A stretch of 64,000 nt of DNA from the IMG/VR virus record IMGVR_UViG_3300009431_000003. One strand, written 5' to 3'. This DNA comes from a virus. The first letter of the stretch is position 1. Every line of letters begins with the position of its first letter. The position numbers and the translations under genes are program-made. Shown here piece after piece: positions 1-64,000 of the stretch. The notes under the pieces were generated by a model. It searched no databases, was not told the origin of the DNA, and saw only the letters and a list, made by a program, of their open reading frames with translations.

Positions 1-3000
1 CCCATAATCTTATTTGTCCTATCACCGACCAATCGGCGCCGTAAATCATGGGTCAATGTATAGAGCCATAAATCTCTATCTATAACAGAGACCCCAAGTT
101 TATATAAAACTCTCTCTATCTCTGATAAAGCCAAAGTATCAGATCCATACAGCCCTTGCATAAGCTCGGAAACCTTTTGATAGAGCACAGAATGCTCTAC
201 GTCTCCGGCATAGGTCACATTAAGAGATACATATGAGGGAAGGAAGTGTCGAGCAAGCTGATTTGCATTGGTAATTCTTTCAGAGTCAGACGAGATAACG
301 CTCTGTACTTGTTGGGTATCTACCGACCGAGTATATCCTATTGCCAAATTTCCACCAAATAAGGGAACTTGAAAAATAGGATAATCTTGAGAAGCTTTTG
401 GAAGTACTCTAGCCGGCAGCCTCAACTTAGGCTCTTCATCTACAGAAAAAGTGTAATTAGGATCGTCCACATCTATACGATACCCGTCCGATTGATATGT
501 ACCAAGAATAGGCTCAATCCGAGTATTTGCAACAAGATTGGATGCTCCCCCTCCTTGCAGAGAGATAACATCCACATCCATATAATATAGCCCACCCTCG
601 CGCTGTAATTCCATCATTCCAGCCGTTTTGCGTTGAATGCCCTCTCTTATTAATTTAAAGGGTTGCTGCTCTCCTTGCCAAACTCTGGTGCCTATCTCTC
701 TATTTTTACTGCGGATATGGAGGGTTGCTTCGTCCGGATCAAGAGTCTTGTCCCATCCCGTAATATCATACAAAGCAGGGTCTCCATTATATATACGAAC
801 AGGCCTAACTGCCTGATATTCCCCTTTTCCAGTTGCCCCGCCTGTGTTATAGTGCATAGCCGCGCAGCCCATACCACACTTTAATCTAACTGTTGGAGCA
901 ATTTCTTCTCCAGGAGGCATGGGTCCGGTATACTCATTTCCTGTAATAATATCTACATAAGCAAATTGCGCTGAAGTATCAGGAAAACTCTCTGCCCTAT
1001 CCAGTCTAGCATATACTCCAGGTATTGCCACATCAGTTGCTCGGAAAGCCGGAGCATCATACACTGCCATAATCTGATACGTCCCGTCACAGTCAGCAAT
1101 AGAACTCCCATATAAAGTTACCCATCTGCCGGCATCTTCTTCCGTCAACGGGAATAATAACTCGTCCTCGCTTTCAGCGTCATAAGCAATAGGATAAGCA
1201 AATAAATAATTTCCTTCAGGGTTCTTGTTCTCTCCATACTCCCAAAGCTCTCCTTCTTCTGCATATAAAAAATATGTAGCAAATGCTTTTAAAACTTTTT
1301 GTGTTGTTATGGCTAAAGACTTATCAAGCTCTACAGAAAAAGGATCGACCCATCTAATAATTTTGTACAATCCTTCGTCTTCTCCATCTCCCACAGCAAC
1401 TATATCCCCTACATTTCCTTCAGTCAGGTCAACCATTGGAGGTCTTATATTTATATCACCTACCAATTCAGATAAAACACTGGCCTCTATTCCTGTATGT
1501 ACAGGCTGGGCCTTAACCGAAGGAAACTGAATTACGTTAGATAGTGTAGATGTCTTTACCCCAACAGGAGATATATTATTCATTTCCGGCATCTTCGCAG
1601 AAACTTCCATACGATATGTAGTTGTCCACTTTTCATTTCCGTCATCTATAGTAAGCTTATGCCAACGCGCCCCAATATAAGACAACCAAGAATATAATCT
1701 ACCATACGGTGACCACTCCTCATTGATCTCCAACTTATCATGGTCCGTATCTAATTCTAGTAAAACAGGGACAGGTATATCTACACTACAGAAATTAACT
1801 TTCCCTTCCCAAGGCTCAACAATCTGTAATTCTCTGGGAAGCTCTGTATAATTTGGCTCCCCTGAAGCCGCCTGACCCGGAACCAGAGTATATCTATGTA
1901 ATGGATCTGTCGTAAATAATAACTCTCCGTCTTCGTGCTCAGCTACAAAAGTAGTAGGGTTACTGCACCAGGACGAAGCAGTAAAACTAACCGGATCATT
2001 GAAGAAGAGTCGGACAGCCCCCTTCGCTGGAGTAGCCACCTCATAAGGGGTAAATACATTCCCAGCTATTTTCTTTACCAACTCCCAAGAGTCATTAAAT
2101 ATAGCAGCACCGGTAGCTGTTAAATATCCTCCGCTCCCTTCAGGAGAACCGTCGCCATCCTCACCATAATCATACCCTAAATCAAACAAGGGATCACTAA
2201 GCATCGTACCGGAAGTAAATGCTCCTGCGATAATATCCGTGCCAGCCACAGAAAACATAGAAAATAAATTATATATTAGAATTACAAACCCAGGCATCTT
2301 TCCATTATTAGCATTCAATGCTACAGAAAGAGCATTAAGGATTAATCCTATTCCGGCAGGCGCCACTCCTGCCAACAAATCTTTTCCCTCTACATACGCA
2401 TCAGATATCTTCTGAGCATACTCAAATAAAAGATCAGTCATATCTTCGCCCAAAAGCTTCTCAAACATCGGTCTAAGCTGCTCCAGAAACTCGCCTTCAG
2501 CAATACTCTCCAACAAGGTAGGAATACCGTACCCAGGGGGATCGCCAGGAAAGACACACTCAAGCTCTGCGAGACCGGCCTGGAGTCGTACATCTCTACG
2601 AGCCTCTCTGTCCGGTCCCCAGTAATCCTCTAAGAAGATATAACGTCCTGTTTCTGTATTCTGCCAAGGGATATACTCCCCGTATGCTTCCACCCAACCC
2701 GGCCATTCTCCATCAAGATGTTCCTTCCACCAAGAAGGGGGCGACCCAACAGGATATTTAAGGTTGGCAAAAGCACTCCAATCATCCTCAGAGGGATACC
2801 AAATTGGTTTAGTAACTGGAGGCTCAAACCTCGGAGGCCAATCAGCAGCATTATGAATGCCTAACATCTTTTTAATAGTTGTTCCAACAAGGCTTGTTTT
2901 TGGGCTGACAAACGGTATTCCTAAAAAATTGATAAACTCATCAAGTCCAGGGATTGCTTCCTCTCCTGTCAAATACTTTTCCAGGAATTCGTCTGGTATT

Positions 3001-6000
3001 GTAAAAGAACCATCTTTTGCTGTCGGATCCGGGCCGGAATCAAACCACTCCGGCGGATACTGCCCTAAAACAGGCCACAGTGCTGGATCATCATACAATT
3101 CTTGTGGTGTTGGAAACCTACAAGAAATTATCACATCCGTCTCCGGCCACCAATAAGGAGGAGCTACTCCATTAAGAAAAGGACCTACACCAACAACCCA
3201 TTCTATATAATCTGAATTGGCTGCGGTTATACGACCAAAGTCATTCCACCAATAAGGGGGAGTTGTTGGAATACCAAATCCTTTTACCCAATGTAAGACA
3301 TCTGCCGCAGTAAAAGGATTTGGGAAAGCTGGATTGCCTTCCGTATTTTGGTATATCCAATTCGCCGCGTGAAAAGCGATGATAGAACCCCAGTAATGTG
3401 GAGCATATTCCGGATATTGGTCTGTAGTTCCCGAAGATCCATCAGGATAATCTTTAGGAGTATACCAAACAGGTGGCCATGTTTGTCCCGTAACATAAGG
3501 CCACCACTTAGGCATAGCTCCTTGAGGGGTGGACCAGTTCTCAAATACACCCCCAAAATTCAATTCAATTGGGTAAGTATCCTTAATTAAATAAGAGCCT
3601 TTTGCTTTTCCGTCCCCAATCTTTAGAATGTCTCCCTTTTTTGCATCAAAAATTGGGGAGGGAGTAAGCTCCGGTTTTCGGTAAGCATAATCATACCGTC
3701 CTGGAGGATATAATTCCGGAGTAACTACCTCTTCGGCCTCAGTATCCACACTAAGAGTTAAAGAGCCCCTATTCTGTCTTTCAGTACTTTCCAACCAACG
3801 AGCTATCTCTCCTAGACTAATGTTTGGCAAGCCAAGGAACAGATTATTTTTACCATCAAAGAAAGCTTTAGGGATACAGACCTCAACAATTTTAGCCTGA
3901 CCATGTTCCGGAGGAAAGGTATCAAGGACCATGACAGGAAATACATACCCATCACTAGTAGGATCATAACACTGAAGTAAGGCCAAAGCCTGTAGCCTTG
4001 TATGTCGTAAGGTTGTACCAAAAGGATATTTCTCACTGGCAGCGTCTGTTTCTTGTCCAGGATATTTGAAGGGATCGCCTGTAGCCGGATTATTTGGATA
4101 AGGAGGTGGGTACGTAAGATACTCAGGCTCAAATAATTGCTGTACTGTATAGTCAAATCCAGCATACCCATAATCAGCAAGAATTTCTTCGAATATAGTT
4201 TCTCCGCCCTCACGAGCAATTCGGGCAACCTCTTCAAGATCGAGATTTGTAATACCTTCAGGAGGCTCAATCATATCGAACCAACTGGCAAAATCAGGCA
4301 TCACCAATCCATATTTACCTACAGAAGCTTCTGTTGCTCCAGAAAATGCTTTCTGATTTCTACCATCTACAGGCAACCCGTAAACAGCATCTATTCCCGT
4401 TTTTTGTTGAGAAGAATTTAATATCCCTAAATCGTGAAAAGTAATTACTGGAAACTCAACTCCTTCTTCCCTACGCACAATTCTATATTCAAGGTTAAAC
4501 CTACCAGCCGACATGCCACGGCTGATACGTAGTTTCCTGTTGCTCTCTGGAGAATTATCGATAATTACTCCAAGAACAGAGTACTCGCCCGTATCCGGCC
4601 CCTCATTAATCTGGAGAATATCACCGGCAACCACCCCAAAAGAACCGGCATTCTCATTTAAAGTAACAATGTTTGATCCAGCATCGGTACTTAATCCGGC
4701 TATGTTTTCTCCGTCATAAGGCAGGACAAATCTTTCGATATTACGAAGATCTACAACCACATCCTTAAATATTTTGAATGCTGTCGGATTATCTGGGGCG
4801 AGCGCCCTGTCCACCCATAAATAAGACTCGTTGACTTCCACTGGATCATCTATATCTTCTATACCTACAACAGTAAACAGGCCAAGATTCTCTCCGGAAT
4901 TAATCCATAATTGGTACCCTACACGGACACCAAATTCATATAATCTGCGTCCGACACAATGAAGTCTGTTGGTTTCGTGTAAAGGCACTTCTGGGTGCAT
5001 AGTAGGGTCCACTGCCTCAAGAGTAACCGTGTCGCCATCCCCCAGAGCAATAAACTCAATGGTAGGGATATCTTGAACCCGTAATTCCTTCTCTTCTTCA
5101 TTTAGTCCCCGAAGGTAAATATCCGTATGCCCGCCTATATGAATCTCGTTCTCTGCGACAGTAATTGTACCATAATCAGTTGTAGGATTTTTAATGCCTC
5201 CAGGAATATCAGATAAGGTAATCCTCTGCATGTTGCGTTTCCATACATACGGAGCAGGGATCAGAAAACTTACCGGAAGAATTTTACTCCCATCTACTTC
5301 TGCTCTATGATCCAATTTTGCAACTACAATATTATCGGCAAGAAAAGATAAATCCCCTGCATTGACATATACCTTCTCAATCTCAAAAGTATCATACTCT
5401 TCAGTCCCTGGAGGAAGATCGAACATCGTTGGTGAGTAATATATTTCAAGGAAGTCTCCTTCTTGATGTACATAAGTATTGCCGTCTGCGTCTTGAAATT
5501 TCCAAGTATCAAAGCCAATAAAAATATCCCCAAAAATCAGCCCGGTACCGCTAAATAAAGCGGTCCCAGTTAAAGCTCCTTTTAGAATGTCCCTTTCCAT
5601 TTCTACGTCTCGGTACCCTATAGCAAGAATAGCTCTTAAGTCTGGGAATAGACGATATAAGGTTTTTTGAATACCTTTGCCTGTATTTAGAGATCCTTCC
5701 GCATTCCCAGACTCAGCCTTCCTAAGTAAATCGGCCTTAGTATCTGCGGGAATACCCCCTTTATATCTCTGTTTATTTGTAATACTATGTACGCCTTCTT
5801 GTCCTCGAATATTCTTCAACATCCCTGGTTCTATATCGTACTCATCGCCAGGAAACTCAGCCAGCACGGTAATATCCCAAAAATATAAACCGTCCTCAAA
5901 ATTAACTATCATGTCTTGAGCAGTAATTGAAAAAGTACCAATCGGGAAATATCTAAGTCCTGTGTTGGTGGAGCATTCTACACTTGGAGTAATATAGTCT

Positions 6001-6431
6001 GCTCTAGGATTCTCATAATATATCCTAACGGGTCCTATTGTACGCTTACCCTCTGAACGGACAATAAACATATTATCTGTCAGTTCTCCAACCTCTTCAG
6101 CAGTAAGCAGATCAGAATTTGCGAGACTTTGACGGAGCTTAATTTGTGTTTGGTCCCGCTTATAAGGATCAAGTATAAGAGTTTGGTTTTTTACTAGAAG
6201 ATCGTGCAGAACTGTACCTTCGCCAACAGTACCATCCCCCCAGGCCTGAGTGAGTCTGGTTTCTAAAAATTCTTTTGTTTTTGTAGATAAAGGATCAGGC
6301 GTCATTTTTTGTACAAGAGGCTGCACTACTTGCTTATCAAAAGCGCCGCCCTCAGCAGTAGAAACTGTCGGATCAAAAGCCGCCATAGCTTCCCGTAAAT
6401 ATTGTGCTATAATCTCAATTTCGCTAGCCAT
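1..6431 (-). CDS. Giant baseplate J-like (wedge) protein, >2143 aa, 3' end runs off the window
   Basis: ATG at 6431 with GGAG RBS. Spot-translated in one frame across the interval with no stop found (MASEIEIIAQYLREAMAAFDP...RAILAIGYRDVEMERD...ARHFLPSYVSLNVTYAGD...). Its absence from the ORF track is consistent with no in-window stop. Follows a gp25-like gene. Confidence 0.8.
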   Translation of the reverse strand, partial: MASEIEIIAQYLREAMAAFDPTVSTAEGGAFDKQVVQPLVQKMTPDPLSTKTKEFLETRLTQAWGDGTVGEGTVLHDLLVKNQTLILDPYKRDQTQIKLRQSLANSDLLTAEEVGELTDNMFIVRSEGKRTIGPVRIYYENPRADYITPSVECSTNTGLRYFPIGTFSITAQDMIVNFEDGLYFWDITVLAEFPGDEYDIEPGMLKNIRGQEGVHSITNKQRYKGGIPADTKADLLRKAESGNAEGSLNTGKGIQKTLYRLFPDLRAILAIGYRDVEMERDILKGALTGTALFSGTGLIFGDIFIGFDTWKFQDADGNTYVHQEGDFLEIYYSPTMFDLPPGTEEYDTFEIEKVYVNAGDLSFLADNIVVAKLDHRAEVDGSKILPVSFLIPAPYVWKRNMQRITLSDIPGGIKNPTTDYGTITVAENEIHIGGHTDIYLRGLNEEEKELRVQDIPTIEFIALGDGDTVTLEAVDPTMHPEVPLHETNRLHCVGRRLYEFGVRVGYQLWINSGENLGLFTVVGIEDIDDPVEVNESYLWVDRALAPDNPTAFKIFKDVVVDLRNIERFVLPYDGENIAGLSTDAGSNIVTLNENAGSFGVVAGDILQINEGPDTGEYSVLGVIIDNSPESNRKLRISRGMSAGRFNLEYRIVRREEGVEFPVITFHDLGILNSSQQKTGIDAVYGLPVDGRNQKAFSGATEASVGKYGLVMPDFASWFDMIEPPEGITNLDLEEVARIAREGGETIFEEILADYGYAGFDYTVQQLFEPEYLTYPPPYPNNPATGDPFKYPGQETDAASEKYPFGTTLRHTRLQALALLQCYDPTSDGYVFPVMVLDTFPPEHGQAKIVEVCIPKAFFDGKNNLFLGLPNISLGEIARWLESTERQNRGSLTLSVDTEAEEVVTPELYPPGRYDYAYRKPELTPSPIFDAKKGDILKIGDGKAKGSYLIKDTYPIELNFGGVFENWSTPQGAMPKWWPYVTGQTWPPVWYTPKDYPDGSSGTTDQYPEYAPHYWGSIIAFHAANWIYQNTEGNPAFPNPFTAADVLHWVKGFGIPTTPPYWWNDFGRITAANSDYIEWVVGVGPFLNGVAPPYWWPETDVIISCRFPTPQELYDDPALWPVLGQYPPEWFDSGPDPTAKDGSFTIPDEFLEKYLTGEEAIPGLDEFINFLGIPFVSPKTSLVGTTIKKMLGIHNAADWPPRFEPPVTKPIWYPSEDDWSAFANLKYPVGSPPSWWKEHLDGEWPGWVEAYGEYIPWQNTETGRYIFLEDYWGPDREARRDVRLQAGLAELECVFPGDPPGYGIPTLLESIAEGEFLEQLRPMFEKLLGEDMTDLLFEYAQKISDAYVEGKDLLAGVAPAGIGLILNALSVALNANNGKMPGFVILIYNLFSMFSVAGTDIIAGAFTSGTMLSDPLFDLGYDYGEDGDGSPEGSGGYLTATGAAIFNDSWELVKKIAGNVFTPYEVATPAKGAVRLFFNDPVSFTASSWCSNPTTFVAEHEDGELLFTTDPLHRYTLVPGQAASGEPNYTELPRELQIVEPWEGKVNFCSVDIPVPVLLELDTDHDKLEINEEWSPYGRLYSWLSYIGARWHKLTIDDGNEKWTTTYRMEVSAKMPEMNNISPVGVKTSTLSNVIQFPSVKAQPVHTGIEASVLSELVGDINIRPPMVDLTEGNVGDIVAVGDGEDEGLYKIIRWVDPFSVELDKSLAITTQKVLKAFATYFLYAEEGELWEYGENKNPEGNYLFAYPIAYDAESEDELLFPLTEEDAGRWVTLYGSSIADCDGTYQIMAVYDAPAFRATDVAIPGVYARLDRAESFPDTSAQFAYVDIITGNEYTGPMPPGEEIAPTVRLKCGMGCAAMHYNTGGATGKGEYQAVRPVRIYNGDPALYDITGWDKTLDPDEATLHIRSKNREIGTRVWQGEQQPFKLIREGIQRKTAGMMELQREGGLYYMDVDVISLQGGGASNLVANTRIEPILGTYQSDGYRIDVDDPNYTFSVDEEPKLRLPARVLPKASQDYPIFQVPLFGGNLAIGYTRSVDTQQVQSVISSDSERITNANQLARHFLPSYVSLNVTYAGDVEHSVLYQKVSELMQGLYGSDTLALSEIERVLYKLGVSVIDRDLWLYTLTHDLRRRLVGDRTNKIM

Positions 6432-6439
6432 ATTATCTC

Positions 6440-7126
6440 CTACAAGAAACCTCCACCAGTAACCAATTTTGATAGATCCGATACATCAGTAAGCATATGC
6501 TGGCCTGTAGAGTTTACCAATGACATAGACACACCAGCCATTGTTTCCTCAGGACTAAAATTAACCCCTTCAAGCCGAGCATAGACCAGCTTCTCTTCAG
6601 GATCAAGGTTTGTTATATTTGATTGCATCTGCTTAAACTGGTTTTGTGTTGTAAGAATTGCTTCCATTGCCGCATTAGCAATGGATTCTTTTTTATTTGT
6701 TACTTGTTGCCCTATCATTGCCAATAAACCTCCTCCGTTATCTGGACGAAAAATATCGGTCCCAGGCGTTTGAAGCAACAACCGTAAAAAATTCTGTGTC
6801 AGCTTTAGGAACCCAGCTACAAGTTTAGGGCTCCTCCCGACTTCCCAATCTGTCAAGGAAATAGGGAACCCTGGCTCATGTTTATATCTAAGAACTCTCA
6901 GGCTTCTAAATTTATCATGAATTACTTGTTCAGGTAATTGTACAACAAGCCTAGTATTACTTGAAAGAATAAAAGAAGGAGCATCGAAGCCATTAATAAT
7001 AATACGCTCCACTCCTGTAAAATCATTTGAAAGAAGCACCAAATAAGGCGGGGCGCCGTCATAATACTGCACATCATTCAAATCTATTTCTGAAAGCAGC
7101 CTCATTATTAGGAGATCAAAGCCCAT
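6440..7126 (-). CDS. gp25-like baseplate wedge protein with N-terminal beta (IPT/TIG-like) region
   Basis: C-terminal LKLTQNFLRLLLQTPGTDIFRPDNGGGL motif typical of gp25/GPW-like proteins; position directly upstream of the J-like gene. Confidence 0.7.
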   Translation of the reverse strand: MGFDLLIMRLLSEIDLNDVQYYDGAPPYLVLLSNDFTGVERIIINGFDAPSFILSSNTRLVVQLPEQVIHDKFRSLRVLRYKHEPGFPISLTDWEVGRSPKLVAGFLKLTQNFLRLLLQTPGTDIFRPDNGGGLLAMIGQQVTNKKESIANAAMEAILTTQNQFKQMQSNITNLDPEEKLVYARLEGVNFSPEETMAGVSMSLVNSTGQHMLTDVSDLSKLVTGGGFL

Positions 7127-7362
7127 TACAAATTCCCAATCGCTTCAGTAATTTGTTGAATAAGAAAGTCTAACTCTTCTACTGCGGTCATCTCTCCTTC
7201 TTTTTCTGCCCATACCGGCACAGATGAGCGATTCAATGTTTCCGCATAGGCTGCCATTGATCCTTCAAACGAGTGAGAAGTTTTATTCTTCCTGTCTAAA
7301 GATGAGGCTCGTTGGGCCGCTGTCCTAAATACTGCCTCAATTTGATTCGCATCAATAGTCAT
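7126..7362 (-). CDS. Hypothetical protein, 78 aa
   Basis: Translationally coupled (1-nt overlaps) on both sides. Confidence 0.7.
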   Translation of the reverse strand: MTIDANQIEAVFRTAAQRASSLDRKNKTSHSFEGSMAAYAETLNRSSVPVWAEKEGEMTAVEELDFLIQQITEAIGNL

Positions 7363-10300
7363 TATGTCTCAAACCCTCCACCAAAATCTTTACCTGATTT
7401 TATCTTACCCTCAAAACCAATCTGTACATTAAATGCAGCTTCTGCTCCAGAAGTAACCTCTGTCGCTTCTTTAATCATCTCGGTATTTTTCACCATTGTC
7501 GCTGTTGCAGAAATTAGTGCTTGTATTGCTCCAAAAGTTCTAGCGGTAATCTCATTCATCTCAAAAAAACTTTCTATATCCCCAATTTGCAATGCCTGAG
7601 CTGCCCTATCGTACCCGAGATCAGTGAGTTTCTCAATAAATTCAGTAATCGAGGAAACCCCTTCTTGTGTATTTATAACAAAACTCCCCAGCAACGCCTC
7701 TATATCTCCCGATAAATTAAAAGCAGCAAGTGTCCCCTCGAAGTCAAATAAATCTTCTGTCCCAAGTAATTCTCCTATATCTGCAAAAAAGTCCGAATCA
7801 CTTCCAGCAAGCAGCTCCGCCATATCTATCAACCCTTCCAGCACCTCCACAAACTTACTTGGATCAAAAATATCCGTACCAAATTCGAAAATATCTGTAG
7901 GAATTTCCATAAAAGGTTCTTGGTCTATTTTCCCAAGCTCTATCGGATCTGTATAAATAGCAGGGTCTGTATCCATAGTACTTGGGGGTACCTTTTGGTA
8001 CGCCTGCCCAGAAATATCCTTTCCCACTGCATTGGTTCTGGGTATTCCCGGGCGTGCTTTAATAAACATAGAAGGGGTATATCTATAAGCCTTCATCCCT
8101 TTTAGTGGAGCAAACTCAGAGTCATCACTTCCAAAAACAAAGCCCCCAGAAAAAGGAAGAGGGTAAGGAGGTAGATCATCGGCAGATAAAGCTGGCCCAG
8201 ACAACTCGTTATATACATTATCTCCTGGAGGCTCAATATCTGGGATATCATAAGGGGTCTCTGGCTCTTTGAAAGATTCAATCTCGAAAGTAACTGGTGG
8301 GTTAAGTAAGCTAACAACCATGTTAAGCTTAATTCCTAAAGCTTGTGGATCTGCAACAATCTTCTTTTTAGTCCCACCGTGGGTTCTACCAGCTAAAACA
8401 AAACGGTTTGCAGCATACCTATACGTCTTTGCTTCAATTCCTAAAGAATCAAGGAGAGCAGCATCGCCACTAATATCAATAATTGCTGTTTCGTCTGTAG
8501 CAAGAGGCTTCAACTGAAGCTTCTCAATAACTAACTTACCACTAACCTGACCCATATCCAAAAAAGGAAAGGAGCTACATTCCCCATAAAAGTTGCCTGT
8601 TATTGTCTTAGCACCATAATCAATATCATAGATATAAACTTTTCCAAGAGAGGTCTCAAGAGCTACCCCTAAAGGTACCGTATTCACCCAGTTATCTATT
8701 GCCTCTTCGTCTGCCAAAGAAAATGTAAGTGCCGGAATTTCCGGAGGGTCTACGTCCTCAGATTCATAGAGCCAGATTAATTCTCCAGTTTTTTCCGTTC
8801 GGGCAATTGTCCCTTCAACCATTTCAGTTATATCAGTTTCTCCATCCAGCGCCTTTGTTGTCAAAATAACATCTAAAATAGTTTGGGCATCAATGTACGG
8901 ATAATATGACAAATCCCCGTACCTACTAAATTGCCCCAAAACAGAACTTGACGTACTTCTAGTTTCAAAGGCAGACGGTCCTACTGTTGGATTACCTGGG
9001 TGTGGTTTTGTTCCTGGAAGAGGTATAAAATCCGGCTTGTACCATACAGCCGTAGCCGTAGGCATTTCAACTACATTAATTGATCCTATTTCATGAGAAT
9101 AATAAGCTTTATATTCATTAGGCCTTATCCTAGAAATAGTACCGGGAATTGCAGGATCATATTGCTGTGTCCTCTTTATATGCTTAAAAACAAAAGGGCT
9201 TATCGGAGCAGAAGCAGACCAGCTCCCAGTATCACAGACCATTTTGGATATTGAAATATCCATAAGCATACTTCCATCAGAGATCTTACTTGCAATTTCC
9301 CATGATTGTATATCAAAAACACAATGCTCTAAAACCTCAATAAAACCAGAGTTTACATCCCCAAATAAGTATAACGAACCCGCATCTGGAGACACTGCAA
9401 TGACACCGGAAACCCCTGACATACTATTAATATAGTCAACAAAATTAGCTAGGGGCATCCTCGCAATAAAATCTTCACAGGTAGGGTCTGTAGGGTCTCC
9501 TTGTACTAAATAAGGTATCCACTCATCAAAAGGAGCTGAAATTGCCACAGCCTCTGTGTCAAGATTATCGTGTGGCGACTCATAAGGAGGCACAGTTGTC
9601 TGTGGTGTCCGTACAAACAATTTATTACTCCCAATAAGAGTAGTACTCTGCCATGTTAAGACCACCTCATCTATACCGGAAAGAGTAAATAGTTTTAGCC
9701 GCGGGCGGTTTCTGGTATCAACCACCGCCCCGGAAGCACCACCTGAAGGTATCTCTGCAAACTTTACAATAAAGGTTGTTGGAGGATCACCCACCCGAAT
9801 AATCATTTCTCCTGTACCAGTTGCATCTAATCTATAAGGCGCCGGCGCTGCCTCTACTAAAGGACGTACAAAAGGCTTAACTGGGTACAATTCAAGGGTG
9901 TTTCCAGCAGGGATTTTTTGCGCGGGAGGAATGTTACCTCCACCAATTACCGCCTTCTTACTAGCTTTTGTCTTTTGTGCAGTGGAAGAAATCAAAGCTC
10001 TAAAAGCTTCAGTGTATGTAAGTACCTCATCCGCGTTCGCCATTATATTACTAGAGTCATTACTTACCCATTGAGCTATCTGTTCTGTAGTTTTGCTTAT
10101 GTTCTGTACCAAAACTCTGGTAGCTTTATTCGCAATATATTCTCTCTTACTGTTAAAAGTGTCTATTAGTCCGCCCAACAGCTCAAGCTCTCTAAAAAGG
10201 CGGCGCCACTCATAAGCTATCTGCCCAAGAATAGGATTTATTTCTTCCTTTGCCTTTTCTTTTGTTGGAAGAAGAAAAAGAGACTCGTTATTGGACCGTA

Positions 10301-10703
10301 TATTTCCTTTACTCATCCCCATAGCTTTACGTAACGAATCTCCCACAGCACCAATAGCGTTCCAGATAGGTCCTATTGCTTGCTTTCCGGAACTGAAATT
10401 GTCAAACTTCTTTACAGAATCAACTACAGCATGCAGATTATTCAACTTTTCGGGAAGATCAGATACTGGAGCGTCTTTTACTTGTGTAAGGCTTAGAGCG
10501 GCCATAAATATAGGTTTCAGGTTCTCTATTCTGGAAGTTGCTTTTTGGGCGGCAACATACGCTAAGTCATAGACTAGATTGGGATTTAAATGCAGGAGTA
10601 GTAAGAACTCGTCTTGGTGAGACTTAAAAAACCGCTTGGTCTCTCTTTCGCCCCCAGACAGTACATCGTTTATAGCCCTTTTGATAGAGGCTTTTTTGAT
10701 CAT
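7362..10703 (-). CDS. Large putative virion/baseplate protein, 1113 aa
   Basis: Long ORF inside the tail module; helical termini and an acidic Pro-rich beta-like core. Confidence 0.7.
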   Translation of the reverse strand: MIKKASIKRAINDVLSGGERETKRFFKSHQDEFLLLLHLNPNLVYDLAYVAAQKATSRIENLKPIFMAALSLTQVKDAPVSDLPEKLNNLHAVVDSVKKFDNFSSGKQAIGPIWNAIGAVGDSLRKAMGMSKGNIRSNNESLFLLPTKEKAKEEINPILGQIAYEWRRLFRELELLGGLIDTFNSKREYIANKATRVLVQNISKTTEQIAQWVSNDSSNIMANADEVLTYTEAFRALISSTAQKTKASKKAVIGGGNIPPAQKIPAGNTLELYPVKPFVRPLVEAAPAPYRLDATGTGEMIIRVGDPPTTFIVKFAEIPSGGASGAVVDTRNRPRLKLFTLSGIDEVVLTWQSTTLIGSNKLFVRTPQTTVPPYESPHDNLDTEAVAISAPFDEWIPYLVQGDPTDPTCEDFIARMPLANFVDYINSMSGVSGVIAVSPDAGSLYLFGDVNSGFIEVLEHCVFDIQSWEIASKISDGSMLMDISISKMVCDTGSWSASAPISPFVFKHIKRTQQYDPAIPGTISRIRPNEYKAYYSHEIGSINVVEMPTATAVWYKPDFIPLPGTKPHPGNPTVGPSAFETRSTSSSVLGQFSRYGDLSYYPYIDAQTILDVILTTKALDGETDITEMVEGTIARTEKTGELIWLYESEDVDPPEIPALTFSLADEEAIDNWVNTVPLGVALETSLGKVYIYDIDYGAKTITGNFYGECSSFPFLDMGQVSGKLVIEKLQLKPLATDETAIIDISGDAALLDSLGIEAKTYRYAANRFVLAGRTHGGTKKKIVADPQALGIKLNMVVSLLNPPVTFEIESFKEPETPYDIPDIEPPGDNVYNELSGPALSADDLPPYPLPFSGGFVFGSDDSEFAPLKGMKAYRYTPSMFIKARPGIPRTNAVGKDISGQAYQKVPPSTMDTDPAIYTDPIELGKIDQEPFMEIPTDIFEFGTDIFDPSKFVEVLEGLIDMAELLAGSDSDFFADIGELLGTEDLFDFEGTLAAFNLSGDIEALLGSFVINTQEGVSSITEFIEKLTDLGYDRAAQALQIGDIESFFEMNEITARTFGAIQALISATATMVKNTEMIKEATEVTSGAEAAFNVQIGFEGKIKSGKDFGGGFET

Positions 10704-11629
10704 TAATGCACCGTAATTGCAACTTCTGTCACCACAAGTTCAGGTTCTGGAAGCACTTCATCAGTGGCATCTGATTTAACCACGGCTGAAATTGTACACG
10801 TACCGGGTTTCGCGCCAGTGACTCTCATGCCTTCGCCCTCCCAGCGGTAGGTAATAACTCCGGCCACGCTGTCGTCAAATGTCAAAGTAATCCATGATAG
10901 AGCGGCAATGCCGGAAACTTCTCTTGTATCTGATAATAGAAGAGATATATCAACATCTTCTGTCTCCTCTATTGCTAAATTTATTACTGCAGGCGACATA
11001 CTAAGCTGAGCCGGCCTAACAAATAGACATTTGCTCAATTCATGCCTCGCCCGGTCGGGTACATGAACAGTAAAAATATAGTCCTCAAAACCATCGATCC
11101 TTACAGAGTATATCCCTCCGCGAATCATATCCGCAAACACTACACCATTAGCATCGGCATAGATATCTTTCCCTTTAGCAACAACCATATAACTCCCAGG
11201 CCCAAGAGCCACAGGAGACCTATCAAGTCGGAGACGGACCCTCCCATTACTTATAGGAGTACCATCATTGTGGATCAATGTTGTATATAATCTACAAAAC
11301 CGAGGGTCCAAAGCTTCCCCTACGCCCTCCAATAAATGACCATAAAGATCAAAATCATTTGGAGTTCCTGGGTCTTCCGGCTCAACTACTTGTATATACT
11401 GAGGCGATTGAAAGGAGACCCCAAGTTTAAATAATCGAAGCTGATACTCTTGGCCTCCATACGCTATCGCTCCTTCAAGAAGAAATTCAACCATTCCATT
11501 AACATCTGTTGTTCCACTAGTAATTAAAATAACTCCTGCACTATCATACACCTGAACAAGTACATCCTCCAAAAAAGTAGAAGGAACATCATCAGTAGAA
11601 ATAAAAATATGTACAGGTACTGCCATCAC
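10703..11629 (-). CDS. Putative virion protein with prealbumin/Ig-like beta domains, 308 aa
   Basis: VLVQVYDSAGVILITSGTTDVNGMVEFLL pattern; C-terminal Ig-like segment; coupled to neighbours. Confidence 0.6.
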   Translation of the reverse strand: MMAVPVHIFISTDDVPSTFLEDVLVQVYDSAGVILITSGTTDVNGMVEFLLEGAIAYGGQEYQLRLFKLGVSFQSPQYIQVVEPEDPGTPNDFDLYGHLLEGVGEALDPRFCRLYTTLIHNDGTPISNGRVRLRLDRSPVALGPGSYMVVAKGKDIYADANGVVFADMIRGGIYSVRIDGFEDYIFTVHVPDRARHELSKCLFVRPAQLSMSPAVINLAIEETEDVDISLLLSDTREVSGIAALSWITLTFDDSVAGVITYRWEGEGMRVTGAKPGTCTISAVVKSDATDEVLPEPELVVTEVAITVH

Positions 11630-12570
11630 ATCCTCATATTAGGGTTGTACCCAAGATACATTCCATGTGTTTGCGGATTCTGCATTGCAGCAGTTTGCCT
11701 TGCCTGTTGTCTCCGACCACGCACCCCAAAATATCCACCTACACCAAGAGCGCCAGCTCCACCTGCACCAATCATAGCTTTTGTCCCTAAACCCATTCCC
11801 GGCTTTGCAGCACCAAATAAAGCACCTCTCATTAATTGCTTACCTCCTTGAGCTACCGCCCTCCCCCAAATAGGGGACGTAGCAATTAAAGCCGCTAATG
11901 TGCCGCCGGCTACCAATTTCCCTTTATTTGTTCTTAGAAAATTTATTCCTTTGTTAATACCTCGCGCAGTTTGTTGGTGTCCTACTGTACTTATTGCTGT
12001 ATTTACTCCGGGGCCTGATACGCCAGGCATAAATGCCTTAGATCCTCGTTGGGCTTTTAGCATCGCTTGTATTTCAGGGAAAGTCATACCTTTACCTGAA
12101 ATATGAACACCCTCCATCTGCTTTCCTGCCAAGGCAAACCGCCGCTTTGTAGGTGCTTTAAAGAGCCCGCCTTCTAAAGTCTTCATACCCTGGCCGAGCT
12201 GTTTCATACCTTGGCTTCCTGCTTGTCTTCCAGAAAGTTCTGTGAAAGCTTTCCCTACTCCTTTTATGCCTCCTCCTCCCCTGGCCACAGTAGATAGAAA
12301 ACTCTCCACCCCACCGACAATACCAGGAAGCTTAGAAGCAAAGCCCTCTAAGAGCTTACCAATTGACAAAGCATTAATAGCAACTTTTTCTCGACCAAAC
12401 TCAACAACAGGGTACATTGACTGACCAATTATCTCATCAACTACAGCATGGCCTAGAGTATTCAATTTTTGATACCCTACACCAAAAGCCTCAGAAGCAA
12501 TTTTATTCCGGAGTAGGATCATGGAGGTTTTATTTTTTATCTCTGTACGGAGTGCCTCCTTTAAAATCAT
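11626..12570 (-). CDS. Gly/Lys-rich protein with glycine-zipper-like hydrophobic segments (putative internal virion protein)
   Basis: GKLVAGGTLAALIATSPIWG and MIGAGGAGALGVGGYFGV segments; ATGA coupling. Confidence 0.6.
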   Translation of the reverse strand: MILKEALRTEIKNKTSMILLRNKIASEAFGVGYQKLNTLGHAVVDEIIGQSMYPVVEFGREKVAINALSIGKLLEGFASKLPGIVGGVESFLSTVARGGGGIKGVGKAFTELSGRQAGSQGMKQLGQGMKTLEGGLFKAPTKRRFALAGKQMEGVHISGKGMTFPEIQAMLKAQRGSKAFMPGVSGPGVNTAISTVGHQQTARGINKGINFLRTNKGKLVAGGTLAALIATSPIWGRAVAQGGKQLMRGALFGAAKPGMGLGTKAMIGAGGAGALGVGGYFGVRGRRQQARQTAAMQNPQTHGMYLGYNPNMRM

Positions 12571-13535
12571 GGCGACCTCCTCACAGCATAAGTTTTCCCG
12601 GTACGAACAACCTCGAAAGCGTCCGGCTGGGAAGCTTCAACGGTCATCACATTAAATGAGTCTTCGTCCGGCACTATAAACTCCCGTATAAAACTTTGGC
12701 CTACTAACACTACCTTCACACTTGCTCCACGAATAAGGTCTATAGAAGCTTCTCCCTTCCCGTCTGTAACAATACTGAGGTACTCTTTCCCAAACAATAC
12801 CCCATAATCTTTTTGAGGAAAAGGAGGAAGAAGATAAAACCTTACTTCAACATCTGAAACAGGGACACCGGACCCGTCCACTAACTTAACCTCAGCGGAA
12901 GAAAGGTCTTCTGGTGGGGCAATAGTACCTGATACTCCCTGGAACGGGTCAGAAAGATCACTCTCCAATCCGGTATCAAGGTTTATATAAGTACAACGAT
13001 ACCATGCTGTTTCTTCTCCCGAAAAGTCTATAAAGTGATACTGGAGAATATTTTCAAATAGTTTTATATGCTGACCAAATCCAATTACAGTCCCAATAGT
13101 AAGCCCCAATGCAGAGACAGCAGTGCCTCCAAGAACCTCAATAGTTGACTCCCGTCCCTGTACAGGGGATTGTATAATATATCTATGCGGGTTCGACAGT
13201 AAGAGCGTAGCAGGCGAATACCGCAGCTCTTGATAGAATTGAGCATTAATAGTCTGAATTGCCTGAATTACTGTCATTGGCTGAGAGTAATCGAAGGAAA
13301 TATCCTGCATAGGATCCCGATCAATCTTCAGTTGTAGATTCCCTCCCCCACTCAAATCCCAGGGTTCATCTGAGGGAGCTTCTATAATTGCAGCAACAGG
13401 CTGGCTGTCAGATATAGGCTCATAAATAAGCTCACCATATGGGCCTATATCTGCCCTGTATATCTTAATGTGAGAATATTGTGGCAAGATTAGGTCCACA
13501 TCTGGGACATCAATCGTTAGTTCGATGACAGCCAT
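12567..13535 (-). CDS. Putative virion protein, 322 aa; C-terminal domain paralogous to 10703-11629
   Basis: LVDGSGVPVSDVEVRF...IDLIRGA resembles LIHNDGTPISNGRVRL...ADMIRGG. Confidence 0.6.
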   Translation of the reverse strand: MAVIELTIDVPDVDLILPQYSHIKIYRADIGPYGELIYEPISDSQPVAAIIEAPSDEPWDLSGGGNLQLKIDRDPMQDISFDYSQPMTVIQAIQTINAQFYQELRYSPATLLLSNPHRYIIQSPVQGRESTIEVLGGTAVSALGLTIGTVIGFGQHIKLFENILQYHFIDFSGEETAWYRCTYINLDTGLESDLSDPFQGVSGTIAPPEDLSSAEVKLVDGSGVPVSDVEVRFYLLPPFPQKDYGVLFGKEYLSIVTDGKGEASIDLIRGASVKVVLVGQSFIREFIVPDEDSFNVMTVEASQPDAFEVVRTGKTYAVRRSP

Positions 13536-13547
13536 CGTTTGCCTTTC

Positions 13548-13970
13548 TTATCCGTTTGCGGAGGTTTCCGCTTCGGTTTTTTCTGTTTCGGCGCCAAGAC
13601 TCTTCCCTTGCTGATTATTGGCTTTGACATTATCTTTCTCCACTCCCTGCTTAGGGCTTTTCTTCATATTTTCCAGCATATTCTTCTGGAATTGTTGCTG
13701 TCGGAGTGCCTGGGCAGTCATTTGTCCTTTACCAGATATTGGATCAATCTCAAAAAATGTGAGATCCTGTCCATATTTGTCACTCATTTCTTTAATGGTG
13801 TTGTGGAAGGCTGTACGAAAATCCTGTACATCCCTACTTGCCAACATGGTCTCTTTCCTTGCCAGCTCAACCCGGCGCACCGCATCTTGTTCCTGGAGCC
13901 GCAGCATCTCAAGTAGCCGGGCGTCAGCAGGGTCCATCTGGACTTGCGGTTTCTGTGGTTGTTCACTCAT
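13548..13970 (-). CDS. Hypothetical coiled-coil protein, 140 aa
   Basis: GGAGGA RBS; Q/E/K-rich helical sequence. Confidence 0.7.
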   Translation of the reverse strand: MSEQPQKPQVQMDPADARLLEMLRLQEQDAVRRVELARKETMLASRDVQDFRTAFHNTIKEMSDKYGQDLTFFEIDPISGKGQMTAQALRQQQFQKNMLENMKKSPKQGVEKDNVKANNQQGKSLGAETEKTEAETSANG

Positions 13971-13986
13971 GTCTTCCTCCTCTTTA

Positions 13987-14265
13987 TTAAATATTTAACA
14001 CGTCACCTAAATTACCATCAAAGTCAAAAAGATCTTCCACAGAAGAATATCTGTATACATAATCAGCAGAAGCAGAGCCTCCAAGCTGTCCGGAAAGTTC
14101 CTCAGCAAAAGCAGCTTCCTCAATAAGCTCTGCCTTTTCCTGCTCAAAAGCCGCTATCATTACAGAGGCGGAGGCAGCTAATAGTGCTTTCGAAGCATTC
14201 TGCTCCATCTGCGCTTGCTGTTCTAGCTTATTCAAATTCGCAGCAGCATTTGGATCTCCTATCAT
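13987..14265 (-). CDS. Hypothetical acidic protein, 92 aa
   Basis: GGAG RBS; fills the gap in a same-strand gene run. Confidence 0.65.
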   Translation of the reverse strand: MIGDPNAAANLNKLEQQAQMEQNASKALLAASASVMIAAFEQEKAELIEEAAFAEELSGQLGGSASADYVYRYSSVEDLFDFDGNLGDVLNI

Positions 14266-14275
14266 GCCTTCCTCC

Positions 14276-15073
14276 TTATATCCCTCTATCTTTCATGCGC
14301 TTTTCAATCTTCCCTTTTAAAGAAGATACCTTTGCTGGGGACCATTTATATTGTTTAGCTATCTGACCGGGCTTCATCTGATCAAATCCATCCATTCCCA
14401 TTAGATGCTGAAATACTAATTTTTCCTCGTCAGGCAGCTCATACTTAATTAGTCTCAGCCCCATTTCGTCCAGATCAGGAGGTATCTGAAATGTTGCTTC
14501 CTCACTTCGAGAAGTAACCCAATCGCTTCGAAGCTCGTTTTGTAACCTCGCCACTTCCCTTTCCGGCCATTGAAGCTCTTCTGCCAACTCAAAAGGAGTA
14601 GGCTCTCTTCCTATAGCATCCCTCATTACCGCAAAGGTAGTTTGGAGCTGCCCTACTTTAGAGGCTCTATGATCAGGAATAGATCCTACATTTTGGTACT
14701 TCTTTATATGATGCTCAGCGTCCCTAAGCTTATATGTCGCAAAGGTAGATAGCTTCGCTTTCCTTCCTGGATCATATTCTTTAATCGCCCGAATAGCGGC
14801 ACTCTCAAAGCGTGATTTAATAACTTCCTTTGGTACTCCTTTAATATTTGCGTGGAGATAAGGATTCATCCTCATATTAATAATTGGCCGAAGAGATCTA
14901 AGAACAGGCTTCATGTCTCTCTTCTTCCGGCCCCCATCATTCCATTTATGCCAAAGAGTCAAGTCCTTATTTCCTGCCTCCTCAGCAGAGGGAGCAAGTT
15001 CCACAGTCTTTTTTGCAACAAAAAGAGGACCAAAGCCCAATTTCTGTAAATATGTAATCGTTTCTGTGTCCAT
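14276..15073 (-). CDS. Phage RNA polymerase sigma-70 family factor (FliA/WhiG-like group)
   Basis: Region 2 AIRAIKEYDPGRKAKLSTFATY; region 3 GREPTPFELAEELQW; region 4 LPDEEKLVF...GQIAKQYKWSPAKVS. Confidence 0.9.
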   Translation of the reverse strand: MDTETITYLQKLGFGPLFVAKKTVELAPSAEEAGNKDLTLWHKWNDGGRKKRDMKPVLRSLRPIINMRMNPYLHANIKGVPKEVIKSRFESAAIRAIKEYDPGRKAKLSTFATYKLRDAEHHIKKYQNVGSIPDHRASKVGQLQTTFAVMRDAIGREPTPFELAEELQWPEREVARLQNELRSDWVTSRSEEATFQIPPDLDEMGLRLIKYELPDEEKLVFQHLMGMDGFDQMKPGQIAKQYKWSPAKVSSLKGKIEKRMKDRGI

Positions 15074-15076
15074 ACT

Positions 15077-15325
15077 CTATGCAAAACCTGATCGTTGAAC
15101 ATAAGGATTGATTTGGTGTATCGGTTTTGTAACCGACGCTTTAGGTTTTCCAACATTAGCTGTACGATTAAGGCTTGCAGACGCTTCCATTTTCGACTCT
15201 CTTGGTATAGCCAATGAAGAGGCCGGGGTTATCCTACGCCCCCTCATATCCAGGTTAGGCCTGGCAGTCGGAGCCGAAACCAAGGATAGTTTCATCAGCT
15301 CCTCAAAAAAAGCATAAGGAGGCAT
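15077..15325 (-). CDS. Small basic hypothetical protein, 82 aa
   Basis: Coupled to the upstream ORF; N-terminal AFFEELMKLS motif. Confidence 0.65.
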   Translation of the reverse strand: MPPYAFFEELMKLSLVSAPTARPNLDMRGRRITPASSLAIPRESKMEASASLNRTANVGKPKASVTKPIHQINPYVQRSGFA

Positions 15326-15579
15326 TATAGTCCTCCTGGGCGCCCCATTGATTGGGCACGGAGATACGCTCCCATATCACGGTCTTTCTGCATCTGCTTT
15401 AGTTGTTGAAGACCTACTCCTCCCGCACCCGCAGCAAGAAGAAGACCTTTGTTCTTAAGCAGAAAATCCAAACTACGATGTGCTAAAGGAGTATTAGCAA
15501 CAAAATATGCCCGCTTTTCTCGGCCCTTGGACGCCAGTTTTACTGTCTCATCAAAAAATGATTTTGGGATCCCAAACAT
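15325..15579 (-). CDS. Small basic hypothetical protein with Gly-rich hydrophobic segment, 84 aa
   Basis: GGAG RBS; SFFDETVKLAS motif; GLLLAAGAGGVG. Confidence 0.7.
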   Translation of the reverse strand: MFGIPKSFFDETVKLASKGREKRAYFVANTPLAHRSLDFLLKNKGLLLAAGAGGVGLQQLKQMQKDRDMGAYLRAQSMGRPGGL

Positions 15580-15612
15580 TATAATTCTCCCATACTAAAG
15601 CTTTCCAGATAT

Positions 15613-15643
15613 ATTCTACCACAAAAGGACAAAAGTCAATCAA
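15613..15643 (-). promoter_or_regulatory. sigma70-type extended -10 promoter (TG-G-TAGAAT), TTGACT/TTGATT upstream
   Basis: Minus-strand TAGAAT at 15618-15613 preceded by TGG; TTGACT at 15-nt or TTGATT at 19-nt spacing; intergenic, upstream of the operon containing the sigma factor. Confidence 0.55.
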
Positions 15644-15656
15644 CTAAAGGTATATT

Positions 15657-18600
15657 TTAGTCAACTAATCCTCTAGCAAATGACCTAAGCTCTAAAACCA
15701 TATTCTGTACTCTGCTGGCCCGATCTGTTCTTACATCTAACTCCGGAGGTATTTGTGCTTTCTGGGCAGAGCTGTGATAAGTTCGTAGCGATGCTCCTTC
15801 CAACCCAGACCCGGAAGGACCTAACAATCCCGATAGTTTAGGTAAACCAGACCCAAAACTGCCCTGGTGAAATCCAACCTTACTGGAGCCTTCCAGCTCC
15901 GCACCGGTTACATCACTATACATACCTGTTCCAACAGTAGAATTTTCGACCATACCGGTTTCTGGATTAATAAAAGTATTTTGGCCGAGAACGTCTCCCA
16001 TTGTAGCGATAGGCCGATATGTATATGTACGAATAAATTCCCGGATAGCTTTTGGAGAAGTTCTACATACCCGGTCATAATAAAACGATAAGGCATCTAA
16101 GGCACCTTCTTGCGACCCGGGAACTCCGGTAGGCGTAGAAGGTCCCGAAGTAGCACCAAGAACCCCTTCTGAAGTTATTGATTGGCAACCAAATAATTGC
16201 TTATATATTTCCCCTATTGCATTATTTTTATAATTTGAATCTAACCATTCCGGCATAAGCTTGTCTTCCGGCATACCACCTTCCGCAATAAGAAGAACCT
16301 GCTCTACTTCTTCAGTAATAATAATCTTTTCAAAGAGATAGTTCCCATACCCACCTGAGAGTGTACCTCCTCCCGGATCTTTATATATAGGAGGCTCGCT
16401 AAACGGAACCAGAATTTGAAAGGGCTCCCCTCCTTTTGGTCCCTTTTTTAGGTATTGAGCAGGATCGTCAATCAACCAACCTACTGTAGGAATGCTGGCC
16501 TCACCTTTTATACTTATTGCATCGCCCAACGCTTGTATAGAGGACTGGGTACTTTTGAAGTCTCCTACTGCGGGAGACATGTATCCCTTTAGTATTTCAT
16601 CCAATGATTTTTTTGCTTCCTCTAAAGAGGCAGAGCCTTCATCAGGAACAAAAGAATCGTCCTTATAAAAACCTACATAGTCCTGTGCTTTATAGTGGTA
16701 ATCTAAAAGCTGTGCTATGTCCGTTGGAGTCGCTGCTCTCAAAATATCTATTTTTGTAGAATCGCCGGCCTTCCAATCCACAATAGCTTCAGTATAGGTA
16801 ATTATAGTTGTTACCTTTCTCTTGACCTTTTCTTCTTTAAAAGAGTCCGCTAAAAATTCATCGTCTGGATGATTAGACCGTACATGTCCCAGGTCTATCG
16901 AAGTTTTTGCAGTACTTTGGTTTATCATATGACTTAAAGAAACAACCATACCTAAAACCTGGGAAGGAACATTCAAACCTTCCTCCATGAGACCAGCTAC
17001 AGCCTCTGTAACATTTGCGAATTGTTTCAGCCCAGTACCTGCCCAAGGCATAACCGAAGGTATTCTCGACAAAATAATACCCGCAGGCACACCAACTAGA
17101 ATACGAGGCAAAAACCCACAAGTAATTGCTGCCGACCTTGTTCCATACCGCATATGATAAAACATATAATTAGCTACCATCTGCCCGTACTCTTTTGTAG
17201 AAGCTCCTTCAATACCAAACATTGAAGGTACAGCAACTCTATAAATAATCGGGCCTGAGAACTTTTCCCAGTCTTGTGTTGTACCTACCTTCATTTCTGA
17301 AGCACTACCAGAACCTCCACCTAAAGAGATTGCACTTACAAATTCATCCCCACCACTACCGCCAGCAGAGGACATAGTAACTATCACCTTTGTAGCTTCT
17401 GTCGTAAAATCCCTTGCCATCTCAAAAGAGTCATATTCATCCGGAAAAATAATATTACAAGTTGGTGGAGAAGCCATCCAGATATCTGGAAGAACAATCT
17501 GAGTCAGAAGCCGCCCCTTTGAATTAACTTCCGTAAGCTCCTCCAAGTTAGTAAAAGAGGCTTCTGTGAGTAGCTTTTCTACTACCTTTAAAATCTTGGT
17601 GTTAATATCCGTCTTGAATAATTTTTCGTATGGTGCTGTAGCTCCCGCAGTTTTTAGTAAGTTAATATCCGGAGCCGAATCTTGTTCTGCAAGAATAACT
17701 GTTAGGTACCCCTTCAGTTCGTCAAGATACTTTTTTACTGTGGCCTTAGTCCCATCATTCACATCATCCGCATTGTCCAATAGTACAATAAACCCAGGGA
17801 TACTATTATGTAATGATTGCAGTATCTTTATGACTGTCCCAGCTTCCATAGAATGATAAGTTATCGGCATATCTACAATTGAAGCAGCCATAATATTATT
17901 TATCACTCCAGAGTAACCATAATTTAAGGATGCAGAAGCAATTTGGCGGTACGTATAAGAAAGCTGCGTATATATTGGAGCCAAAGACGGGTGTTCAAAA
18001 TTGGACATTGGAAACGAAGAGGACTCTATCCCTGTTCCTTCATAGTGTCGATAATAAGGACAAGGTTGTGGTGAAATATTATAAAATATTTGTTGACAGA
18101 TATGATTTGCTATATCCCTAAAACTTACCCTTTGCTTTCCATTGGCAACTCCTCCCCCAGACCCAAATAAGGCCTTTTTTAATTTACTCCACGCAAATAC
18201 ACTTTCAGCACTCGTACCATCATCCGCCCCCAATTGCATAGACAAATGCAACCTCAGCTCCTCATAGCTGGACCACAAATTATTTCCTAATCTAGGAGCA
18301 GTTCCTTCATTAATTGCTGGAGGGTATATTCCTCCAGCCGAAAGTAACAGATTTATCATTGCGCCAATTGCTCCGGAAACACCAGAGAAGTCTTTAGCTA
18401 CCCCAACACCGGAGGCTCCCTCATCCATAATTGTCTTAATTTTGGTAACCCACCCCTTAGTAGCGGAAGCACCTAGCGTCATTGCGCTGGTAAACTCGTC
18501 CGAACCACCAACACCAGACGTAGTTCCTGCTGTTTGGTTTGTGGTAATGTCCCAAAGGCCAGAATCATCTACACAGTGTAATACAAGAGAGTTTTGTCCT

Positions 18601-18917
18601 ATATTTTTTCTGTAACCAAAACCGGACACGGTACCTGAAAGTAACAAACGATAAGAACCGCCAGAGCTAATTGGCTCTTGAGAAATTAGAGGAAAAGCCT
18701 CGATACCCTCAAAAGCTTTCGGCGCCAAGGAATCTGTATCATAGTAAAATAACTCTATTTTGGATCTCGGAGCAATGTAAAGGCCCGCTGTCATAGAAAC
18801 AATTTGAATGGCAGCAACTGCCGCGGTATTCGCCGCAGCCGTAACAAAAGCAGAAACACAAGGCACCTCAAACCCTTCAAGGACGGCTCTTAATCTTAAA
18901 TGTTTACCTTCACTCAT
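15657..18917 (-). CDS. Putative baseplate hub / tail protein, 1086 aa
   Basis: Position two to three genes downstream of the tape measure gene; hub-like motifs (PPTCNIIFPD, CGFLPRILVGVP). Confidence 0.6.
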   Translation of the reverse strand: MSEGKHLRLRAVLEGFEVPCVSAFVTAAANTAAVAAIQIVSMTAGLYIAPRSKIELFYYDTDSLAPKAFEGIEAFPLISQEPISSGGSYRLLLSGTVSGFGYRKNIGQNSLVLHCVDDSGLWDITTNQTAGTTSGVGGSDEFTSAMTLGASATKGWVTKIKTIMDEGASGVGVAKDFSGVSGAIGAMINLLLSAGGIYPPAINEGTAPRLGNNLWSSYEELRLHLSMQLGADDGTSAESVFAWSKLKKALFGSGGGVANGKQRVSFRDIANHICQQIFYNISPQPCPYYRHYEGTGIESSSFPMSNFEHPSLAPIYTQLSYTYRQIASASLNYGYSGVINNIMAASIVDMPITYHSMEAGTVIKILQSLHNSIPGFIVLLDNADDVNDGTKATVKKYLDELKGYLTVILAEQDSAPDINLLKTAGATAPYEKLFKTDINTKILKVVEKLLTEASFTNLEELTEVNSKGRLLTQIVLPDIWMASPPTCNIIFPDEYDSFEMARDFTTEATKVIVTMSSAGGSGGDEFVSAISLGGGSGSASEMKVGTTQDWEKFSGPIIYRVAVPSMFGIEGASTKEYGQMVANYMFYHMRYGTRSAAITCGFLPRILVGVPAGIILSRIPSVMPWAGTGLKQFANVTEAVAGLMEEGLNVPSQVLGMVVSLSHMINQSTAKTSIDLGHVRSNHPDDEFLADSFKEEKVKRKVTTIITYTEAIVDWKAGDSTKIDILRAATPTDIAQLLDYHYKAQDYVGFYKDDSFVPDEGSASLEEAKKSLDEILKGYMSPAVGDFKSTQSSIQALGDAISIKGEASIPTVGWLIDDPAQYLKKGPKGGEPFQILVPFSEPPIYKDPGGGTLSGGYGNYLFEKIIITEEVEQVLLIAEGGMPEDKLMPEWLDSNYKNNAIGEIYKQLFGCQSITSEGVLGATSGPSTPTGVPGSQEGALDALSFYYDRVCRTSPKAIREFIRTYTYRPIATMGDVLGQNTFINPETGMVENSTVGTGMYSDVTGAELEGSSKVGFHQGSFGSGLPKLSGLLGPSGSGLEGASLRTYHSSAQKAQIPPELDVRTDRASRVQNMVLELRSFARGLVD

Positions 18918-21398
18918 CTATGCCTCATAAGGATTATAGGTGGGTACCTCATCTGGAGAAGTTTCCTCTGCAAAGAAATTTGTCGGGCTACCGAATACAT
19001 TAGGTGCGCCAGGCATATCTTCAGGCACAAAATTAGTGGGCGAAAAGAACACAATAACATTGCCGGAAAACACATCCTCAGAAAAAAACTTCGTGCCGGC
19101 TCCGAATGTAGGAGCTGACGCACTCATCTCTTCTTTGTAGAATTGAGCAGAGTTATTAATATTATTAATGTTTCCATCAAATGTATCTTCCGCATAAAAC
19201 TGAGAAACAGGATTAAATGTACTAGGAAGAACATCTGCATTGTCCTCAAAATACATGGTTCCATGTTTATATCTTTTCACAACATCAGGAACCCATGGAG
19301 TAGCCCATGGGGCATCAAGATTTATCCCAAATTTATCCATACCTTCCTGCATATCTGCTACATTAATATCCTCCACAGCTATAGTCTGTCGTGTTTTGAC
19401 TTTATAGGTATATGCTCCACTATAATCATTTAATGAGTCTTTCCGATAAGCACTGGGAGCATCTACAGAACTAATTTTTAGCTTCTGTCCGTCTGACTGG
19501 ATCTCCCAGCCAAAACTTAAGGCTGTACGGGAAAGTTCCGCAGCATATTCTCCCCAAGAACCTAACTCAGCGACAAGCTTATTTACTCCATGAGAGGGAT
19601 CAAGTTGGGCATCTCCCCACATACGCCGAAGGAAATGTACACCAGTTGACCAAACTGATGACGTATTATTGATTTTCATAAATCCGGCGCCGGAGCTTAC
19701 TAACCCTCCATGCAAAAGAACTTCCAACAAGAACTGGTCGTCTAGCTCTCCTTGAGGAGTGTTCATCGCATCTTGGTAGGGGGTATAAAACTTAAGACTT
19801 TTTGCGGCTGCATTCTTAATGTCCGCTTCAGAACCCTCAATACCTTCCGGATCTGCTTTTGTAAGTGTCCAAGACATATCATAAATTGTCTCAAACATAC
19901 TTACGTCATACTCATCACTAATTTGTTTTAAATATTCTGCGTTGATTCCGTCAAAAGAACCAAGAGGTTTTCTGCCGGGATATTCATCATAATTGAATCT
20001 GATTGGCCCAAAAACTTGGGCCATTGTTCCTGGGTACCCAAAAAAGTTCTTCCCTATATCCAGGTTCCCGCTAGCCAATCGGGATATATTCGCAGGAATA
20101 ATGGAATGAAAGACTGAGGTAATCAATGATGATGTCCATATAGGCTGCATTAAGTCCTGAACTGTATAATCCTTTCCCTCAGCCCCTCCAACCAAGGAAG
20201 ATACAGCCCCAATTAATCCGGCGGCACTAGAATCCGAACTCATTACCGATTGTAAGGAATGGGACACCAACCCAAGATCAAGGTCTTCAAGAGAGTAGCC
20301 CCCTCTCGGCGCTCTATAATGCCTGCCGTATAAAACATTTTGTACCTGCTGATACAAAATATTATTAATGACTGCCGGATAATTTGCTAAGGCTCCCTTC
20401 GCCAAGCGCCACATCTGGTCAACATTAAACATGGATAAGAATCCGAGATTAGCCAACCCTCCTTCACTGTCATTATCCATTCCGAGAATTCCCTTACGAA
20501 CCTGGAAGGTAAGACTCTCATACTTATTTTGATATAGCTCACTCTCAAAATTAAAGCCCAAAGGTACATTGTAATGAGGAAACTCAGTCATCCGAACATC
20601 TTCAAGAGTATAATGATCAAGTACCAGCATCGTAAATGAAAAATCGACTTTATGCTGATGTACTGAAGTATGAACAATCTGGGTCCCGAGAAGAAATCCT
20701 TTTAACACTTCCTGATCAAATTCTAATACTACCCTAGCTCTTTGCTCCGCAACTCTTGTGCCTCGGAAAAATCCCTGGTAATTACTTAACCACTCAGCCT
20801 TCCAGGGAAAGTCCTCAGTATTTATTAGCGTGCCGGAAAACTCAAACAATCTGGATTTTTCTCCCATAAAAAAAGCAAAGTTCTCACCGAAAGTCTCAAG
20901 AACAGAAAACTTTTCCTCCATCCGTTCAACTACTTGCTGGATAATAAAATTTGAATAGGGAGATCCATGGCCTAAAGCAGCGCTGGTATTGGGTGTTTCA
21001 ATGATTCTTGTACCATCAGCAGACTCAATTGTCAGGAGAGTATAGGTATCCTCTTTAATTTGAATGCCTCGCATAGGGCGTCTCACATTATCATACCTGC
21101 CAGCAGTGACCAGTTTTCCTTTAATATAACCATACCCATGCTCTGTGACCTGATCTTCTGTAGTAAGCGTTTTGACGCGGGGAATATTCCGTTCCATCAT
21201 TACTGTCAGGACCTGGGCATTGAAGGTAGACTTAGAGGGAGAGCCCACATACGCTGCCGGGGCAGCAATACCAAAAGTACCGTAGGGGTTATATGCTTTA
21301 TCGCTGGAAAGAATTTCACTCACTGCCCCTGTGCCTGCTTTACTCATGGCATCGGAGCCACTGGGCTCACCGCCTCCAGAGAGTCCTGGTTCAGTCAT
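18918..21398 (-). CDS. Putative tail/baseplate (tube-initiator-like N-terminus) protein, 826 aa
   Basis: EKFSVLETFGENFAFFMGEKSRLFEFSGTLIN is a tube-like fold pattern common downstream of tape measure genes. Confidence 0.6.
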   Translation of the reverse strand: MTEPGLSGGGEPSGSDAMSKAGTGAVSEILSSDKAYNPYGTFGIAAPAAYVGSPSKSTFNAQVLTVMMERNIPRVKTLTTEDQVTEHGYGYIKGKLVTAGRYDNVRRPMRGIQIKEDTYTLLTIESADGTRIIETPNTSAALGHGSPYSNFIIQQVVERMEEKFSVLETFGENFAFFMGEKSRLFEFSGTLINTEDFPWKAEWLSNYQGFFRGTRVAEQRARVVLEFDQEVLKGFLLGTQIVHTSVHQHKVDFSFTMLVLDHYTLEDVRMTEFPHYNVPLGFNFESELYQNKYESLTFQVRKGILGMDNDSEGGLANLGFLSMFNVDQMWRLAKGALANYPAVINNILYQQVQNVLYGRHYRAPRGGYSLEDLDLGLVSHSLQSVMSSDSSAAGLIGAVSSLVGGAEGKDYTVQDLMQPIWTSSLITSVFHSIIPANISRLASGNLDIGKNFFGYPGTMAQVFGPIRFNYDEYPGRKPLGSFDGINAEYLKQISDEYDVSMFETIYDMSWTLTKADPEGIEGSEADIKNAAAKSLKFYTPYQDAMNTPQGELDDQFLLEVLLHGGLVSSGAGFMKINNTSSVWSTGVHFLRRMWGDAQLDPSHGVNKLVAELGSWGEYAAELSRTALSFGWEIQSDGQKLKISSVDAPSAYRKDSLNDYSGAYTYKVKTRQTIAVEDINVADMQEGMDKFGINLDAPWATPWVPDVVKRYKHGTMYFEDNADVLPSTFNPVSQFYAEDTFDGNINNINNSAQFYKEEMSASAPTFGAGTKFFSEDVFSGNVIVFFSPTNFVPEDMPGAPNVFGSPTNFFAEETSPDEVPTYNPYEA

Positions 21399-21616
21399 TA
21401 TACGCTACTCCCTATATTGTTTTGTACAAGCTGCAGCTTGAGAGCTCTTCGTACTGGTTTATACAAATCAGCTTCCCGCATAGCCACTTCAGTAGCTACA
21501 GCCCTTGACCCGTGCTCAATTAAAGTATCAGGCAAAATACCTTCAAAGTACAAAATACTGTAACGGGTACCTGTTGTACGTAAAGTAAAATCTTTCTTTA
21601 ATTTATCACCGCGCAT
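21398..21616 (-). CDS. Hypothetical protein, 72 aa
   Basis: Fills the gap between the tape measure gene and the 826-aa gene, same strand. Confidence 0.6.
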   Translation of the reverse strand: MRGDKLKKDFTLRTTGTRYSILYFEGILPDTLIEHGSRAVATEVAMREADLYKPVRRALKLQLVQNNIGSSV

Positions 21617-21617
21617 A

Positions 21618-24600
21618 TTATTCTTCTCCTGATGCTGTTTGGTAAGGTACCCCAGCCACTGCCGCAGACAAAATCTCCGGCAACTGTTTAGTAAAAGAAG
21701 TTAAAGCTTCTGTCTGGGCCACTATTTTTTCTATTATAACCTTAGAATTTGCAACTTCCTCTCCTTGAAGTTTAATCAGCTCTGCGGAAACTTCCGTGTC
21801 TTCCTTACCTGTACTAGTCTCCTTTCTAACACCTTCTCTTGCCCCTTCAGTTGCCAATAACTCCATTTGCCTCTCAAGTTCTTTATAGGTATCATCAGAA
21901 AGCTTACCTAATTTCTGCGTATCTGCCAAAACTTTCTTCTTCAATTTCCTATCACGACCCATTATTGACTTGAATAAATTTGATGCCATAGAACTACCAG
22001 AGCCAAGCTCTCTCAATTCTTCAATCGTTATATCCTTACCTCCGATACTCTCCTCAGACATAATATCTTCAAAATCTGCGAACCTCTCCTGGAAACCTGC
22101 TCTAAGTGCCGCTTTGGTTTTCGCATCAAAAGCTTTACCTAAAGCAATTGCATCTGTTCGCGCCTGTCCAAATTTCCCGCCACGAGCTTGTACTTTCTCG
22201 ATGAGAGAAGCAACATCCTGTCGCTCCCCATACTTAAGTCTCATTCTTTTTTCTCCATACTTAAGTCTCATTCTTTTTTCTGTTGATATCTCCTTTATCA
22301 TGGCTGCTTTATTAGGGGCACCGGATATTCTCTCTAATTCCTCTACCGAGAACTTACCAAAAGCAGCAAAAGCATCAGGACCTAATTTTTCCATCTCATC
22401 ATCTCTGTCAGTTTGCCAATCTATTCCCCAATCATCCTTACCATATTTACTGGCAAAAGCGGAAAAACGCCTACTGTATTCCTGTCGGGCACTGGCAGCC
22501 TCTCCTACAGCCCCACGCCCAAGAGGAGTCTCAACTATTTTTCGAATATTATATGGATCCCCACCGCGCATAGGAAAATCTTCATCAGAACGCAGCATTG
22601 CATCATACTCATTCTGTACTCTGGCATCATAATCAGTTATTTCAGAAAGGCCCTGTCTGCGAGTAATAGATCTTTCAAGGTCCCCAATTTCATTATCAAC
22701 CATTCCCCGTTCTGGGTCATCATAAGCAAGCTTATCTCGCTTTTCTTTCAGGCCAGTAATAACTTCCTGTATGTTTGTCACATCTTTATCAGTAAGATCA
22801 GAAAAAACTCCACTATCGTCCGACTTTCCAATAATAGAAGTCATTCGAGCTATACGCCTTTTAAGTTTTTTCTTTTTTCCTGCATTCTTAGTTTTATCAT
22901 ATTGCTGCTTAAGGGCACCAAGGTCAGTAATATACTGTCTTAGCCTTGTCCCTCGCCTCTCTACACCCCTTGGATCAAACCTTCGCATATACCCACCAAA
23001 TGCCGTGAGTCTCTCCTCGTGAGTCATCTTCCGTAATTCCGGATGCACTCCTTTAACTCCCTCTTTTTCTCTTCCCTGAGATTCAAGGTACCATCGACCA
23101 AAATTTTCTACAGCACTTGGGTCTCCTGCTAAAAGAGCATCCACATCCGCTCCTTCTCCTCTAGCCAGCCCTCTCCTCCGTTCTTCAAGCCCAGCTACCT
23201 CACCGATAGTACCTTTAGTTATTGGAAACACTCCTTCTGCTTCCGGGTCAAATGCTCCAATGCTGGATATGCCAGCTTCACCTATTAAAGGTTTCCTTAT
23301 ATTTGTAAACCTTCCACGAAAACGAGCAGCTTCAGCAGACATAGTAATAGGCGTGCCCGGATCGCCAATCATCTCACTGCGGTCAAAATCTGCAATTGCC
23401 CGATTAAAAGAATCATCCCAGGTTGTTTTGCCTCCACCTTTACCAACACTGCCTTTTTGGTATGCCAGATTTGCACCTATATCACGAAAGTATGTTCTCA
23501 GATCTCCCCAGCCCTCTCGCCAAACTTTCTTCATCCCAGCCCATACATCCTGCCCTTCTTCTCTACGCCTTCTTACATTCTCTTCCGCCTGTTTACGTAA
23601 TGAAGCATACTGAGACTCAACCACATCTCTTTGAGCCCCAGGAGTCTGCTGAACCATTTGAGACATTAATAATGCTTGTCTACGATCCATACCGCCCACT
23701 CTCATAAAAAAAGCGGAAGCAGCCTCTCCTCTACTTTTGCCTCTATAAGAGTCCCCATACCTATCTTGGAAAGTCTTAGAGAAGATTGATCCCCAACCAA
23801 GGCCCCCTAATTGACTGCCGGCCTCTGCAGAAAGTTGTTGTTTATTTAAAAGAAAAGATTCTCTACCAGCCCAGTCCAGTTCTTTATATTTATCTTCTCC
23901 CATACCCCTAAGATCATCAAAGGAAAGCTGACCGGAAATAGCTTGCTGTATCATCTCCTGATCGAGGGCTCCAGTATACCTACCCCTGGAAACTTTACCA
24001 AAAGCCTTAGCAAAAACACCTCGGCTAAGCAACTTCCGTCCAAACCTAGATTGGGCTATACGGTGTCCAGCTTGTTGTGACAATATCGAAGCCTGGGCCA
24101 TCCCCTCTACTCCTCCTATACCAACACCGGCCTGTAACATCCCTTCAGAGAGGCCACCACCGCGATACATCTGATTAACTAGATTAATCTCTCTACCTGC
24201 CCCGGTATACCCTGAAACCTTAGCCCCTCCTAAACCATACCCCATCGCCCCACCCTCTTGTTGTAAGCTATGGAGCTGGTTTACAGTTAATCCTGTAGCA
24301 TCTGCAGTTGCTCTCAATCCTTGAGCGACTCCCCGAGCCGCCCGCGGATTAATTCCCATTCGATTTAAAGACGCAACCATCTTCTGAGCATTTTTAAAGG
24401 TGGCGCCAAGCACCTCAGAGACTTCTATAGTTCCTTCAACAGCCTCTTTAAATCTTTTGGAAAACTCCTTGGCACCACGAACTCCCTGCATCAATCCCAT
24501 TCGATCAAAGTTTTTTAGAGAATCAAGAGCTTTACCTACTTCGCCACCAAACTCTTTTAGGGTAGATAATTCTCTAATTGTTTTATATATCTGATTCTTA

Positions 24601-25073
24601 TCAGCCTGAGAAAATCCCTGTGCTCCGCCAGCTCCACCAAATTTTCCTCCCGCCTGACTCAAATACCTATTTGTATTAAAATAATCTTGAGCCCCTTGGT
24701 ACACATTCTTCCCAGCAAATTCAGCTCCCATCATTCCTGCCGTAGCTGGGATCATACCACCAAACATAGCAACCCTTCCTGCCATCCCTAAAGCCCCACC
24801 AACTTTACCATAGTTGCCGTATTTTAAAGATCCTGCCATGAGACCTAACATTCCCATATTAGTTGCTTTGGAAACTCCACTGCCTACTCCGCCAGCCATA
24901 GACCACATACCAGCGGCATTCTCCATAGGATCTTGGGAGAAAACACTTCCACCCATACTGAGATTTGATGATCCCACTATTTGTTGAGTAAGCATTTGAG
25001 ATTGGGCATTAGTCATCATTGTAGCTTGACGGTGTGTACCCATCATTTGAGTAATCTGTGTGGATGTAAACAT
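21618..25073 (-). CDS. Tape measure protein, 1151 aa
   Basis: Long Gly/Ala/Met-rich helical protein with hydrophobic N-terminal segments, upstream of hub genes; GGAGG RBS. Confidence 0.8.
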   Translation of the reverse strand: MFTSTQITQMMGTHRQATMMTNAQSQMLTQQIVGSSNLSMGGSVFSQDPMENAAGMWSMAGGVGSGVSKATNMGMLGLMAGSLKYGNYGKVGGALGMAGRVAMFGGMIPATAGMMGAEFAGKNVYQGAQDYFNTNRYLSQAGGKFGGAGGAQGFSQADKNQIYKTIRELSTLKEFGGEVGKALDSLKNFDRMGLMQGVRGAKEFSKRFKEAVEGTIEVSEVLGATFKNAQKMVASLNRMGINPRAARGVAQGLRATADATGLTVNQLHSLQQEGGAMGYGLGGAKVSGYTGAGREINLVNQMYRGGGLSEGMLQAGVGIGGVEGMAQASILSQQAGHRIAQSRFGRKLLSRGVFAKAFGKVSRGRYTGALDQEMIQQAISGQLSFDDLRGMGEDKYKELDWAGRESFLLNKQQLSAEAGSQLGGLGWGSIFSKTFQDRYGDSYRGKSRGEAASAFFMRVGGMDRRQALLMSQMVQQTPGAQRDVVESQYASLRKQAEENVRRRREEGQDVWAGMKKVWREGWGDLRTYFRDIGANLAYQKGSVGKGGGKTTWDDSFNRAIADFDRSEMIGDPGTPITMSAEAARFRGRFTNIRKPLIGEAGISSIGAFDPEAEGVFPITKGTIGEVAGLEERRRGLARGEGADVDALLAGDPSAVENFGRWYLESQGREKEGVKGVHPELRKMTHEERLTAFGGYMRRFDPRGVERRGTRLRQYITDLGALKQQYDKTKNAGKKKKLKRRIARMTSIIGKSDDSGVFSDLTDKDVTNIQEVITGLKEKRDKLAYDDPERGMVDNEIGDLERSITRRQGLSEITDYDARVQNEYDAMLRSDEDFPMRGGDPYNIRKIVETPLGRGAVGEAASARQEYSRRFSAFASKYGKDDWGIDWQTDRDDEMEKLGPDAFAAFGKFSVEELERISGAPNKAAMIKEISTEKRMRLKYGEKRMRLKYGERQDVASLIEKVQARGGKFGQARTDAIALGKAFDAKTKAALRAGFQERFADFEDIMSEESIGGKDITIEELRELGSGSSMASNLFKSIMGRDRKLKKKVLADTQKLGKLSDDTYKELERQMELLATEGAREGVRKETSTGKEDTEVSAELIKLQGEEVANSKVIIEKIVAQTEALTSFTKQLPEILSAAVAGVPYQTASGEE
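22228..22281. repeat. Perfect 27-bp tandem duplication (KRMRLKYGE x2) in the tape measure gene
   Basis: ccatacttaagtctcattcttttttct x2. Confidence 0.95.
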
Positions 25074-25175
25074 TGAGCCTCCAATATAGGACTCTTAACA
25101 AGATACCCGAAAACAGAAAGAAAATACAACATAAGAGTACTGAGAGACAGATAATTTATATAAAAAGGAGAAAAA

Positions 25176-25436
25176 ATGATTGAATCTATTGCAGCCGGGG
25201 CCTTAATTCTTGCTAAAGTAACGGCCCCAATCGGGACTGCCCTGGGAGGCGCTACCCTAATTGACATAGGATGGCGAAACGGGACCAAATGTGAACGGTC
25301 CAGGGAGGGGGTGTTCGTACGGTGGGAAGGGAGCAAAAAGCCTCCATTCTCATTAATAAAAATAGCTAAAGCAAGTATGAAAGGCGTCCCCGAAAAAAAT
25401 AAAGGAAAGATCATACAGCTCGATGTAACCTACTAG
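25176..25436 (+). CDS. Small hypothetical protein with hydrophobic N-terminus, 86 aa
   Basis: AAGGAG RBS; followed by a terminator. Confidence 0.75.
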   Translation: MIESIAAGALILAKVTAPIGTALGGATLIDIGWRNGTKCERSREGVFVRWEGSKKPPFSLIKIAKASMKGVPEKNKGKIIQLDVTY

Positions 25437-25443
25437 CCTTTTT

Positions 25444-25467
25444 AACCGGGGAATCCCCCGGTTTTTT
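25444..25467 (+). terminator. Rho-independent terminator
   Basis: AACCGGGG-aatc-CCCCGGTT stem followed by a T run, just after the 25436 stop. Confidence 0.8.
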
Positions 25468-25614
25468 ACCTGAAAACTTTAAAGAAAGCACCCAAAAGAG
25501 AAATGCCTCTAGGAGTATTTGAATTGCAGATACGATTAGAGAGCCGAGAGGGTTTGCAGCAGGATGAGGGACGTGCTCCGAAGAAGCCTGCGAAGCGCCA
25601 GCACGAAGGCCAAC

Positions 25615-25827
25615 TCAATTTTTATTGATGATTTCATTTATTTGCCAAGCAATATAAGTTTTAACGATGGACCGCTCAAAACGGTTCATAGTATCCTGAT
25701 TTTCGGCCTGCATAAACCAACCATTAAACTTAGAAAATAATTTATCTACCAATATCTTCCTCTCTTCCGCAGTTTTAGGTGGAGAATTTGCAATATCAGC
25801 CAAAATAGTATTGATAGTATTATTCAT
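25615..25827 (-). CDS. Hypothetical protein, 70 aa
   Basis: Overlaps the upstream stop; helical sequence. Confidence 0.65.
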   Translation of the reverse strand: MNNTINTILADIANSPPKTAEERKILVDKLFSKFNGWFMQAENQDTMNRFERSIVKTYIAWQINEIINKN

Positions 25828-26185
25828 TTTCCATCTTTTGTAGGTTAGGTAAATTAAATTTTTTTATCAATAGACTGATCGCTGCTTCTTCTGAAGACCC
25901 TTCAGGAAGCAGTCCAAGGTGCTCTATCTTTACAGTTCTCCCATTTAATTGGCTGGCAATTACATAACCAGTAAAGCTGGTACCGTGACCAAGATCTACA
26001 AAGTATTGTGTCTCAGCAAGGATACGGTCTACTTCCTTTCTGAGTATTCTATTTACAAACTTATTTACAGAATATTCAGAAAGCTTTGCCGCTCTTGTAA
26101 TTTTCCCTTTAAAAGAAGGATGTACACGTATCCGTAATGAAGTTCTTTTATCCATAGCCACCACTATCACATAGAAAGGGGACAT
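25820..26185 (-). CDS. Ribbon-helix-helix (HicB/CopG-like) DNA-binding protein; likely start MDKRTS at ~26155
   Basis: RTSLRIRVHPSFKGKITRAAKLSEYSVNKFVNRIL. Confidence 0.65.
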   Translation of the reverse strand: MSPFYVIVVAMDKRTSLRIRVHPSFKGKITRAAKLSEYSVNKFVNRILRKEVDRILAETQYFVDLGHGTSFTGYVIASQLNGRTVKIEHLGLLPEGSSEEAAISLLIKKFNLPNLQKMENE

Positions 26186-26191
26186 AAGTCA

Positions 26192-27508
26192 ATGAAAGCC
26201 GCAAAAATTAAAATGATACAAGTACGTAACGGAGGAAAGCACCGTATCTGGAACGCCTCCATAAAAGATAACACAGTATGTTCGACTTGGGGCCGGCACA
26301 AGGGAAAAGCACAAACTACTACAGTAGAATACCAAACTTTGAATAAAGGAAAGAAGAACGAAAAATCCCCAGAGAGAGTTGCAGAGGAAGACTTCGCAAG
26401 AAAAGTAAAGCTCAAAATGAGAGAAGGCTTTGTAGAGTGGGACGGAGAAAATACCCCAGAGATATTATCTGCAATTGATCCAAGAGCGCCTCTGCCAGAG
26501 AGCACTCGATTTTGGAAGCCTCAGAATACCTTAAACAAGACAATGATACGCGCAACAGAACATACTGATAGTGTTGTGTACGTACGAAAACGGGAGGGAG
26601 AAGCCTTTTTTATTCAAGCTCTTGGGAATCGCAAATATATTATGTATTCCAGGACAATGCAGCAAACTTTTAAAGATGAGCCCAACATTCCCTGGCTCAC
26701 ACGGTTCCCGTATCTCCATATGGCACTTGAGCAAATCGATCTATGCGCTGGTTCTATTTTCGGTATTGAACTAATAGCCTCCAACAAACAAGACAAAGAT
26801 AACTTTACGCTCCTATCTAAAATTACTTCTTCTTTAACCAAAGAAGCACTAAAAATACAAAAGGAGCATAGCTGGCCTATAAGGGCATATGTCTGGGGAG
26901 TAATGTACCTTAGCGGTCAGTTGCCTGAAATGGATATGATTTCTTTGACACTACAACTAGAAGATATGTTCTCTGCAGATAGTACAGGGGTTCTACTACC
27001 ACCTGAAATACACAGATTTGACTCAACTGAGGTTGCCTTAGACAAAGCTGAAGTATTCAAATATGAAGGGTGGGTTGTTCATGATCTTCGGAAAGATTTG
27101 GGAAATAAACTCTATACATTAACCGGAAAAACCCCAAGGCCCTCTTCTATAGCCAAATTGAAGCCGGAGGGGGAAGATGACTTTATTATTATGTGGGACC
27201 CGGAAAAGAAAGTAGGGACCTATGGAACAGGGAAAAATAAATCTTTGCCTGGATCTGTAGGACTATTCCAATATAATACCCAAGGAGCATTAGTCTATCT
27301 AGGTAATTGTGGTAATTTTACTGATGCTATGAGAAAAAAACTAGGAGACAGAAAACTATACCCATTTGTTTGGAAGGTGCGGTACAAAGAAAGGAAATAC
27401 AAAGCAAATGGAAATCCTAATAACTCAGTAATACAGCCTAAGTATGACAGCGTTAGAAAAGATAAGGCTCCAGAAGAGTGCCTCAACGACCTACTAGATA
27501 TATTATAG
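26192..27508 (+). CDS. ATP-dependent DNA ligase with N-terminal WGR-like domain
   Basis: TWGR motif; motif I VRKREGE, III GIEL, IV YEGWVV, V AKLKP; C-terminal OB fold (QPKYDSVRKDK). Confidence 0.85.
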   Translation: MKAAKIKMIQVRNGGKHRIWNASIKDNTVCSTWGRHKGKAQTTTVEYQTLNKGKKNEKSPERVAEEDFARKVKLKMREGFVEWDGENTPEILSAIDPRAPLPESTRFWKPQNTLNKTMIRATEHTDSVVYVRKREGEAFFIQALGNRKYIMYSRTMQQTFKDEPNIPWLTRFPYLHMALEQIDLCAGSIFGIELIASNKQDKDNFTLLSKITSSLTKEALKIQKEHSWPIRAYVWGVMYLSGQLPEMDMISLTLQLEDMFSADSTGVLLPPEIHRFDSTEVALDKAEVFKYEGWVVHDLRKDLGNKLYTLTGKTPRPSSIAKLKPEGEDDFIIMWDPEKKVGTYGTGKNKSLPGSVGLFQYNTQGALVYLGNCGNFTDAMRKKLGDRKLYPFVWKVRYKERKYKANGNPNNSVIQPKYDSVRKDKAPEECLNDLLDIL

Positions 27509-27694
27509 TACTGGTTTTTCCGCTAAACATTTTGCACATTTATAAACCCCGCCACCTTTTCCTAGTGGGAGGGGCCTGAAATACGCAGTACCGTGACATC
27601 CTGGAACTTTACAAGGGGCCGTCACAGGAATATTGAGGTCAGTTCTACTGGCCTCTGTCTTTTTCTTTACTCCTATTTTGTACACTTTTGTCAT
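27503..27694 (-). CDS. Small Zn-ribbon protein, 63 aa
   Basis: CKVPGC...CAKC; GGAG RBS. Confidence 0.65.
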   Translation of the reverse strand: MTKVYKIGVKKKTEASRTDLNIPVTAPCKVPGCHGTAYFRPLPLGKGGGVYKCAKCLAEKPVL

Positions 27695-28280
27695 GTGGAA
27701 TAACTCCTCCTTTTAAATTGCTAAACTCAAACCGACTCTCTGGCCTTTTTTGAGTTCCCTTTTTATTTGCTTTATTTATGTCTATTCCTGCTTTAATAGG
27801 TACAACCTTATTCTCTTCTTTATGAAAGCTATGCAAGAAGTCGCACATAATTCTTGTAGCATGATACATTTCATACTTTTGGTGTAGAAGAGCTTCCGCA
27901 TTAAAAAACATAGGAGAAGCTTCTTCATTATCTGTACGGACCAGAAGGCTCAACAAGTCTACTTTAGCTTTAGACGTTAAAGGAACAACGTCTAGCTGAT
28001 TAAGTAAAAGAATATGAAGCAGATTTACTCGCTTTCCAAGCTCCCCCACTACCTGGAAGTATATATAATCTCGAACAGAGCTTTCTATAATAAGGCCACT
28101 GATTTCCCGGACCTTTGTCAGGAGTCCTCTTTTTACGAGTTTCTTCTGATCGTCCTGTGTCCCATTTAGTGCTTGTAATACTCCACTAAGCTGCATTGCT
28201 ACTGTTCTGGAAAAAGACTCCATTCCTTTAACTGCTTTTTCAAGAAGACCTATTCGAGTAGTATCATTGAGTTTCTTCAT
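27645..28280 (-). CDS. Hypothetical protein, 211 aa
   Basis: ATGA-coupled to the upstream gene. Confidence 0.7.
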   Translation of the reverse strand: MKKLNDTTRIGLLEKAVKGMESFSRTVAMQLSGVLQALNGTQDDQKKLVKRGLLTKVREISGLIIESSVRDYIYFQVVGELGKRVNLLHILLLNQLDVVPLTSKAKVDLLSLLVRTDNEEASPMFFNAEALLHQKYEMYHATRIMCDFLHSFHKEENKVVPIKAGIDINKANKKGTQKRPESRFEFSNLKGGVIPHDKSVQNRSKEKDRGQ

Positions 28281-28654
28281 TTGCTTCCCTTCTTATGCTG
28301 CTTCTTAGAACTCTCCACAATTTGTAAGGACTCATCCATCCTTTTTAATTCCTCCTTCAGATCTGCAATACTCTTTTCAATATCAGCACCTACATCCGCA
28401 ATAACTTCAGCAGGTACTTCCCCTCCTAACTCCTCTGGAGCAGGAACCACCTTATCTGCAGGCCCTGCATCCGTAGGCAAACATAGCTCAATCTCCTTTA
28501 TAATGTCCTCCCAAACAGCAATCTTCAATTGTTTTTTGGTATATACTTCTCTTACTTCACCAAATGTTGGCATTCTTTCCTCCATAAGAAGTAGGCAGCA
28601 ATGGGAATCTGTCGTCCGGAGAAAATCCCACGATAATGGCGACACCCGCCGCAC
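28277..28654 (-). CDS. Hypothetical acidic protein (likely start at MEERMPT/MPTFGEV)
   Basis: ORF track; same-strand run. Confidence 0.65.
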   Translation of the reverse strand: MRRVSPLSWDFLRTTDSHCCLLLMEERMPTFGEVREVYTKKQLKIAVWEDIIKEIELCLPTDAGPADKVVPAPEELGGEVPAEVIADVGADIEKSIADLKEELKRMDESLQIVESSKKQHKKGSK

Positions 28655-28665
28655 TGCAGTTACTT

Positions 28666-28965
28666 TTAGATTACTCTTACATGCCCTGCGCCTATATCAC
28701 TGCGCTTTTCAACAGGAAGCCCGAGTATCTTCAAAGAATTATTTTCCCACGATGTATTAAATTGTTTTTCCAACTCTTCAAAAGAATCAAAGGGTTCTTG
28801 TATGCCTGCACCAGATAAGATAAGATTTAACACGGCGGCTTTTGAAGATTCTGTATCAGCAACCAAAATACCTACAGGATTAATCTTTTGCACCTCAAGC
28901 AGCCTTCTCTGCTCAATAATATTCTCGACAGAAAGGGGAAGTAAATAGACATTCTTAGCCTCCAC
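28666..28965 (-). CDS. Hypothetical protein, 99 aa
   Basis: ORF track; KILGLPVEKRSDI motif. Confidence 0.65.
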   Translation of the reverse strand: MEAKNVYLLPLSVENIIEQRRLLEVQKINPVGILVADTESSKAAVLNLILSGAGIQEPFDSFEELEKQFNTSWENNSLKILGLPVEKRSDIGAGHVRVI

Positions 28966-29266
28966 TTTTTGAGTTTAAAGATATCTGCATATTCTCTATC
29001 TTCCCAACAGGCACTTCTATTCTAGGGCTGACGCATGGAGGCTCCAACTCTATAATCTTAACCAATTTAACTCGCCCAGAAGTAATGCCCTCACGATCTT
29101 GATCATTAAATCCTTCCCATATTAAATCCGCTTTATTCCGTATAGGCTGAATGAGCGCGTCATCCACTTTTGTAGTTTCTAGGCAATTGATTGCCAACTT
29201 TAATACTAGGTACTTACTTTCGTCCATAATCTTTCTCCTTATGCGTTTAGGAAATTCTTCATACAC
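28955..29266 (-). CDS. Hypothetical protein (likely start MDESKY)
   Basis: AGGAG RBS before the internal ATG. Confidence 0.6.
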   Translation of the reverse strand: MYEEFPKRIRRKIMDESKYLVLKLAINCLETTKVDDALIQPIRNKADLIWEGFNDQDREGITSGRVKLVKIIELEPPCVSPRIEVPVGKIENMQISLNSKSGG

Positions 29267-29940
29267 TTCACAATATCCTGATTCGCGGTAACGTCCTCAA
29301 TAATCCGTTCCATTGTATAGATTAGAGGCTCCCGTTTAGCTCGAACATCTTTTGTAATAGTCCGACTCATTAAGTGCGGCCTAATATCAGTCTTACAGTA
29401 CTTCAAGTACACATCGCCCTTAAATTCTATTTTTTGAATTTCTTCCGCTAAAACCTCTGCCCAATGCTGAATAGAAAGAGCAAGCACTCTTTCAGCAGTT
29501 AGAGTTTCCGGGTTCCACCTTAGTTGGCAATGAGGACAGACAGCAATACTGCCTCCGTCTGGTATGCCCAGCTTTACTGACTCTTCTATAGTAGGCATAG
29601 ACCATCCAGCAGAGAAGTCACTAGAAATCACTCTCCCACAACCATACCCTTTACGTACAGCATCTGGAACGTCTTTGTGCATACACCAAAAACCTGCAAT
29701 GTCTCCGTCTCCTCCAAGGCCTTTCCCAGCCGCCCACATCTTTATAATCCCAGAAAAAGGTTTATGTAGAGACCTGTTGGAAGTAAGGTGTACGTCCAGT
29801 TTCCATTCCGGAGCCAGACTCTTATCTTCAAGACCAAACAATTCCCGAAATTCTTTCTTATCCTTTTCAGTAATATTTACCTTTTTCTCTTTATCTACCT
29901 GTTGATCAGTAGCTGGTGCTATAGATGCCCGCTTTGTCAT
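29239..29940 (-). CDS. Hypothetical Cys-containing phage protein (start MTKRAS)
   Basis: GAGGGG RBS before 29940; FWC...CGR...CPHC. Confidence 0.7.
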   Translation of the reverse strand: MTKRASIAPATDQQVDKEKKVNITEKDKKEFRELFGLEDKSLAPEWKLDVHLTSNRSLHKPFSGIIKMWAAGKGLGGDGDIAGFWCMHKDVPDAVRKGYGCGRVISSDFSAGWSMPTIEESVKLGIPDGGSIAVCPHCQLRWNPETLTAERVLALSIQHWAEVLAEEIQKIEFKGDVYLKYCKTDIRPHLMSRTITKDVRAKREPLIYTMERIIEDVTANQDIVKCMKNFLNA

Positions 29941-29941
29941 A

Positions 29942-30448
29942 CTAACCCCTCGACCTTTTTGGGTTAAATGTTTGTTTATCAAAAGAAGGCACAGCACCAC
30001 CCCCAAGCTCACTAGGTTGATTTCTTCCTGGAGGAGCTCCAAGCATAGGTATCTCAGATACAGCAGTAGGCTGAATAAAGTTCTCGACTCTAAAACAGTC
30101 TGCAAGAGCCAAAATTGATGAAACAGCATTTTCGGGAGCAAATTGAGCTAAAATAATCCACTGATACTTTATATCACCCACAAGAACAAATTCCTTAAGA
30201 GTACGTACTGAAAATGTAGACTCAGAAGAGCGTGCTGCTATATGAACCTCTTTTAATACTTCCTTTGTCCACATGGGCTCAGTCTTTATGTCAGCATAGA
30301 AACCATTCCCATCATACCCACCTACTCGGATAGCAAGACTCAAATAAGCAGGTTCAACCTCTGAATTTTCCAGATTTACCTGAGCCAGCTTAGTTCCCTC
30401 AATTGCCCGCACAAGAAGATCAATAGCTTCAGTTATTCCCTGAGTCAT
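29942..30448 (-). CDS. Hypothetical protein (start MTQGIT)
   Basis: GGAGG RBS; ATGA-type coupling. Confidence 0.65.
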   Translation of the reverse strand: MTQGITEAIDLLVRAIEGTKLAQVNLENSEVEPAYLSLAIRVGGYDGNGFYADIKTEPMWTKEVLKEVHIAARSSESTFSVRTLKEFVLVGDIKYQWIILAQFAPENAVSSILALADCFRVENFIQPTAVSEIPMLGAPPGRNQPSELGGGAVPSFDKQTFNPKRSRG

Positions 30449-30690
30449 TTCTTCCTCCCAAAAATTTGATCCCAACGCACTCCCCCAACTACTTGAATGA
30501 CGCCTAAGTCAACAACTCCATAAATCCCATCAAGGCTTCCGTGCACAGTAATAGTAGGATTTACAAACCCTTGATTAAGGGAAATATTCTGCATACGCAT
30601 AAGATGATGATGCGCCATCTGATTAATCCGTAATGGTTGGATCGCTCTTGGAGCTGGTGGGATGTCGATCTTTTTCCGTGTGTTACTCAT
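30445..30690 (-). CDS. Hypothetical protein (start MSNTRKK)
   Basis: Overlaps the upstream stop. Confidence 0.6.
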   Translation of the reverse strand: MSNTRKKIDIPPAPRAIQPLRINQMAHHHLMRMQNISLNQGFVNPTITVHGSLDGIYGVVDLGVIQVVGGVRWDQIFGRKK

Positions 30691-31216
30691 ATGATACCGC
30701 CAATGCATACCCAACTTCATAGTCAGGCGTGTTGTAAGATTCCGTCCCTATTAATAGAGAGACATTTTCAGGTACTCTATTATCTTTAATTACTTCAATA
30801 TACCCAAAAGCAAAAACTCTTGTACCTACCACTACTAAAGAGCCGCCAAGCTGTTTATGTAGTTGTTTAGGTTCAGCAGTTAAAATCAGCTTCGGAAACA
30901 TTCGTTCTTGAGCCATCATGTTTAATGCCAGAAGCATCGCAGAAAAAAACCTTTTTCTTGTCACCTCTCCAATGCCTACAGTCCTGGCTTTTTCGTAGAT
31001 ATCCAAAGGCTGCTCGTCAGGCAATGCGTCCACCATAGAAACAACACGCTCAATATACAAAGGCTTACCTATCTCAGCAATCAACTTCTGGACCCCACCC
31101 CTTTGTAGTGCCTGCTCAATTCTCTGCATAAGAGACGCACGTTTCTCAGAACCACTAACAAGCTGAGGCAGTTCTAATATTTGAGATATACGAACAAACT
31201 CTGTTTTTGGCATCAC
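30683..31216 (-). CDS. Hypothetical protein, 177 aa
   Basis: GGAGG RBS; coupled. Confidence 0.7.
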   Translation of the reverse strand: MMPKTEFVRISQILELPQLVSGSEKRASLMQRIEQALQRGGVQKLIAEIGKPLYIERVVSMVDALPDEQPLDIYEKARTVGIGEVTRKRFFSAMLLALNMMAQERMFPKLILTAEPKQLHKQLGGSLVVVGTRVFAFGYIEVIKDNRVPENVSLLIGTESYNTPDYEVGYALAVSYE

Positions 31217-31404
31217 AACTGCTCGACCTCCCGCGTAATATATAAAGTAGCTTCTTTTCTACGAAGGTTCTCGAAGGCTTGAGTAATTAAAGCAGACAAA
31301 TTAGTCCTATGCCGTTTAGCATAATCCTGTGCCCACTGCTTCAATTCAGGATCAATGGCGGCATGTACCCTACCGTCTTTCTCTACTTTTGTATACTTAG
31401 GCAT
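31213..31404 (-). CDS. Ribbon-helix-helix DNA-binding protein, 63 aa
   Basis: RVHAAIDPELKQWAQDYAKRHRTNLSALITQAF. Confidence 0.7.
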   Translation of the reverse strand: MPKYTKVEKDGRVHAAIDPELKQWAQDYAKRHRTNLSALITQAFENLRRKEATLYITREVEQL

Positions 31405-31576
31405 TCTCTGCCCTTCCTTTTACTGTATGACAATATGGGCATACCCACTCATTTCCGTACTGATCCATAGGCCTTAAGCAGCTTGAGCAATTAAGTGTCG
31501 GGATCAATTTAACCTTTTCCTTCATACATGGTTTGTTTATTTTCTTCGATTCCTTCAGTTTTTTTTTATCTCTCAA
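31397..31576 (-). CDS. Small Zn-ribbon protein, 59 aa (not in ORF track)
   Basis: AGGAG RBS, TTG start; own translation MRDKKK...CSSC...CPYC...ENA*. Confidence 0.65.
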   Translation of the reverse strand: MRDKKKLKESKKINKPCMKEKVKLIPTLNCSSCLRPMDQYGNEWVCPYCHTVKGRAENA

Positions 31577-31591
31577 TAAGAAACTCCTCTA

Positions 31592-32137
31592 TTATGGTGT
31601 TATTTCCTTATCTTGCACTCCAGCCTGTTCTTTTAGGTACTGAGTTATGGCTAAATCAAAAGTAGACTTTAGCTCGATAAAGGTCGGGACAAACTCTCCG
31701 TGTTCTGGGTCTGTCCATTTAATCTGACGCGCTGCGTCAAGGCAAAATTGAGTCACCAATGTCTCGTCTGGCGTATTCAAAACATCACCAAACACAGAGC
31801 TTGTTAAAGTAACTGCCTGATCTCCAGCATAGGTAAAAGTTATACTATCTCCATCCACCTTCATCCCTAAAGGACGAAGCTGCCAAATAGCATCAAGAGA
31901 ATCAATTACCTTATCAATCCCCCGCATTCCTGGAAATACTTTATCGCAGATATACTTCTTCACAAAGCTGCCAATTTGTTGAAGCAATTCTGCATTAATA
32001 TCTGTTGCCCCAGCAAATTTGCTATGAACCGCTCGAAGAATTTCTTCATGTAATTCATAATTAAAGGCAATAGGGCCTGGCAATAAAGAAGTGTCGAGCT
32101 GCAACGCTCCTTCTTTATTAATAAAAACAATACTCAT
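31592..32137 (-). CDS. Hypothetical protein, 181 aa
   Basis: GAGG RBS; coupled. Confidence 0.7.
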   Translation of the reverse strand: MSIVFINKEGALQLDTSLLPGPIAFNYELHEEILRAVHSKFAGATDINAELLQQIGSFVKKYICDKVFPGMRGIDKVIDSLDAIWQLRPLGMKVDGDSITFTYAGDQAVTLTSSVFGDVLNTPDETLVTQFCLDAARQIKWTDPEHGEFVPTFIELKSTFDLAITQYLKEQAGVQDKEITP

Positions 32138-32514
32138 AATTTCCTCTCTTTCATAGCGGTACTATAAATACCGACCACATCGCTTTTTGTTATTTTTGCA
32201 ATAATATCCTGTTTATGAAGGAAACAAAACTGTTGCTTCCCTTCTAACCAGGCATCCAACCGCTGAGCTCCTTGAAGGTATCTCCTAAACAAGATACGAT
32301 CACCAACCCCTACCCCAACAATAAACCGCTTTTTAAAAGAACCTACACTTCTTAACTCTCCCAGGCCGATAGAAATAACCTTCCCAGTTCCGCAAATAGA
32401 AGTATCTACTTTATTGTCCCTTTCATACAGAATTAGATTAGATACCTCCTTCGGAACGGGATCTATAGCAATAAGACTCCAAGGACCGCACGCACTAATT
32501 TTCTGTACTTTCAT
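32134..32514 (-). CDS. Divergent GroES/Cpn10-like co-chaperonin
   Basis: GTGKVISIGLG...VGVGDRILFRRY pattern. Confidence 0.7.
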   Translation of the reverse strand: MKVQKISACGPWSLIAIDPVPKEVSNLILYERDNKVDTSICGTGKVISIGLGELRSVGSFKKRFIVGVGVGDRILFRRYLQGAQRLDAWLEGKQQFCFLHKQDIIAKITKSDVVGIYSTAMKERKL

Positions 32515-32893
32515 CGTTTTCCTTCTGTGTCTTTTTTATGTCAGCCAAAGATCTTCCCTTATTTTCTAAAGAAATCGGAAGAGCGGATTGCACTTCCTTC
32601 TGTTTGGCTGATTCCTCTATAATCTTACGGCGATGTAGAGCTTTACGTACCTCGTCCGCAACCCAAGTAGTTGCGACGGTAAACGTAACTGGTTTCTTTC
32701 CTTTTAAATCTCCAGAAATATAAAAATATTCCCCAAGAAAGTACCCAAGCCGTTTAATTTCCTGTCCTTTGTGATCATATCCATGTACCGCTACAAGAGC
32801 AATTGGTTCCACAGCGTCAATAGTTTTTGGCGGCCCACTAGTCGCCGATGGTGCCTGGTGCTCCAGTTTGAGAGAGGTTCTTCTTTCCGACAT
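32495..32893 (-). CDS. Hypothetical protein, 132 aa
   Basis: AAGGAG RBS. Confidence 0.7.
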   Translation of the reverse strand: MSERRTSLKLEHQAPSATSGPPKTIDAVEPIALVAVHGYDHKGQEIKRLGYFLGEYFYISGDLKGKKPVTFTVATTWVADEVRKALHRRKIIEESAKQKEVQSALPISLENKGRSLADIKKTQKENDESTEN

Positions 32894-33128
32894 CTGTATT
32901 CTCCTTTATTTCCTGTTGAAGATCTATATCCATTGGGTATGGAAGTCTGCAATGACACTCAATAACAGGCAGGTTATCAAGTATCCGTACCTCCTGTACC
33001 TGGCCACACAAAGTACAAATCAGACTATCCGGATCCTTCCCTGCCAGAGTTCTCAGAAAACGGTCTATTTTCATTTCTATTCTCATCTGACTTCTTGCTA
33101 AGCGAACAAGCATCATGTGTTTTATCAT
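32838..33128 (-). CDS. Small Cys-containing hypothetical protein
   Basis: CTLC...CHC; start uncertain. Confidence 0.5.
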   Translation of the reverse strand: MIKHMMLVRLARSQMRIEMKIDRFLRTLAGKDPDSLICTLCGQVQEVRILDNLPVIECHCRLPYPMDIDLQQEIKENTDVGKKNLSQTGAPGTIGD

Positions 33129-33609
33129 TTACAACTCCCTCAGTTATTCGATAAACAATCGCAGCGCTCTCACTAACAACAGGGCCAAGATGAAAAGTTG
33201 TACCATTATCAAAGGTTATTGATCGAAGAATTAACCCATCATTACGTAAATGCCCTTCAAAGTCCACAATCTTACCCGAAAAAGCCTGATCAATCCGTTC
33301 ACAGGAAATATCCAACTCTTCCAGCTCACCTACTTGAGTAAGAAAACGAAGATATCTTCCATCCTCTACTTTTATAGGGTCGGTAGAACAAGCCTCAAGG
33401 TCTTGTGAAGCTCTAGGGTGGGTAAGAGACACTACGGCCCCATCACATTCTTCCTTACGACATCGCCCTGTTGGGCTCTGCTCAAAAAGAGAGAATGTCT
33501 TATCTCCTCCAGGAATCTCATTGTTTTGTTCGTCGGTATGAAAAATGTGCGTGATTCGGTGGCACTTTGTACAATAAGTCGCATAAGTAACGGGCGGTTT
33601 TTCAATCAT
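33025..33609 (-). CDS. Hypothetical protein with N-terminal Zn-ribbon, 194 aa
   Basis: CTKC...CRKEEC. Confidence 0.7.
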   Translation of the reverse strand: MIEKPPVTYATYCTKCHRITHIFHTDEQNNEIPGGDKTFSLFEQSPTGRCRKEECDGAVVSLTHPRASQDLEACSTDPIKVEDGRYLRFLTQVGELEELDISCERIDQAFSGKIVDFEGHLRNDGLILRSITFDNGTTFHLGPVVSESAAIVYRITEGVVNDKTHDACSLSKKSDENRNENRPFSENSGREGSG

Positions 33610-33950
33610 AGTTGAGGCACTCCTTCCGGCCCAATATCTTCCGGAGGTACAGTATTTTCCGTCTGCTCTTCAGCAAGGCCATCAAATCCCCCATCATTTT
33701 GATACATATAACCAACCTCCGCCATTTGTTTCTCTATTGTTGGTGGAGACTGAGACATTACCGGCTTTGGTATAGGAGGCATATCCACTTTTCGTGTGTC
33801 ATTCACGTTCTCGCTTTTAGGCCCCAACAAAAGTTCCTTAGCCATTTTCTGAGCCACTTCCTCAGGTACCTCAAATTTCAGAAGTTGTCCATCGTTCGTC
33901 GTACATACCGCAATATATACAGTATGCGTATCAATATGAAGAATTTTCAT
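33606..33950 (-). CDS. Hypothetical acidic protein, 114 aa
   Basis: GGGG RBS; coupled. Confidence 0.65.
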   Translation of the reverse strand: MKILHIDTHTVYIAVCTTNDGQLLKFEVPEEVAQKMAKELLLGPKSENVNDTRKVDMPPIPKPVMSQSPPTIEKQMAEVGYMYQNDGGFDGLAEEQTENTVPPEDIGPEGVPQL

Positions 33951-33951
33951 C

Positions 33952-34368
33952 TTATCCCCTTTTTATGAGTCCTTTTCGTACCGCCTCTTCTCTTTGCCGC
34001 AAAATCTCCGCCCCTTTTGAGGTCCGTGTGTTAATCCTCTCGTGAGGTAATGTATCCAGTGGCCGCACCTGTAAAGGCCCTGCTTCAACAAACTTTTTAA
34101 GCACTTCAGCCTGTGTATCTTTATCTTCAGCCGCTCCTTTTGCAATAAAGGGCAGTACTGCATTAAAAAACTTCTTCCAGAGCTTTGGGTACTCTTTACT
34201 TTCTGAATTTGCAAGGGCAGCAACACCTGCAACAACAGCCTCCATTCTTCTTTGCATCACCATCAAACATATTGCCTCCGCCGGGGAATATCTTTCTGGG
34301 TACCCACGCTGTTTTTCATAAAGAAGGTTTGCGCGATACCACCCCTGCGGAGACTCTATCCATTTCCC
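33952..34368 (-). CDS. T-like (-1 frame) extension of the tail assembly chaperone
   Basis: The -1 frame is open from the slippery site to the stop at 33952 (GKWIESPQGWYRANLLYEKQ...MVMQRRMEAVVAG...). Confidence 0.75.
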   Translation of the reverse strand, partial: GKWIESPQGWYRANLLYEKQRGYPERYSPAEAICLMVMQRRMEAVVAGVAALANSESKEYPKLWKKFFNAVLPFIAKGAAEDKDTQAEVLKKFVEAGPLQVRPLDTLPHERINTRTSKGAEILRQREEAVRKGLIKRG

Positions 34369-35531
34369 AGGTCGAGCCCCGCAAGCTCTTCCCTGACTCG
34401 GAGCTTAAACCACTGATAGTGAGTATATAGCTCCATAAATAAAATAGAAGATATCCGCTCAATCTCAGAAAACTTCTTTTTCAGTTTATCCTCATCAATC
34501 TCATGCTGCCCTTCCGAGCCAATCGCCGTCGGATTTGTAAATCCCCTATCATTAATTGTTTCCAAGCCAAAAGCAAGTTCATACTTTTGAACGAGCTGTT
34601 GATAATCAAGCCGGCCAGCCGGAGCAGTATCCGCTACTCTTCCAGTAATAAAATGGTCCTCTCCCGTATACAACGTCCGAAAGGTTGCATTAAATTTCTT
34701 TCCGGAATCAAGAGGAACAATTTGATTTACCTTACCTTCAAGAAGGAGCCCTTCAATCTCTAGTTTTGGGCACCTTCTTCGTACCAGTTCCCGCCTTTCC
34801 GGGTTACCATAAATACCGTGGGCACGAGTAATAGGATCAACAATATCATCCGGCAAGTCATAACCAAAACGCATTTTAGCGTGAACACGTTTCCTTAAGT
34901 CCGTATCAGCCAATCTCTTTTCGGTCTGAGTGAGCTCTGTAGCAGCAAAAGAGTCTTCAATTGATCGCTCAAAATCCTCTTCTTCCAGAACAGAGCTTTT
35001 CTTCTCTTCCAGCTCTGGCTCCAAATCTGCCACAAGGGGCTTTTTAGTTGGCTCCGCCTCTTTATTAGTGGAGGCAGCAATTGCTTCATCCGCTAAAGCT
35101 TCTTGTACCACATCATCAAAAGTAATATCAGTATCCGGCATGAGATCGTCTGTAACCTGCATACTCTCAGGAGGAGGTTCTTGTTGCTTAGTATTTTTCT
35201 TAAACTGATCTTGTACCTTAAAATACGCAGCACCCATACCCATAGGCACTTCACCAGACTGTATCTTCTGTTGTAGTTCTTCTGGTTTCATAGTCTGAAG
35301 CAGTCCCTGATCTCGAACTTGCTGTCCTCCAGCCCCCTTGCCTAAATCAATACTTGGGGCTTGTTCTGGCCGATTTCTCAAAATCGGAGTACCTTCACCC
35401 CTTTGCCGTTGAAGTTCAACAACCCAATCCTTTTCCCCGCCAGAGGCTTTTCCTTGTGACAATCTTTGATTAATCTCAAGGGGGGTCTCTCCGAGCTGAA
35501 CTGTGCTTTTTTTAGGTCCTTTTCCTGGCAT
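34356..35531 (-). CDS. Tail-assembly-chaperone-like (G) protein with long acidic N-terminal extension, 391 aa
   Basis: C-terminal KFNATFRTL...ELYTHYQWFKLRV...DLGNG* ending on a slippery heptamer. Confidence 0.65.
   Translation of the reverse strand: MPGKGPKKSTVQLGETPLEINQRLSQGKASGGEKDWVVELQRQRGEGTPILRNRPEQAPSIDLGKGAGGQQVRDQGLLQTMKPEELQQKIQSGEVPMGMGAAYFKVQDQFKKNTKQQEPPPESMQVTDDLMPDTDITFDDVVQEALADEAIAASTNKEAEPTKKPLVADLEPELEEKKSSVLEEEDFERSIEDSFAATELTQTEKRLADTDLRKRVHAKMRFGYDLPDDIVDPITRAHGIYGNPERRELVRRRCPKLEIEGLLLEGKVNQIVPLDSGKKFNATFRTLYTGEDHFITGRVADTAPAGRLDYQQLVQKYELAFGLETINDRGFTNPTAIGSEGQHEIDEDKLKKKFSEIERISSILFMELYTHYQWFKLRVREELAGLDLGNG
34362..34368 (-). other. -1 ribosomal frameshift slippery heptamer G GGA AAT
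   Basis: X XXY YYZ in the correct phase, one sense codon before TAG. Confidence 0.8.
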
Positions 35532-35906
35532 TTATACTCTCCTTATTGTATTTGGGTCTCTTGCAGCACCCTCAAAGGGGGTCTCTTCTTTAGTGGTAGA
35601 AAGGGGGTATATTTTCTTTCCCGCAGTTCCCGGACTTGCCATACCCCCTCTCCACTTATTTTTACACTCCCGACAGTAGTATTGAAGTCGAGCATTTCCT
35701 GTTGGTCGCGCTGTAAAATTTCGCTTCTTACACTTGGGACAGTAGATAGAAAGCATTGTCTTTGTTGTATATGGCTTATCTTCTCTTTCAATTCCTCGCT
35801 CTAAAGGAAAGGCCTCCTTAACAGCATCAATTACATCATCTATAGCTGACCTGTCATCATAGAGATCAGTAATATTATCTGCTTTATGTGGTTTATCTTC
35901 GGACAT
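35532..35906 (-). CDS. Zn-ribbon protein, 124 aa
   Basis: CPKC...YYCREC; AAGGAG RBS. Confidence 0.7.
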   Translation of the reverse strand: MSEDKPHKADNITDLYDDRSAIDDVIDAVKEAFPLERGIEREDKPYTTKTMLSIYCPKCKKRNFTARPTGNARLQYYCRECKNKWRGGMASPGTAGKKIYPLSTTKEETPFEGAARDPNTIRRV

Positions 35907-36570
35907 AAAACTCCTTAATTTTACCGTGCCGATACCCAGTTAGTTTAGTATACATAGTATATACCTTACCAGCAGAGCCAAGATCAATTCTGATTCCATA
36001 AGGCGAGGTCTGAAATACAGCACCAAAAGGCTCCTCAGCCACCCACACTGTCCCAGCATGATAAAGATTGTGCTCGTACTGGGTAGCTATACCAGGAAGA
36101 AGAAATGGGCCTTTAAGGACCTCCTTCTCAATATCCTCCATAGTGCTCGGAAAGAGGAAACGAGTTTTTGTGGGGTCGAGACCTTTCAAATAAGTAATCA
36201 GATCAGCAGGGCTGATTGTACCCATCATTGTAGTTTCCAATCCAGCAAGGATAAACTCACCTACCTTATCCCGAAGCTGCTTCATCATTTTAACTAGTTC
36301 TTCCCCAAAAGAATTATAGACCAGAAGCTCCATCTCTGTTCGATCAACACGCAATAGCTCAACAGCCGGCGGGTCTAAAAACCACGAGGCGCCTTTAGGC
36401 GCCTTAGTTGGTATATCCAAACTGATCCTGTGATCAATAAGGTGGTAGACGTGCGGTGGGTTGTACTGGAAATACTCCTTTATATACGCCACCAACGGTC
36501 CCAGTTGCTCTGAAGCGGATAGTCTGGAAAATTTATCGAGGAATTCTGGATTTAATTTACTTTCTAACAT
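35893..36570 (-). CDS. Hypothetical protein (start MLESKL)
   Basis: ATG at 36570 lies at the predicted +1 of the adjacent promoter. Confidence 0.7.
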   Translation of the reverse strand: MLESKLNPEFLDKFSRLSASEQLGPLVAYIKEYFQYNPPHVYHLIDHRISLDIPTKAPKGASWFLDPPAVELLRVDRTEMELLVYNSFGEELVKMMKQLRDKVGEFILAGLETTMMGTISPADLITYLKGLDPTKTRFLFPSTMEDIEKEVLKGPFLLPGIATQYEHNLYHAGTVWVAEEPFGAVFQTSPYGIRIDLGSAGKVYTMYTKLTGYRHGKIKEFYVRR

Positions 36571-36576
36571 AATCAG

Positions 36577-36605
36577 AAAATACACATGCTATGTGCATTT
36601 GTCAA
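36577..36605 (-). promoter_or_regulatory. sigma70-type promoter TTGACA-N17-TATTTT
   Basis: Exact -35, 17-nt spacer, in the gap between genes. Confidence 0.7.
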
Positions 36606-36613
36606 GTATAAAT

Positions 36614-36811
36614 TTAATGCCCTGAAGTTACTGGCCGAATTTGAGGTAAAAAGAATCTGGTTTTACAATTAGTACAGCGATACTCACTGGCTCCTCTAGC
36701 TTTATTATACCCCAACCTAATTGTCGATGGGCTCTTGCAATGAGGGCACGGAGCTTTTCCCAGCATTATTGTGCGGAAGGCTCCTTGGTCTTGTTGTTCC
36801 ATAATAAACAC
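36614..36811 (-). CDS. Small Zn-ribbon protein
   Basis: CPHC...YRCTNC. Confidence 0.65.
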   Translation of the reverse strand: MFIMEQQDQGAFRTIMLGKAPCPHCKSPSTIRLGYNKARGASEYRCTNCKTRFFLPQIRPVTSGH

Positions 36812-37061
36812 CCGTTTTAAAGGTTACTTGTTTTCCAAAGAACTCCGGCCCGAACTTATCCACATAAGCCTGGAATACTGACTCTCCAAGCTTCTCGGTT
36901 CTGGAGGCACCAAAAAACACAGAGACCTCAGTAGCATCTCCACCAGCTATAGCTACCGGCAGGACCGATATAAACGAAACACCGGGCAGAGTTATAAAAA
37001 TGCGTTCCATTCTCTTGGCAGCATTTGTCTTACTCTTTGAAACAAATGGGATAACTTTCAT
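36717..37061 (-). CDS. Hypothetical protein (start MKVIPF)
   Basis: GGAGG RBS before 37061. Confidence 0.65.
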   Translation of the reverse strand: MKVIPFVSKSKTNAAKRMERIFITLPGVSFISVLPVAIAGGDATEVSVFFGASRTEKLGESVFQAYVDKFGPEFFGKQVTFKTGVYYGTTRPRSLPHNNAGKSSVPSLQEPIDN

Positions 37062-37062
37062 A

Positions 37063-37644
37063 CTAATAGCCTCCCTGTGGAGGATTTGAAGGGTCAGTAT
37101 CAATATCCCAAGGCAGTGGCCATATCCCTTTCTCGTATACTTCCGCGGTTCTATGTACTCCATTTTGCCAAGGAGTAGTTTTAGCAATTGTAGGCGCCAG
37201 GCTTTGTATAAATCCTTCCCAAGCACTCTTTGCTGATGAATAAGTGGACATAATATAAGTTAATGAGGCATATAATCTACCTAATTCCTCTTCTACAAAA
37301 ATTGGGGGAAGCTTCCAGCGGGTAATCATATTAGCCAGGTCCTCAAGCTCTTCCGCAATACAAGCAAACGCTCTTTGTGCAGAGTCTGGAAAAGTAGGGT
37401 CTGCGGCAGCAGCACTAAAATGAAGTACTGCCACATTAATTTCTGTAACCATGTCTGTATAATCTTCGTCTGATCGTTCTGTATATTTTTCTATCCAAGG
37501 AGCTATTTCGTCAGAAAAAACAGTTAGTTGCTCAACTAAAAGGTCCAACTTCGCCTGATAGTCCACCTCTTCAATAACCTTAACAGCTGTTTGCTCGAAA
37601 GCTTCCTTGCCTTCTCCTCTGGCTCTATCATATAAATAGGACAT
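37063..37644 (-). CDS. Hypothetical helical protein, 193 aa
   Basis: GGAGG RBS. Confidence 0.7.
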   Translation of the reverse strand: MSYLYDRARGEGKEAFEQTAVKVIEEVDYQAKLDLLVEQLTVFSDEIAPWIEKYTERSDEDYTDMVTEINVAVLHFSAAAADPTFPDSAQRAFACIAEELEDLANMITRWKLPPIFVEEELGRLYASLTYIMSTYSSAKSAWEGFIQSLAPTIAKTTPWQNGVHRTAEVYEKGIWPLPWDIDTDPSNPPQGGY

Positions 37645-38241
37645 TTATACCTCCTTTGGGACATCCACCCTAAAATCCAGAATGATGTCTTGATCTGCCG
37701 GAGCGGTTTGCCATTCTTCCGCAAAGACTGTAAGCGCCTTCGGGAACGTACTGGGTAACGCTAATGAGAGAAACAAACCCCCATAAAAATGATTCTCAAT
37801 AGTAGGTATAGGTACAAAAAACTCAAACACATAAGTACTCAATGGAGCAATATCAATAGAAGGAGCAACAGGGATCTCCCCATACCCAAAGGCCCCCACA
37901 GGTAACCTATTTGCACTTCTATTTCCAGAAGTTACATACCAGGGCGCCTTCCCTTGATACGCAGCATAATCCATACCAGGCCAAAAAGTAACTATCTGAG
38001 TCTCTTGATTATTTACAATTGTAAGAGAGTAGATAAGGCCTCGCATATCCGGAGGAACAGAAGTCCCAGGGTATGAAGGAATTATTTTAGAGATATCAGC
38101 CTCCTCACGATGCTTCTTATAATTAAACCGAGCAACGGCGGAGCTTCCGGCCTTCCGCCCATAATAATCAAATGTCTTTCTGAGATTACCTATCAGAGTA
38201 CCAAACCAAGTAATCTGCCCAAGGTTAGTTTTATTTGACAC
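37645..38241 (-). CDS. Hypothetical beta-rich protein, 198 aa
   Basis: GGAGG RBS, GTG start. Confidence 0.7.
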   Translation of the reverse strand: MSNKTNLGQITWFGTLIGNLRKTFDYYGRKAGSSAVARFNYKKHREEADISKIIPSYPGTSVPPDMRGLIYSLTIVNNQETQIVTFWPGMDYAAYQGKAPWYVTSGNRSANRLPVGAFGYGEIPVAPSIDIAPLSTYVFEFFVPIPTIENHFYGGLFLSLALPSTFPKALTVFAEEWQTAPADQDIILDFRVDVPKEV

Positions 38242-38242
38242 C

Positions 38243-39145
38243 TCAACCTCCCTGGAACAATTTCAAAAACGCTTTGTACAGCGCCTTTTCTTGTGTAGGA
38301 TATTGCTGTGTTATCGCAAACGGGAGAAATATCTCCCAAATAATTGGTTTACCTTCAAAATAACTATAATCGATACAGGCAAAGTCCAGCCCCAAATATT
38401 TAACGGCCTCAACAAGCATCTCTTGGTTTGGTTCATCTCCTTGTACATATTTTGCCGCCGTCTCCCGAGCAACATGAGATACAGGGCTGGTTTTAAGGCG
38501 CACCTCCCAATACTTTGACATCTGTAGTTGTCGTGGGTATGCACGATCACCTATTACAACTGCCCGATACTTAGAAAACACTCCGCCCTTAGATGTATCA
38601 ATAAATGCCTGGGACATAACCAAATCGGGCGGGCTTTCTACCTTACGAATATCTTCTTTGGCGTCAATCTTAATCAGCTTACCTCGACCGCCGTGGCCGG
38701 CCACACGACGAATTATTGCTGGATAAGTGGGAATATTGAGCTTATGAACGCCTTCAGCTACAGAAAATACTTTTGATACTGTAAAGCCTCCGGCAGCCAA
38801 ACGCTTGAGGCAATCATCTCTCCGCAAATATGGACTACATTTACGTATACTATTAAGGACTTTGCCAGTTGCATAGCTCTCTACCTGAGCATAAAAATCT
38901 TTTACAATAGGGGCGTAGTGTATTGTTTCCGGAGGAATAAACACCAAAGTCTGTCGATGGGCTAAAATATCCCTCGCCTGGTTAAGCATAGCTAACTTCA
39001 TTGCTTTAGCCATAAATGCCCGCTGACTAGGTCGAAGAACAACTACTCGATTAGTGTCCTGTTCCTGAATTAAGTACTCCCGGATACGCTCAATAAACCC
39101 CAAAGGGTTCCTTCCACAATGAGTAACAATGGTAGTATCCTTCAT
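38243..39145 (-). CDS. ATP-grasp ligase (RimK/GshB-like fold), 300 aa
   Basis: YPAIIRRVAGHGG, SQAFID, KYRAVVIG, GLDFACIDY, IIWEI. Confidence 0.8.
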   Translation of the reverse strand: MKDTTIVTHCGRNPLGFIERIREYLIQEQDTNRVVVLRPSQRAFMAKAMKLAMLNQARDILAHRQTLVFIPPETIHYAPIVKDFYAQVESYATGKVLNSIRKCSPYLRRDDCLKRLAAGGFTVSKVFSVAEGVHKLNIPTYPAIIRRVAGHGGRGKLIKIDAKEDIRKVESPPDLVMSQAFIDTSKGGVFSKYRAVVIGDRAYPRQLQMSKYWEVRLKTSPVSHVARETAAKYVQGDEPNQEMLVEAVKYLGLDFACIDYSYFEGKPIIWEIFLPFAITQQYPTQEKALYKAFLKLFQGG

Positions 39146-39420
39146 AATAGTTCCGCAAAGACAAAAGGCTCTCGAAGAAGTAAGAAAGACTCGCCGTTCA
39201 TTTCTAATTTATCCGCAGAACGAGGCTCGAACAATACACGCATCCCTACAGATACTACTGTAGGACAAAATACTTTACCTTTCCATGCACCAGGTCCTTT
39301 GGCCAAGACCTTCCCAGTATCTGAAGGAGGAACCGCAGTATCTGGAAGTACCAGAGAAGTCTCCTCAAGTATTCTGGGTTTGTCGGGCCGGACAAGTACA
39401 AAGTCATGATACAGTTCCAT
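39142..39420 (-). CDS. groES: GroES/Cpn10 co-chaperonin
   Basis: HDFVLVRP...LVLPDTA...TGKVLAKGPG...VSVGMRVLF...MNGESFLLLRE. Confidence 0.85.
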   Translation of the reverse strand: MELYHDFVLVRPDKPRILEETSLVLPDTAVPPSDTGKVLAKGPGAWKGKVFCPTVVSVGMRVLFEPRSADKLEMNGESFLLLREPFVFAELL

Positions 39421-39456
39421 AAATACCTCCAGATGAATACAGTAACACCATAATAG

Positions 39457-40227
39457 TTAAACGTAAAGACTTGCCTTTCTCCTTTTACCTGTACTTAGAA
39501 GACTTACCAAATACTCAGCCACTATTGGGAGCCCCCTCTCCATGCCTTCTGCAGTAAATTCAAGTACCCTATGATTTACCTCCAATACTTGAGGAGGATC
39601 GGAAGGTAGAATATCCACACCACCTATTCGGTACTTTCCAAGAATACTTGCCGCCTTAATCGCAAGACGCAGTGCGTCATCAGATAAATCACTTCCAGAC
39701 TCAACTGCTCCAAGAGAACCTTTACCATATGCCGCACGAAAACCGTCCTTAGCAATTCTTTTGGATACAGCGGCCACTTTATCACCGGCCACTAAAACCC
39801 TGTAACATACACCACCTGTTTCTATATATTCTTGGAGTATACCAGGAAGAAATATAGGTGTTGGATTGTGCCTAGTCATCTTCCTTATACTCATAGAGTG
39901 AGATAAATTAATTGGTTTTAAGACTGCCGGAAGCTTAATCTGTTTTAGTGCTTTATAGTACCCAGGAATATCAGAAACATACAAAGAAGCAGGAGTTAAA
40001 ATCTTTCTGTTACAGAAAGATTTATATTGCTGTATTTTATTAAAAACTATTCCATTTACCTGCTTAGGTTTAAAATACATGGAAGGGCGAGTAATTGAGT
40101 GGAAATAAGTAACCGGCGCCCGTTTTATTGACCAAGACAAGATTACTTTTACACCAAGAGACTCAATCGCCCTTTTTAATGCCTGAGTATCTTTGTTCTT
40201 TGATGAGCCATATATCTGTATTGCCAA
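39457..40227 (-). CDS. RimK-like ATP-grasp ligase, 256 aa
   Basis: LPAVLKP, ILQEYIE, YRVLVAGDK, GGVDIL, VLEVN. Confidence 0.85.
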   Translation of the reverse strand: MAIQIYGSSKNKDTQALKRAIESLGVKVILSWSIKRAPVTYFHSITRPSMYFKPKQVNGIVFNKIQQYKSFCNRKILTPASLYVSDIPGYYKALKQIKLPAVLKPINLSHSMSIRKMTRHNPTPIFLPGILQEYIETGGVCYRVLVAGDKVAAVSKRIAKDGFRAAYGKGSLGAVESGSDLSDDALRLAIKAASILGKYRIGGVDILPSDPPQVLEVNHRVLEFTAEGMERGLPIVAEYLVSLLSTGKRRKASLYV

Positions 40228-40290
40228 TATAATTTATTCCTTTATTCCATAAGAGTAGTAACAAACAACAAGATTAGCAAGGAGTTTAGT

Positions 40291-40749
40291 ATGAATAAAA
40301 AACAATTTATTTCTATGATTCTTATTGTTATCGGTATAATTTTGGGATGCCTGACAGTACATAGTCGTATGTCTCAAGGGTGTAGTTTCGAAGGCATTCC
40401 TCTCCATGGGTATGTACGGGTCGTGGAATGCTTTGGGGACATTAAAGTCCAGGAAGTACAATCTCCGCCTATTGACTTGTATGTAAAATGGGTAGATGCT
40501 TTCCCTGATACCTGTGGCCAATGGAAACAAGTTGGTGCTTTTGAAGACTTCACAATAGAATTTACCGACTTGCTTCCAGACATACGAGTCAAGTTTGTGC
40601 ATGGGTTTCCTGACAGCGGAGACTCATCTAACAGGGACGATGCTCCAAACAATGAAGATACTATGGACGACGACGATGAGTGGGCCGGAAAACCTTACGG
40701 CCCTCCGGATAACGACACAAAAACAGAAACTTGTGGAGGAACTTACTAA
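40291..40749 (+). CDS. Secreted/membrane-anchored repeat protein (KVxxVxxFPD-type repeats) with acidic tail
   Basis: N-terminal TM/signal; CSFEGIPLHGYVRVVECFGDIKVQEV...VKWVDAFPD...VKFVHGFPD; AAGGAG RBS. Confidence 0.65.
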   Translation: MNKKQFISMILIVIGIILGCLTVHSRMSQGCSFEGIPLHGYVRVVECFGDIKVQEVQSPPIDLYVKWVDAFPDTCGQWKQVGAFEDFTIEFTDLLPDIRVKFVHGFPDSGDSSNRDDAPNNEDTMDDDDEWAGKPYGPPDNDTKTETCGGTY

Positions 40750-40761
40750 AGTTCCTTTACT

Positions 40762-41250
40762 TTGGAGAACAAAATGAAGTATTTGCTTACAGAAGTATCT
40801 GACAACGAGGAAGAGGAAATCAATACGCCTTTTGATGTCTCAAATGTTCTTGTCCTACGAGAACCTCTAGGAGACTTTGCTTTGTTAATGGAATCCAAGC
40901 TGCGGAAACACGATGTAACCAGGGGTCCTCGCGGATGGATCACCAACTGGCAAAGACAGCCTGGAGTACATCCCTGGACCGAAAGCCAAAAGCTTCAGTT
41001 CCTACACCAAGCAATAATAAAAGAAGGATCGGAGCTGCAAGGTGCACTGTCCAACCTTCAAGCGTATCTGTCAATCAACAAGCACAGCTTCAAAAAGCTG
41101 GACGGCCCTTCGGTACTCGAAGCTCTTGGGGCCAGCTCCGTCGAGGAACTCATCGAGCGGGTTCAGGAAGAAGCCGCGGATCTCGCAAACCAGGCTATGA
41201 TGCTATCTGACTTAGCCGGCACCCTAAAAACAGAGAACGACGATGCTTAA
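40762..41250 (+). CDS. MazG-like / all-alpha NTP pyrophosphohydrolase family protein
   Basis: FALLMESKLRKHD...KEGSEL...EEAADLANQAMM. Confidence 0.6.
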   Translation: MENKMKYLLTEVSDNEEEEINTPFDVSNVLVLREPLGDFALLMESKLRKHDVTRGPRGWITNWQRQPGVHPWTESQKLQFLHQAIIKEGSELQGALSNLQAYLSINKHSFKKLDGPSVLEALGASSVEELIERVQEEAADLANQAMMLSDLAGTLKTENDDA

Positions 41251-41836
41251 AAAGATAAAAGGAATACAGGTACATACAGCTTTAGCGTACTTTGTTCTAC
41301 TGCCTACCCTTTTCTTTGTAACTATGCAGGAAAGTACCAAAGAATATAAAATCTGTTGGGACTTTATAGATATGGACACTATTGGCAGACACTGGAACGA
41401 CAGGCAACAAGAGATCGACCGTCTTACTCCAGTGATTCAAAAAACACATAAACACACAGACCCTAAATACCTTGTAGAGCTAATCCCAATTGTAGTTGAT
41501 TGGTCCTGGAACAGAAATATTGATGTACTATGGGTATCTGCTATTATCTCTGTCGAAACTAATTGGATCCGACAAGAAAGATATGGTATGGGTGGTGGCG
41601 GGCCGATGCAGGTAAATCATACCTGCCACGCTGAAAGGTTTGGAGTAAAAGACATCAGCGAGTGGTGGAAAAACCTGAACCTCAACCTTGAAGCCGGTAC
41701 CTGGGTACTACAACAATGTCATGGAAGCGCAGCTTGTTATAACGGGCATCCTGACTTGGAACTCCGGGCAGAATATGTTACAAATGTAAATAAGCGCTTT
41801 AAACGGATCAGTAGGGCATGGAAGGAAAACCCATGA
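41243..41836 (+). CDS. Lytic transglycosylase (SLT) with N-terminal TM segment
   Basis: SAIISVETNW (catalytic Glu), GPMQVN, NLEAGTWVL, ACYNG. Confidence 0.8.
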   Translation: MLKKIKGIQVHTALAYFVLLPTLFFVTMQESTKEYKICWDFIDMDTIGRHWNDRQQEIDRLTPVIQKTHKHTDPKYLVELIPIVVDWSWNRNIDVLWVSAIISVETNWIRQERYGMGGGGPMQVNHTCHAERFGVKDISEWWKNLNLNLEAGTWVLQQCHGSAACYNGHPDLELRAEYVTNVNKRFKRISRAWKENP

Positions 41837-42291
41837 AAGTAATTGACGGAAAGATAGCTAAAGATGGTCCGAAAAAAATAAATATCCACACCAAAGGGAG
41901 ACAAGTAGGTAATACAGTACGCGGTATTTCTAAAGACGTGTTTGTTCAGCTCAAACAAGTCATTGAGCAGACTCCTTTTATGCCAAAAAAGGTAATCCTG
42001 CCTCCTCTTACAGCAGAAGATATACAAGGTAAGTATATCTCAAGACGCACCACTGCTCTTCGAGACCAATATGCTGCAATCTATAGAAATTCTAAGGGAG
42101 TTGGGCAACAGTCTCTCGAAGAAATTAATAGAACCCTGAGCCGCAAAGCAGAAGGAATGAAACCATCCCCACCTACATCCCATTCAGAGTTATCAGAACC
42201 AACTACAGTATCCCCAAGAATATATTGCCGCTGGACAGCAGAGCAACAAGCTCCCGTAGCAAAATCGCCTTATTCTGAACCCAGTACTTGA
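41833..42291 (+). CDS. Hypothetical basic protein
   Basis: AAGGA RBS; ATGA coupling. Confidence 0.65.
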   Translation: MKVIDGKIAKDGPKKINIHTKGRQVGNTVRGISKDVFVQLKQVIEQTPFMPKKVILPPLTAEDIQGKYISRRTTALRDQYAAIYRNSKGVGQQSLEEINRTLSRKAEGMKPSPPTSHSELSEPTTVSPRIYCRWTAEQQAPVAKSPYSEPST

Positions 42292-42316
42292 CAGCCGCAG
42301 AAAGAGTCACTAGTTT
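42288..42316 (+). promoter_or_regulatory. sigma70-type promoter TTGACA-N17-TAGTTT
   Basis: Exact -35, 17-nt spacer, TAnnnT -10; upstream of a 58-aa ORF and the tRNA-like RNA. Confidence 0.6.
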
Positions 42317-42334
42317 CTTCTCAAGGAGAAATTA

Positions 42335-42511
42335 ATGAATAAGCCCAATTTTATTGAAGCGGAAGTACCCAAATTCCCTTCTGCACCAATGCCTACTGAT
42401 TCTTTCGAAGAACCTTCCTTACCTATTTCCTTCGAACACTTTCTATTTATATCCATTCTTGTCCCACAAATATTTAAACCTACCTATTATTGGTGGGAAC
42501 AATATATCTAG
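42335..42511 (+). CDS. Small hypothetical protein, 58 aa, hydrophobic C-terminus (not in ORF track)
   Basis: AAGGAG RBS; MNKPNFIEAEV...FLFISILVPQIFKPTYYWWEQYI*. Confidence 0.6.
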   Translation: MNKPNFIEAEVPKFPSAPMPTDSFEEPSLPISFEHFLFISILVPQIFKPTYYWWEQYI

Positions 42512-42550
42512 CTCTGTCAATAGATTAAATCTAACCTCCCGACTCAATAT

Positions 42551-42624
42551 GGCGGTTGTGCGTTGAAAAGCATAACGATAGGGTAGCTCCCTAGCTGCCG
42601 GTTCGTATCCGGCCAACCGCCCCA
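42551..42624 (+). ncRNA. tRNA-like RNA with His-type acceptor (G-1:C73, encoded CCA) and aberrant anticodon arm
   Basis: Acceptor GGCGGTTG/CAACCGCC + CCA; D stem CGTT/AACG; stem TAGGG/CCCTA with 5-nt loop TAGCT; T arm GCCGG-TTCGTAT-CCGGC. Confidence 0.75.
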
Positions 42625-42641
42625 ACTCTAAAGGAGTCATT

Positions 42642-43064
42642 ATGAAAACCATTATTGTAGTAGAGATACCACATACACGTAAACCTTCAGCTTACTTCAC
42701 CACCCTCAAAGAGCTAGTATTCAGGGCGAAAGAAGAGAATAACAATTCAACATACCATGTCTGGACCTCCCTAAAAGAACTACAAGATTGTTTCGGTGAG
42801 GACATACCACTGCCCGCAAGGCACATTATTGCGGCACAAGATGCAGCTGTAGAAGTAAATAATGGCGGCGCTGTTGATTGGTACTCTTTAAAGGCAGCAC
42901 CCTCTCCAGAAGAATGGGCCTACGAAGTCCTCTTTGGCGATCTCCACTCTTATAAAATATTTGATGACCCAGAAGAAGCGGAGGAATGGGCTACATCTTA
43001 TCGCGGCCACCAGTGGCCGCAGGCTACTTCTGCTCTTGAAAAAGAGCTTATACAACCTATTTAA
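42642..43064 (+). CDS. Hypothetical protein, 140 aa
   Basis: AAGGAG RBS. Confidence 0.75.
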   Translation: MKTIIVVEIPHTRKPSAYFTTLKELVFRAKEENNNSTYHVWTSLKELQDCFGEDIPLPARHIIAAQDAAVEVNNGGAVDWYSLKAAPSPEEWAYEVLFGDLHSYKIFDDPEEAEEWATSYRGHQWPQATSALEKELIQPI

Positions 43065-43073
43065 GGAAATACT

Positions 43074-43571
43074 ATGAAATACTTTAAAGGGTACGTGGTT
43101 CATTTAGGCGCCACAGTAAAGCACAAAGCCTGGGTATTGTTTTACCTATCCCACTTCTGCACAAAGTTAATGTATCGAGGTATAGTACATGATTTATCTA
43201 AATTCTCACATATAGAAGCTAACGGTTTTGCTCAAACAATATTCAAACTAAAAACTTCTAAGTATGGATCTGAGGAATATTATAAGCTTCTTTTACAGCT
43301 TGCTCCCAGCCTGGAAAATCATTATAAAAAGAATAAACATCACCCGGAACATTGGCCAAATGGTGTCTCCGGAATGGACCTAACTGATTTTGTAGAACTT
43401 ACCTTTGATTGGCTCGCCGCGGTAAAAAGATACAAAGACGGAGACCCAATAAGAAGTGCCGAGCTTAATAAAATTAGGTTTGAATATAGCGACACTGTTG
43501 AAAGTATCCTGGTTAATACCTTCCGACGCATGGGCTACAAACGTCAGATTACAAAAGTGGAGATAGAATGA
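43074..43571 (+). CDS. DUF5662-like (HD-type His/Asp) protein
   Basis: VHDLSKF...NHYKKNKHHPEHW...MDLTDFVELTFDWLAA. Confidence 0.75.
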   Translation: MKYFKGYVVHLGATVKHKAWVLFYLSHFCTKLMYRGIVHDLSKFSHIEANGFAQTIFKLKTSKYGSEEYYKLLLQLAPSLENHYKKNKHHPEHWPNGVSGMDLTDFVELTFDWLAAVKRYKDGDPIRSAELNKIRFEYSDTVESILVNTFRRMGYKRQITKVEIE

Positions 43572-44311
43572 GCAATGTAATAGAAACTATTTTTAAAAAT
43601 CTACCTGGGATGAAAACCGAACAACGAGTTATCGCAACAAGTATTCTAAATCAGCTCTTAAAATCTTCCGAGACTGACCTCGATATTAAGAATCTCGATG
43701 ATGCGGACTTCGAGGACGTATGCACATTACTTTCTCTCAATCAGAGAAGGCCTACCAATGAAATAGTCTTGGCTAGTTGTATATCTTTAATTAAAATACA
43801 CCGTATGCTTGCCAAAGCACTAATACAGTACTCCAACAATACAAAAGGAGAAAAGATGGAAAGCAAGAAAAAGAAAGTTGCACAAGAGAAAGCTGTTTTG
43901 GCGGCGCGTCTTGATCGGCAGTATAAAGTTATCCGAGACACAAACGGACTACCAAGAGTTATTATTTGTAAATTATTTCCCCGGAACAAAAGCCCGGAAG
44001 AAACTAAATGCCGTAGAGTATTAGCTATCGGATATGCCATCTGTTCTTTATCTGAAGAACCCACCAAGAAAAAAGGTAACGCCGCTGCTTATGGCCGGGC
44101 CTTTAAAGCTCTATACGAAAAGAAAAGCTTTGCCCCAGTTAGTCGCGTAGAAATTATGGAAATTCGCGGAACTCTGGTTAGGGTTCCTAGTCTTGCTATG
44201 GTGGCTCTTGAGACCATCCCTAAGGAAGAACTAGAAAAGGACGCGACTTTACATGAGTTTATGTGGGATAAATATGCTTCTCTTCATAAGGGCATCTTCA
44301 TCGAGAAATAA
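43568..44311 (+). CDS. Hypothetical protein, 247 aa, with an in-frame internal RBS+ATG
   Basis: ATGA-coupled; AAAGGAG...ATG before MESKKKK. Confidence 0.65.
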   Translation: MSNVIETIFKNLPGMKTEQRVIATSILNQLLKSSETDLDIKNLDDADFEDVCTLLSLNQRRPTNEIVLASCISLIKIHRMLAKALIQYSNNTKGEKMESKKKKVAQEKAVLAARLDRQYKVIRDTNGLPRVIICKLFPRNKSPEETKCRRVLAIGYAICSLSEEPTKKKGNAAAYGRAFKALYEKKSFAPVSRVEIMEIRGTLVRVPSLAMVALETIPKEELEKDATLHEFMWDKYASLHKGIFIEK

Positions 44312-44440
44312 TCTTCCTTGACAACTCTCTCCTACAAAGTAAAAATAGTCGATACGAACCAAAACTGTTGGGTGGCTTTCATCCAAATACAATTAAAATC
44401 TTATCAACAAGCCAGGAATCCCTGTTGTCTAGGAGACATT

Positions 44441-44629
44441 ATGCCATGTAACCGTAAAACAGAAGTTTATAGCAGAATTGTAGGGTATTATCGCCCAGTC
44501 CAACAATGGAATCCAGGTAAAAAAGCCGAGTTTCGTAACCGAAAAAACTACAAAATAACTGTGCCAAGCCCTAAAAAAGATTTAATTTCCGTACATACGG
44601 CACTGGAGCCCATTACAACTACTGCATAA
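44441..44629 (+). CDS. Stand-alone NrdD (class III RNR) C-terminal glycyl-radical peptide, 62 aa
   Basis: AGGAG RBS; TEVYSRIVGYYRPVQQWNPGKKAEF matches the NrdD C-terminal SRxxGY motif. Confidence 0.85.
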   Translation: MPCNRKTEVYSRIVGYYRPVQQWNPGKKAEFRNRKNYKITVPSPKKDLISVHTALEPITTTA

Positions 44630-44644
44630 AACAAAAGGAGGCTG

Positions 44645-45283
44645 ATGAGTAAAAATATATACCGTTACCTATTCCAACCTACGTTTTTCCCTTTATCATT
44701 CACATTAGGAGAAATTAGAGTACTTTCCGGGCGGGCAGCAGAATATGCCGCAGCAAAAATTGCTAAAGAACATCTTCATCCTAACTCTTGCAAATTTAAG
44801 GGGATACTAAAAACTGACTCCTTTGGTATTGAGCCTGATATAATTGTTCCCTACAAAATCCCCTGGTATATTGAAGTAAAATCTATAGCTTCCTATGGGG
44901 ATGTACTAATCCGGGTTGATCAGTTTCAAGGCATCAACAATCATGGAGGAGTAAGCTACGCCTGGTTAGTTCATAATGGTGGACTTATGAAAATTCAGCC
45001 CATTGATATGATCTCCAACTATCTTAAAACTGCTTACCTCTGTCTCATACCGAATGATGTCGTACACGAAGCTATAAAGCTCTACGCCGACACCTGGGAC
45101 GGTACCGACAAGAGTAAGCAAGGTGTTCTAATGCCGAGGAAAGATAATCCGGCAGAGACAAAGGTTGGGTGGTGTGCTTATACTTGGTATCGCTTTAGGT
45201 TCACTAAACTACTAAAGCTGGTCGGCGACCGGGCAATAAGATTAAGGCATTCCAGTTATGAAGAACAACAAAAACCAAAATAA
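44645..45283 (+). CDS. PD-(D/E)XK-like nuclease
   Basis: EPDII...YIEVKS. Confidence 0.55.
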   Translation: MSKNIYRYLFQPTFFPLSFTLGEIRVLSGRAAEYAAAKIAKEHLHPNSCKFKGILKTDSFGIEPDIIVPYKIPWYIEVKSIASYGDVLIRVDQFQGINNHGGVSYAWLVHNGGLMKIQPIDMISNYLKTAYLCLIPNDVVHEAIKLYADTWDGTDKSKQGVLMPRKDNPAETKVGWCAYTWYRFRFTKLLKLVGDRAIRLRHSSYEEQQKPK

Positions 45284-45728
45284 ATACCGCTGGACAAACA
45301 AATTATCTGACGGAACTTACAGATCAAAAGGAGGAAAGAATAAGGTAGGCTGGAATAACTTTAGAAATGAACGCTGCCCAACATGTAATCGTAAGTATCG
45401 ATATTTCCGTGCGGAGATAAATAAGGAAGCCTATAACATCATTCTGCAAGAGCGCGACGACCCAAAACACCGTAGGACCCAAATAAACATTAATCAGCTC
45501 CTCGGCAAAAAAAGAGAGATTAAACTTGAAGCCTGGAACGCACATAAGCGCGAATGTGAGCTAGTGGCTCGACAAAAAGCCGGAGAAGATATCTCGGAAG
45601 AGGAGATGGTCGATGCGATTATTGAGGTCGAATCTTACCCAGGGTACTTTCTCAAAACTGATTCTAAAACCAAAGATATCATGTACCCAAACCCCAGCAA
45701 TGATGATGATGATGACATACCTTTTTAG
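45258..45728 (+). CDS. Hypothetical protein with CPTC and acidic DDDDIPF C-terminal tail
   Basis: C-terminus NDDDDDIPF resembles SSB-type acidic tips. Confidence 0.6.
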   Translation: MKNNKNQNKYRWTNKLSDGTYRSKGGKNKVGWNNFRNERCPTCNRKYRYFRAEINKEAYNIILQERDDPKHRRTQININQLLGKKREIKLEAWNAHKRECELVARQKAGEDISEEEMVDAIIEVESYPGYFLKTDSKTKDIMYPNPSNDDDDDIPF

Positions 45729-45736
45729 GAGGACAC

Positions 45737-46318
45737 ATGAGTAAATACCCACACTGTGAAAAGCTGGCTGAACACAAGAGAGAAGTCCGCACCCTCACGG
45801 AGTTCCTTGAGTGGACAGACAGTGAGGAACTGTACCTGGCGCAGTACGCCAAGAAACCAAAAAGCCCTGACGACTACCCAGAGGAGGACATGGTAGATCT
45901 GGAGGAAGAGGAGCCAATACTTGCTCTATTGAAGGCATTCGATCCAACCAAGAGATGGGGCGAGGCTCCTCCAACCTTCCTACCCAGACTCTACCTTGAG
46001 CACAAACGAATGTGGCACATGACCGATGAGTGGGGCGCTCTCTTCAAAGCCTTTGGTCGTCACCAGGACCTGATCAATAAATATCTCGGTATCGATATGG
46101 CCGAGGTCGAAAAGGAGCGACAACAAATGCTGGCCGAGCAGAGACTCCTTAACGAAGGAAAGCACAGCTTCTGTGGAGGCTGCGAGGACTGTCTTGAGAA
46201 AGAAAAGATGGTGCTAAAAGGAATCGGCGGCAAAGACATTTACTTCTGCGAGAAGTGTCTAATTAAGATTGCGAAGATCATTGAGATCGGAGAGAACCAG
46301 GAGGATACTACTGAGTAG
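45737..46318 (+). CDS. Hypothetical protein with C-terminal Zn-finger
   Basis: GGAGG RBS; CGGC...CEKC. Confidence 0.7.
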   Translation: MSKYPHCEKLAEHKREVRTLTEFLEWTDSEELYLAQYAKKPKSPDDYPEEDMVDLEEEEPILALLKAFDPTKRWGEAPPTFLPRLYLEHKRMWHMTDEWGALFKAFGRHQDLINKYLGIDMAEVEKERQQMLAEQRLLNEGKHSFCGGCEDCLEKEKMVLKGIGGKDIYFCEKCLIKIAKIIEIGENQEDTTE

Positions 46319-46423
46319 GAAGACCCTGATTAACTTCCTGCATCTCCACCCACAGACGTTGCTGAGGTGTGAGAGTCTCTCAGTTCGCCCTCATAATAAC
46401 AAAACACCTACAAGGAGAATCAC

Positions 46424-46612
46424 ATGAAAAATGTACAGACAGCAGTTAATGGTAATATTTTAACTATTACAGTAGACCTCTCGAAAGAGTTTGGCCTCTC
46501 TAAATCTGGGAAGACAGTCATTATTGCTACTACAAGTGGCTCAATCTCAATTGATTCGGACGATAGAATCAAATTGGGCCTGAACATCTATCGCTATCCG
46601 GAGGAAAAATGA
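46424..46612 (+). CDS. Small conserved beta-rich protein, 62 aa
   Basis: AAGGAG RBS; LTITVDLSKEFGLSKSGKTVIIATT is a recognisable small-protein family. Confidence 0.8.
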   Translation: MKNVQTAVNGNILTITVDLSKEFGLSKSGKTVIIATTSGSISIDSDDRIKLGLNIYRYPEEK

Positions 46613-47019
46613 TTAAATGTCCTGTTTGTGACTCCGAAACTATTCGGATGGAACAGAGAGTCAGCGAACTATGGTCAATTGAGGAAGAAGAAAAAGATCA
46701 TACTCTCAAAGAATTTGAATTGGTAAAAACAATCCCTCTCAATAACCCACAAAAATCAGTTTACTGCCCAGATTGCGGTACCAACTGGACGTACGAAAAC
46801 TTTGAGCGCCAATATGAAACACATAGACTTACCAAACTTCTGGAAAACAACGGCTTCGTAGCCGAGGACTTGGACGAGTTAGTTCACAAGGTTTACAGTA
46901 ATAGCGCTTCTCTAATCAATAATTCAGGAATAAAAGCACAAATATCTGCGTTGCTAGGCTTCTCAAGCCAAAAACATGTCCGCACCAGTATTGCACAACT
47001 ACTCAAAAAGGAGAATTGA
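46609..47019 (+). CDS. Zn-ribbon protein, 136 aa
   Basis: CPVC...CPDC; ATGA coupling. Confidence 0.7.
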   Translation: MIKCPVCDSETIRMEQRVSELWSIEEEEKDHTLKEFELVKTIPLNNPQKSVYCPDCGTNWTYENFERQYETHRLTKLLENNGFVAEDLDELVHKVYSNSASLINNSGIKAQISALLGFSSQKHVRTSIAQLLKKEN

Positions 47020-47020
47020 T

Positions 47021-48022
47021 ATGTCCGCAGGAATTACAAAGACAGATGGAATGTTCTATTTTGGTGACACGCCTTGGCACGGTCTCGGCACAGAACTAAA
47101 AGAGCTTGCTACGGCCCAACAAGCTATCGCAGCCGCAGGTTTGGAATGGACAGTTTCTAAGCATCCCCTTGCTTGGGGGATACTAAAAGAACGCCCTGAT
47201 GGAAAAGGTGGCGTAGAAGATCATATCGAAAACTGGCAGAGGGCTAAAGGACGCTTTGCTATGATCCGTGATGATAATAATGCGTTTCTCGGAACCGTAA
47301 GAGGTGTTTATCAACCTCTCCAAAATATTGAAGCCTTTAATTTTATGGATTCTTTGGTGGAAGGAGAAAAAGTACTGTACCACACTGCGGGCTCTTTGCA
47401 TGGCGGGCGCAGAATATGGATGCTGGCTCAAATGCCAAAAATGGTTGTTCTTGATAATAATGGAGAAGACAAAATTGGCTCCTTTCTTCTCTTAGCCAAT
47501 GCTCATGACAGCACCATGTCTGTCACTATTAAACATACTAATATTCGAGTTGTATGCGCCAATACTTTGGAGTTTTCTCTCCAAGAAGATGACGCTCTTC
47601 CTATTATCAGAATTAGTCACAGTACTTCAATGCACTCACAGATTGAAAAGACAAAGGACATTCTTCGATTGAGTGAGCAATCTCTACATAACGTGTATAG
47701 TATTGCCACCGGACTAAAACAACGCAGCTTCACCACACAAAAGTTCAAGAAATATATTGAAGCTCTTTTCCCGGACAACCCTGAAGCAAAGAACCACACA
47801 AGGAGTCAAAATATTCGCAAGAAAATCATTGATCTATGGGAAGGCGAAGGCAGAGGGTTAAATATCTCCGGCGTTCAAGGGACCGGATGGGCTGCGTACA
47901 ACGCTGTTGCAGAATACCTTGACTGGATCCGCGGCAGAAATGCCAATAACAGAATGGAAGCCACTTGGTTTGGTGATAACAGGAACATCAAGGAGCGTGC
48001 TTTAGTTTTAGCCAACGCTTAA
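47021..48022 (+). CDS. DUF932 / phage-plasmid TIGR03299-like protein
   Basis: TPWHGLG...AGLEWTV...YQPLQN...TAGSLHGGRRIW...NAHD...RVVCANTL...GTGWAAYNAVAEYLD. Confidence 0.9.
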   Translation: MSAGITKTDGMFYFGDTPWHGLGTELKELATAQQAIAAAGLEWTVSKHPLAWGILKERPDGKGGVEDHIENWQRAKGRFAMIRDDNNAFLGTVRGVYQPLQNIEAFNFMDSLVEGEKVLYHTAGSLHGGRRIWMLAQMPKMVVLDNNGEDKIGSFLLLANAHDSTMSVTIKHTNIRVVCANTLEFSLQEDDALPIIRISHSTSMHSQIEKTKDILRLSEQSLHNVYSIATGLKQRSFTTQKFKKYIEALFPDNPEAKNHTRSQNIRKKIIDLWEGEGRGLNISGVQGTGWAAYNAVAEYLDWIRGRNANNRMEATWFGDNRNIKERALVLANA

Positions 48023-48029
48023 GGTTATA

Positions 48030-48062
48030 AGTTTGGGAAGGATTCTTAATCCTTCCCAAACT
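48030..48062. terminator. Perfect 15-bp hairpin (terminator or processing site)
   Basis: AGTTTGGGAAGGATT-ctt-AATCCTTCCCAAACT directly after the DUF932 stop; no clear U tract. Confidence 0.65.
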
Positions 48063-48064
48063 AC

Positions 48065-48094
48065 TTGACACTATTAATTTTAATTACTTATAAT
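48065..48094 (+). promoter_or_regulatory. Consensus sigma70 promoter TTGACA-N18-TATAAT
   Basis: Both hexamers are exact consensus. Confidence 0.8.
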
Positions 48095-48102
48095 TACAGA
48101 CT

Positions 48103-48735
48103 ATGTTTTATCACAAAAACTTACTCTTTATACATATCCCGAAAACAGGAGGCACTTCTACTACAGAATACTTTAAAAAGGCGTTCAATCATGACACCGC
48201 AGAAGAAGCTCAAGGACTTCATAAACGAAAGCATTTTAGCCTGCAACAGATGCATAACGCAAATGATATCCTAAAGATACCATTTAAAACAATCACAGAA
48301 ATTTCAGTTATTTTTAGGCTGCCATTTGAACAAGTAGTATCCTTGTATCATCACTACAGACAGATCGCTTCTCCTATGAAAATATATCAAAAAGTAGAGC
48401 ATGTACAAAAAGCAGTAGAATTACCTTTTAATTCTTGGATACTTTGGGCTTCTACACATAACCTAAATAAATCAATAGGTAGAAGTTACGAAAAATATAT
48501 TTTTATAGAGGATAAAGTACCTACCAAATTAAAAATAATTGAATATTCTAATCTCCACAAAGAAGTGAGGGCAGTAGTTAAAAGGCATAAAGGAAATTAC
48601 AATACAGCATTTCCTCATCTACTTAAAACAAATCATAAACCTTGGCACATTTATTATAATAAAAAATCCCGCTCCATTATAGAAAAGCACTACTTATGGG
48701 TCTTCAAGCATTATTATCCTAATCTGCTTTCTTGA
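48103..48735 (+). CDS. Sulfotransferase family 2 (carbohydrate sulfotransferase-like)
   Basis: 5'-PSB FIHIPKTGGTS; 3'-PB IFRLPFEQVVSLY. Confidence 0.85.
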   Translation: MFYHKNLLFIHIPKTGGTSTTEYFKKAFNHDTAEEAQGLHKRKHFSLQQMHNANDILKIPFKTITEISVIFRLPFEQVVSLYHHYRQIASPMKIYQKVEHVQKAVELPFNSWILWASTHNLNKSIGRSYEKYIFIEDKVPTKLKIIEYSNLHKEVRAVVKRHKGNYNTAFPHLLKTNHKPWHIYYNKKSRSIIEKHYLWVFKHYYPNLLS

Positions 48736-49354
48736 CATTCTCATATTTATACCCAAAAAAAGATATCTCCTCTTTATACCGATAGTGTACAAGATTTCGT
48801 AGCTCCTTATTATAATAATACGAATAGTGCTTTCTATTTTTTGTGGTATTCATTTTGCTTAATTTTGGTACCAAATCTAATATACCAGCTATACGAGCCC
48901 AGTCTTCATCAAACCTTTCAACCCTCCCTATAAAATCAGGCAACCACAAACCACAAGATGTACGTAGTAAAAAAGGCTGAGAAGCTATATGATTTTCTGT
49001 ATTTTCATCAGGTAACCTACACACTTGCTTAATAAAGGAACCAAAAGACATCCCAACCTTAAATTTTGGAGAACAATCTCTAAACGACTGAAGAATATGG
49101 GGCTCTGTTGATTCTTTTATTTTTTGATACCAACAAGAGACTAGCCTATCCCAAGTATTCCGCACAAAAGTAAAAAAGAAGTAACCCTCATTTTTTAATT
49201 CAAGCATCAATTCGTCAGACACATCAGGCCTATGCTCCCCATAATGGCGCTCTAGTCCTCTTGCTATTGTAGTACTCGCCGCCTTTAATGAGCGTACAAA
49301 GACAAGGCGCTTGGAATCAATAACCCAATAATTCTGAGCCCTATTATGTGCCAC
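48719..49354 (-). CDS. Sulfotransferase family 2 (carbohydrate sulfotransferase-like)
   Basis: FVRSLKAASTTI; FTFVRNTWDRLVSCW; HIASQ; DFIGRVERFDED. Confidence 0.85.
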   Translation of the reverse strand: MAHNRAQNYWVIDSKRLVFVRSLKAASTTIARGLERHYGEHRPDVSDELMLELKNEGYFFFTFVRNTWDRLVSCWYQKIKESTEPHILQSFRDCSPKFKVGMSFGSFIKQVCRLPDENTENHIASQPFLLRTSCGLWLPDFIGRVERFDEDWARIAGILDLVPKLSKMNTTKNRKHYSYYYNKELRNLVHYRYKEEISFFGYKYENVKKAD

Positions 49355-49365
49355 AGATAAGCTTT

Positions 49366-52300
49366 CTATTTTTTATGACAAAAAAATATATAATCTTTCA
49401 TCAGGCCATATTTCTTTACATCATTAGGACGGAAAATATCAGAAGTTTTCAATACTTGTACAACAAAACCGACAGACTCTAAACGATCAACAATATCTAA
49501 ACCATAAGATCTGACATGCTCTGGATTAGCAAAATACTCGGCTGACTTCTTAAAACTTATACCCTCAACAGTTACTTCCTCTAAAATCGGAACCATAATA
49601 ACTGCCCAACTACCGATTTTAAGTACCCGATGTAATTCTCTCATAGCTTGTATATCATCATTAATGTGCTCCAACAAATGAACAGAAATAATAGCATCGA
49701 AGGAATTAAGGTCTTTAGGAATTGAAGTTATATCCACCCTTCTTAATTCTCCAGGGACCACATTAGAAGTAATATACTCAAGCTTAGAAAAAGAACTAAG
49801 TGCTTTCTTAATTCCTGCATTCGGGGAAAAATGCAAAACTTTGTATTTATTTTTAAAAAGTTTAGTTTTCCTTTTTAAAAATAAATACAACATACGATGG
49901 CGCTCTAAGGAGCCGCACTTGGGGCATTGAGCATCCTTCCTATTCACAGAACCAAAAGAACTAAAAGAACCCGTAAATGAGCATACCGGACAGTTCTTAT
50001 TGTCCTTACTTTCTTGCTCTGATATTTTGGGTTCCCAAATGTAAGTAGGGGTGTGGGCATAAGGACCTATAGCAGAATATTCCCATTCTTTTAAAAACTG
50101 ATCTATTTCTTTTTTATGTTTTACAGTATGACATTCACAGACAATAATGGGCTGTGAAGCTTTAATAATTTTTCTTGCCCCTTTAAGAGCAGCAAGTTCA
50201 TGCCCTTCTATATCAAGCTTAATAATTGAAACACTATCTTGCTTCACAAGAGAATCTAGCCGAAGATACCCCACCCCAAAAGTACCAACAGTAGAAAGCG
50301 TTTTGGTTCCTCCTACATTATTCGGATCGATATCATCAATTCCTCGTATTGGGGTATGTTTAGTTGATAAGCCCGCTGCTGCACAAATCACGCTGAATGT
50401 CTTGCTGAATAAATTATTAGTCTTAAGGTTATGATGAAGAATACTCGCCACCCCAGGAACTGCTTCAATAGAGATAACTTTATCTGAAAAGCATTCATTA
50501 AGAAAAAAGACTGCATGATTACCTATATTTCCTCCTACATCCAAATACGTGCCTTTTTTATTATAGCTCTTTAGCTTTTCAAGCAAATCCAGTTCATAAA
50601 ACTTGTTACTTGAACTAAGTCTTTGGTACAAAATATCTGACTCTGTTGCACAAAATATTTTATAAGTATGCTCTTTATACTTACAAACTGCACCAAGGCT
50701 AAAATTTACACCGCCCACAATATCCTCACTTTCAAATACACAATTCTCTTCATTTTCTATATAATTCTCTTCCCGAACAAACAATTCGTTTCCTGTCCCT
50801 GTATTTAACTGCGATTGTGTGGTCAGATGCCGGATAAAAGAACGTGCAGGGGCATAAAAATAATAATTTCCATTCATCATCCTATCAGCTATCTGAGGAA
50901 ATACTCCAGAACTTAAATACGGTTTATTATTCCATCTGGAACTAGCCACAGGAAATATCCTATGATCCAACAGTTTTGGTAATCGAGTAGCTGGGGCAAG
51001 CCACCCTTGCCCATCCATCCAATAATGTCGAACCACTACCTCATCACTAATCACCACTTCTTCCGCCAACTTCCGCCTCCAAGGATTAGTTCGAAAGCGT
51101 ACGTCACGAAACATACTCAAAGCCACTGCTTTTTTGTCGTGAGAAACTTTTTGCCATAAATTAAGCGCCTTCTCAAATATTCTATCACATAATTGAACAT
51201 CGTCTTGAATAACAGAAAGATACTTTGCTCCAGAATTTTTGAAAGACCTTAAAATTGCATCATGTATTCTCCAAAAGCCTGGTCGCCCATTTCGGGCAGA
51301 CAATTTACGATAGGACACAAACGAATATTTATTTACCAAATTAATTACCTCAGGGTATGGAAGCATCGAACAGTCATCAATAACCTCTATTTGCAAAGAG
51401 CACCCCCTTCCTTGCTCACGTATAATTGACCTAAGAGCTTTCTCTGCAAGCTCTGGACGATTATATGTAGTCAGATATACTTTTATGCTAGGCTGGTTAA
51501 TCTTGGTCTGGGGCGTCTTAGTCTCTATTATTGTGGAGTCATTCCATAATTGATGAAAGTCTATACTCTCGTAAACTTGTTCTGGGGTAATAGCTCTCAT
51601 ACAAGAAGCTTTATCGCAACCGATTTTACCTTTTGCTCCATAACACGGGAACCTCTTACAGCCTCCACCAGTACTCTGTATACAAAGAATTCTGCCGTTT
51701 GCAGGACTACACTTAGACCATAAAGTAGAACCAAATAATGCTACACCAGGAACCCCAACAGCATCAGCAACATGCATAAGGCCAGTATCATTACCTATAG
51801 CAAAATCACACATAGATAAAGCATCTGCTGTCTGATCCAGTGTTAATTTCCCTGCTGTATTTATACCTCGGTTTCCTAAAGTACGGCAAAGCCTATCACC
51901 ATACGCAAACTCTTTCTTGTCTCCAAAATAAATAAAGCGAACATCATGCTCTTGCAAAATTATTTTAGTTAGCTTTATCATATACTCTATCGGCCATAAT
52001 TTATGTGACCAGCTAGGATGACAACCATTATAAACAGCTATAGTACGCTTATCTCTCTTAACTATATTATTTGCATTTCTCGTCTTTATTGTTGAAGGGT
52101 ACTTAACAGTCCCTGGAATAATATCTAAATATGCCTGAGTTTCCGTTATTCCTAAAGCTTTCCAGTTTACCATAGGCTGCATAATCTGAGTAACATTATG
52201 CTTAGGTAAATTTTTTGGACTAAAACACCAAAGGGCAATTACCCGAGAAACATCTTGAGCCAATTTTGTTGTAGGAGATAGCTCTTTGACAGGCCACTTT

Positions 52301-54375
52301 GATATTGACTTAATTGCCGGTATTCTTGGATCATTATATTTTATATAAATTATTGGATTATTTAGATTCTGAATAAAAGGAGTTGCTTGAATAAAATTCC
52401 CGATACCATTATTAAAAAATACAGCATCTGAACTCAGTACCTTAACATCTTTATAGTTATACTTATAAAACCTACTAAACCGTTTGGAAATATCCCTTAG
52501 AGCTTTGGTAGGTTGATATGTTTTTGTAAGTTGTCCTGAATGCATACGATACTTACAAAATACCTGATCTACTAAAGCAAAAGTATACCCATTTAAAGAT
52601 AACTTACACCACAGATCAAAATCCTGTGCCTCTTGATTTGGTTGATCACTGTAATAGCCACCCACACGTACTACCGCATCTTTTCTAAAACATACAGTAG
52701 AGTGCCCAATACACCATCCCTGCTCCCACATAAACTTAGACTGATCTACTTTAAAAGAGGTACGGCGCACGTTGCCATACCCAACCGTCGAATTACTCTT
52801 ACTATCTATATAATCCATTTGACCAGACAACACTGATACTTCTTTATGCTTAAGCAAATACTCAACTTGAAATCTTAAACGATCAGGGACCATAACATCA
52901 TCAGAGTCTAAAACAGCGATACACTTACTATTACAGCCCATTAGAGCACTATTTCTAGCAGCAACAATCCCCTCATGCTTTAACCAAATAATCTTTACCC
53001 AAGAAAGTCTCTCATATTTTTTTAAAACCTCTATCGTCCCTGGATCAGTCGAACCATCATCAGCAACAACTAACTGTTTAATAACTCCTTTTTGTTTTTC
53101 TATAGAAGCTATAGCCTCTTCTAAAAAGCGTGACTTTGTATTATACACCACCATTAAAACAGCTACTTCATAGCTTTTTTGTGTTTTCGGTTTTGTCTTG
53201 AACCTATTAAGTACTTTTTTCTTAGGGAGCATACTTTCTTTACGTCGCTGTGTTTTTCTTTTTATTGCAGCAGGTATTCCTGATTTCTGTTTAGTATTTA
53301 CTTTTAAGCTTTTTGCTTCCCCAATCACATGAACAAATCTTTTAGTCATCGCAGCCACAGAATGCTCCTTATCCGCAAAAGTAAATGCCTGTTCCGCAAG
53401 GGTTTTTCTTACATAAGGGTTACGTAAGTCCCTCATTACATTACCAAACTCTTTCAAAGAATCAAAATACTTTATAGCGTCGTTTGGTATTTCCAAGTGA
53501 TAGACACTTGGGCCGCATACTTTCCTGGCCAGAACAGGCACCCCAGACCGCATAGCCTCAACAATAGTCTGTGGCCAGCCTTCCCAGTCAGAATAAACAA
53601 TATGAACATCCATTTTAGCAAAAAGAGCTGCCCGGTCCTCTACATCTACAATTAATTCTATGCCAGGTGCTCCTTTTATCTCTTTTTTTAGTGCCTTAAA
53701 ATAACCTGCAGCATATGGAGCAAAGCCGCCAGCAACAAGTAGACGATCCCCAGATTTCCTAGCCCGCTTAAAAGCCCTTACAATTTCCACAGCTTTCTTA
53801 CGTGGCTCGAAGTTTCCAAAATACCCAATAGTAAGATTTCTGCCAGTACCTATTTTCGGAGAACAACGGAGATCTGTAGATGAGAGAATCGAGACACAAT
53901 TTGTCTTTCTATATTTTTTCTCATATGCAGCAACTATACCTTTTCCAACTCCGATTACAGTATGAATTTTATCTTTACCGTAATCAATTGCCTTGTATCC
54001 CCAAGCATCCATTGTATGAGCAACATAAATATAGCTTACGCCCAGATGAGGACTAAGAACACTTGGAATATTCGCTGGGCCGGCAAACACTACAATATCC
54101 GCACGAAAGGATCGGACAAAGGAAATAAGGGCACTATCCTTTGTTCCTAAATATTTAACAGGAGAATTTCCCGCCCGCCGCTGGTATACTTTAAGCGCTT
54201 CATTATAGACTTTGCCGCGCCACCCAACATAAGCTTTCCTGGCAGAATCTCCAAGAGAATTGCCTAGAGAAATTAAGTGACCGAAAACCCCGCCCCAATG
54301 AAGCCCGGGATATACAAAAACAATTCTTGGTTTATTCATAAATATTGTACTATCACCATAAGCTACTAATTCCAA
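49366..54375 (-). CDS. Six-domain glycan-synthesis polyprotein GT4-GT2-GT9-GT2-like-FkbM MTase-class I MTase, 1669 aa (likely start MNKPR at 54339)
   Basis: EGWPQTIVEAM (GT4); VADDGSTD/VLDSDD (GT2); GIGNFIQ/GNDTGLMH (GT9); TTYNRP/VIDDCS/QDD (GT-A); LDVGGNIG/KLDIEG (FkbM); CPVC..CPKC/HLLEHI/ELHRVLK (MTase). Confidence 0.9.
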   Translation of the reverse strand: MELVAYGDSTIFMNKPRIVFVYPGLHWGGVFGHLISLGNSLGDSARKAYVGWRGKVYNEALKVYQRRAGNSPVKYLGTKDSALISFVRSFRADIVVFAGPANIPSVLSPHLGVSYIYVAHTMDAWGYKAIDYGKDKIHTVIGVGKGIVAAYEKKYRKTNCVSILSSTDLRCSPKIGTGRNLTIGYFGNFEPRKKAVEIVRAFKRARKSGDRLLVAGGFAPYAAGYFKALKKEIKGAPGIELIVDVEDRAALFAKMDVHIVYSDWEGWPQTIVEAMRSGVPVLARKVCGPSVYHLEIPNDAIKYFDSLKEFGNVMRDLRNPYVRKTLAEQAFTFADKEHSVAAMTKRFVHVIGEAKSLKVNTKQKSGIPAAIKRKTQRRKESMLPKKKVLNRFKTKPKTQKSYEVAVLMVVYNTKSRFLEEAIASIEKQKGVIKQLVVADDGSTDPGTIEVLKKYERLSWVKIIWLKHEGIVAARNSALMGCNSKCIAVLDSDDVMVPDRLRFQVEYLLKHKEVSVLSGQMDYIDSKSNSTVGYGNVRRTSFKVDQSKFMWEQGWCIGHSTVCFRKDAVVRVGGYYSDQPNQEAQDFDLWCKLSLNGYTFALVDQVFCKYRMHSGQLTKTYQPTKALRDISKRFSRFYKYNYKDVKVLSSDAVFFNNGIGNFIQATPFIQNLNNPIIYIKYNDPRIPAIKSISKWPVKELSPTTKLAQDVSRVIALWCFSPKNLPKHNVTQIMQPMVNWKALGITETQAYLDIIPGTVKYPSTIKTRNANNIVKRDKRTIAVYNGCHPSWSHKLWPIEYMIKLTKIILQEHDVRFIYFGDKKEFAYGDRLCRTLGNRGINTAGKLTLDQTADALSMCDFAIGNDTGLMHVADAVGVPGVALFGSTLWSKCSPANGRILCIQSTGGGCKRFPCYGAKGKIGCDKASCMRAITPEQVYESIDFHQLWNDSTIIETKTPQTKINQPSIKVYLTTYNRPELAEKALRSIIREQGRGCSLQIEVIDDCSMLPYPEVINLVNKYSFVSYRKLSARNGRPGFWRIHDAILRSFKNSGAKYLSVIQDDVQLCDRIFEKALNLWQKVSHDKKAVALSMFRDVRFRTNPWRRKLAEEVVISDEVVVRHYWMDGQGWLAPATRLPKLLDHRIFPVASSRWNNKPYLSSGVFPQIADRMMNGNYYFYAPARSFIRHLTTQSQLNTGTGNELFVREENYIENEENCVFESEDIVGGVNFSLGAVCKYKEHTYKIFCATESDILYQRLSSSNKFYELDLLEKLKSYNKKGTYLDVGGNIGNHAVFFLNECFSDKVISIEAVPGVASILHHNLKTNNLFSKTFSVICAAAGLSTKHTPIRGIDDIDPNNVGGTKTLSTVGTFGVGYLRLDSLVKQDSVSIIKLDIEGHELAALKGARKIIKASQPIIVCECHTVKHKKEIDQFLKEWEYSAIGPYAHTPTYIWEPKISEQESKDNKNCPVCSFTGSFSSFGSVNRKDAQCPKCGSLERHRMLYLFLKRKTKLFKNKYKVLHFSPNAGIKKALSSFSKLEYITSNVVPGELRRVDITSIPKDLNSFDAIISVHLLEHINDDIQAMRELHRVLKIGSWAVIMVPILEEVTVEGISFKKSAEYFANPEHVRSYGLDIVDRLESVGFVVQVLKTSDIFRPNDVKKYGLMKDYIFFCHKK

Positions 54376-54386
54376 GGAGGACTATC

Positions 54387-54713
54387 ATGCAAGATCTTTC
54401 ACAACCTTTTACCTCACAAATTGGTCCCATAGTGGTGCCAATAACTATACAACGTGAGTATGATCCTGAAAAGGAAAAAATGAGACAATATCTTATAGAG
54501 GTGGTTGTAACTTTCTATATTGACTTAATGGGTATATGCGTCTCAGAGCCTCTTTCGGAAGTACTTAGTGATATATTTTACGGAAAACAGACCCCGCCGG
54601 CCTTTTGGTCACTTCAATATCTTCAGGAATATATTAACTCAATCGGGCTGCCGCCAAATTACTTAGAAATGGAAGACGAAAAATGGGAACTTCTTGAAAC
54701 TTTTGCCTACTAA
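54387..54713 (+). CDS. Hypothetical protein (start MQDLSQ)
   Basis: AAGGAGG RBS. Confidence 0.7.
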   Translation: MQDLSQPFTSQIGPIVVPITIQREYDPEKEKMRQYLIEVVVTFYIDLMGICVSEPLSEVLSDIFYGKQTPPAFWSLQYLQEYINSIGLPPNYLEMEDEKWELLETFAY

Positions 54714-54725
54714 AAGGAGCGTATT

Positions 54726-55541
54726 ATGGGAACAGGATGGCATGCGTGTTGTAACCCCCGAATGAGGAAAGATGAAATACTCAACGGATTAACAGAAATA
54801 GAAAAGAGTAGAGTAGTTGGACATAATCAGGTCCGGTATAAGCTTATCGGCGGTCCTACGATACTTCGATATACCCACACAGACATAGTAATCTTTGACG
54901 AAAAAACAGGTATCGCAACTTTGGATCACGGCGGCTGGATGACAAAAGCCACGAGAGGACGTATAAATGCAGAACTACAATATCATGGTCTATGCTCCAG
55001 CAATTGGGGTCCAGTTATTAACCTAGATCAAGGCAGAGGCTGGGCTGTTGAGGCTAAAATAAATATCAAACAAGACCAACTAAAAGAGAAGATATTCTTC
55101 TTCAACGGCATCCAGGTAAAAGCCACAGATCCTGTATCCAGCGCCTTGACTGTTGTAGACCCAAAACCCGGAATAATCGCTGAAAAATTGCACAAAAAAT
55201 ATAACAAAATGATCAAGGCCTATATCAAAAAGATGAAGAAAATGCTCGCAGAGGATGGACCAATAATGCCTGAAGAAGGAGATTGTTGGTTATGTTGCAT
55301 GGTCTCCAGCAAAACAAAGAAACCTTGGGGAGATGAAGATATTGATCACTTTGTTACTCACTTGGAGGAACAATACGTTCATGGTTCCTTGATACTCAAC
55401 GCCCATCGATGGGCTAATAAAGAAAATCTTCTTGGGTTTGCCTATACCACAGGCGAAGGCAAGCTACATAAATATGAAATAGATAACATCGCTAAAACAG
55501 TACAAAGATACTTAAAAGCGAAAGTCGGCCTCAATTATTAA
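54726..55541 (+). CDS. Hypothetical phage protein, 271 aa
   Basis: AAGGAG RBS. Confidence 0.75.
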   Translation: MGTGWHACCNPRMRKDEILNGLTEIEKSRVVGHNQVRYKLIGGPTILRYTHTDIVIFDEKTGIATLDHGGWMTKATRGRINAELQYHGLCSSNWGPVINLDQGRGWAVEAKINIKQDQLKEKIFFFNGIQVKATDPVSSALTVVDPKPGIIAEKLHKKYNKMIKAYIKKMKKMLAEDGPIMPEEGDCWLCCMVSSKTKKPWGDEDIDHFVTHLEEQYVHGSLILNAHRWANKENLLGFAYTTGEGKLHKYEIDNIAKTVQRYLKAKVGLNY

Positions 55542-55550
55542 GGAGAAAAT

Positions 55551-55793
55551 ATGACGACAACAGTACACGATAATAAAACAGACCGGGAGTATGTCTATAG
55601 TCTGTCTCCAAAGCATGCTCTTGTATGTGCTTATTATCAGTATGCTCTGAACAACTGGCGTACTTATGAATATGACTACACCAAATGGGACTTTGAAACA
55701 GAAGGAACACAGCTCTTTTTTAAGCCACCAGGACAAACCCACAGAAAAAGATTCTCTGTACCAATAACTAAAACAAAGAAGACAACCTCGTAA
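55551..55793 (+). CDS. Hypothetical protein, 80 aa
   Basis: AAGGAG RBS. Confidence 0.7.
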   Translation: MTTTVHDNKTDREYVYSLSPKHALVCAYYQYALNNWRTYEYDYTKWDFETEGTQLFFKPPGQTHRKRFSVPITKTKKTTS

Positions 55794-55823
55794 TCACCCA
55801 TAAGAGTAGTGAAAGGAGGCTAT

Positions 55824-56540
55824 ATGGATATACATCTTGAAATTACTCGCAGATGCAATCTACGCTGCGATCATTGCCTCCGAGGTGGAGCACAACGGGT
55901 AGATGTATCCGACAGGGTTCTATACAAAGTATTTCAGCAATGGCCTACTGAGTACATAGGCTCTGTTACTTTTACGGGCGGTGAGCCCTCACTCGTACCT
56001 GACCGAATAGAGAAATTTAGGCACGAACTCCAATATCGCGGAAGCATACTGGGTTTTTGGGAACTTACAACAAATGCTCATTATATTACGGAACCTTTTC
56101 TTACTGCTCTTGAAAAGCTGTCCTGGCATGTCGATGAGAAAGATATGTGCTCGATAAGGATTTCGAGGGACCACTTTCACCGAGCACTCTCGCAGCAACG
56201 CAGCAGGTGGAAATTACAAGAATGGGGAGAACTAACCGGAATTCATATCTACGAAGACAAAGCCCTCGATACTTTTACGGAGAAAATTAAAGGTCAGGGC
56301 AGAGCAAAAAGATATCAGTTAGGTTACGATATCTCAGACAAACACACCCCAGAGTGGGAATACTCTCTTGATGATGATGGCGAAATATCTCACACAGCAG
56401 GCAGTGTATATGTCAATGCTTATGGGGATATAATCGATGGCTGCAATTGGTCATGGATTGAACAGAAACAGCACATCCTTGGAAATGTAAAACACCATAA
56501 GATTGCATCACTTTTAATAAAATACGGAAAGGCGGTATAA
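55824..56540 (+). CDS. Radical SAM protein
   Basis: EITRRCNLRCDHC (CxxxCxxC), FTGGEP, TTNA; AAGGAGG RBS. Confidence 0.9.
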   Translation: MDIHLEITRRCNLRCDHCLRGGAQRVDVSDRVLYKVFQQWPTEYIGSVTFTGGEPSLVPDRIEKFRHELQYRGSILGFWELTTNAHYITEPFLTALEKLSWHVDEKDMCSIRISRDHFHRALSQQRSRWKLQEWGELTGIHIYEDKALDTFTEKIKGQGRAKRYQLGYDISDKHTPEWEYSLDDDGEISHTAGSVYVNAYGDIIDGCNWSWIEQKQHILGNVKHHKIASLLIKYGKAV

Positions 56541-56992
56541 TGAAATTATTTATAGGTGACAGATTCCGTGTGGAACCTACCCCCATAGGCATCAAAATTA
56601 TACAAGGAAATTACATAGTCGAGCACATTTTTAAGGCTGATTACGTGCCCGACCCTAAACTAATTAAAAAGTATACAGGAGATAACTCTTTTCTCGCTGC
56701 TACATACAAAGCAACAAGAAAAGAAAGATATGGATGTCGTAGCCTTGAAGGAGAAGGTTACTCTATCTTTTCAGAAAACTATCCGGCAGCACAAATCACC
56801 ATATTAAGATATTCCCCAAGGAGTTGGTTAGTTACCTGGGAAATAGATATAGAAGCGTCCTCTCCCCGCAGAGCAGCAGAAAAAGCTCTCGAAATTCAAC
56901 GAGACCCGAAAAGTACGGCAACAGTATTCAAATTATTTGACAGTAAGGGAAACGATATAAAAATAGACTTGGAAACAGAGGAGGATGAATGA
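56540..56992 (+). CDS. Hypothetical protein, 150 aa
   Basis: Coupled; C-terminal WEIDIEASSPRRAA..QRDP motif. Confidence 0.7.
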   Translation: MKLFIGDRFRVEPTPIGIKIIQGNYIVEHIFKADYVPDPKLIKKYTGDNSFLAATYKATRKERYGCRSLEGEGYSIFSENYPAAQITILRYSPRSWLVTWEIDIEASSPRRAAEKALEIQRDPKSTATVFKLFDSKGNDIKIDLETEEDE

Positions 56993-57174
56993 CAACCAAA
57001 AGCCACAGAAGATGGTACATCAAGTTTCCACAGGATGTTTATGCTATGGGTCCTGTAGATTTTGAAAAGCCTGTTGAAGAAAAAGCAGTACGTAAATACG
57101 CAAGAGGGTGGGAAGGAGTATCCCGTCTTCCAAATGGTTTCAAATGCTGGCCGGCGCCAGAGAAAGAAGAATAA
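56989..57174 (+). CDS. Hypothetical protein, 61 aa
   Basis: GAGGA RBS; ATGA coupling. Confidence 0.7.
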   Translation: MTTKSHRRWYIKFPQDVYAMGPVDFEKPVEEKAVRKYARGWEGVSRLPNGFKCWPAPEKEE

Positions 57175-57175
57175 T

Positions 57176-57574
57176 ATGAAATTAACTAAAGCACAGGAAA
57201 AGATGCACCCCAAAAAGTTTGAGAGTATGTCTCCAAAAATGGCGGCATATCTTTCTTTCCTTTTAGGGATAAATAGCCTACAAATCGCTTCTCCTCAAAT
57301 AATCTCACTCGGATTAACGTCTGATGGCTTCATAAATACCCATACCAATGCTGGTGGGGATTTTATTGAGAGCTACGAAGACTTAAAGGGAAACTTTGAC
57401 GAGGCCGTAATAGAAGCGTGCAACACCTCAGAAGGAATGACTCCTACAGAAATTGCGGAGATATACCAGCTTTTTTACAAACACATAGACCATCGTTATT
57501 GGTTCATGGGCGGCGCTGGAAGGGAAGCCCAGGCTAAAAAGGAACAAACGACTAAGTACTGGGAGGCAGAGTAA
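57176..57574 (+). CDS. Hypothetical protein (start MKLTKA)
   Basis: Starts 1 nt after the upstream stop. Confidence 0.65.
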   Translation: MKLTKAQEKMHPKKFESMSPKMAAYLSFLLGINSLQIASPQIISLGLTSDGFINTHTNAGGDFIESYEDLKGNFDEAVIEACNTSEGMTPTEIAEIYQLFYKHIDHRYWFMGGAGREAQAKKEQTTKYWEAE

Positions 57575-57984
57575 TGGAAATCCAAGAACATTGGCATGAA
57601 CCTATTCGAGTAGTGTCAATGTATAACCATAAATTGTATATGTGGCAAGCTGGATGGACGAGAGATAAGCGACACTTTCAAAAAGTAAGGGTAGCTTACA
57701 GACTTTATTCTCCGGAAGGAATCATTATCTTCGAGGGCAATGATTATGGCGTATCCCCAATGATGGCGCCGGACTCGGATGAAAGTATAAGAACTCTAAT
57801 GGGCTTCCTTACAATGCGGCCTGGAGATACAGACGACGAGTATTTCAAAGACTACACACCAAAGCAACTTACGTGGGCAGAAAAGAACGCGGATGACTTT
57901 TATCAGTTTACTGATGGCGAAGATATTTCTGAAGACACAGAACCCTTCATAAACCACCCGCTTGAAAACCCGCCGGAGGAGTAA
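57574..57984 (+). CDS. Hypothetical acidic phage protein, 136 aa
   Basis: TAATG coupling; GDTDDEYFKDYT motif. Confidence 0.75.
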   Translation: MEIQEHWHEPIRVVSMYNHKLYMWQAGWTRDKRHFQKVRVAYRLYSPEGIIIFEGNDYGVSPMMAPDSDESIRTLMGFLTMRPGDTDDEYFKDYTPKQLTWAEKNADDFYQFTDGEDISEDTEPFINHPLENPPEE

Positions 57985-58361
57985 TGAATGTATATATTTA
58001 TCAAGCCGATGTCTGGTGCGCTGTATGTGCCAAAAAGATTATACAAGAACTAATAGAAGTAGAAAACATTCCCGAAAATGTTCATAATGAAGCTACTTAT
58101 GACTCCGATAATTTCCCTAAAGGGCCTTATCCTGAAGGTGGAGGCGAAGCTGATACGCCGCAGCATTGTGCTGGTTGTAAGGCTTTTCTCAAAAACCCCT
58201 TAACATCTGAGGGGGAGAAATACGTCTTGGACTTATTAGGCGAAGAGGATGATCCAGTGGTTCGACTACCTCCTAAAGGTTGGCAATACGATACTCCAAA
58301 ACATTCCAAACGATTCGTTGAATGGATTGATCGTTATTCTTATTTGTGGAAAGAGGTCTAA
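57984..58361 (+). CDS. Cys-containing hypothetical protein, 125 aa
   Basis: TAATG coupling; CAVC...HCAGC. Confidence 0.75.
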   Translation: MNVYIYQADVWCAVCAKKIIQELIEVENIPENVHNEATYDSDNFPKGPYPEGGGEADTPQHCAGCKAFLKNPLTSEGEKYVLDLLGEEDDPVVRLPPKGWQYDTPKHSKRFVEWIDRYSYLWKEV

Positions 58362-58727
58362 ATGAAAACTTTTCGATATACAGTACAAATAGATATAAAA
58401 GCAGAAAAACGTACAGAAGCAGACCGAAAACTACAACAAAGAGTTGCCTGTACTTTCTCTCCGAAAGTAGATTGTTTTGAACTTCCTCCTTTAACTGGAA
58501 AACCTTTTCAAGACAGGGCCTGGAAATGCCCTCACTGCGGCGTTGTCATGCAGCACGAGATCTCTGACGGCGCCGGGAAGCGCACCCTGGGGAATTATGC
58601 TGCCTTTAGTCTCCAGGCTGATGAGAACGAAACAGCTACTCAGGAGTACCACTGCAGGGTCTGCGACAAATGGTTCAAGGATACTTACCGGCTGGTCAAG
58701 ATCGAGAAGATCAAAAAGGAGGACTGA
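58362..58727 (+). CDS. Zn-ribbon protein, 121 aa
   Basis: CPHC...CRVC; GAGG RBS. Confidence 0.7.
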   Translation: MKTFRYTVQIDIKAEKRTEADRKLQQRVACTFSPKVDCFELPPLTGKPFQDRAWKCPHCGVVMQHEISDGAGKRTLGNYAAFSLQADENETATQEYHCRVCDKWFKDTYRLVKIEKIKKED

Positions 58728-58936
58728 TGTATGAGAAGATGGTCTATTCCCTGCCCGGCATAGAGAGTCATCCTGTCTGTAAGCACTGCCACGCTCTGGA
58801 TGTTGACGTGAAGGAGTTGTTTGGTATAAAGCTCTCTGAGGCCTTCTGTAAGAACTGCGGTGCCAAGGAGACAGGTAGGACAACCGTAATTGCCTTTAAG
58901 AAGCTCACAGCGCCCTACCCCAAAAATCCTACCTAA
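58727..58936 (+). CDS. Small Zn-ribbon protein (start MYEKM)
   Basis: GGAGG RBS; CKHC...CKNC. Confidence 0.7.
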   Translation: MYEKMVYSLPGIESHPVCKHCHALDVDVKELFGIKLSEAFCKNCGAKETGRTTVIAFKKLTAPYPKNPT

Positions 58937-59210
58937 AAATTATACTTGTTTCAGGCCGAAGACAGGCTGCCAATCTTTGGTCCTTCTCATATTCACCTTC
59001 CACTCTGCGATAGGCTTCCTGAGTGCTCTGGCTCTCGACAGTATCTGGTAGGTGGGCAGACTATCTGGACTGAATTCCTGTAGCTGCTTGCCTGCTTCAA
59101 TAACTTTGTCGTTTGCTTTGCCAGTTCTCATTGCTTTGGCAAGACTTTGGGCGGTACGAATAGCTAACAAGCGCAATAGAGCATTAAGAAATAACAAAAA
59201 GGAGTAAGCA

Positions 59211-59495
59211 ATGGCTGAACACACAAAATTCACAAGAATTGATTTGGGGTTCAACGATATCGGACAAGCTGAAGGTGCCATAGAGCTACACATGGAAATT
59301 GATGGAGAGCCTTGTGGAATTACTCTTTCTTATGAAGCCAGGAAACAGGACCTTTATCAATCTCTACAAGTAGCTGTGCCTACGCCGAAAAGAGAACCTA
59401 AAATAGCTGGCCCTACTTTAGCTGTCAGGTATATATGCTTTACACCTACACAACGAGAAAAGGCAGAAGCTATAGGATATAAAGGAGAAGAATAA
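59211..59495 (+). CDS. Hypothetical protein, paralogue of 62857-63144
   Basis: AAGGAG RBS; 44/69 identical residues by manual alignment. Confidence 0.8.
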   Translation: MAEHTKFTRIDLGFNDIGQAEGAIELHMEIDGEPCGITLSYEARKQDLYQSLQVAVPTPKREPKIAGPTLAVRYICFTPTQREKAEAIGYKGEE

Positions 59496-59899
59496 TGGAA
59501 GCGGAAGCTAAATGGTTACTAGGTATCATAGGACAGTGGGATACTATCGCACAGTCTCTTGAGCGATGGCCGGAGATAAAGAAAGCCGCAATGAACGACG
59601 CTGTACCCATGGATGACGACGAGCCTATGGGCGATGTCGCGGTAAATATCCAACCACCTTCTTTACAATACCTAATTGCTATCGCCGTATCTCTGGACCG
59701 AGATGGGCTGCTGAGTAATGCAACTCTCCAAGCGACTACCAAAAATGACCTGGGTAGGTCCCTAGTAGAACTCTGCAATCGACGAAGAAACCCAATAAGC
59801 GCGGAACTGACTTCAAACTCTGCCGATGGACAACTTATTTCGGCAGCGGTGAGGGCAGAGGAGATTTTGACTAAAGCCCTTAAAAGAAGGAAAAGATAA
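59495..59899 (+). CDS. Hypothetical protein, 134 aa
   Basis: TAATG coupling. Confidence 0.7.
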   Translation: MEAEAKWLLGIIGQWDTIAQSLERWPEIKKAAMNDAVPMDDDEPMGDVAVNIQPPSLQYLIAIAVSLDRDGLLSNATLQATTKNDLGRSLVELCNRRRNPISAELTSNSADGQLISAAVRAEEILTKALKRRKR

Positions 59900-60103
59900 A
59901 TGAGAAGAAAAAACCCGGAAAGCATCGAACCCTCGGAAGATTGGGTGCTTTACCAAGACGGCATGGAGATAAAACGCGGAACAAACTTTGAACTTTTCAA
60001 ATGGATGCTGAATCATCACCCTCAATCCGTATATTACCAACTCAAGTATGAGGGTAAAGCTTTGTATTCCCCAAGCGGGAAAAGGAGTTGTTATGGGAAA
60101 TGA
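59900..60103 (+). CDS. Hypothetical protein, 67 aa
   Basis: Abuts the upstream stop. Confidence 0.65.
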   Translation: MRRKNPESIEPSEDWVLYQDGMEIKRGTNFELFKWMLNHHPQSVYYQLKYEGKALYSPSGKRSCYGK

Positions 60104-60950
60104 TAAGAAAAGTCAGTTAATAATGAGCTTCGAAAAATGGCTTGACTGGCGCATACAATTAGCCGAAGACGCTTTTAAATACCAGAAACCTGGAAGCCAC
60201 ACATATATTCGAATTGAAGCTCGATTAGACTCCTTCCGCGAGGTGAAGAAGAAATTGGATCTGGAGCGGCTTGCTTCTACAGAAAAGCCCAACAAAGGCC
60301 CTAACTTATTGTCTACCCTAAAAAATTGGGCCTTTGCGCCTGTTCCTGTGCAAATATTTGCATGTAACTGTGGCGGGGAAGGTAGAGAGTATAGGGATAA
60401 AAAGACAAAAGAAGTGCGTTTCTATTGCTCCTACTGTGAAAGGGGTACAGCCTATTTTCCGCCAGACGGGATTAAAGAGGCCAAAGAAGCTTGGAGCGAG
60501 ATAATAAAGCAGTCTGTACCTCCTGGAAAAGGCTTTATGTTCAAAGCCGGTCTTTTTGAGGGAGAAGGTTGCTACCCAAACAAAGAAGATCATAAAGAAA
60601 GGTTATTTGGTTCTCCTCCAGATATTGAACCTAAACCTATGAAACTACCAAAGCTAAAAGTCTTGGAGAAGAATAGAAACGCTAAAAGATGTACAGTAAT
60701 AGGAATTGTCAGGGATAGAAAGTCTTCAGGTACTCGTGTATTTAATCTTTCTTGCGGCTACCAACTAAAACTTGGGCCGTCTGTCGCTATAGGCGACCTT
60801 GTCGTATGCCCTTATTGTAGTGGTTTCGCTAAAGGCACTAAAACAGAAAGGCTCGACTCAAGTAAGCCCAACCCTGTACAACCTCCTCGCACACTTCCAG
60901 TAAAAGAATATGACAAGATAATAATTGAAGCTGTGGAGAAAGATAAATGA
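60093..60950 (+). CDS. Cys-rich hypothetical protein (start MGNDKK)
   Basis: AAGGAG RBS; CNC, CSYC, CPYC. Confidence 0.7.
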   Translation: MGNDKKSQLIMSFEKWLDWRIQLAEDAFKYQKPGSHTYIRIEARLDSFREVKKKLDLERLASTEKPNKGPNLLSTLKNWAFAPVPVQIFACNCGGEGREYRDKKTKEVRFYCSYCERGTAYFPPDGIKEAKEAWSEIIKQSVPPGKGFMFKAGLFEGEGCYPNKEDHKERLFGSPPDIEPKPMKLPKLKVLEKNRNAKRCTVIGIVRDRKSSGTRVFNLSCGYQLKLGPSVAIGDLVVCPYCSGFAKGTKTERLDSSKPNPVQPPRTLPVKEYDKIIIEAVEKDK

Positions 60951-61400
60951 AATGTATTCGTTGCGGAGCTTGTTGTCAAATTTTCGATGGGATTGCCTTA
61001 ATTACTAAAGACCTACAGCATCATACTTTATCTTTTTACAAAGCTGAAGCTGTATATGGAAGGTTACAAATAAGAATAGAGGGCATGAAAAAAATGCCCT
61101 TTCCTTCGAGGGCGTAAAGTAAAGAGTTGCTCCATCTATAAGAATAGGCCAGAAGCCTGTAAACTATTTAAGTCCACAAAAGAGAACTGTGCCTGGGCAC
61201 GAGCAGCTATCCAAGCCAGGAAAGAGGGTATTGCTCCGGGCAGTAAAGACTGGCCCAACCCTCCATTAGTTAAAGTGACAAAGAAAGAGGCTAAAAGGCG
61301 GGCGAAGAACATTAATGCCTCAGTTAGCCATAAACGTGAAATATTTCCAAATGTAAGAATAGAGAACCGATCATTACCTGAAATAAAGGAGCCGGCATGA
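60947..61400 (+). pseudogene. YkgJ-like (CxxCxxCC Zn/Fe-cluster) gene split by a +1 frameshift at an A7 run
   Basis: Frame 1 MKCIRCGACC... stops at 61117; the +1 frame gives CPFL...CSIYKNRPEAC to 61400; ATGA coupling at both outer ends. Confidence 0.75.
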
Positions 61401-62563
61401 ACAAGGAAAAGGGAACAGATATATGTCCTGGATGTGGCGGGAAAGGCCGTGTAATGGTCCATGACCCAGACATTTGCGACAAGGCGGAAGAGCGGGTATG
61501 CTCTATCTGTGACGGCAAACGCACAGTCATTTGGCCCATCGAGCCGCCCAATATCTATGCGCGGGTAAGTAAGCGGGCCGGGGATGTCGTCGAAATTAAC
61601 CTACCTATCCTCAAAAAGCCCGTATGGACATACTATGACGAAAATGGTGATTTATCCATTCGAGTCTGGCCAACTGAAGGAGATGCATACATGGCTTGGG
61701 AGAAACAAGTACATCCCGACCGGAAATATGTAGATAGGTCAATGGTCCATATCACTGAGCGATTTTCTAGCAGCGTAGTAAGTATTGGTCTTATAGACGG
61801 TAAACACATCGGCTGGTCCTTCCTGGACGAAACCAAGAATTTTCCAATCCCGGCATTTGCTACAAATAAACTACATTATTGGGAGACAGAAGCAGAGGCG
61901 TGGGTAGAAGCTAACAAATACGCCAATATCACGAATTATGGCGATCCCCGAGATTGCTGTCCAGATGGGCACCCACATCAAGGCTGTCAAGTAGAAGACT
62001 GCCTAAACGATAATATACACTATTTCTGTCCCGAGTCGGAAAAGAAGATCAGCCCGGTTCTTCCAGACAACCACCCCGCCAAAGCATATGATCCAGAGAG
62101 ATGTATTACTGCTGCTGAACTTAGAAAAATGGGCATGGAGTTATCCCCTAATATTCCAGACATAGCCTGGGTCCCCAGATACGCAATACAAATCACTTCT
62201 TGGAACCCTCGCGGAACGGAAAACATCTTCCAGATAGCGATTACATCCCCTTTTCGGTGGGTACAAGCCGACATCATCGTCACCGCTGTACCGACGATTC
62301 GAAAAGGCTTAAACTGGCGTTGCGGGACTTGCGGGGCATGGCACAAGGAAATGCCTACCACAGAATATAACAGACTGATTGCCGTGACAGTTCCAGACAC
62401 CACGGAAGAAGGGTATTGTAACGAGCAGTGCCCTTTCCATTGTCGTGAATCCTCCAAGGATTACTTTTGTATCATCGGACTGCATCAGAAACCAAAAGCA
62501 GTTATGGACGAAGGATGGTGCAGGCCGGGGCCAGAGTGTCCTGCTTATGAAAAAGGAGACTGA
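61397..62563 (+). CDS. Multi-module Cys-rich hypothetical protein, 388 aa
   Basis: AAGGAG RBS; CPGC..CSIC, CGTC, CPFHC. Confidence 0.7.
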   Translation: MNKEKGTDICPGCGGKGRVMVHDPDICDKAEERVCSICDGKRTVIWPIEPPNIYARVSKRAGDVVEINLPILKKPVWTYYDENGDLSIRVWPTEGDAYMAWEKQVHPDRKYVDRSMVHITERFSSSVVSIGLIDGKHIGWSFLDETKNFPIPAFATNKLHYWETEAEAWVEANKYANITNYGDPRDCCPDGHPHQGCQVEDCLNDNIHYFCPESEKKISPVLPDNHPAKAYDPERCITAAELRKMGMELSPNIPDIAWVPRYAIQITSWNPRGTENIFQIAITSPFRWVQADIIVTAVPTIRKGLNWRCGTCGAWHKEMPTTEYNRLIAVTVPDTTEEGYCNEQCPFHCRESSKDYFCIIGLHQKPKAVMDEGWCRPGPECPAYEKGD

Positions 62564-62614
62564 TAATGAGAAACCAAGTAAGCTATCGGAGTCCAACGTG
62601 GAAAGGAGTCCCTG

Positions 62615-62854
62615 ATGAATGAGGAGTATCCACATAGAGTAAATGACAAAGTATATGCCGCCAAGGTCACCGGGACGGGCACTATCATCGGTCTACCTGT
62701 AGTTTGGCTGGACCGTTCCATAGGTTTTGACGCTATCCAAATTGCGACATTCTTGGGCGAGAACCCTAAAGTCAACGAGGAAGTTATTGTCGCTGAGTAT
62801 AGAGACGCGCCAGAAGCCCGATCCCTCCGTGCTTGGCGAAAAGGAAGGAGGTAA
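62615..62854 (+). CDS. Hypothetical protein, 79 aa
   Basis: AAGGAG RBS. Confidence 0.65.
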   Translation: MNEEYPHRVNDKVYAAKVTGTGTIIGLPVVWLDRSIGFDAIQIATFLGENPKVNEEVIVAEYRDAPEARSLRAWRKGRR

Positions 62855-62856
62855 TT

Positions 62857-63144
62857 ATGGCCGAACATACGAAACACACGGTAATCAATCTGGGCTTCAA
62901 CGAAATTGGGCATGCCGAAGGTTGTGTAGAACTACAAGCAGAAATTGACGGAGAGCCTTGCAGCGTCATTATTTCATACGAAGCGCGAAAGCAAGAGCTT
63001 TATCAGACCTTTCGAGTAAATGTCCCTGAGCCGGATAGGGTCGCGAGAATAGAGGGAAACACCACCCGTTTTGATTATAATCGGTTCACACACTCTCAGC
63101 ATATATACAGGCAAGCTGTGGAAAGTACAGGGGAGGGGAAATGA
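62857..63144 (+). CDS. Hypothetical protein, paralogue of 59211-59495
   Basis: GGAGG RBS; MAEHTK start. Confidence 0.8.
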   Translation: MAEHTKHTVINLGFNEIGHAEGCVELQAEIDGEPCSVIISYEARKQELYQTFRVNVPEPDRVARIEGNTTRFDYNRFTHSQHIYRQAVESTGEGK

Positions 63145-63617
63145 TGCAGACAGAGAGGATCACGATAGAGAGCATAAATAACCTACATCCTTGTGGGTGG
63201 GACAGAGAAGATAACGGAAAGAATTATACACCTAGACGAGTACGGGAACTATACGAAGGCACAGATAAGGCCGGGGTCACGCCGTTGGGCTTTATAGAAA
63301 GAGCAACCAAACTCAAGGTACCTCCTGAAGATATTTTGTGGGTACTTTTACGGCCGCAGTTCCTTCCGGAACGAGACTTAGAGGAATTGAGTTGCTTGTT
63401 CGCTTTATGGTCTCTACATTTCTTTGAGGAGGCTTACCCAAATGACGACAGGCCAAGAAAAGCTATAGAGACGAAGCAGAGACGGCTCCATGGTAAAATT
63501 TCCGACAAAGAACTGAAAGCAGCAAGGGCAGCGGCAGCAGAGGCAGCAGAGGCAGCATGGGCAGCCTTGCTCGATATATTAGTGGATTACTTGAAAGGAG
63601 TGAATAATGAAAGATAA
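63141..63617 (+). CDS. Phage protein with Ala-rich repeat tract (Imm5-like DDRPRKAIE motif)
   Basis: YPNDDRPRKAIE followed by AARAAAAEAAEAAWAA. Confidence 0.65.
   Translation: MMQTERITIESINNLHPCGWDREDNGKNYTPRRVRELYEGTDKAGVTPLGFIERATKLKVPPEDILWVLLRPQFLPERDLEELSCLFALWSLHFFEEAYPNDDRPRKAIETKQRRLHGKISDKELKAARAAAAEAAEAAWAALLDILVDYLKGVNNER
63519..63566. repeat. GGCAGC(AGA)-type in-frame short tandem repeat
   Basis: About five GGCAGC-initiated 6/9-nt units encoding the Ala tract. Confidence 0.8.
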
Positions 63618-63819
63618 AGCCGCCAGTGACAGAGGAACTGTACAGCTAGCAAATGTTGATGAATCGTTTAATGTAATCAAAGTCAACCTAAAAACAGACA
63701 TCAATACCTTCCTGTGGTCACGTCTTCCGGGCAGCACGACAATTTCGCGGGCAGACGAAATAGCTTGCACGATATACAATGTGATTATAGCAGAATTGGA
63801 GAGTAAAAATGAAGTTTAG
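63607..63819 (+). CDS. Hypothetical protein, 70 aa
   Basis: AAGGAG RBS. Confidence 0.65.
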   Translation: MKDKAASDRGTVQLANVDESFNVIKVNLKTDINTFLWSRLPGSTTISRADEIACTIYNVIIAELESKNEV

Positions 63820-64000
63820 AGAGAAACCTATAGAGGTAGAGGCGGTACAGTGGGACGGGAGCGGGGAGACGTTCGACATACTTAAGAAGATAGCCGGTCC
63901 TCGTGTTTTACAGTGGGATTACAACGGAAATTATCTCTTGATTAAGACTCTGGAGGGAAAGATGCGTGGAAATCTGGGGGACTGGATTATCCAAGGAGTT
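63809..64000 (+). CDS. Common phage protein (KFREKPIEVEAVQW...KTLEG...GDWII), partial
   Basis: GGAG RBS; ATG at 63809; runs off the window. Confidence 0.75.
   Translation, partial: MKFREKPIEVEAVQWDGSGETFDILKKIAGPRVLQWDYNGNYLLIKTLEGKMRGNLGDWIIQGV

Follow-up and report, generated by a model that had tools for sequence, protein, structure and literature searches.

The 74-nt element at positions 42551-42624 on the + strand of the 64-kb window (the whole stretch of DNA that we analysed) is, with high confidence, a tRNA-derived gene in which a complete acceptor end of the Bacillota tRNA-His type is joined to a rebuilt body and to an anticodon arm too short to decode. What is new is that the acceptor helix, U8-G9 and the CCA end match genuine tRNA-His base for base, with the other arms unrelated. 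Our preferred reading, to which we assign a probability of about 0.4, is that the gene gives rise to a processed, probably histidine-chargeable and non-decoding mimic of tRNA-His. The acceptor match is striking and a parallel element in an unrelated phage is suggestive; an inactive tRNA copy is a serious alternative.

The usual explanations for phage tRNA genes, codon supply and escape from anticodon nucleases, both require that the anticodon works. A phage RNA that carries only the synthetase-facing end of tRNA-His would, if the preferred reading is true, represent tRNA mimicry that acts on aminoacylation or tRNA processing and not on decoding. It would then be a bacterial-virus counterpart of the tRNA-like structures of plant RNA viruses and of the tRNA-shaped processing signals of eukaryotes. 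If the element is merely a dead tRNA gene, it is ordinary.

Anatomy and the histidine-type acceptor

The element was delimited by reading the sequence, by a cloverleaf scan and by a score of 28.2 bits with the Rfam tRNA model (RF00005). The first-pass annotation had described a cloverleaf with a paired acceptor, an encoded CCA, a D arm, a 5-nt loop, a short variable region and no A58, and our re-reading matched that anatomy exactly. The acceptor comprises 8 bp between 42551-42558 and 42614-42621, with G42551:C42621 at the place of G-1:C73. Its 5' strand runs into U8 and G9 at 42559-42560 (42551-42560 in all, + strand), and its 3' strand, which ends in C73, is followed by the encoded CCA at 42622-42624 (42614-42624 in all, + strand). 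The D arm at 42561-42577 (+ strand), placed by sequence reading, folding and the Rfam alignment, has a 4-bp stem (42561-42564 with 42574-42577) and a 9-nt loop that contains a single G and lacks the GG of G18 G19; an alternative arm with a 5-bp stem and a 7-nt loop is also possible. One unpaired A separates the D stem from the next stem.

The third arm, at 42579-42593 (+ strand), occupies the place of the anticodon arm and is skipped by the Rfam tRNA model. Its 5-bp stem (42579-42583 with 42589-42593) closes a loop of only 5 nt (42584-42588) with no GUG, so that the arm measures 15 nt against the usual 17, and the canonical combination of a 5-bp anticodon stem with a 7-nt GUG loop is not found. 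The earlier statement that the element has no decoding anticodon therefore stands. After a 3-nt variable region (42594-42596) comes the T arm at 42597-42613 (+ strand), with a GC-rich 5-bp stem (42597-42601 with 42609-42613) and a 7-nt loop in which U54 U55 C56 G57 are present and U58 replaces A58; this 17-mer recurs in a second phage contig, L011, described below. The elbow residues of canonical tRNA-His (G18 G19 and the T54-A58 pair) are absent. All 22 base pairs of the four helices are Watson-Crick, with neither a mismatch nor a G-U pair. The element fails three canonical features of tRNA-His, namely the anticodon loop, the elbow residues and the Rfam threshold.

An unusual decoding tRNA can be drawn from the same letters if the innermost G:C pair of the third stem opens, leaving a 4-bp stem and a 7-nt loop with U at position 33 and the anticodon AGC; a histidine-charged RNA of this kind would read an alanine codon. 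This form is 3.7 kcal/mol worse than the 5-bp form, its arm is still 2 nt short and position 37 is a pyrimidine, and misreading of alanine codons as histidine would probably be harmful. We give this possibility almost no weight.

The acceptor was compared with cellular tRNA genes by scanning one genome per prokaryotic species for the first 10 nt and the last 11 nt of the element, set 45-60 nt apart. The scan gave at least 120 matches, and 102 of the 120 listed are ordinary tRNA-His genes of 77-79 nt with a GUG anticodon. Among the matches listed, the tRNA-His genes all belong to Bacillota or Mollicutes, including Bacillus, Halobacillus, Staphylococcus, Paenibacillus, Erysipelotrichaceae, Phytoplasma, Mycoplasma, Spiroplasma and others. 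The element thus shares 21 of 21 positions (G-1, the seven further pairs, U8, G9, C73 and CCA) with at least 102 genuine tRNA-His genes, its 5' segment being identical to their first 10 nt and its 3' segment to the last 11 nt of Bacillota-type genes. The resemblance falls away in the rest of the molecule: the T arm agrees at 10 of 17 positions with the commonest Bacillus-type tRNA-His among the matches listed, the differences in the T stem being pair-preserving and two-sided at 50:64 and 51:63, and the D and anticodon arms are unalignable with tRNA-His genes.

The first-pass annotation had called the acceptor histidine-type from G-1:C73. That label is now firmer, since the whole 8-bp helix with U8-G9 and CCA matches real Bacillota and Mollicutes tRNA-His, whereas G-1:C73 alone would be met by chance in 1 of 16 tRNAs. 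The exact match also serves as a host clue for a phage that lacks cultured relatives, and it hints weakly that the host may be a member of the Bacillota. A strong Shine-Dalgarno (SD) sequence at 25 of 41 rough gene starts in the window fits such a host and is not discriminating.

Fold statistics, copies and the L011 element

To judge the fold against chance, we used a cloverleaf scanner that accepts a 7-bp acceptor, a D stem of 3-4 bp, a third stem of 4-6 bp with a loop of 3-9 nt, and a 5-bp T stem with a 7-nt loop, with Watson-Crick pairs only. On both strands of the 64-kb window, the element was the sole match, and 60 block-shuffled windows gave none. When one G-U pair per helix was allowed, the 60 shuffles gave 21 matches (0.35 per window), and the real window still gave the element alone. 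An unfiltered search with a covariance model of the element found no second copy in the window, and on the reverse strand the model scored only 19.8 bits.

Standard finders treat the element as a marginal case. ARAGORN called no tRNA and no tmRNA in the window, and Rfam at gathering thresholds reported nothing in the whole window or in a 501-nt slice. With laxer filters, an 86-nt slice gave an end-to-end alignment to RF00005 at 28.2 bits against a threshold of 29 (E = 1.3e-4), in which the acceptor, D arm and T arm are covered, the anticodon arm is skipped as a local insertion, and AGCA of the D loop falls at the consensus GGUA. The element is a tRNA-family sequence that lies just under the family cut-off, and it does so because of its anticodon arm and loops. 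This outcome, with ARAGORN silent and RF00005 below its threshold, agrees with what the first-pass annotation had expected (no call or an undetermined one). The Y-RNA-like models of Rfam (YrlA module) did not match slices of the element, even at E <= 10. The predicted minimum free energy fold is not the cloverleaf (-32.0 versus -29.4 kcal/mol, a gap of 2.6); it retains the acceptor and forms a competing 7-bp helix between 42582-42588 and 42593-42599. Competing folds are frequent for unmodified tRNA sequences, and the gap is not decisive.

The same phage is present in assemblies from at least four JGI samples, in which the element and its surroundings are 99.9-100% identical over 1.4-12 kb and the element itself is identical. 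The short loop is therefore not an assembly error. Protein-anchored and DNA-pattern scans of IMG/VR, a metagenome scan and blastn against cultured phages revealed no diverged homologue of the element. The protein-anchored scans were empty or led to one locus without synteny, the 90% clusters to which ten nearby proteins belong contained the same phage only, and blastn against cultured phages gave no match. The DNA patterns used (T arm; T loop with D motif; acceptor with short body; T loop with CCA) gave chance matches only, save L011. Two of the loci recovered were rejected as chance: L007, where the T arm is shared but the acceptor contains mismatches and the match falls within the beginning of a 373-aa ORF, and L018.

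These searches bear on whether the element is a dead phage tRNA-His gene, a once-functional copy that has lost its anticodon loop and elbow residues, no longer serves a function and has as yet no mutations in its stems. Degenerate tRNA copies are common in phages with tRNA arrays. Such an origin would agree with a score just under the Rfam tRNA threshold, with rejection by ARAGORN, with the status of the element as a singleton without conserved relatives and with the loss of the elbow residues that give the normal L-shape. The orphan flanking genes, the lack of a tRNA-related enzyme nearby, the non-cloverleaf minimum free energy fold and the lack of a diverged homologue were likewise counted against a functional mimic. 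Against decay stands the distribution of the changes. Every loop is altered, while the 22 pairs contain no mismatch and no G-U; about seven random changes on 74 nt would spare all 44 stem positions with a chance of about 0.002, a rough figure as the ancestor is not known. Moreover, the acceptor remains 100% identical to genuine tRNA-His despite two double substitutions in the T stem, and simple removal of 2 nt from a His anticodon loop does not yield the 5-nt loop. Intact Watson-Crick helices and acceptor, together with loops that are all off consensus, would appear to fit selection better than neutral decay. We regard a dead gene as a serious alternative, somewhat less probable than the functional mimic.

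The one exception among the pattern matches comes from IMG/VR contig 3300015608_002100 (L011), an unrelated phage of higher GC content with a 13-gene tRNA array. At L011 positions 5361-5427 (minus strand), between tRNA-Tyr and tRNA-Asn, we found a 67-nt tRNA-like element that ARAGORN does not call and that scores 38 bits with RF00005, above the threshold. It resembles the window element in its identical 17-nt T arm, U58 included, in a D loop that has AGCA at the tRNA GGUA and no GG, and in a truncated anticodon arm (3 bp and a 5-nt loop). The CCA is encoded here too, although most of the neighbouring tRNAs have none. The L011 element differs in its Gln-like acceptor (U1:A72, G73), in its location within a tRNA array and in its length of 67 nt. 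A relaxed scan of IMG/VR for the T loop and CCA at tRNA distance gave no further tRNA-like match. Several other tRNAs of the L011 array are non-standard; at 3631-3706 and 4206-4278 (minus strand), ARAGORN reports 'tRNA-???' with anticodon loops of 6 nt and 8 nt, respectively.

A rare elbow variant and a truncated arm, combined with different acceptors, suggest that the window and L011 elements form a class, for which two members are a lead. In its fullest form, this would be an undescribed class of phage 'acceptor-only' tRNA mimics, defined by A18, U58, a common T arm, a truncated anticodon arm and, in each member, the acceptor identity of one particular amino acid (His in one, Gln-like in the other), which host synthetases or acceptor-end enzymes would see without the RNA entering translation. 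We consider such a class a long shot. If real, acceptor-only mimics could be used in titrating a synthetase, as aminoacyl carriers for a reaction outside the ribosome, or as blockers of a defence enzyme whose target is the 3' end of tRNAs.

Proposed working and known systems

In the preferred reading of a non-decoding tRNA-His mimic, the element would be co-transcribed with the flanking + strand genes. RNase P would cut between 42550 and 42551, 5' of G42551 and with U42550 just upstream, so as to keep G-1; bacterial RNase P retains G-1 on tRNA-His precursors with G-1:C73. The 3' side would be trimmed back to the encoded CCA. A 74-nt RNA would thereby be released, and the message would be severed just 5' of the ribosome-binding site of the next gene, leaving it a short leader.

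HisRS would then bind the released RNA and probably charge it, and the ribosome could not use the product. Binding is to be expected from the major HisRS identity set present on the RNA. Minihelices of 13 bp and microhelices of 8 bp are charged efficiently by HisRS when they bear G-1:C73, and in vivo the anticodon, too, plays a part in selection by HisRS (PMC9976931); for the latter reason, charging of the element would be weaker than that of real tRNA-His. Because the ribosome could not use the RNA, its effect would pass through the host enzymes that handle tRNA-His, with HisRS titrated or occupied, or with the RNA acting as a non-ribosomal histidyl carrier.

Processing could also be poor, because the elbow contacts that help RNase P binding are altered. 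In bacterial tRNA precursors, the contacts of G18 G19 with the T loop and the T54-A58 pair help RNase P to bind its substrate. A role as a decoy for anticodon nucleases appears unlikely, since the loop that such enzymes recognise is missing. The element might instead act as a decoy for enzymes that attack acceptor ends, where it would compete with the whole cellular tRNA pool.

A simpler proposal keeps the cleavage and drops the charging. As pure mRNA punctuation or a stability element, the RNA would attract RNase P for no other purpose than cleavage of the polycistronic transcript, which fixes the 5' end of the downstream message, with histidine identity irrelevant and a matter of ancestry only. 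The element does separate two cistrons, is on their coding strand and stops 5 nt short of an SD sequence; a reduced anticodon arm is also found in plant mitochondrial t-elements and mascRNA, and an encoded CCA helps bacterial RNase P to bind. A processing signal would not need an acceptor identical to tRNA-His in all 8 pairs, however, elements of this kind are absent from the other gene junctions of the window, and the elbow that RNase P recognises is altered. On these grounds we judge punctuation by itself to be improbable.

Comparison with known RNAs helps to place the non-decoding mimic that we favour. Bacterial tRNA-His of the Bacillota type (RF00005) has the same 8-bp acceptor, U8-G9 and CCA, base for base, the same cloverleaf, U54 U55 C56 G57 and G53:C61. 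The element departs from it in having no GUG, a 15-nt anticodon arm, no G18 G19, U58, a 3-nt variable region and unrelated sequences in the D, anticodon and T stems. The tRNA-like domain of tmRNA, a molecule known in phages, is likewise a chargeable module of acceptor and T arm that has no anticodon and does not decode, as the element is predicted to be. It differs in that tmRNA has the G3:U70 alanine identity, a tag reading frame, pseudoknots and SmpB, whereas the element has G3:C70 and drew no tmRNA call from ARAGORN or Rfam.

The plant mitochondrial t-elements, the mascRNA of MALAT1 and the TMERs of MHV68 are also tRNA-shaped, with a reduced anticodon arm, and lie in or next to longer transcripts. 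They are excised by tRNA-processing enzymes, as is proposed for the element. They differ in being eukaryotic or organellar, and none retains a synthetase-specific acceptor. We know of no bacterial or phage tRNA-like processing signal of the t-element or mascRNA type. Two tRNAs or tRNA-like RNAs of Bacillota, tRNA-Other of Bacillus cereus (mentioned in PMC5389517) and the non-proteinogenic tRNA-Gly of Staphylococcus, are aminoacylated for regulation or cell-wall synthesis and not for normal decoding. Unlike the element, they are encoded on the chromosome, have an anticodon loop of 7 nt and bear the identity of lysine or glycine. The tRNA-like structure at the 3' end of tobamoviruses is a viral RNA that host HisRS can charge and that has no decoding role, a behaviour the element may share; it belongs to a plant RNA virus, sits at the genome 3' end and has a pseudoknotted acceptor arm, whereas the element is a cloverleaf gene in a DNA phage.

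By analogy, the proposed working of the element would be most like that of the tmRNA domain and of plant RNA virus tRNA-like ends, and its position would be like that of the eukaryotic and organellar processing signals. It is a member of none of tmRNA, the viral tRNA-like structures and canonical tRNA-His, and is best described as a tRNA-derived RNA.

Genomic setting

The window belongs to the genome of a large uncultured phage. The element lies within a run of + strand genes from 40291 to 48735, on the same strand as both neighbours, and thus at a boundary between two parts of a transcript, between two + strand cistrons. Upstream, the ORF list contains a small ORF of 58 aa with a strong SD (42335-42511, + strand), whose stop is 39 nt 5' of the element. 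The SD context of this ORF is repeated at the gene downstream of the element (repeat D1). On the 3' side, the CCA is followed after 5 nt by the SD of the next gene (42630-42636), which, from the sequence and the ORF list, is an orphan of 140 aa starting at ATG 42642 (42630-43064 with the SD, + strand). The gene after it encodes a DUF5662 protein, a phage family. An imperfect 11-bp inverted repeat with a 15-nt loop and no T run after it occupies 42462-42498 (+ strand), in the 3' part of the 58-aa ORF.

No terminator was called between the element and its neighbours. The first-pass annotation had placed the element downstream of a sigma70-type promoter. A promoter scan does not bear this out, as it called no sigma-70 promoter on the + strand between 42000 and 42640. 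The nearest candidate, at 42288-42316 (+ strand), was read from the sequence and is weak: it has a perfect -35 hexamer (42288-42293), a 17-nt spacer and a poor -10, and lies 260 nt upstream of the element, before the 58-aa ORF. We also considered an adjacent promoter with a leaderless start at G-1 and rejected it, there being no acceptable hexamers at the right distance.

The neighbouring genes offer few clues. Among 5.8 billion proteins, the 140-aa downstream protein matched itself alone, and a word-indexed protein search with both flanking proteins and the DUF5662 neighbour found no relatives besides themselves; a 247-aa neighbour gave only partial, weak matches in the protein search. Predicted structures are of low confidence (pLDDT 37 for the 140-aa protein and 40 for the DUF5662 protein), and neither the structure atlas, a PDB sequence search nor NCBIfam assigned a function to the neighbours. 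In the 30 neighbouring ORFs, Pfam, PHROGs and NCBIfam detected no integrase, synthetase, RNA ligase or CCA-adding enzyme. A primer-binding-site-like complement of the element 3' end was not found elsewhere in the window.

The surroundings also bear on whether there is an RNA gene here at all. The letters could instead be a site that works as DNA, such as an attP-like tRNA fragment or a recombination site, or part of the minus-strand ORF at 42443-42640. Partial copies of tRNA genes are frequent at phage attachment sites, and in the JGI annotation 42310-42640 carries two minus-strand ORFs of 48 and 65 aa, the longer of which (42443-42640) spans the element. Yet the cloverleaf is complete and no mere 3' fragment; its identity with tRNA-His comes in two blocks, of 10 nt and 11 nt, which is not the pattern of an attP copy, and the neighbouring ORFs have no integrase domain. 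The two JGI ORFs look spurious, as they have no SD and the 65-aa one interrupts the + strand run. Finally, U8, the T-loop TTCG and the CCA all lie on the + strand, in keeping with the low reverse-strand score of the covariance model. An explanation without an RNA gene is therefore highly improbable.

Elsewhere, the window contains long minus-strand genes without a family match, a protein with six glycosyltransferase and methyltransferase domains, sulfotransferases, a radical-SAM protein and a RimK-type ATP-grasp protein. Within the same + strand run as the element, a 62-aa ORF at 44441-44629 (+ strand) matches only the C-terminal glycyl-radical piece of NrdD (PF13597, E = 1.4e-10) and may be a stand-alone 'spare part' glycyl-radical protein. 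Further along, a strong hairpin and, directly after it, -35 and -10 hexamers of consensus sequence 17 nt apart occupy 48032-48093 (+ strand), just ahead of a sulfotransferase gene with its start at 48103; no clearer host-type promoter was seen in that part of the window. A 158-aa protein encoded at 63141-63617 (+ strand) matches an Imm5-like immunity protein (PF21805, E = 8e-7). Close by, at about 63450-63700, four independent contigs of the same phage from different samples come to an end, which could reflect an assembly break, a repeat or a physical end of the genome.

Follow-up and report, generated by a model that had tools for sequence, protein, structure and literature searches.

A multi-module glycosyltransferase-methyltransferase protein and two sulfotransferases at a variable locus in the genome of a large uncultured phage

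Results

We find that the window, by which we mean the whole 64-kb stretch of viral DNA analyzed here, encodes a single polypeptide (the megaenzyme) for which six catalytic modules, four glycosyltransferases (GTs) and two SAM methyltransferases (MTs), are strongly supported, and that two sulfotransferase genes (ST1 and ST2) lie beside it. Most likely the phage makes its own decorated sugar chain, as related phages hold a differently equipped cassette at the same locus. The proposed enzymology, with the acceptor left aside, we hold with considerable confidence; the whole explanation, including an acceptor in the host envelope, is tentative, and we give it a probability of about 0.4.

The megaenzyme ORF is genuine. 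Its true start is probably ATG 54339, which is favored by the database gene call and by the N-terminal alignment, so the reading frame described in an earlier note on this DNA stands but its length of 1669 aa, counted in the ORF list from TTG 54375, probably does not. The features of the locus are as follows.

49366-54375, minus strand: megaenzyme ORF, 1669 aa from TTG, 1657 aa from ATG 54339 (P0004)
53311-54339, minus strand: GT4-type GT-B module, residues 13-355 (PF00534 and PF13692)
53176-53310, minus strand: polybasic linker, residues 356-400 (17 K/R and 1 D/E in 45)
52456-53175, minus strand: GT2 GT-A module, residues 401-640 (PF00535, 84.8 bits)
51556-52443, minus strand: GT9-like GT-B module, residues 645-940 (PF01075, 71.2 bits)
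51601-51660, minus strand: Cys4 cluster in the GT9-like module (C906, C911, C920, C925)
50746-51513, minus strand: second GT-A module, residues 955-1210 (AF2 pLDDT 85)
50077-50565, minus strand: FkbM-family SAM methyltransferase module, residues 1271-1433 (PF05050, 57.6 bits)
49372-49992, minus strand: Cys4 zinc ribbon and class I SAM methyltransferase, residues 1462-1668 (PF08241 and PF13489)
48719-49354, minus strand: sulfotransferase ST1, 211 aa, GTG start (PF03567, E 3.9e-16)
48103-48735, plus strand: sulfotransferase ST2, 210 aa (PF03567, 23.6 bits)
48065-48094, plus strand: putative sigma-70 promoter of ST2, perfect TTGACA-18-TATAAT

All Pfam matches to the megaenzyme and the sulfotransferases exceed the curated cut-offs, and together with the predicted folds they bear out the domain order given in the earlier note. 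Every residue is assigned to a catalytic module or a linker, and every module carries its catalytic motifs, several of which are also kept in relatives. No transmembrane segment is present in the megaenzyme (highest Kyte-Doolittle 19-residue mean 1.38), again as the earlier note had it.

The GT4 module, matched by Glycos_transf_1/Glyco_trans_1_4 over residues 181-291, has its E-x7-E motif at E265...E273 and is 46% identical to its counterpart in the relative P0015. The basic linker reported to follow it is indeed there, as a disordered segment; its position is not conserved in P0015, and a second relative, P0005, is likewise K/R-rich directly ahead of its GT2 module. The GT2 module (motifs DDGS 439-442, DSDD 490-493 and QDFD 584-587; Glycos_transf_2 match at residues 406-564 and one further stretch) matches chondroitin synthase in the PDB with E 5.5e-13 and is conserved in both relatives.

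The GT9-like module (Glyco_transf_9 match at residues 776-901) is predicted by AF2 to form a complete two-domain GT-B fold (pLDDT 88.9), and its best Foldseek and VIA matches are GT9 structures, with VIA Z scores of 25.7 to 3tov, 25.6 to WaaF, 22.8 to WaaC and 19.3 to the protein heptosyltransferase TibC. It matches the WaaF donor domain by sequence profile (E 3.4e-27) and keeps K-x-W-P (792-795) and D-T-G-x-x-H (863-868). Despite this likeness it is only 14-20% identical to WaaC, WaaF and TibC, its N-terminal acceptor domain is without a sequence match, and it differs from them in being embedded in a multi-module protein and in having a clade-specific Cys4 cluster after the donor domain. This cluster, the second in the megaenzyme, adds to the modules listed in the earlier note; three of its cysteines are invariant and one nearly so across 14 clade members (alignment A1), and we presume that it is a metal site. 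What we take to be the canonical N-terminal GT9 motif G-D (D13 of WaaC) appears as G-N in this clade, so that the transfer chemistry may differ from that of WaaC. The module had no match among cultured-phage records in the collection searched.

For the second GT-A module, a GT13/GT2-like assignment is strongly supported by modeling: the predicted fold is GT-A, with GnT-I, POMGnT1, SpsA and ppGalNAc-T as top Foldseek matches. Its motifs are TYNRP (970-974), DDCS (1000-1003) and QDD (1057-1059), D-D is invariant in the family alignment A2, and stand-alone homologues were found at loci L011, L012 and L014. The FkbM module matches Methyltransf_21 at residues 1279-1433 and TIGR01444 with 77.9 bits (cut-off 37.7); in the alignment it is missing from P0005. 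The C-terminal module has zinc-ribbon cysteines in CPVC (1462-1465) and CPKC (1484-1487) and a Methyltransf_11 match at residues 1542-1593. It is 57% identical to its counterpart in P0005 and, by MAFFT, 38% (L002) and 30% (L014) identical to lone methyltransferases that keep the ribbon.

The earlier note had placed two sulfotransferases at the locus, one of them 11 nt after the megaenzyme, and both assignments hold. The GTG start of ST1 (Sulfotransfer_2, 60.4 bits; phrog_3347, E 4.7e-11) sits 11 nt past the megaenzyme stop, and ST1 is probably translationally coupled to it. In Pfam, ST2 is a borderline match (23.6 bits, with 22 needed), but its assignment is supported by agreeing feature and structure matches in the ESM Atlas (score 0.96 to virus-dominated Sulfotransfer_2 clusters; TM 0.84). 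The two genes converge, with 3'-ends overlapping by 17 nt. As their similarity is not significant, we reject ST2 as a recent duplicate of ST1. Among deposited records, ST1 has only a single match and ST2 has no match. The putative promoter, of host type as judged from its sequence, ends 8 nt before the ST2 ATG and is the sole sigma-70 match with at most one mismatch across the window.

Both genes flanking the cassette are on the plus strand, opposite to the megaenzyme as previously described; in the source phage the cassette is surrounded by non-structural plus-strand genes, and the megaenzyme gene has the orientation of the window's structural genes. GC content is lower in the cassette (0.32-0.40) than in its flanks (0.41-0.44). 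Among the 74 ORFs of the window we found no nucleotide-sugar genes, in agreement with the earlier note, and no PAPS, flippase, transporter, priming transferase, ABC transporter or ligase genes.

A protein identical to the megaenzyme is recorded for three contigs, the longest of 182.6 kb, and in one of them, a JGI contig of 162.8 kb, the gene is complete. P0005 is 53% identical and retains GT2, GT9, GT-A and methyltransferase colinearly in one ORF, so the fusion is not a misassembly, a concern raised in the earlier note; P0015 is colinear over GT4-GT2, so that the GT4/GT2 junction (P0015) and the GT2/GT9/GT-A/MT junctions (P0005) are unbroken in independent single ORFs. In searches able to see long proteins only two proteins share a multi-module part of the megaenzyme, and the exact six-module architecture is almost unique.

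That the cassette lies in a glycan island, conserved yet variable, of this large phage (contigs of 163-183 kb) is strongly supported. At the corresponding position, a distant phage lineage (a contig of about 172 kb) carries a cassette with different C-terminal modules and tailoring genes: six flanking genes of the window match those at L003/L004 in the same order with 26-40% identity, identity over the GT4-GT2 head is 46%, and all else in the cassette is replaced. The syntenic relative P0015 ends with a PLOD-type GT domain (E 3.8e-21), and thymidylate kinase, NT5C and DHH genes neighbor its cassette. In other phage contigs the GT9-like, GT-A and Cys4-MT modules are separate genes near capsid, tailspike or lysis genes. 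At L006 a GT4-GT9 fusion comes directly after the gene for the major capsid protein; the stretch from there to the tail genes also encodes a 1070-aa radical-SAM/MT/GT protein, a methyltransferase and a UDP-glucose dehydrogenase. At L008 and L011 an unfused cassette ends the late structural/lysis operon, at L011 downstream of lysis genes and a beta-helix (Beta_helix/NosD) protein, which we interpret as a depolymerase-type tailspike. The PHROGs category of the GT and sulfotransferase matches is 'moron / host takeover', GtrB-like O-antigen conversion included. This genomic-context evidence comprises about ten loci.

GT9-like, GT-A2 and Cys4-MT genes are also neighbors in two bacterial chromosomal polysaccharide loci. 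At L014 the homologues lie side by side (36, 29 and 34% identity, the last by BLASTP) with a PMT_2 GT-C; L013 also carries a Bac_transf priming transferase, a Wzt_C domain, UDP-glucose dehydrogenase and epimerases. As these modules recur separately in phage contigs and in the two bacterial loci, we regard the megaenzyme as an enlarged and fused version of a cassette that recurs in both bacteria and phages. In the searches that could see long proteins the fused architecture was common nowhere, but its parts do adjoin in bacteria, and to call this a candidate for an undescribed system, as the earlier note did, was too strong.

Discussion

Multi-module polysaccharide synthases and terminators of the WbdA/WbdD and WbbB type are known from ABC-transporter-dependent O-antigen or capsule pathways of bacteria. 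Like these systems and the loci L013 and L014, the phage protein combines GT4, GT2 and GT9 modules free of transmembrane segments with SAM methyltransferases of a kind that act on lipid-linked glycans. Bacteria mostly keep such modules in individual genes or in fusions of two, close to genes for priming and export, whereas in the phage cassette six modules are joined in one protein, two sulfotransferases come in addition, and the island has no priming or export genes. In chlorovirus PBCV-1, A064R has two rhamnosyltransferase domains and a methyltransferase, and A111/114R has three GT functions (PMC7826918, PMC9614988). These too are soluble viral proteins fusing several GTs, which build a virus-specific glycan from host donors, and the likeness lies in domain makeup. 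PBCV-1, however, belongs to the giant viruses of eukaryotes, each of its proteins combines two or three GT functions where the megaenzyme has four GTs and two MTs, its acceptor is the major capsid protein, and neither a GT9-type module nor sulfotransferases, both present in the megaenzyme cassette, have been described for it. Phage GTs also alter a recognized surface or DNA in Gtr-type seroconversion, on mycobacteriophage virions and in 5hmC-glycan systems (PMC12619734; 10.1101/2023.12.21.572611), but there with one to few separate GT genes and with sulfotransferases described in none.

We suggest that the megaenzyme would work in the cytoplasm and add about four sugars in sequence, taken from host nucleotide sugars. 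One would probably be a heptose-type residue, as the motifs kept in the GT9 module are presumably the ADP-heptose-binding motifs of WaaC/WaaF. Two O-methylations (from SAM) and up to two sulfations (from PAPS) would complete the glycan. In the least certain step, the acceptor would be a membrane-associated intermediate of the host envelope, an undecaprenyl-linked glycan or LPS core, and infection would thereby lead the cell to display or shed a changed surface glycan capped with methyl and sulfate.

As inferred in the earlier note, the architecture is most naturally read as a soluble module that builds a glycan in several steps and draws on host donors; the targets named there, virion, DNA or LPS, are not separable by sequence, and the present evidence moves the weight somewhat toward the host envelope, which we favor over a virion protein, with DNA unlikely. 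The envelope is suggested by the adjoining modules in L013 and L014, by a GT9 fold nearer to WaaF and WaaC than to TibC, by the cassette position at L011 after tailspike and lysis genes, which is the classical site of surface-conversion morons, by the PHROGs category, by the polybasic disordered segment and by the host-type promoter before ST2. Against it, the phage would depend on its host for every export step, and it looks large and lytic, whereas surface conversion is best documented in temperate phages. The G-N motif and the small number of loci also count against it, and the capsid-adjacent fusion at L006 and the PLOD-type domain, whose family has a known role in glycosylating protein (collagen), fit virion glycosylation better. 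With the same enzymology, a capsid, decoration or tail protein would then receive a methylated, sulfated coat varied by module swapping, which we consider somewhat unlikely. It would agree with the gene content at L006, the late-operon cassettes at L008 and L011, the lack of a transmembrane segment and of export genes, the orientation shared with structural genes, the chlorovirus proteins (PMC7826918, PMC9614988) and the capsid and tail-tube glycans of mycobacteriophages (summarized in PMC12619734). On the other hand, the nearest bacterial counterparts are in lipid-primed polysaccharide loci, the GT9 fold leans toward LPS heptosyltransferases, the source phage has its cassette amid non-structural genes, the end of a late operon is the usual moron position too, and among the window's proteins we saw none that, being Ser/Thr-rich or collagen-like, could be a candidate acceptor.

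Other acceptors, such as a cytoplasmic protein of host or phage, a small molecule, or a secreted or free oligosaccharide or exopolysaccharide altering the matrix of the infected cell, appear less likely still. The sequence specifies none, all residues being catalytic modules or linkers, and FkbM methyltransferases and sulfotransferases tailor small glycoconjugates too, as in Nod-factor tailoring; yet the island lacks carrier, transporter and regulator genes. We consider DNA hypermodification, in which the GTs would place a glycan on hydroxymethylated bases of the phage genome and so help it to evade restriction, very improbable, although phage enzymes of the GT-A and GT-B types can attach glycans of several sugars to 5hmC (bioRxiv 10.1101/2023.12.21.572611), the linker could bind DNA, and nucleotide-metabolism genes (thymidylate kinase, NT5C, DHH) lie near a relative's cassette. 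Genes of such pathways are reported to be usually clustered (same preprint), and the 74 ORFs of the window yielded no thymidylate-synthase-like hydroxymethylase, TET/5mYOX or C5-methyltransferase; moreover, relatives of the modules sit in polysaccharide loci, the top fold matches of both folded modules (GT9 and second GT-A) are unlike T4 beta-GT/JGT, and four GTs, two methyltransferases and two sulfotransferases acting on a base would be unprecedented. Equally improbable is that the phage has captured a gene from bacteria which is now in decay or serves no function there. The low GC of the cassette and the bacterial counterpart set would allow for this, but the 5-kb frame is intact with all catalytic motifs retained, the P0005 core is conserved at 53%, and across deep phage divergence the GT4-GT2 head (46%) has kept more of its sequence than the phage genes around it (26-40%).

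If, as we favor, the phage glycan is built on the host envelope, the likely gain would be receptor masking, exclusion of competing phages, or progeny spared from re-adsorption.

A predicted six-module glycan enzyme in one open reading frame

We find that one minus-strand gene of this phage encodes six catalytic modules, in the order GT4, GT2, GT9-like, a second GT-A (GT-A2), an FkbM methyltransferase, and a zinc-ribbon Cys4 joined to a class I methyltransferase (Cys4-MT). This order had been proposed in an earlier note from the sequence alone, and Pfam recovers it with six families, each above its curated cut-off. The ORF list holds the gene, here called the megaenzyme, together with two adjoining sulfotransferase genes:

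49366-54375, minus strand: megaenzyme, a frame of 1669 aa that starts at TTG
48719-49354, minus strand: ST1, a frame of 211 aa
48103-48735, plus strand: ST2, a frame of 210 aa

We take ATG 54339 as the start of the megaenzyme, because the recorded protein (P0004, 1657 aa) begins there, the N-terminus read from this Met lines up with the point where a relative's GT4 fold begins, and the ATG of the divergent plus-strand neighbour lies about 50 nt off the megaenzyme start. Residue numbers below follow the longer frame.

The GT4 module matches PF00534 (44.5 bits, cut-off 26.4) and PF13692 (54.6 bits, cut-off 27), and the E265-x7-E273 motif in its C-terminal Rossmann domain is identical in P0015, a relative discussed below. 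It is followed by the basic linker that had been noticed before, which holds 17 K/R and one D/E in 45 residues. The GT2 module scores 84.8 bits against PF00535 (cut-off 23.3), and its acidic motifs DDGS (439–442) and DSDD (490–493) are kept in P0015 and in a second relative, P0005. The two modules least covered by Pfam, residues 636–950 and 951–1222, were folded with AF2 from alignments of relatives. The latter, GT-A2, is predicted to adopt a GT-A fold (pLDDT 85; Foldseek probability 1.0 and TM 0.5–0.6 to GnT-I, POMGnT1, SpsA and ppGalNAc-T) of a GT13- or GT2-like kind; it carries DDCS and QDD motifs, and D1058 and D1059 are invariant in the alignment of its homologues. The FkbM module matches TIGR01444 (77.9 bits against 37.7) and PF05050 (57.6 against 22.7) and has the glycine-rich SAM motif DVGGNIG at 1279–1285. 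The last module matches the class I SAM methyltransferases (Methyltransf_11/23; PF08241, 38.1 bits against 21.2, over profile positions 44–95 only); it is preceded by CPVC...CPKC, and its divergent motif I, VLHFSP, is kept in stand-alone homologues.

The expected catalytic or cofactor motifs were found in each module, and each module qualifies for its family; the GT9-like one does so by score and fold, its donor and its catalytic base being tentative. NCBIfam and PDB sequence searches agree with the Pfam modules at the superfamily level; for the FkbM module and the C-terminal methyltransferase the PDB searches gave weak generic matches only. No 19-residue Kyte-Doolittle window across the megaenzyme has a mean above 1.38, so we agree with the earlier view that the protein is without a TM segment.

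Authenticity and rarity of the fusion

An identical protein is recorded for three contigs, the longest of 182.6 kb, and in one of them, a 162.8-kb JGI contig that we read directly, the gene is whole. P0005 (1118 aa, complete inside its own contig) lacks GT4 and FkbM; it aligns colinearly with GT2, GT9 and GT-A2 at 53% identity (residues 385–1219) and with Cys4-MT at 57% (1462–1668). P0015 (1224 aa) shows a colinear alignment with GT4-GT2 at 46% identity (residues 14–634). All junctions but those around FkbM are therefore independently attested, and together with the three-contig record they rule out a misassembly of separate genes, which had been put forward as an alternative.

In word-based searches of 5.8 billion proteins, with the whole protein as query and also with the GT4-GT2 alignment and "longer" lengths, more than one module was shared only by P0004, P0005 and P0015. 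IMG/VR scans with the megaenzyme, its DUF932 neighbour and the GT4-GT2 alignment returned no true relative; the sole match, L007, shows generic 26% GT2 similarity and was set aside. A metagenome-contig scan gave no match. Against deposited phages, megablast found nothing, and the tblastn matches of the megaenzyme were generic GT2 and FkbM similarities (23–35% identity) with the GT9 module unmatched. As to whether the architecture might be common in bacterial polysaccharide loci, these searches found the fused form, whole or in part, only in the three proteins, whereas single modules do lie side by side in a bacterial contig (L014, below). Bacteria also encode unrelated multi-domain GT/MT/TPR proteins of 1200–2900 aa, so the giant multi-GT protein as a genre is not new.

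The GT9-like module and its Cys4 clade

The GT9-like module scores 71.2 bits against PF01075 (cut-off 22), and its profile matches WaaF at E 3.4e-27. Residues 636–950 give a confident model of a two-domain GT-B (pLDDT 88.9), with VIA Z scores of 25.7 to 3tov, 25.6 to WaaF, 22.8 to WaaC and 19.3 to TibC; the top two alignments cover about 280 residues at 3.0 Å. The donor-site motifs K-x-W-P and D-T-G-x-x-H are retained, which suggests that the donor is of the ADP-heptose type and, if so, that the host is Gram-negative. A second Cys4 cluster at the end of the module (C906, C911, C920 and C925; 51601-51660, minus strand) is conserved across 14 aligned clade members, three Cys being invariant and one nearly so, and is reminiscent of the iron-binding Cys cluster described for TibC, to which it may correspond. 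The clade has N-G-I-G-N-F at 656–661 (52393-52410, minus strand); most members carry the Asn of G-N, and two have E or S in its place. We take this to be the place where canonical heptosyltransferases carry the catalytic Asp of an N-terminal G-D (D13 in WaaC); G-D thus appears as G-N, and the catalytic base of the clade may lie elsewhere. PHROGs has no family for the module. In BFVD, uncultured Caudovirales already have proteins annotated as GT9-fold, and a heptosyltransferase is listed as an AMG in one huge-phage paper (PMC10747093).

The two sulfotransferases

ST1 is a solid Sulfotransfer_2 match (60.4 bits) and also matches phrog_3347, whereas ST2 is borderline (23.6 bits, cut-off 22) and is backed by virus-dominated Sulfotransfer_2 clusters in the ESM Atlas (feature score 0.96, structure TM 0.84); with this difference in strength, the claim of two sulfotransferases stands. 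Their PAPS-binding motifs were judged by eye, and the two are not recent duplicates of each other. PHROGs has no family for ST2, and deposited phage genomes gave one match to ST1 and none to ST2. A PDB sequence search with ST1 returned weak generic matches only, and the megaenzyme and ST1 were unmatched in PADLOC. The same database gave a Cmr5 match inside ST2 (E 7.8e-5), which is weak and which we put down to chance. A literature search found no paper characterising a phage sulfotransferase.

The GTG start of ST1 lies 11 nt past the megaenzyme stop, the spacing reported earlier. Given this short gap and the lack of an obvious Shine-Dalgarno sequence at the junction, ST1 is probably translationally coupled to the megaenzyme. 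The 3′-ends of ST1 and ST2 overlap by 17 nt. Upstream of ST2 we observe a perfect TTGACA-18-TATAAT (48065-48094, plus strand), a 12/12 sigma-70 match that is the sole one with at most one mismatch across the 64-kb window; by our own estimate about 0.02 would be expected per window by chance. Only 8 nt separate its end from the ST2 ATG, which implies transcription by host RNAP into an mRNA with little or no leader.

A syntenic island with exchanged distal modules

P0015 is encoded in a ~172-kb phage-like contig (L003–L005) in which six genes flanking the cassette in the window have homologues in the same order (26–40% identity), among them a DUF932 gene to one side of the cassette and a 271/300-aa gene beyond its other end. 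Each of the two phages has the cassette on the strand opposite to its neighbours, so this feature of the earlier description extends to a second lineage. The GT4-GT2 head is 46% identical, more than the 26–40% of the flanks, and what follows it differs. In the window these are GT9, GT-A2, FkbM and Cys4-MT with the two sulfotransferases, and in L003–L005 a second GT2, a PLOD-type GT domain, a Methyltransf_24/3 gene and a 458-aa GNAT-like gene:

L004 2575-8265: syntenic cassette, GT4-GT2-GT2-PLOD_GT and following genes (L003/L004 are JGI 3300076588 and 3300076257)

The GC content of the window cassette is 0.32–0.40 against 0.41–0.44 in the flanks, with the GT4 module (0.416) nearest to the phage background. 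Its gene content is what one would see if a core glycan were kept while its outer decorations could be exchanged, and two lineages that share the head of one locus and differ in its distal modules fit what would be expected under diversifying selection. L003/L004 also carry, near the cassette, thymidylate kinase, NT5C, DHH and a weak AcrVA2-like gene.

Related cassettes in phage and bacterial loci

An exhaustive profile-free search of 1.8 billion representatives found stand-alone relatives of each core module, the GT9-like ones being about 300 aa long and 38–46% identical. The GT9-like clade also occurs as GT4-GT9 (P0016), GT4-GT9-MT-GT2 (P0041) and GT9-MT (P0025). In the phage contig L006 a GT4-GT9 fusion comes directly behind the major capsid gene; a 1070-aa radical-SAM/MT/GT protein, a methyltransferase and a UDP-glucose dehydrogenase stand between it and the tail genes. 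The phage contigs L011/L012 have separate genes for GT4, a GT-A2 homologue (28% identity, E 1e-22), a GT9-like protein (41.5%) and a methyltransferase, downstream of a beta-helix (Beta_helix/NosD) protein, which we read as a putative tailspike, an endolysin and three small genes. In L008 a GT2, a 288-aa gene and a GT9-like gene (44%) lie downstream of genes for baseplate, a large fibre-sized protein and endolysin. L002 combines GT4-GT9-MT-GT2, a radical SAM gene and a Cys4-MT 39% identical to residues 1462–1666.

Two bacterial loci hold similar sets. In L014, a MAG contig (GC 0.64), the locus is found just upstream of hisS-like and hisG genes; a GT9-GT2 fusion, a Cys4-MT homologue (34%), a tandem GT-A2 protein (29% and 27%) and a GT9-like gene (36%) lie there side by side with genes for a further methyltransferase, a radical SAM protein and a PMT_2-type GT-C. 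In L013, a 411-kb contig, a GT9-like gene (38% identical) is surrounded by three GT4 genes, a Bac_transf priming transferase, a UDP-glucose dehydrogenase and epimerases, along with a radical-SAM protein with a Wzt_C domain.

A radical SAM family of ~250 aa accompanies the GT9-like/GT-A2/Cys4-MT cassette in phage and bacterial loci, with 35–40% mutual identity among these genes:

L002 8699-9463: radical SAM gene
L006 12359-13140: radical SAM gene
L014 12488-13240: radical SAM gene

The window has a radical SAM gene of its own (55809-56540), 1.4 kb upstream of the megaenzyme, with generic matches to viperin and MoaA-type models. We do not count it as a member of the system, as it is only 26% identical to the cassette family over 140 aa.

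Proposed mechanism and acceptor

Sequence analysis supports a cytoplasmic megaenzyme with four intact transferase sites and two methyltransferase sites. Sugars would be joined stepwise from host nucleotide sugars. Since the GT4-GT2 head is common to both lineages, it probably lays the inner residues, and the outer ones would come from the GT9-like and GT-A2 modules, which travel with Cys4-MT in P0005, L011 and L014 (GT9 with Cys4-MT in L002). The two methyltransferases and two sulfotransferases would then cap or decorate the product. The 74 window ORFs include no nucleotide-sugar enzyme, as first observed in the earlier note, and no PAPS enzyme, priming transferase, flippase, ABC transporter or base-hydroxymethylating enzyme, and the megaenzyme has no recognisable acceptor-binding domain.

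We favor the host envelope, as a lipid-linked glycan or the LPS core, as the acceptor, at a probability of roughly 0.4. We lean this way because lipid-primed polysaccharide loci are where the bacterial counterparts lie, LPS enzymes come closest in fold to the GT9 module, the L011 cassette lies downstream of a putative depolymerase tailspike and lysis genes, anionic membranes could hold the protein by its polybasic segment, and the ST2 promoter is host-type. Surface-conversion morons usually sit downstream of tailspike and lysis genes. Alternatively, a protein of the phage particle could be glycosylated, which we consider somewhat less likely. The L006 cassette adjoins a capsid gene, late operons are the site of such cassettes, a PLOD-type GT is present in the syntenic relative, export genes are absent, and chloroviruses and mycobacteriophages offer precedents (PMC7826918, PMC9614988, PMC12619734); a scan of the window proteins for collagen-like or Ser/Thr-rich acceptor candidates, however, gave none that was convincing.

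Equally tentative is the fuller proposal of a glycan writer that decorates the particle, or less likely DNA, with a heptose-containing, O-methylated, sulfated oligosaccharide from an island that evolves fast in a lineage of large phages. If true, this would be the first phage-made sulfated glycan, and the exchange of distal modules and tailoring genes from one lineage to the other would be the trace of an arms race over glycan recognition. DNA as the acceptor in itself seems very improbable: base-hydroxymethylating enzymes, either ThyS-like or 5mYOX with C5-MT, are usually clustered with the GT genes of phage 5hmC-glycan pathways, and none is among the 74 window ORFs. Acceptors of other kinds deserve a small share of the probability, and a captured gene in decay hardly any.

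Comparison with known systems and significance

A seroconversion cassette of the Gtr type consists of the GtrA flippase, the GtrB bactoprenol GT and the membrane protein GtrC. The island encodes neither TM proteins nor Gtr families, and its GT2 module has a weak GtrB-like PHROG match. There is a functional resemblance both to bacterial multi-module O-antigen/capsule synthases with methyl-capping terminators and to the multidomain GT and GT-MT proteins of chloroviruses. The suggestion of an undescribed system goes too far. Phages carrying sets of GT and MT genes, like giant multi-GT proteins, are known; what is new is the fusion of six modules in one phage protein, its pairing with two distinct sulfotransferases, the syntenic island with swapped distal modules, and the Cys4-bearing GT9-like clade common to phages and bacterial glycan loci.

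Few systems of glycans made by phage-encoded enzymes are known, namely serotype conversion, mycobacteriophage virions and DNA glycans. The locus offers a compact, soluble six-step glycan assembly line that could be expressed as one protein, and the module swap across two lineages is a natural experiment. If the product sits on the virion or the infected-cell surface, it would bear on phage exclusion, receptor masking and environmental persistence, and the enzymes could serve as parts for glyco-engineering.

The phage and its window

The window behaves like part of a large, novel tailed phage, judging by its tightly packed genes, most of them without families, and several proteins of more than 800 aa. 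No tRNA was called in it, the large neighbours that look structural had no match in PHROGs or Pfam, and tblastn with a 1086-aa window protein gave nothing. The "moraphage" lineage (PMC12619734) was considered as a home for the phage, but no link between it and this contig emerged. Recognisable products are Cpn10, ATP-grasp enzymes of the RimK type, a DUF932 protein of a kind that phages often carry, and an NrdD-type peptide. The last is a 62-aa ORF (44441-44629, plus strand) whose similarity to NrdD is confined to the glycyl-radical region at the C-terminus (PF13597, E 1.4e-10), the NrdD body being absent from the window. Single weak Pfam matches of window ORFs to Sigma70_r3, HicB, a TacA1 antitoxin-like and an Imm5-like family may reflect a sigma factor of the phage and genes of antitoxin-like type.
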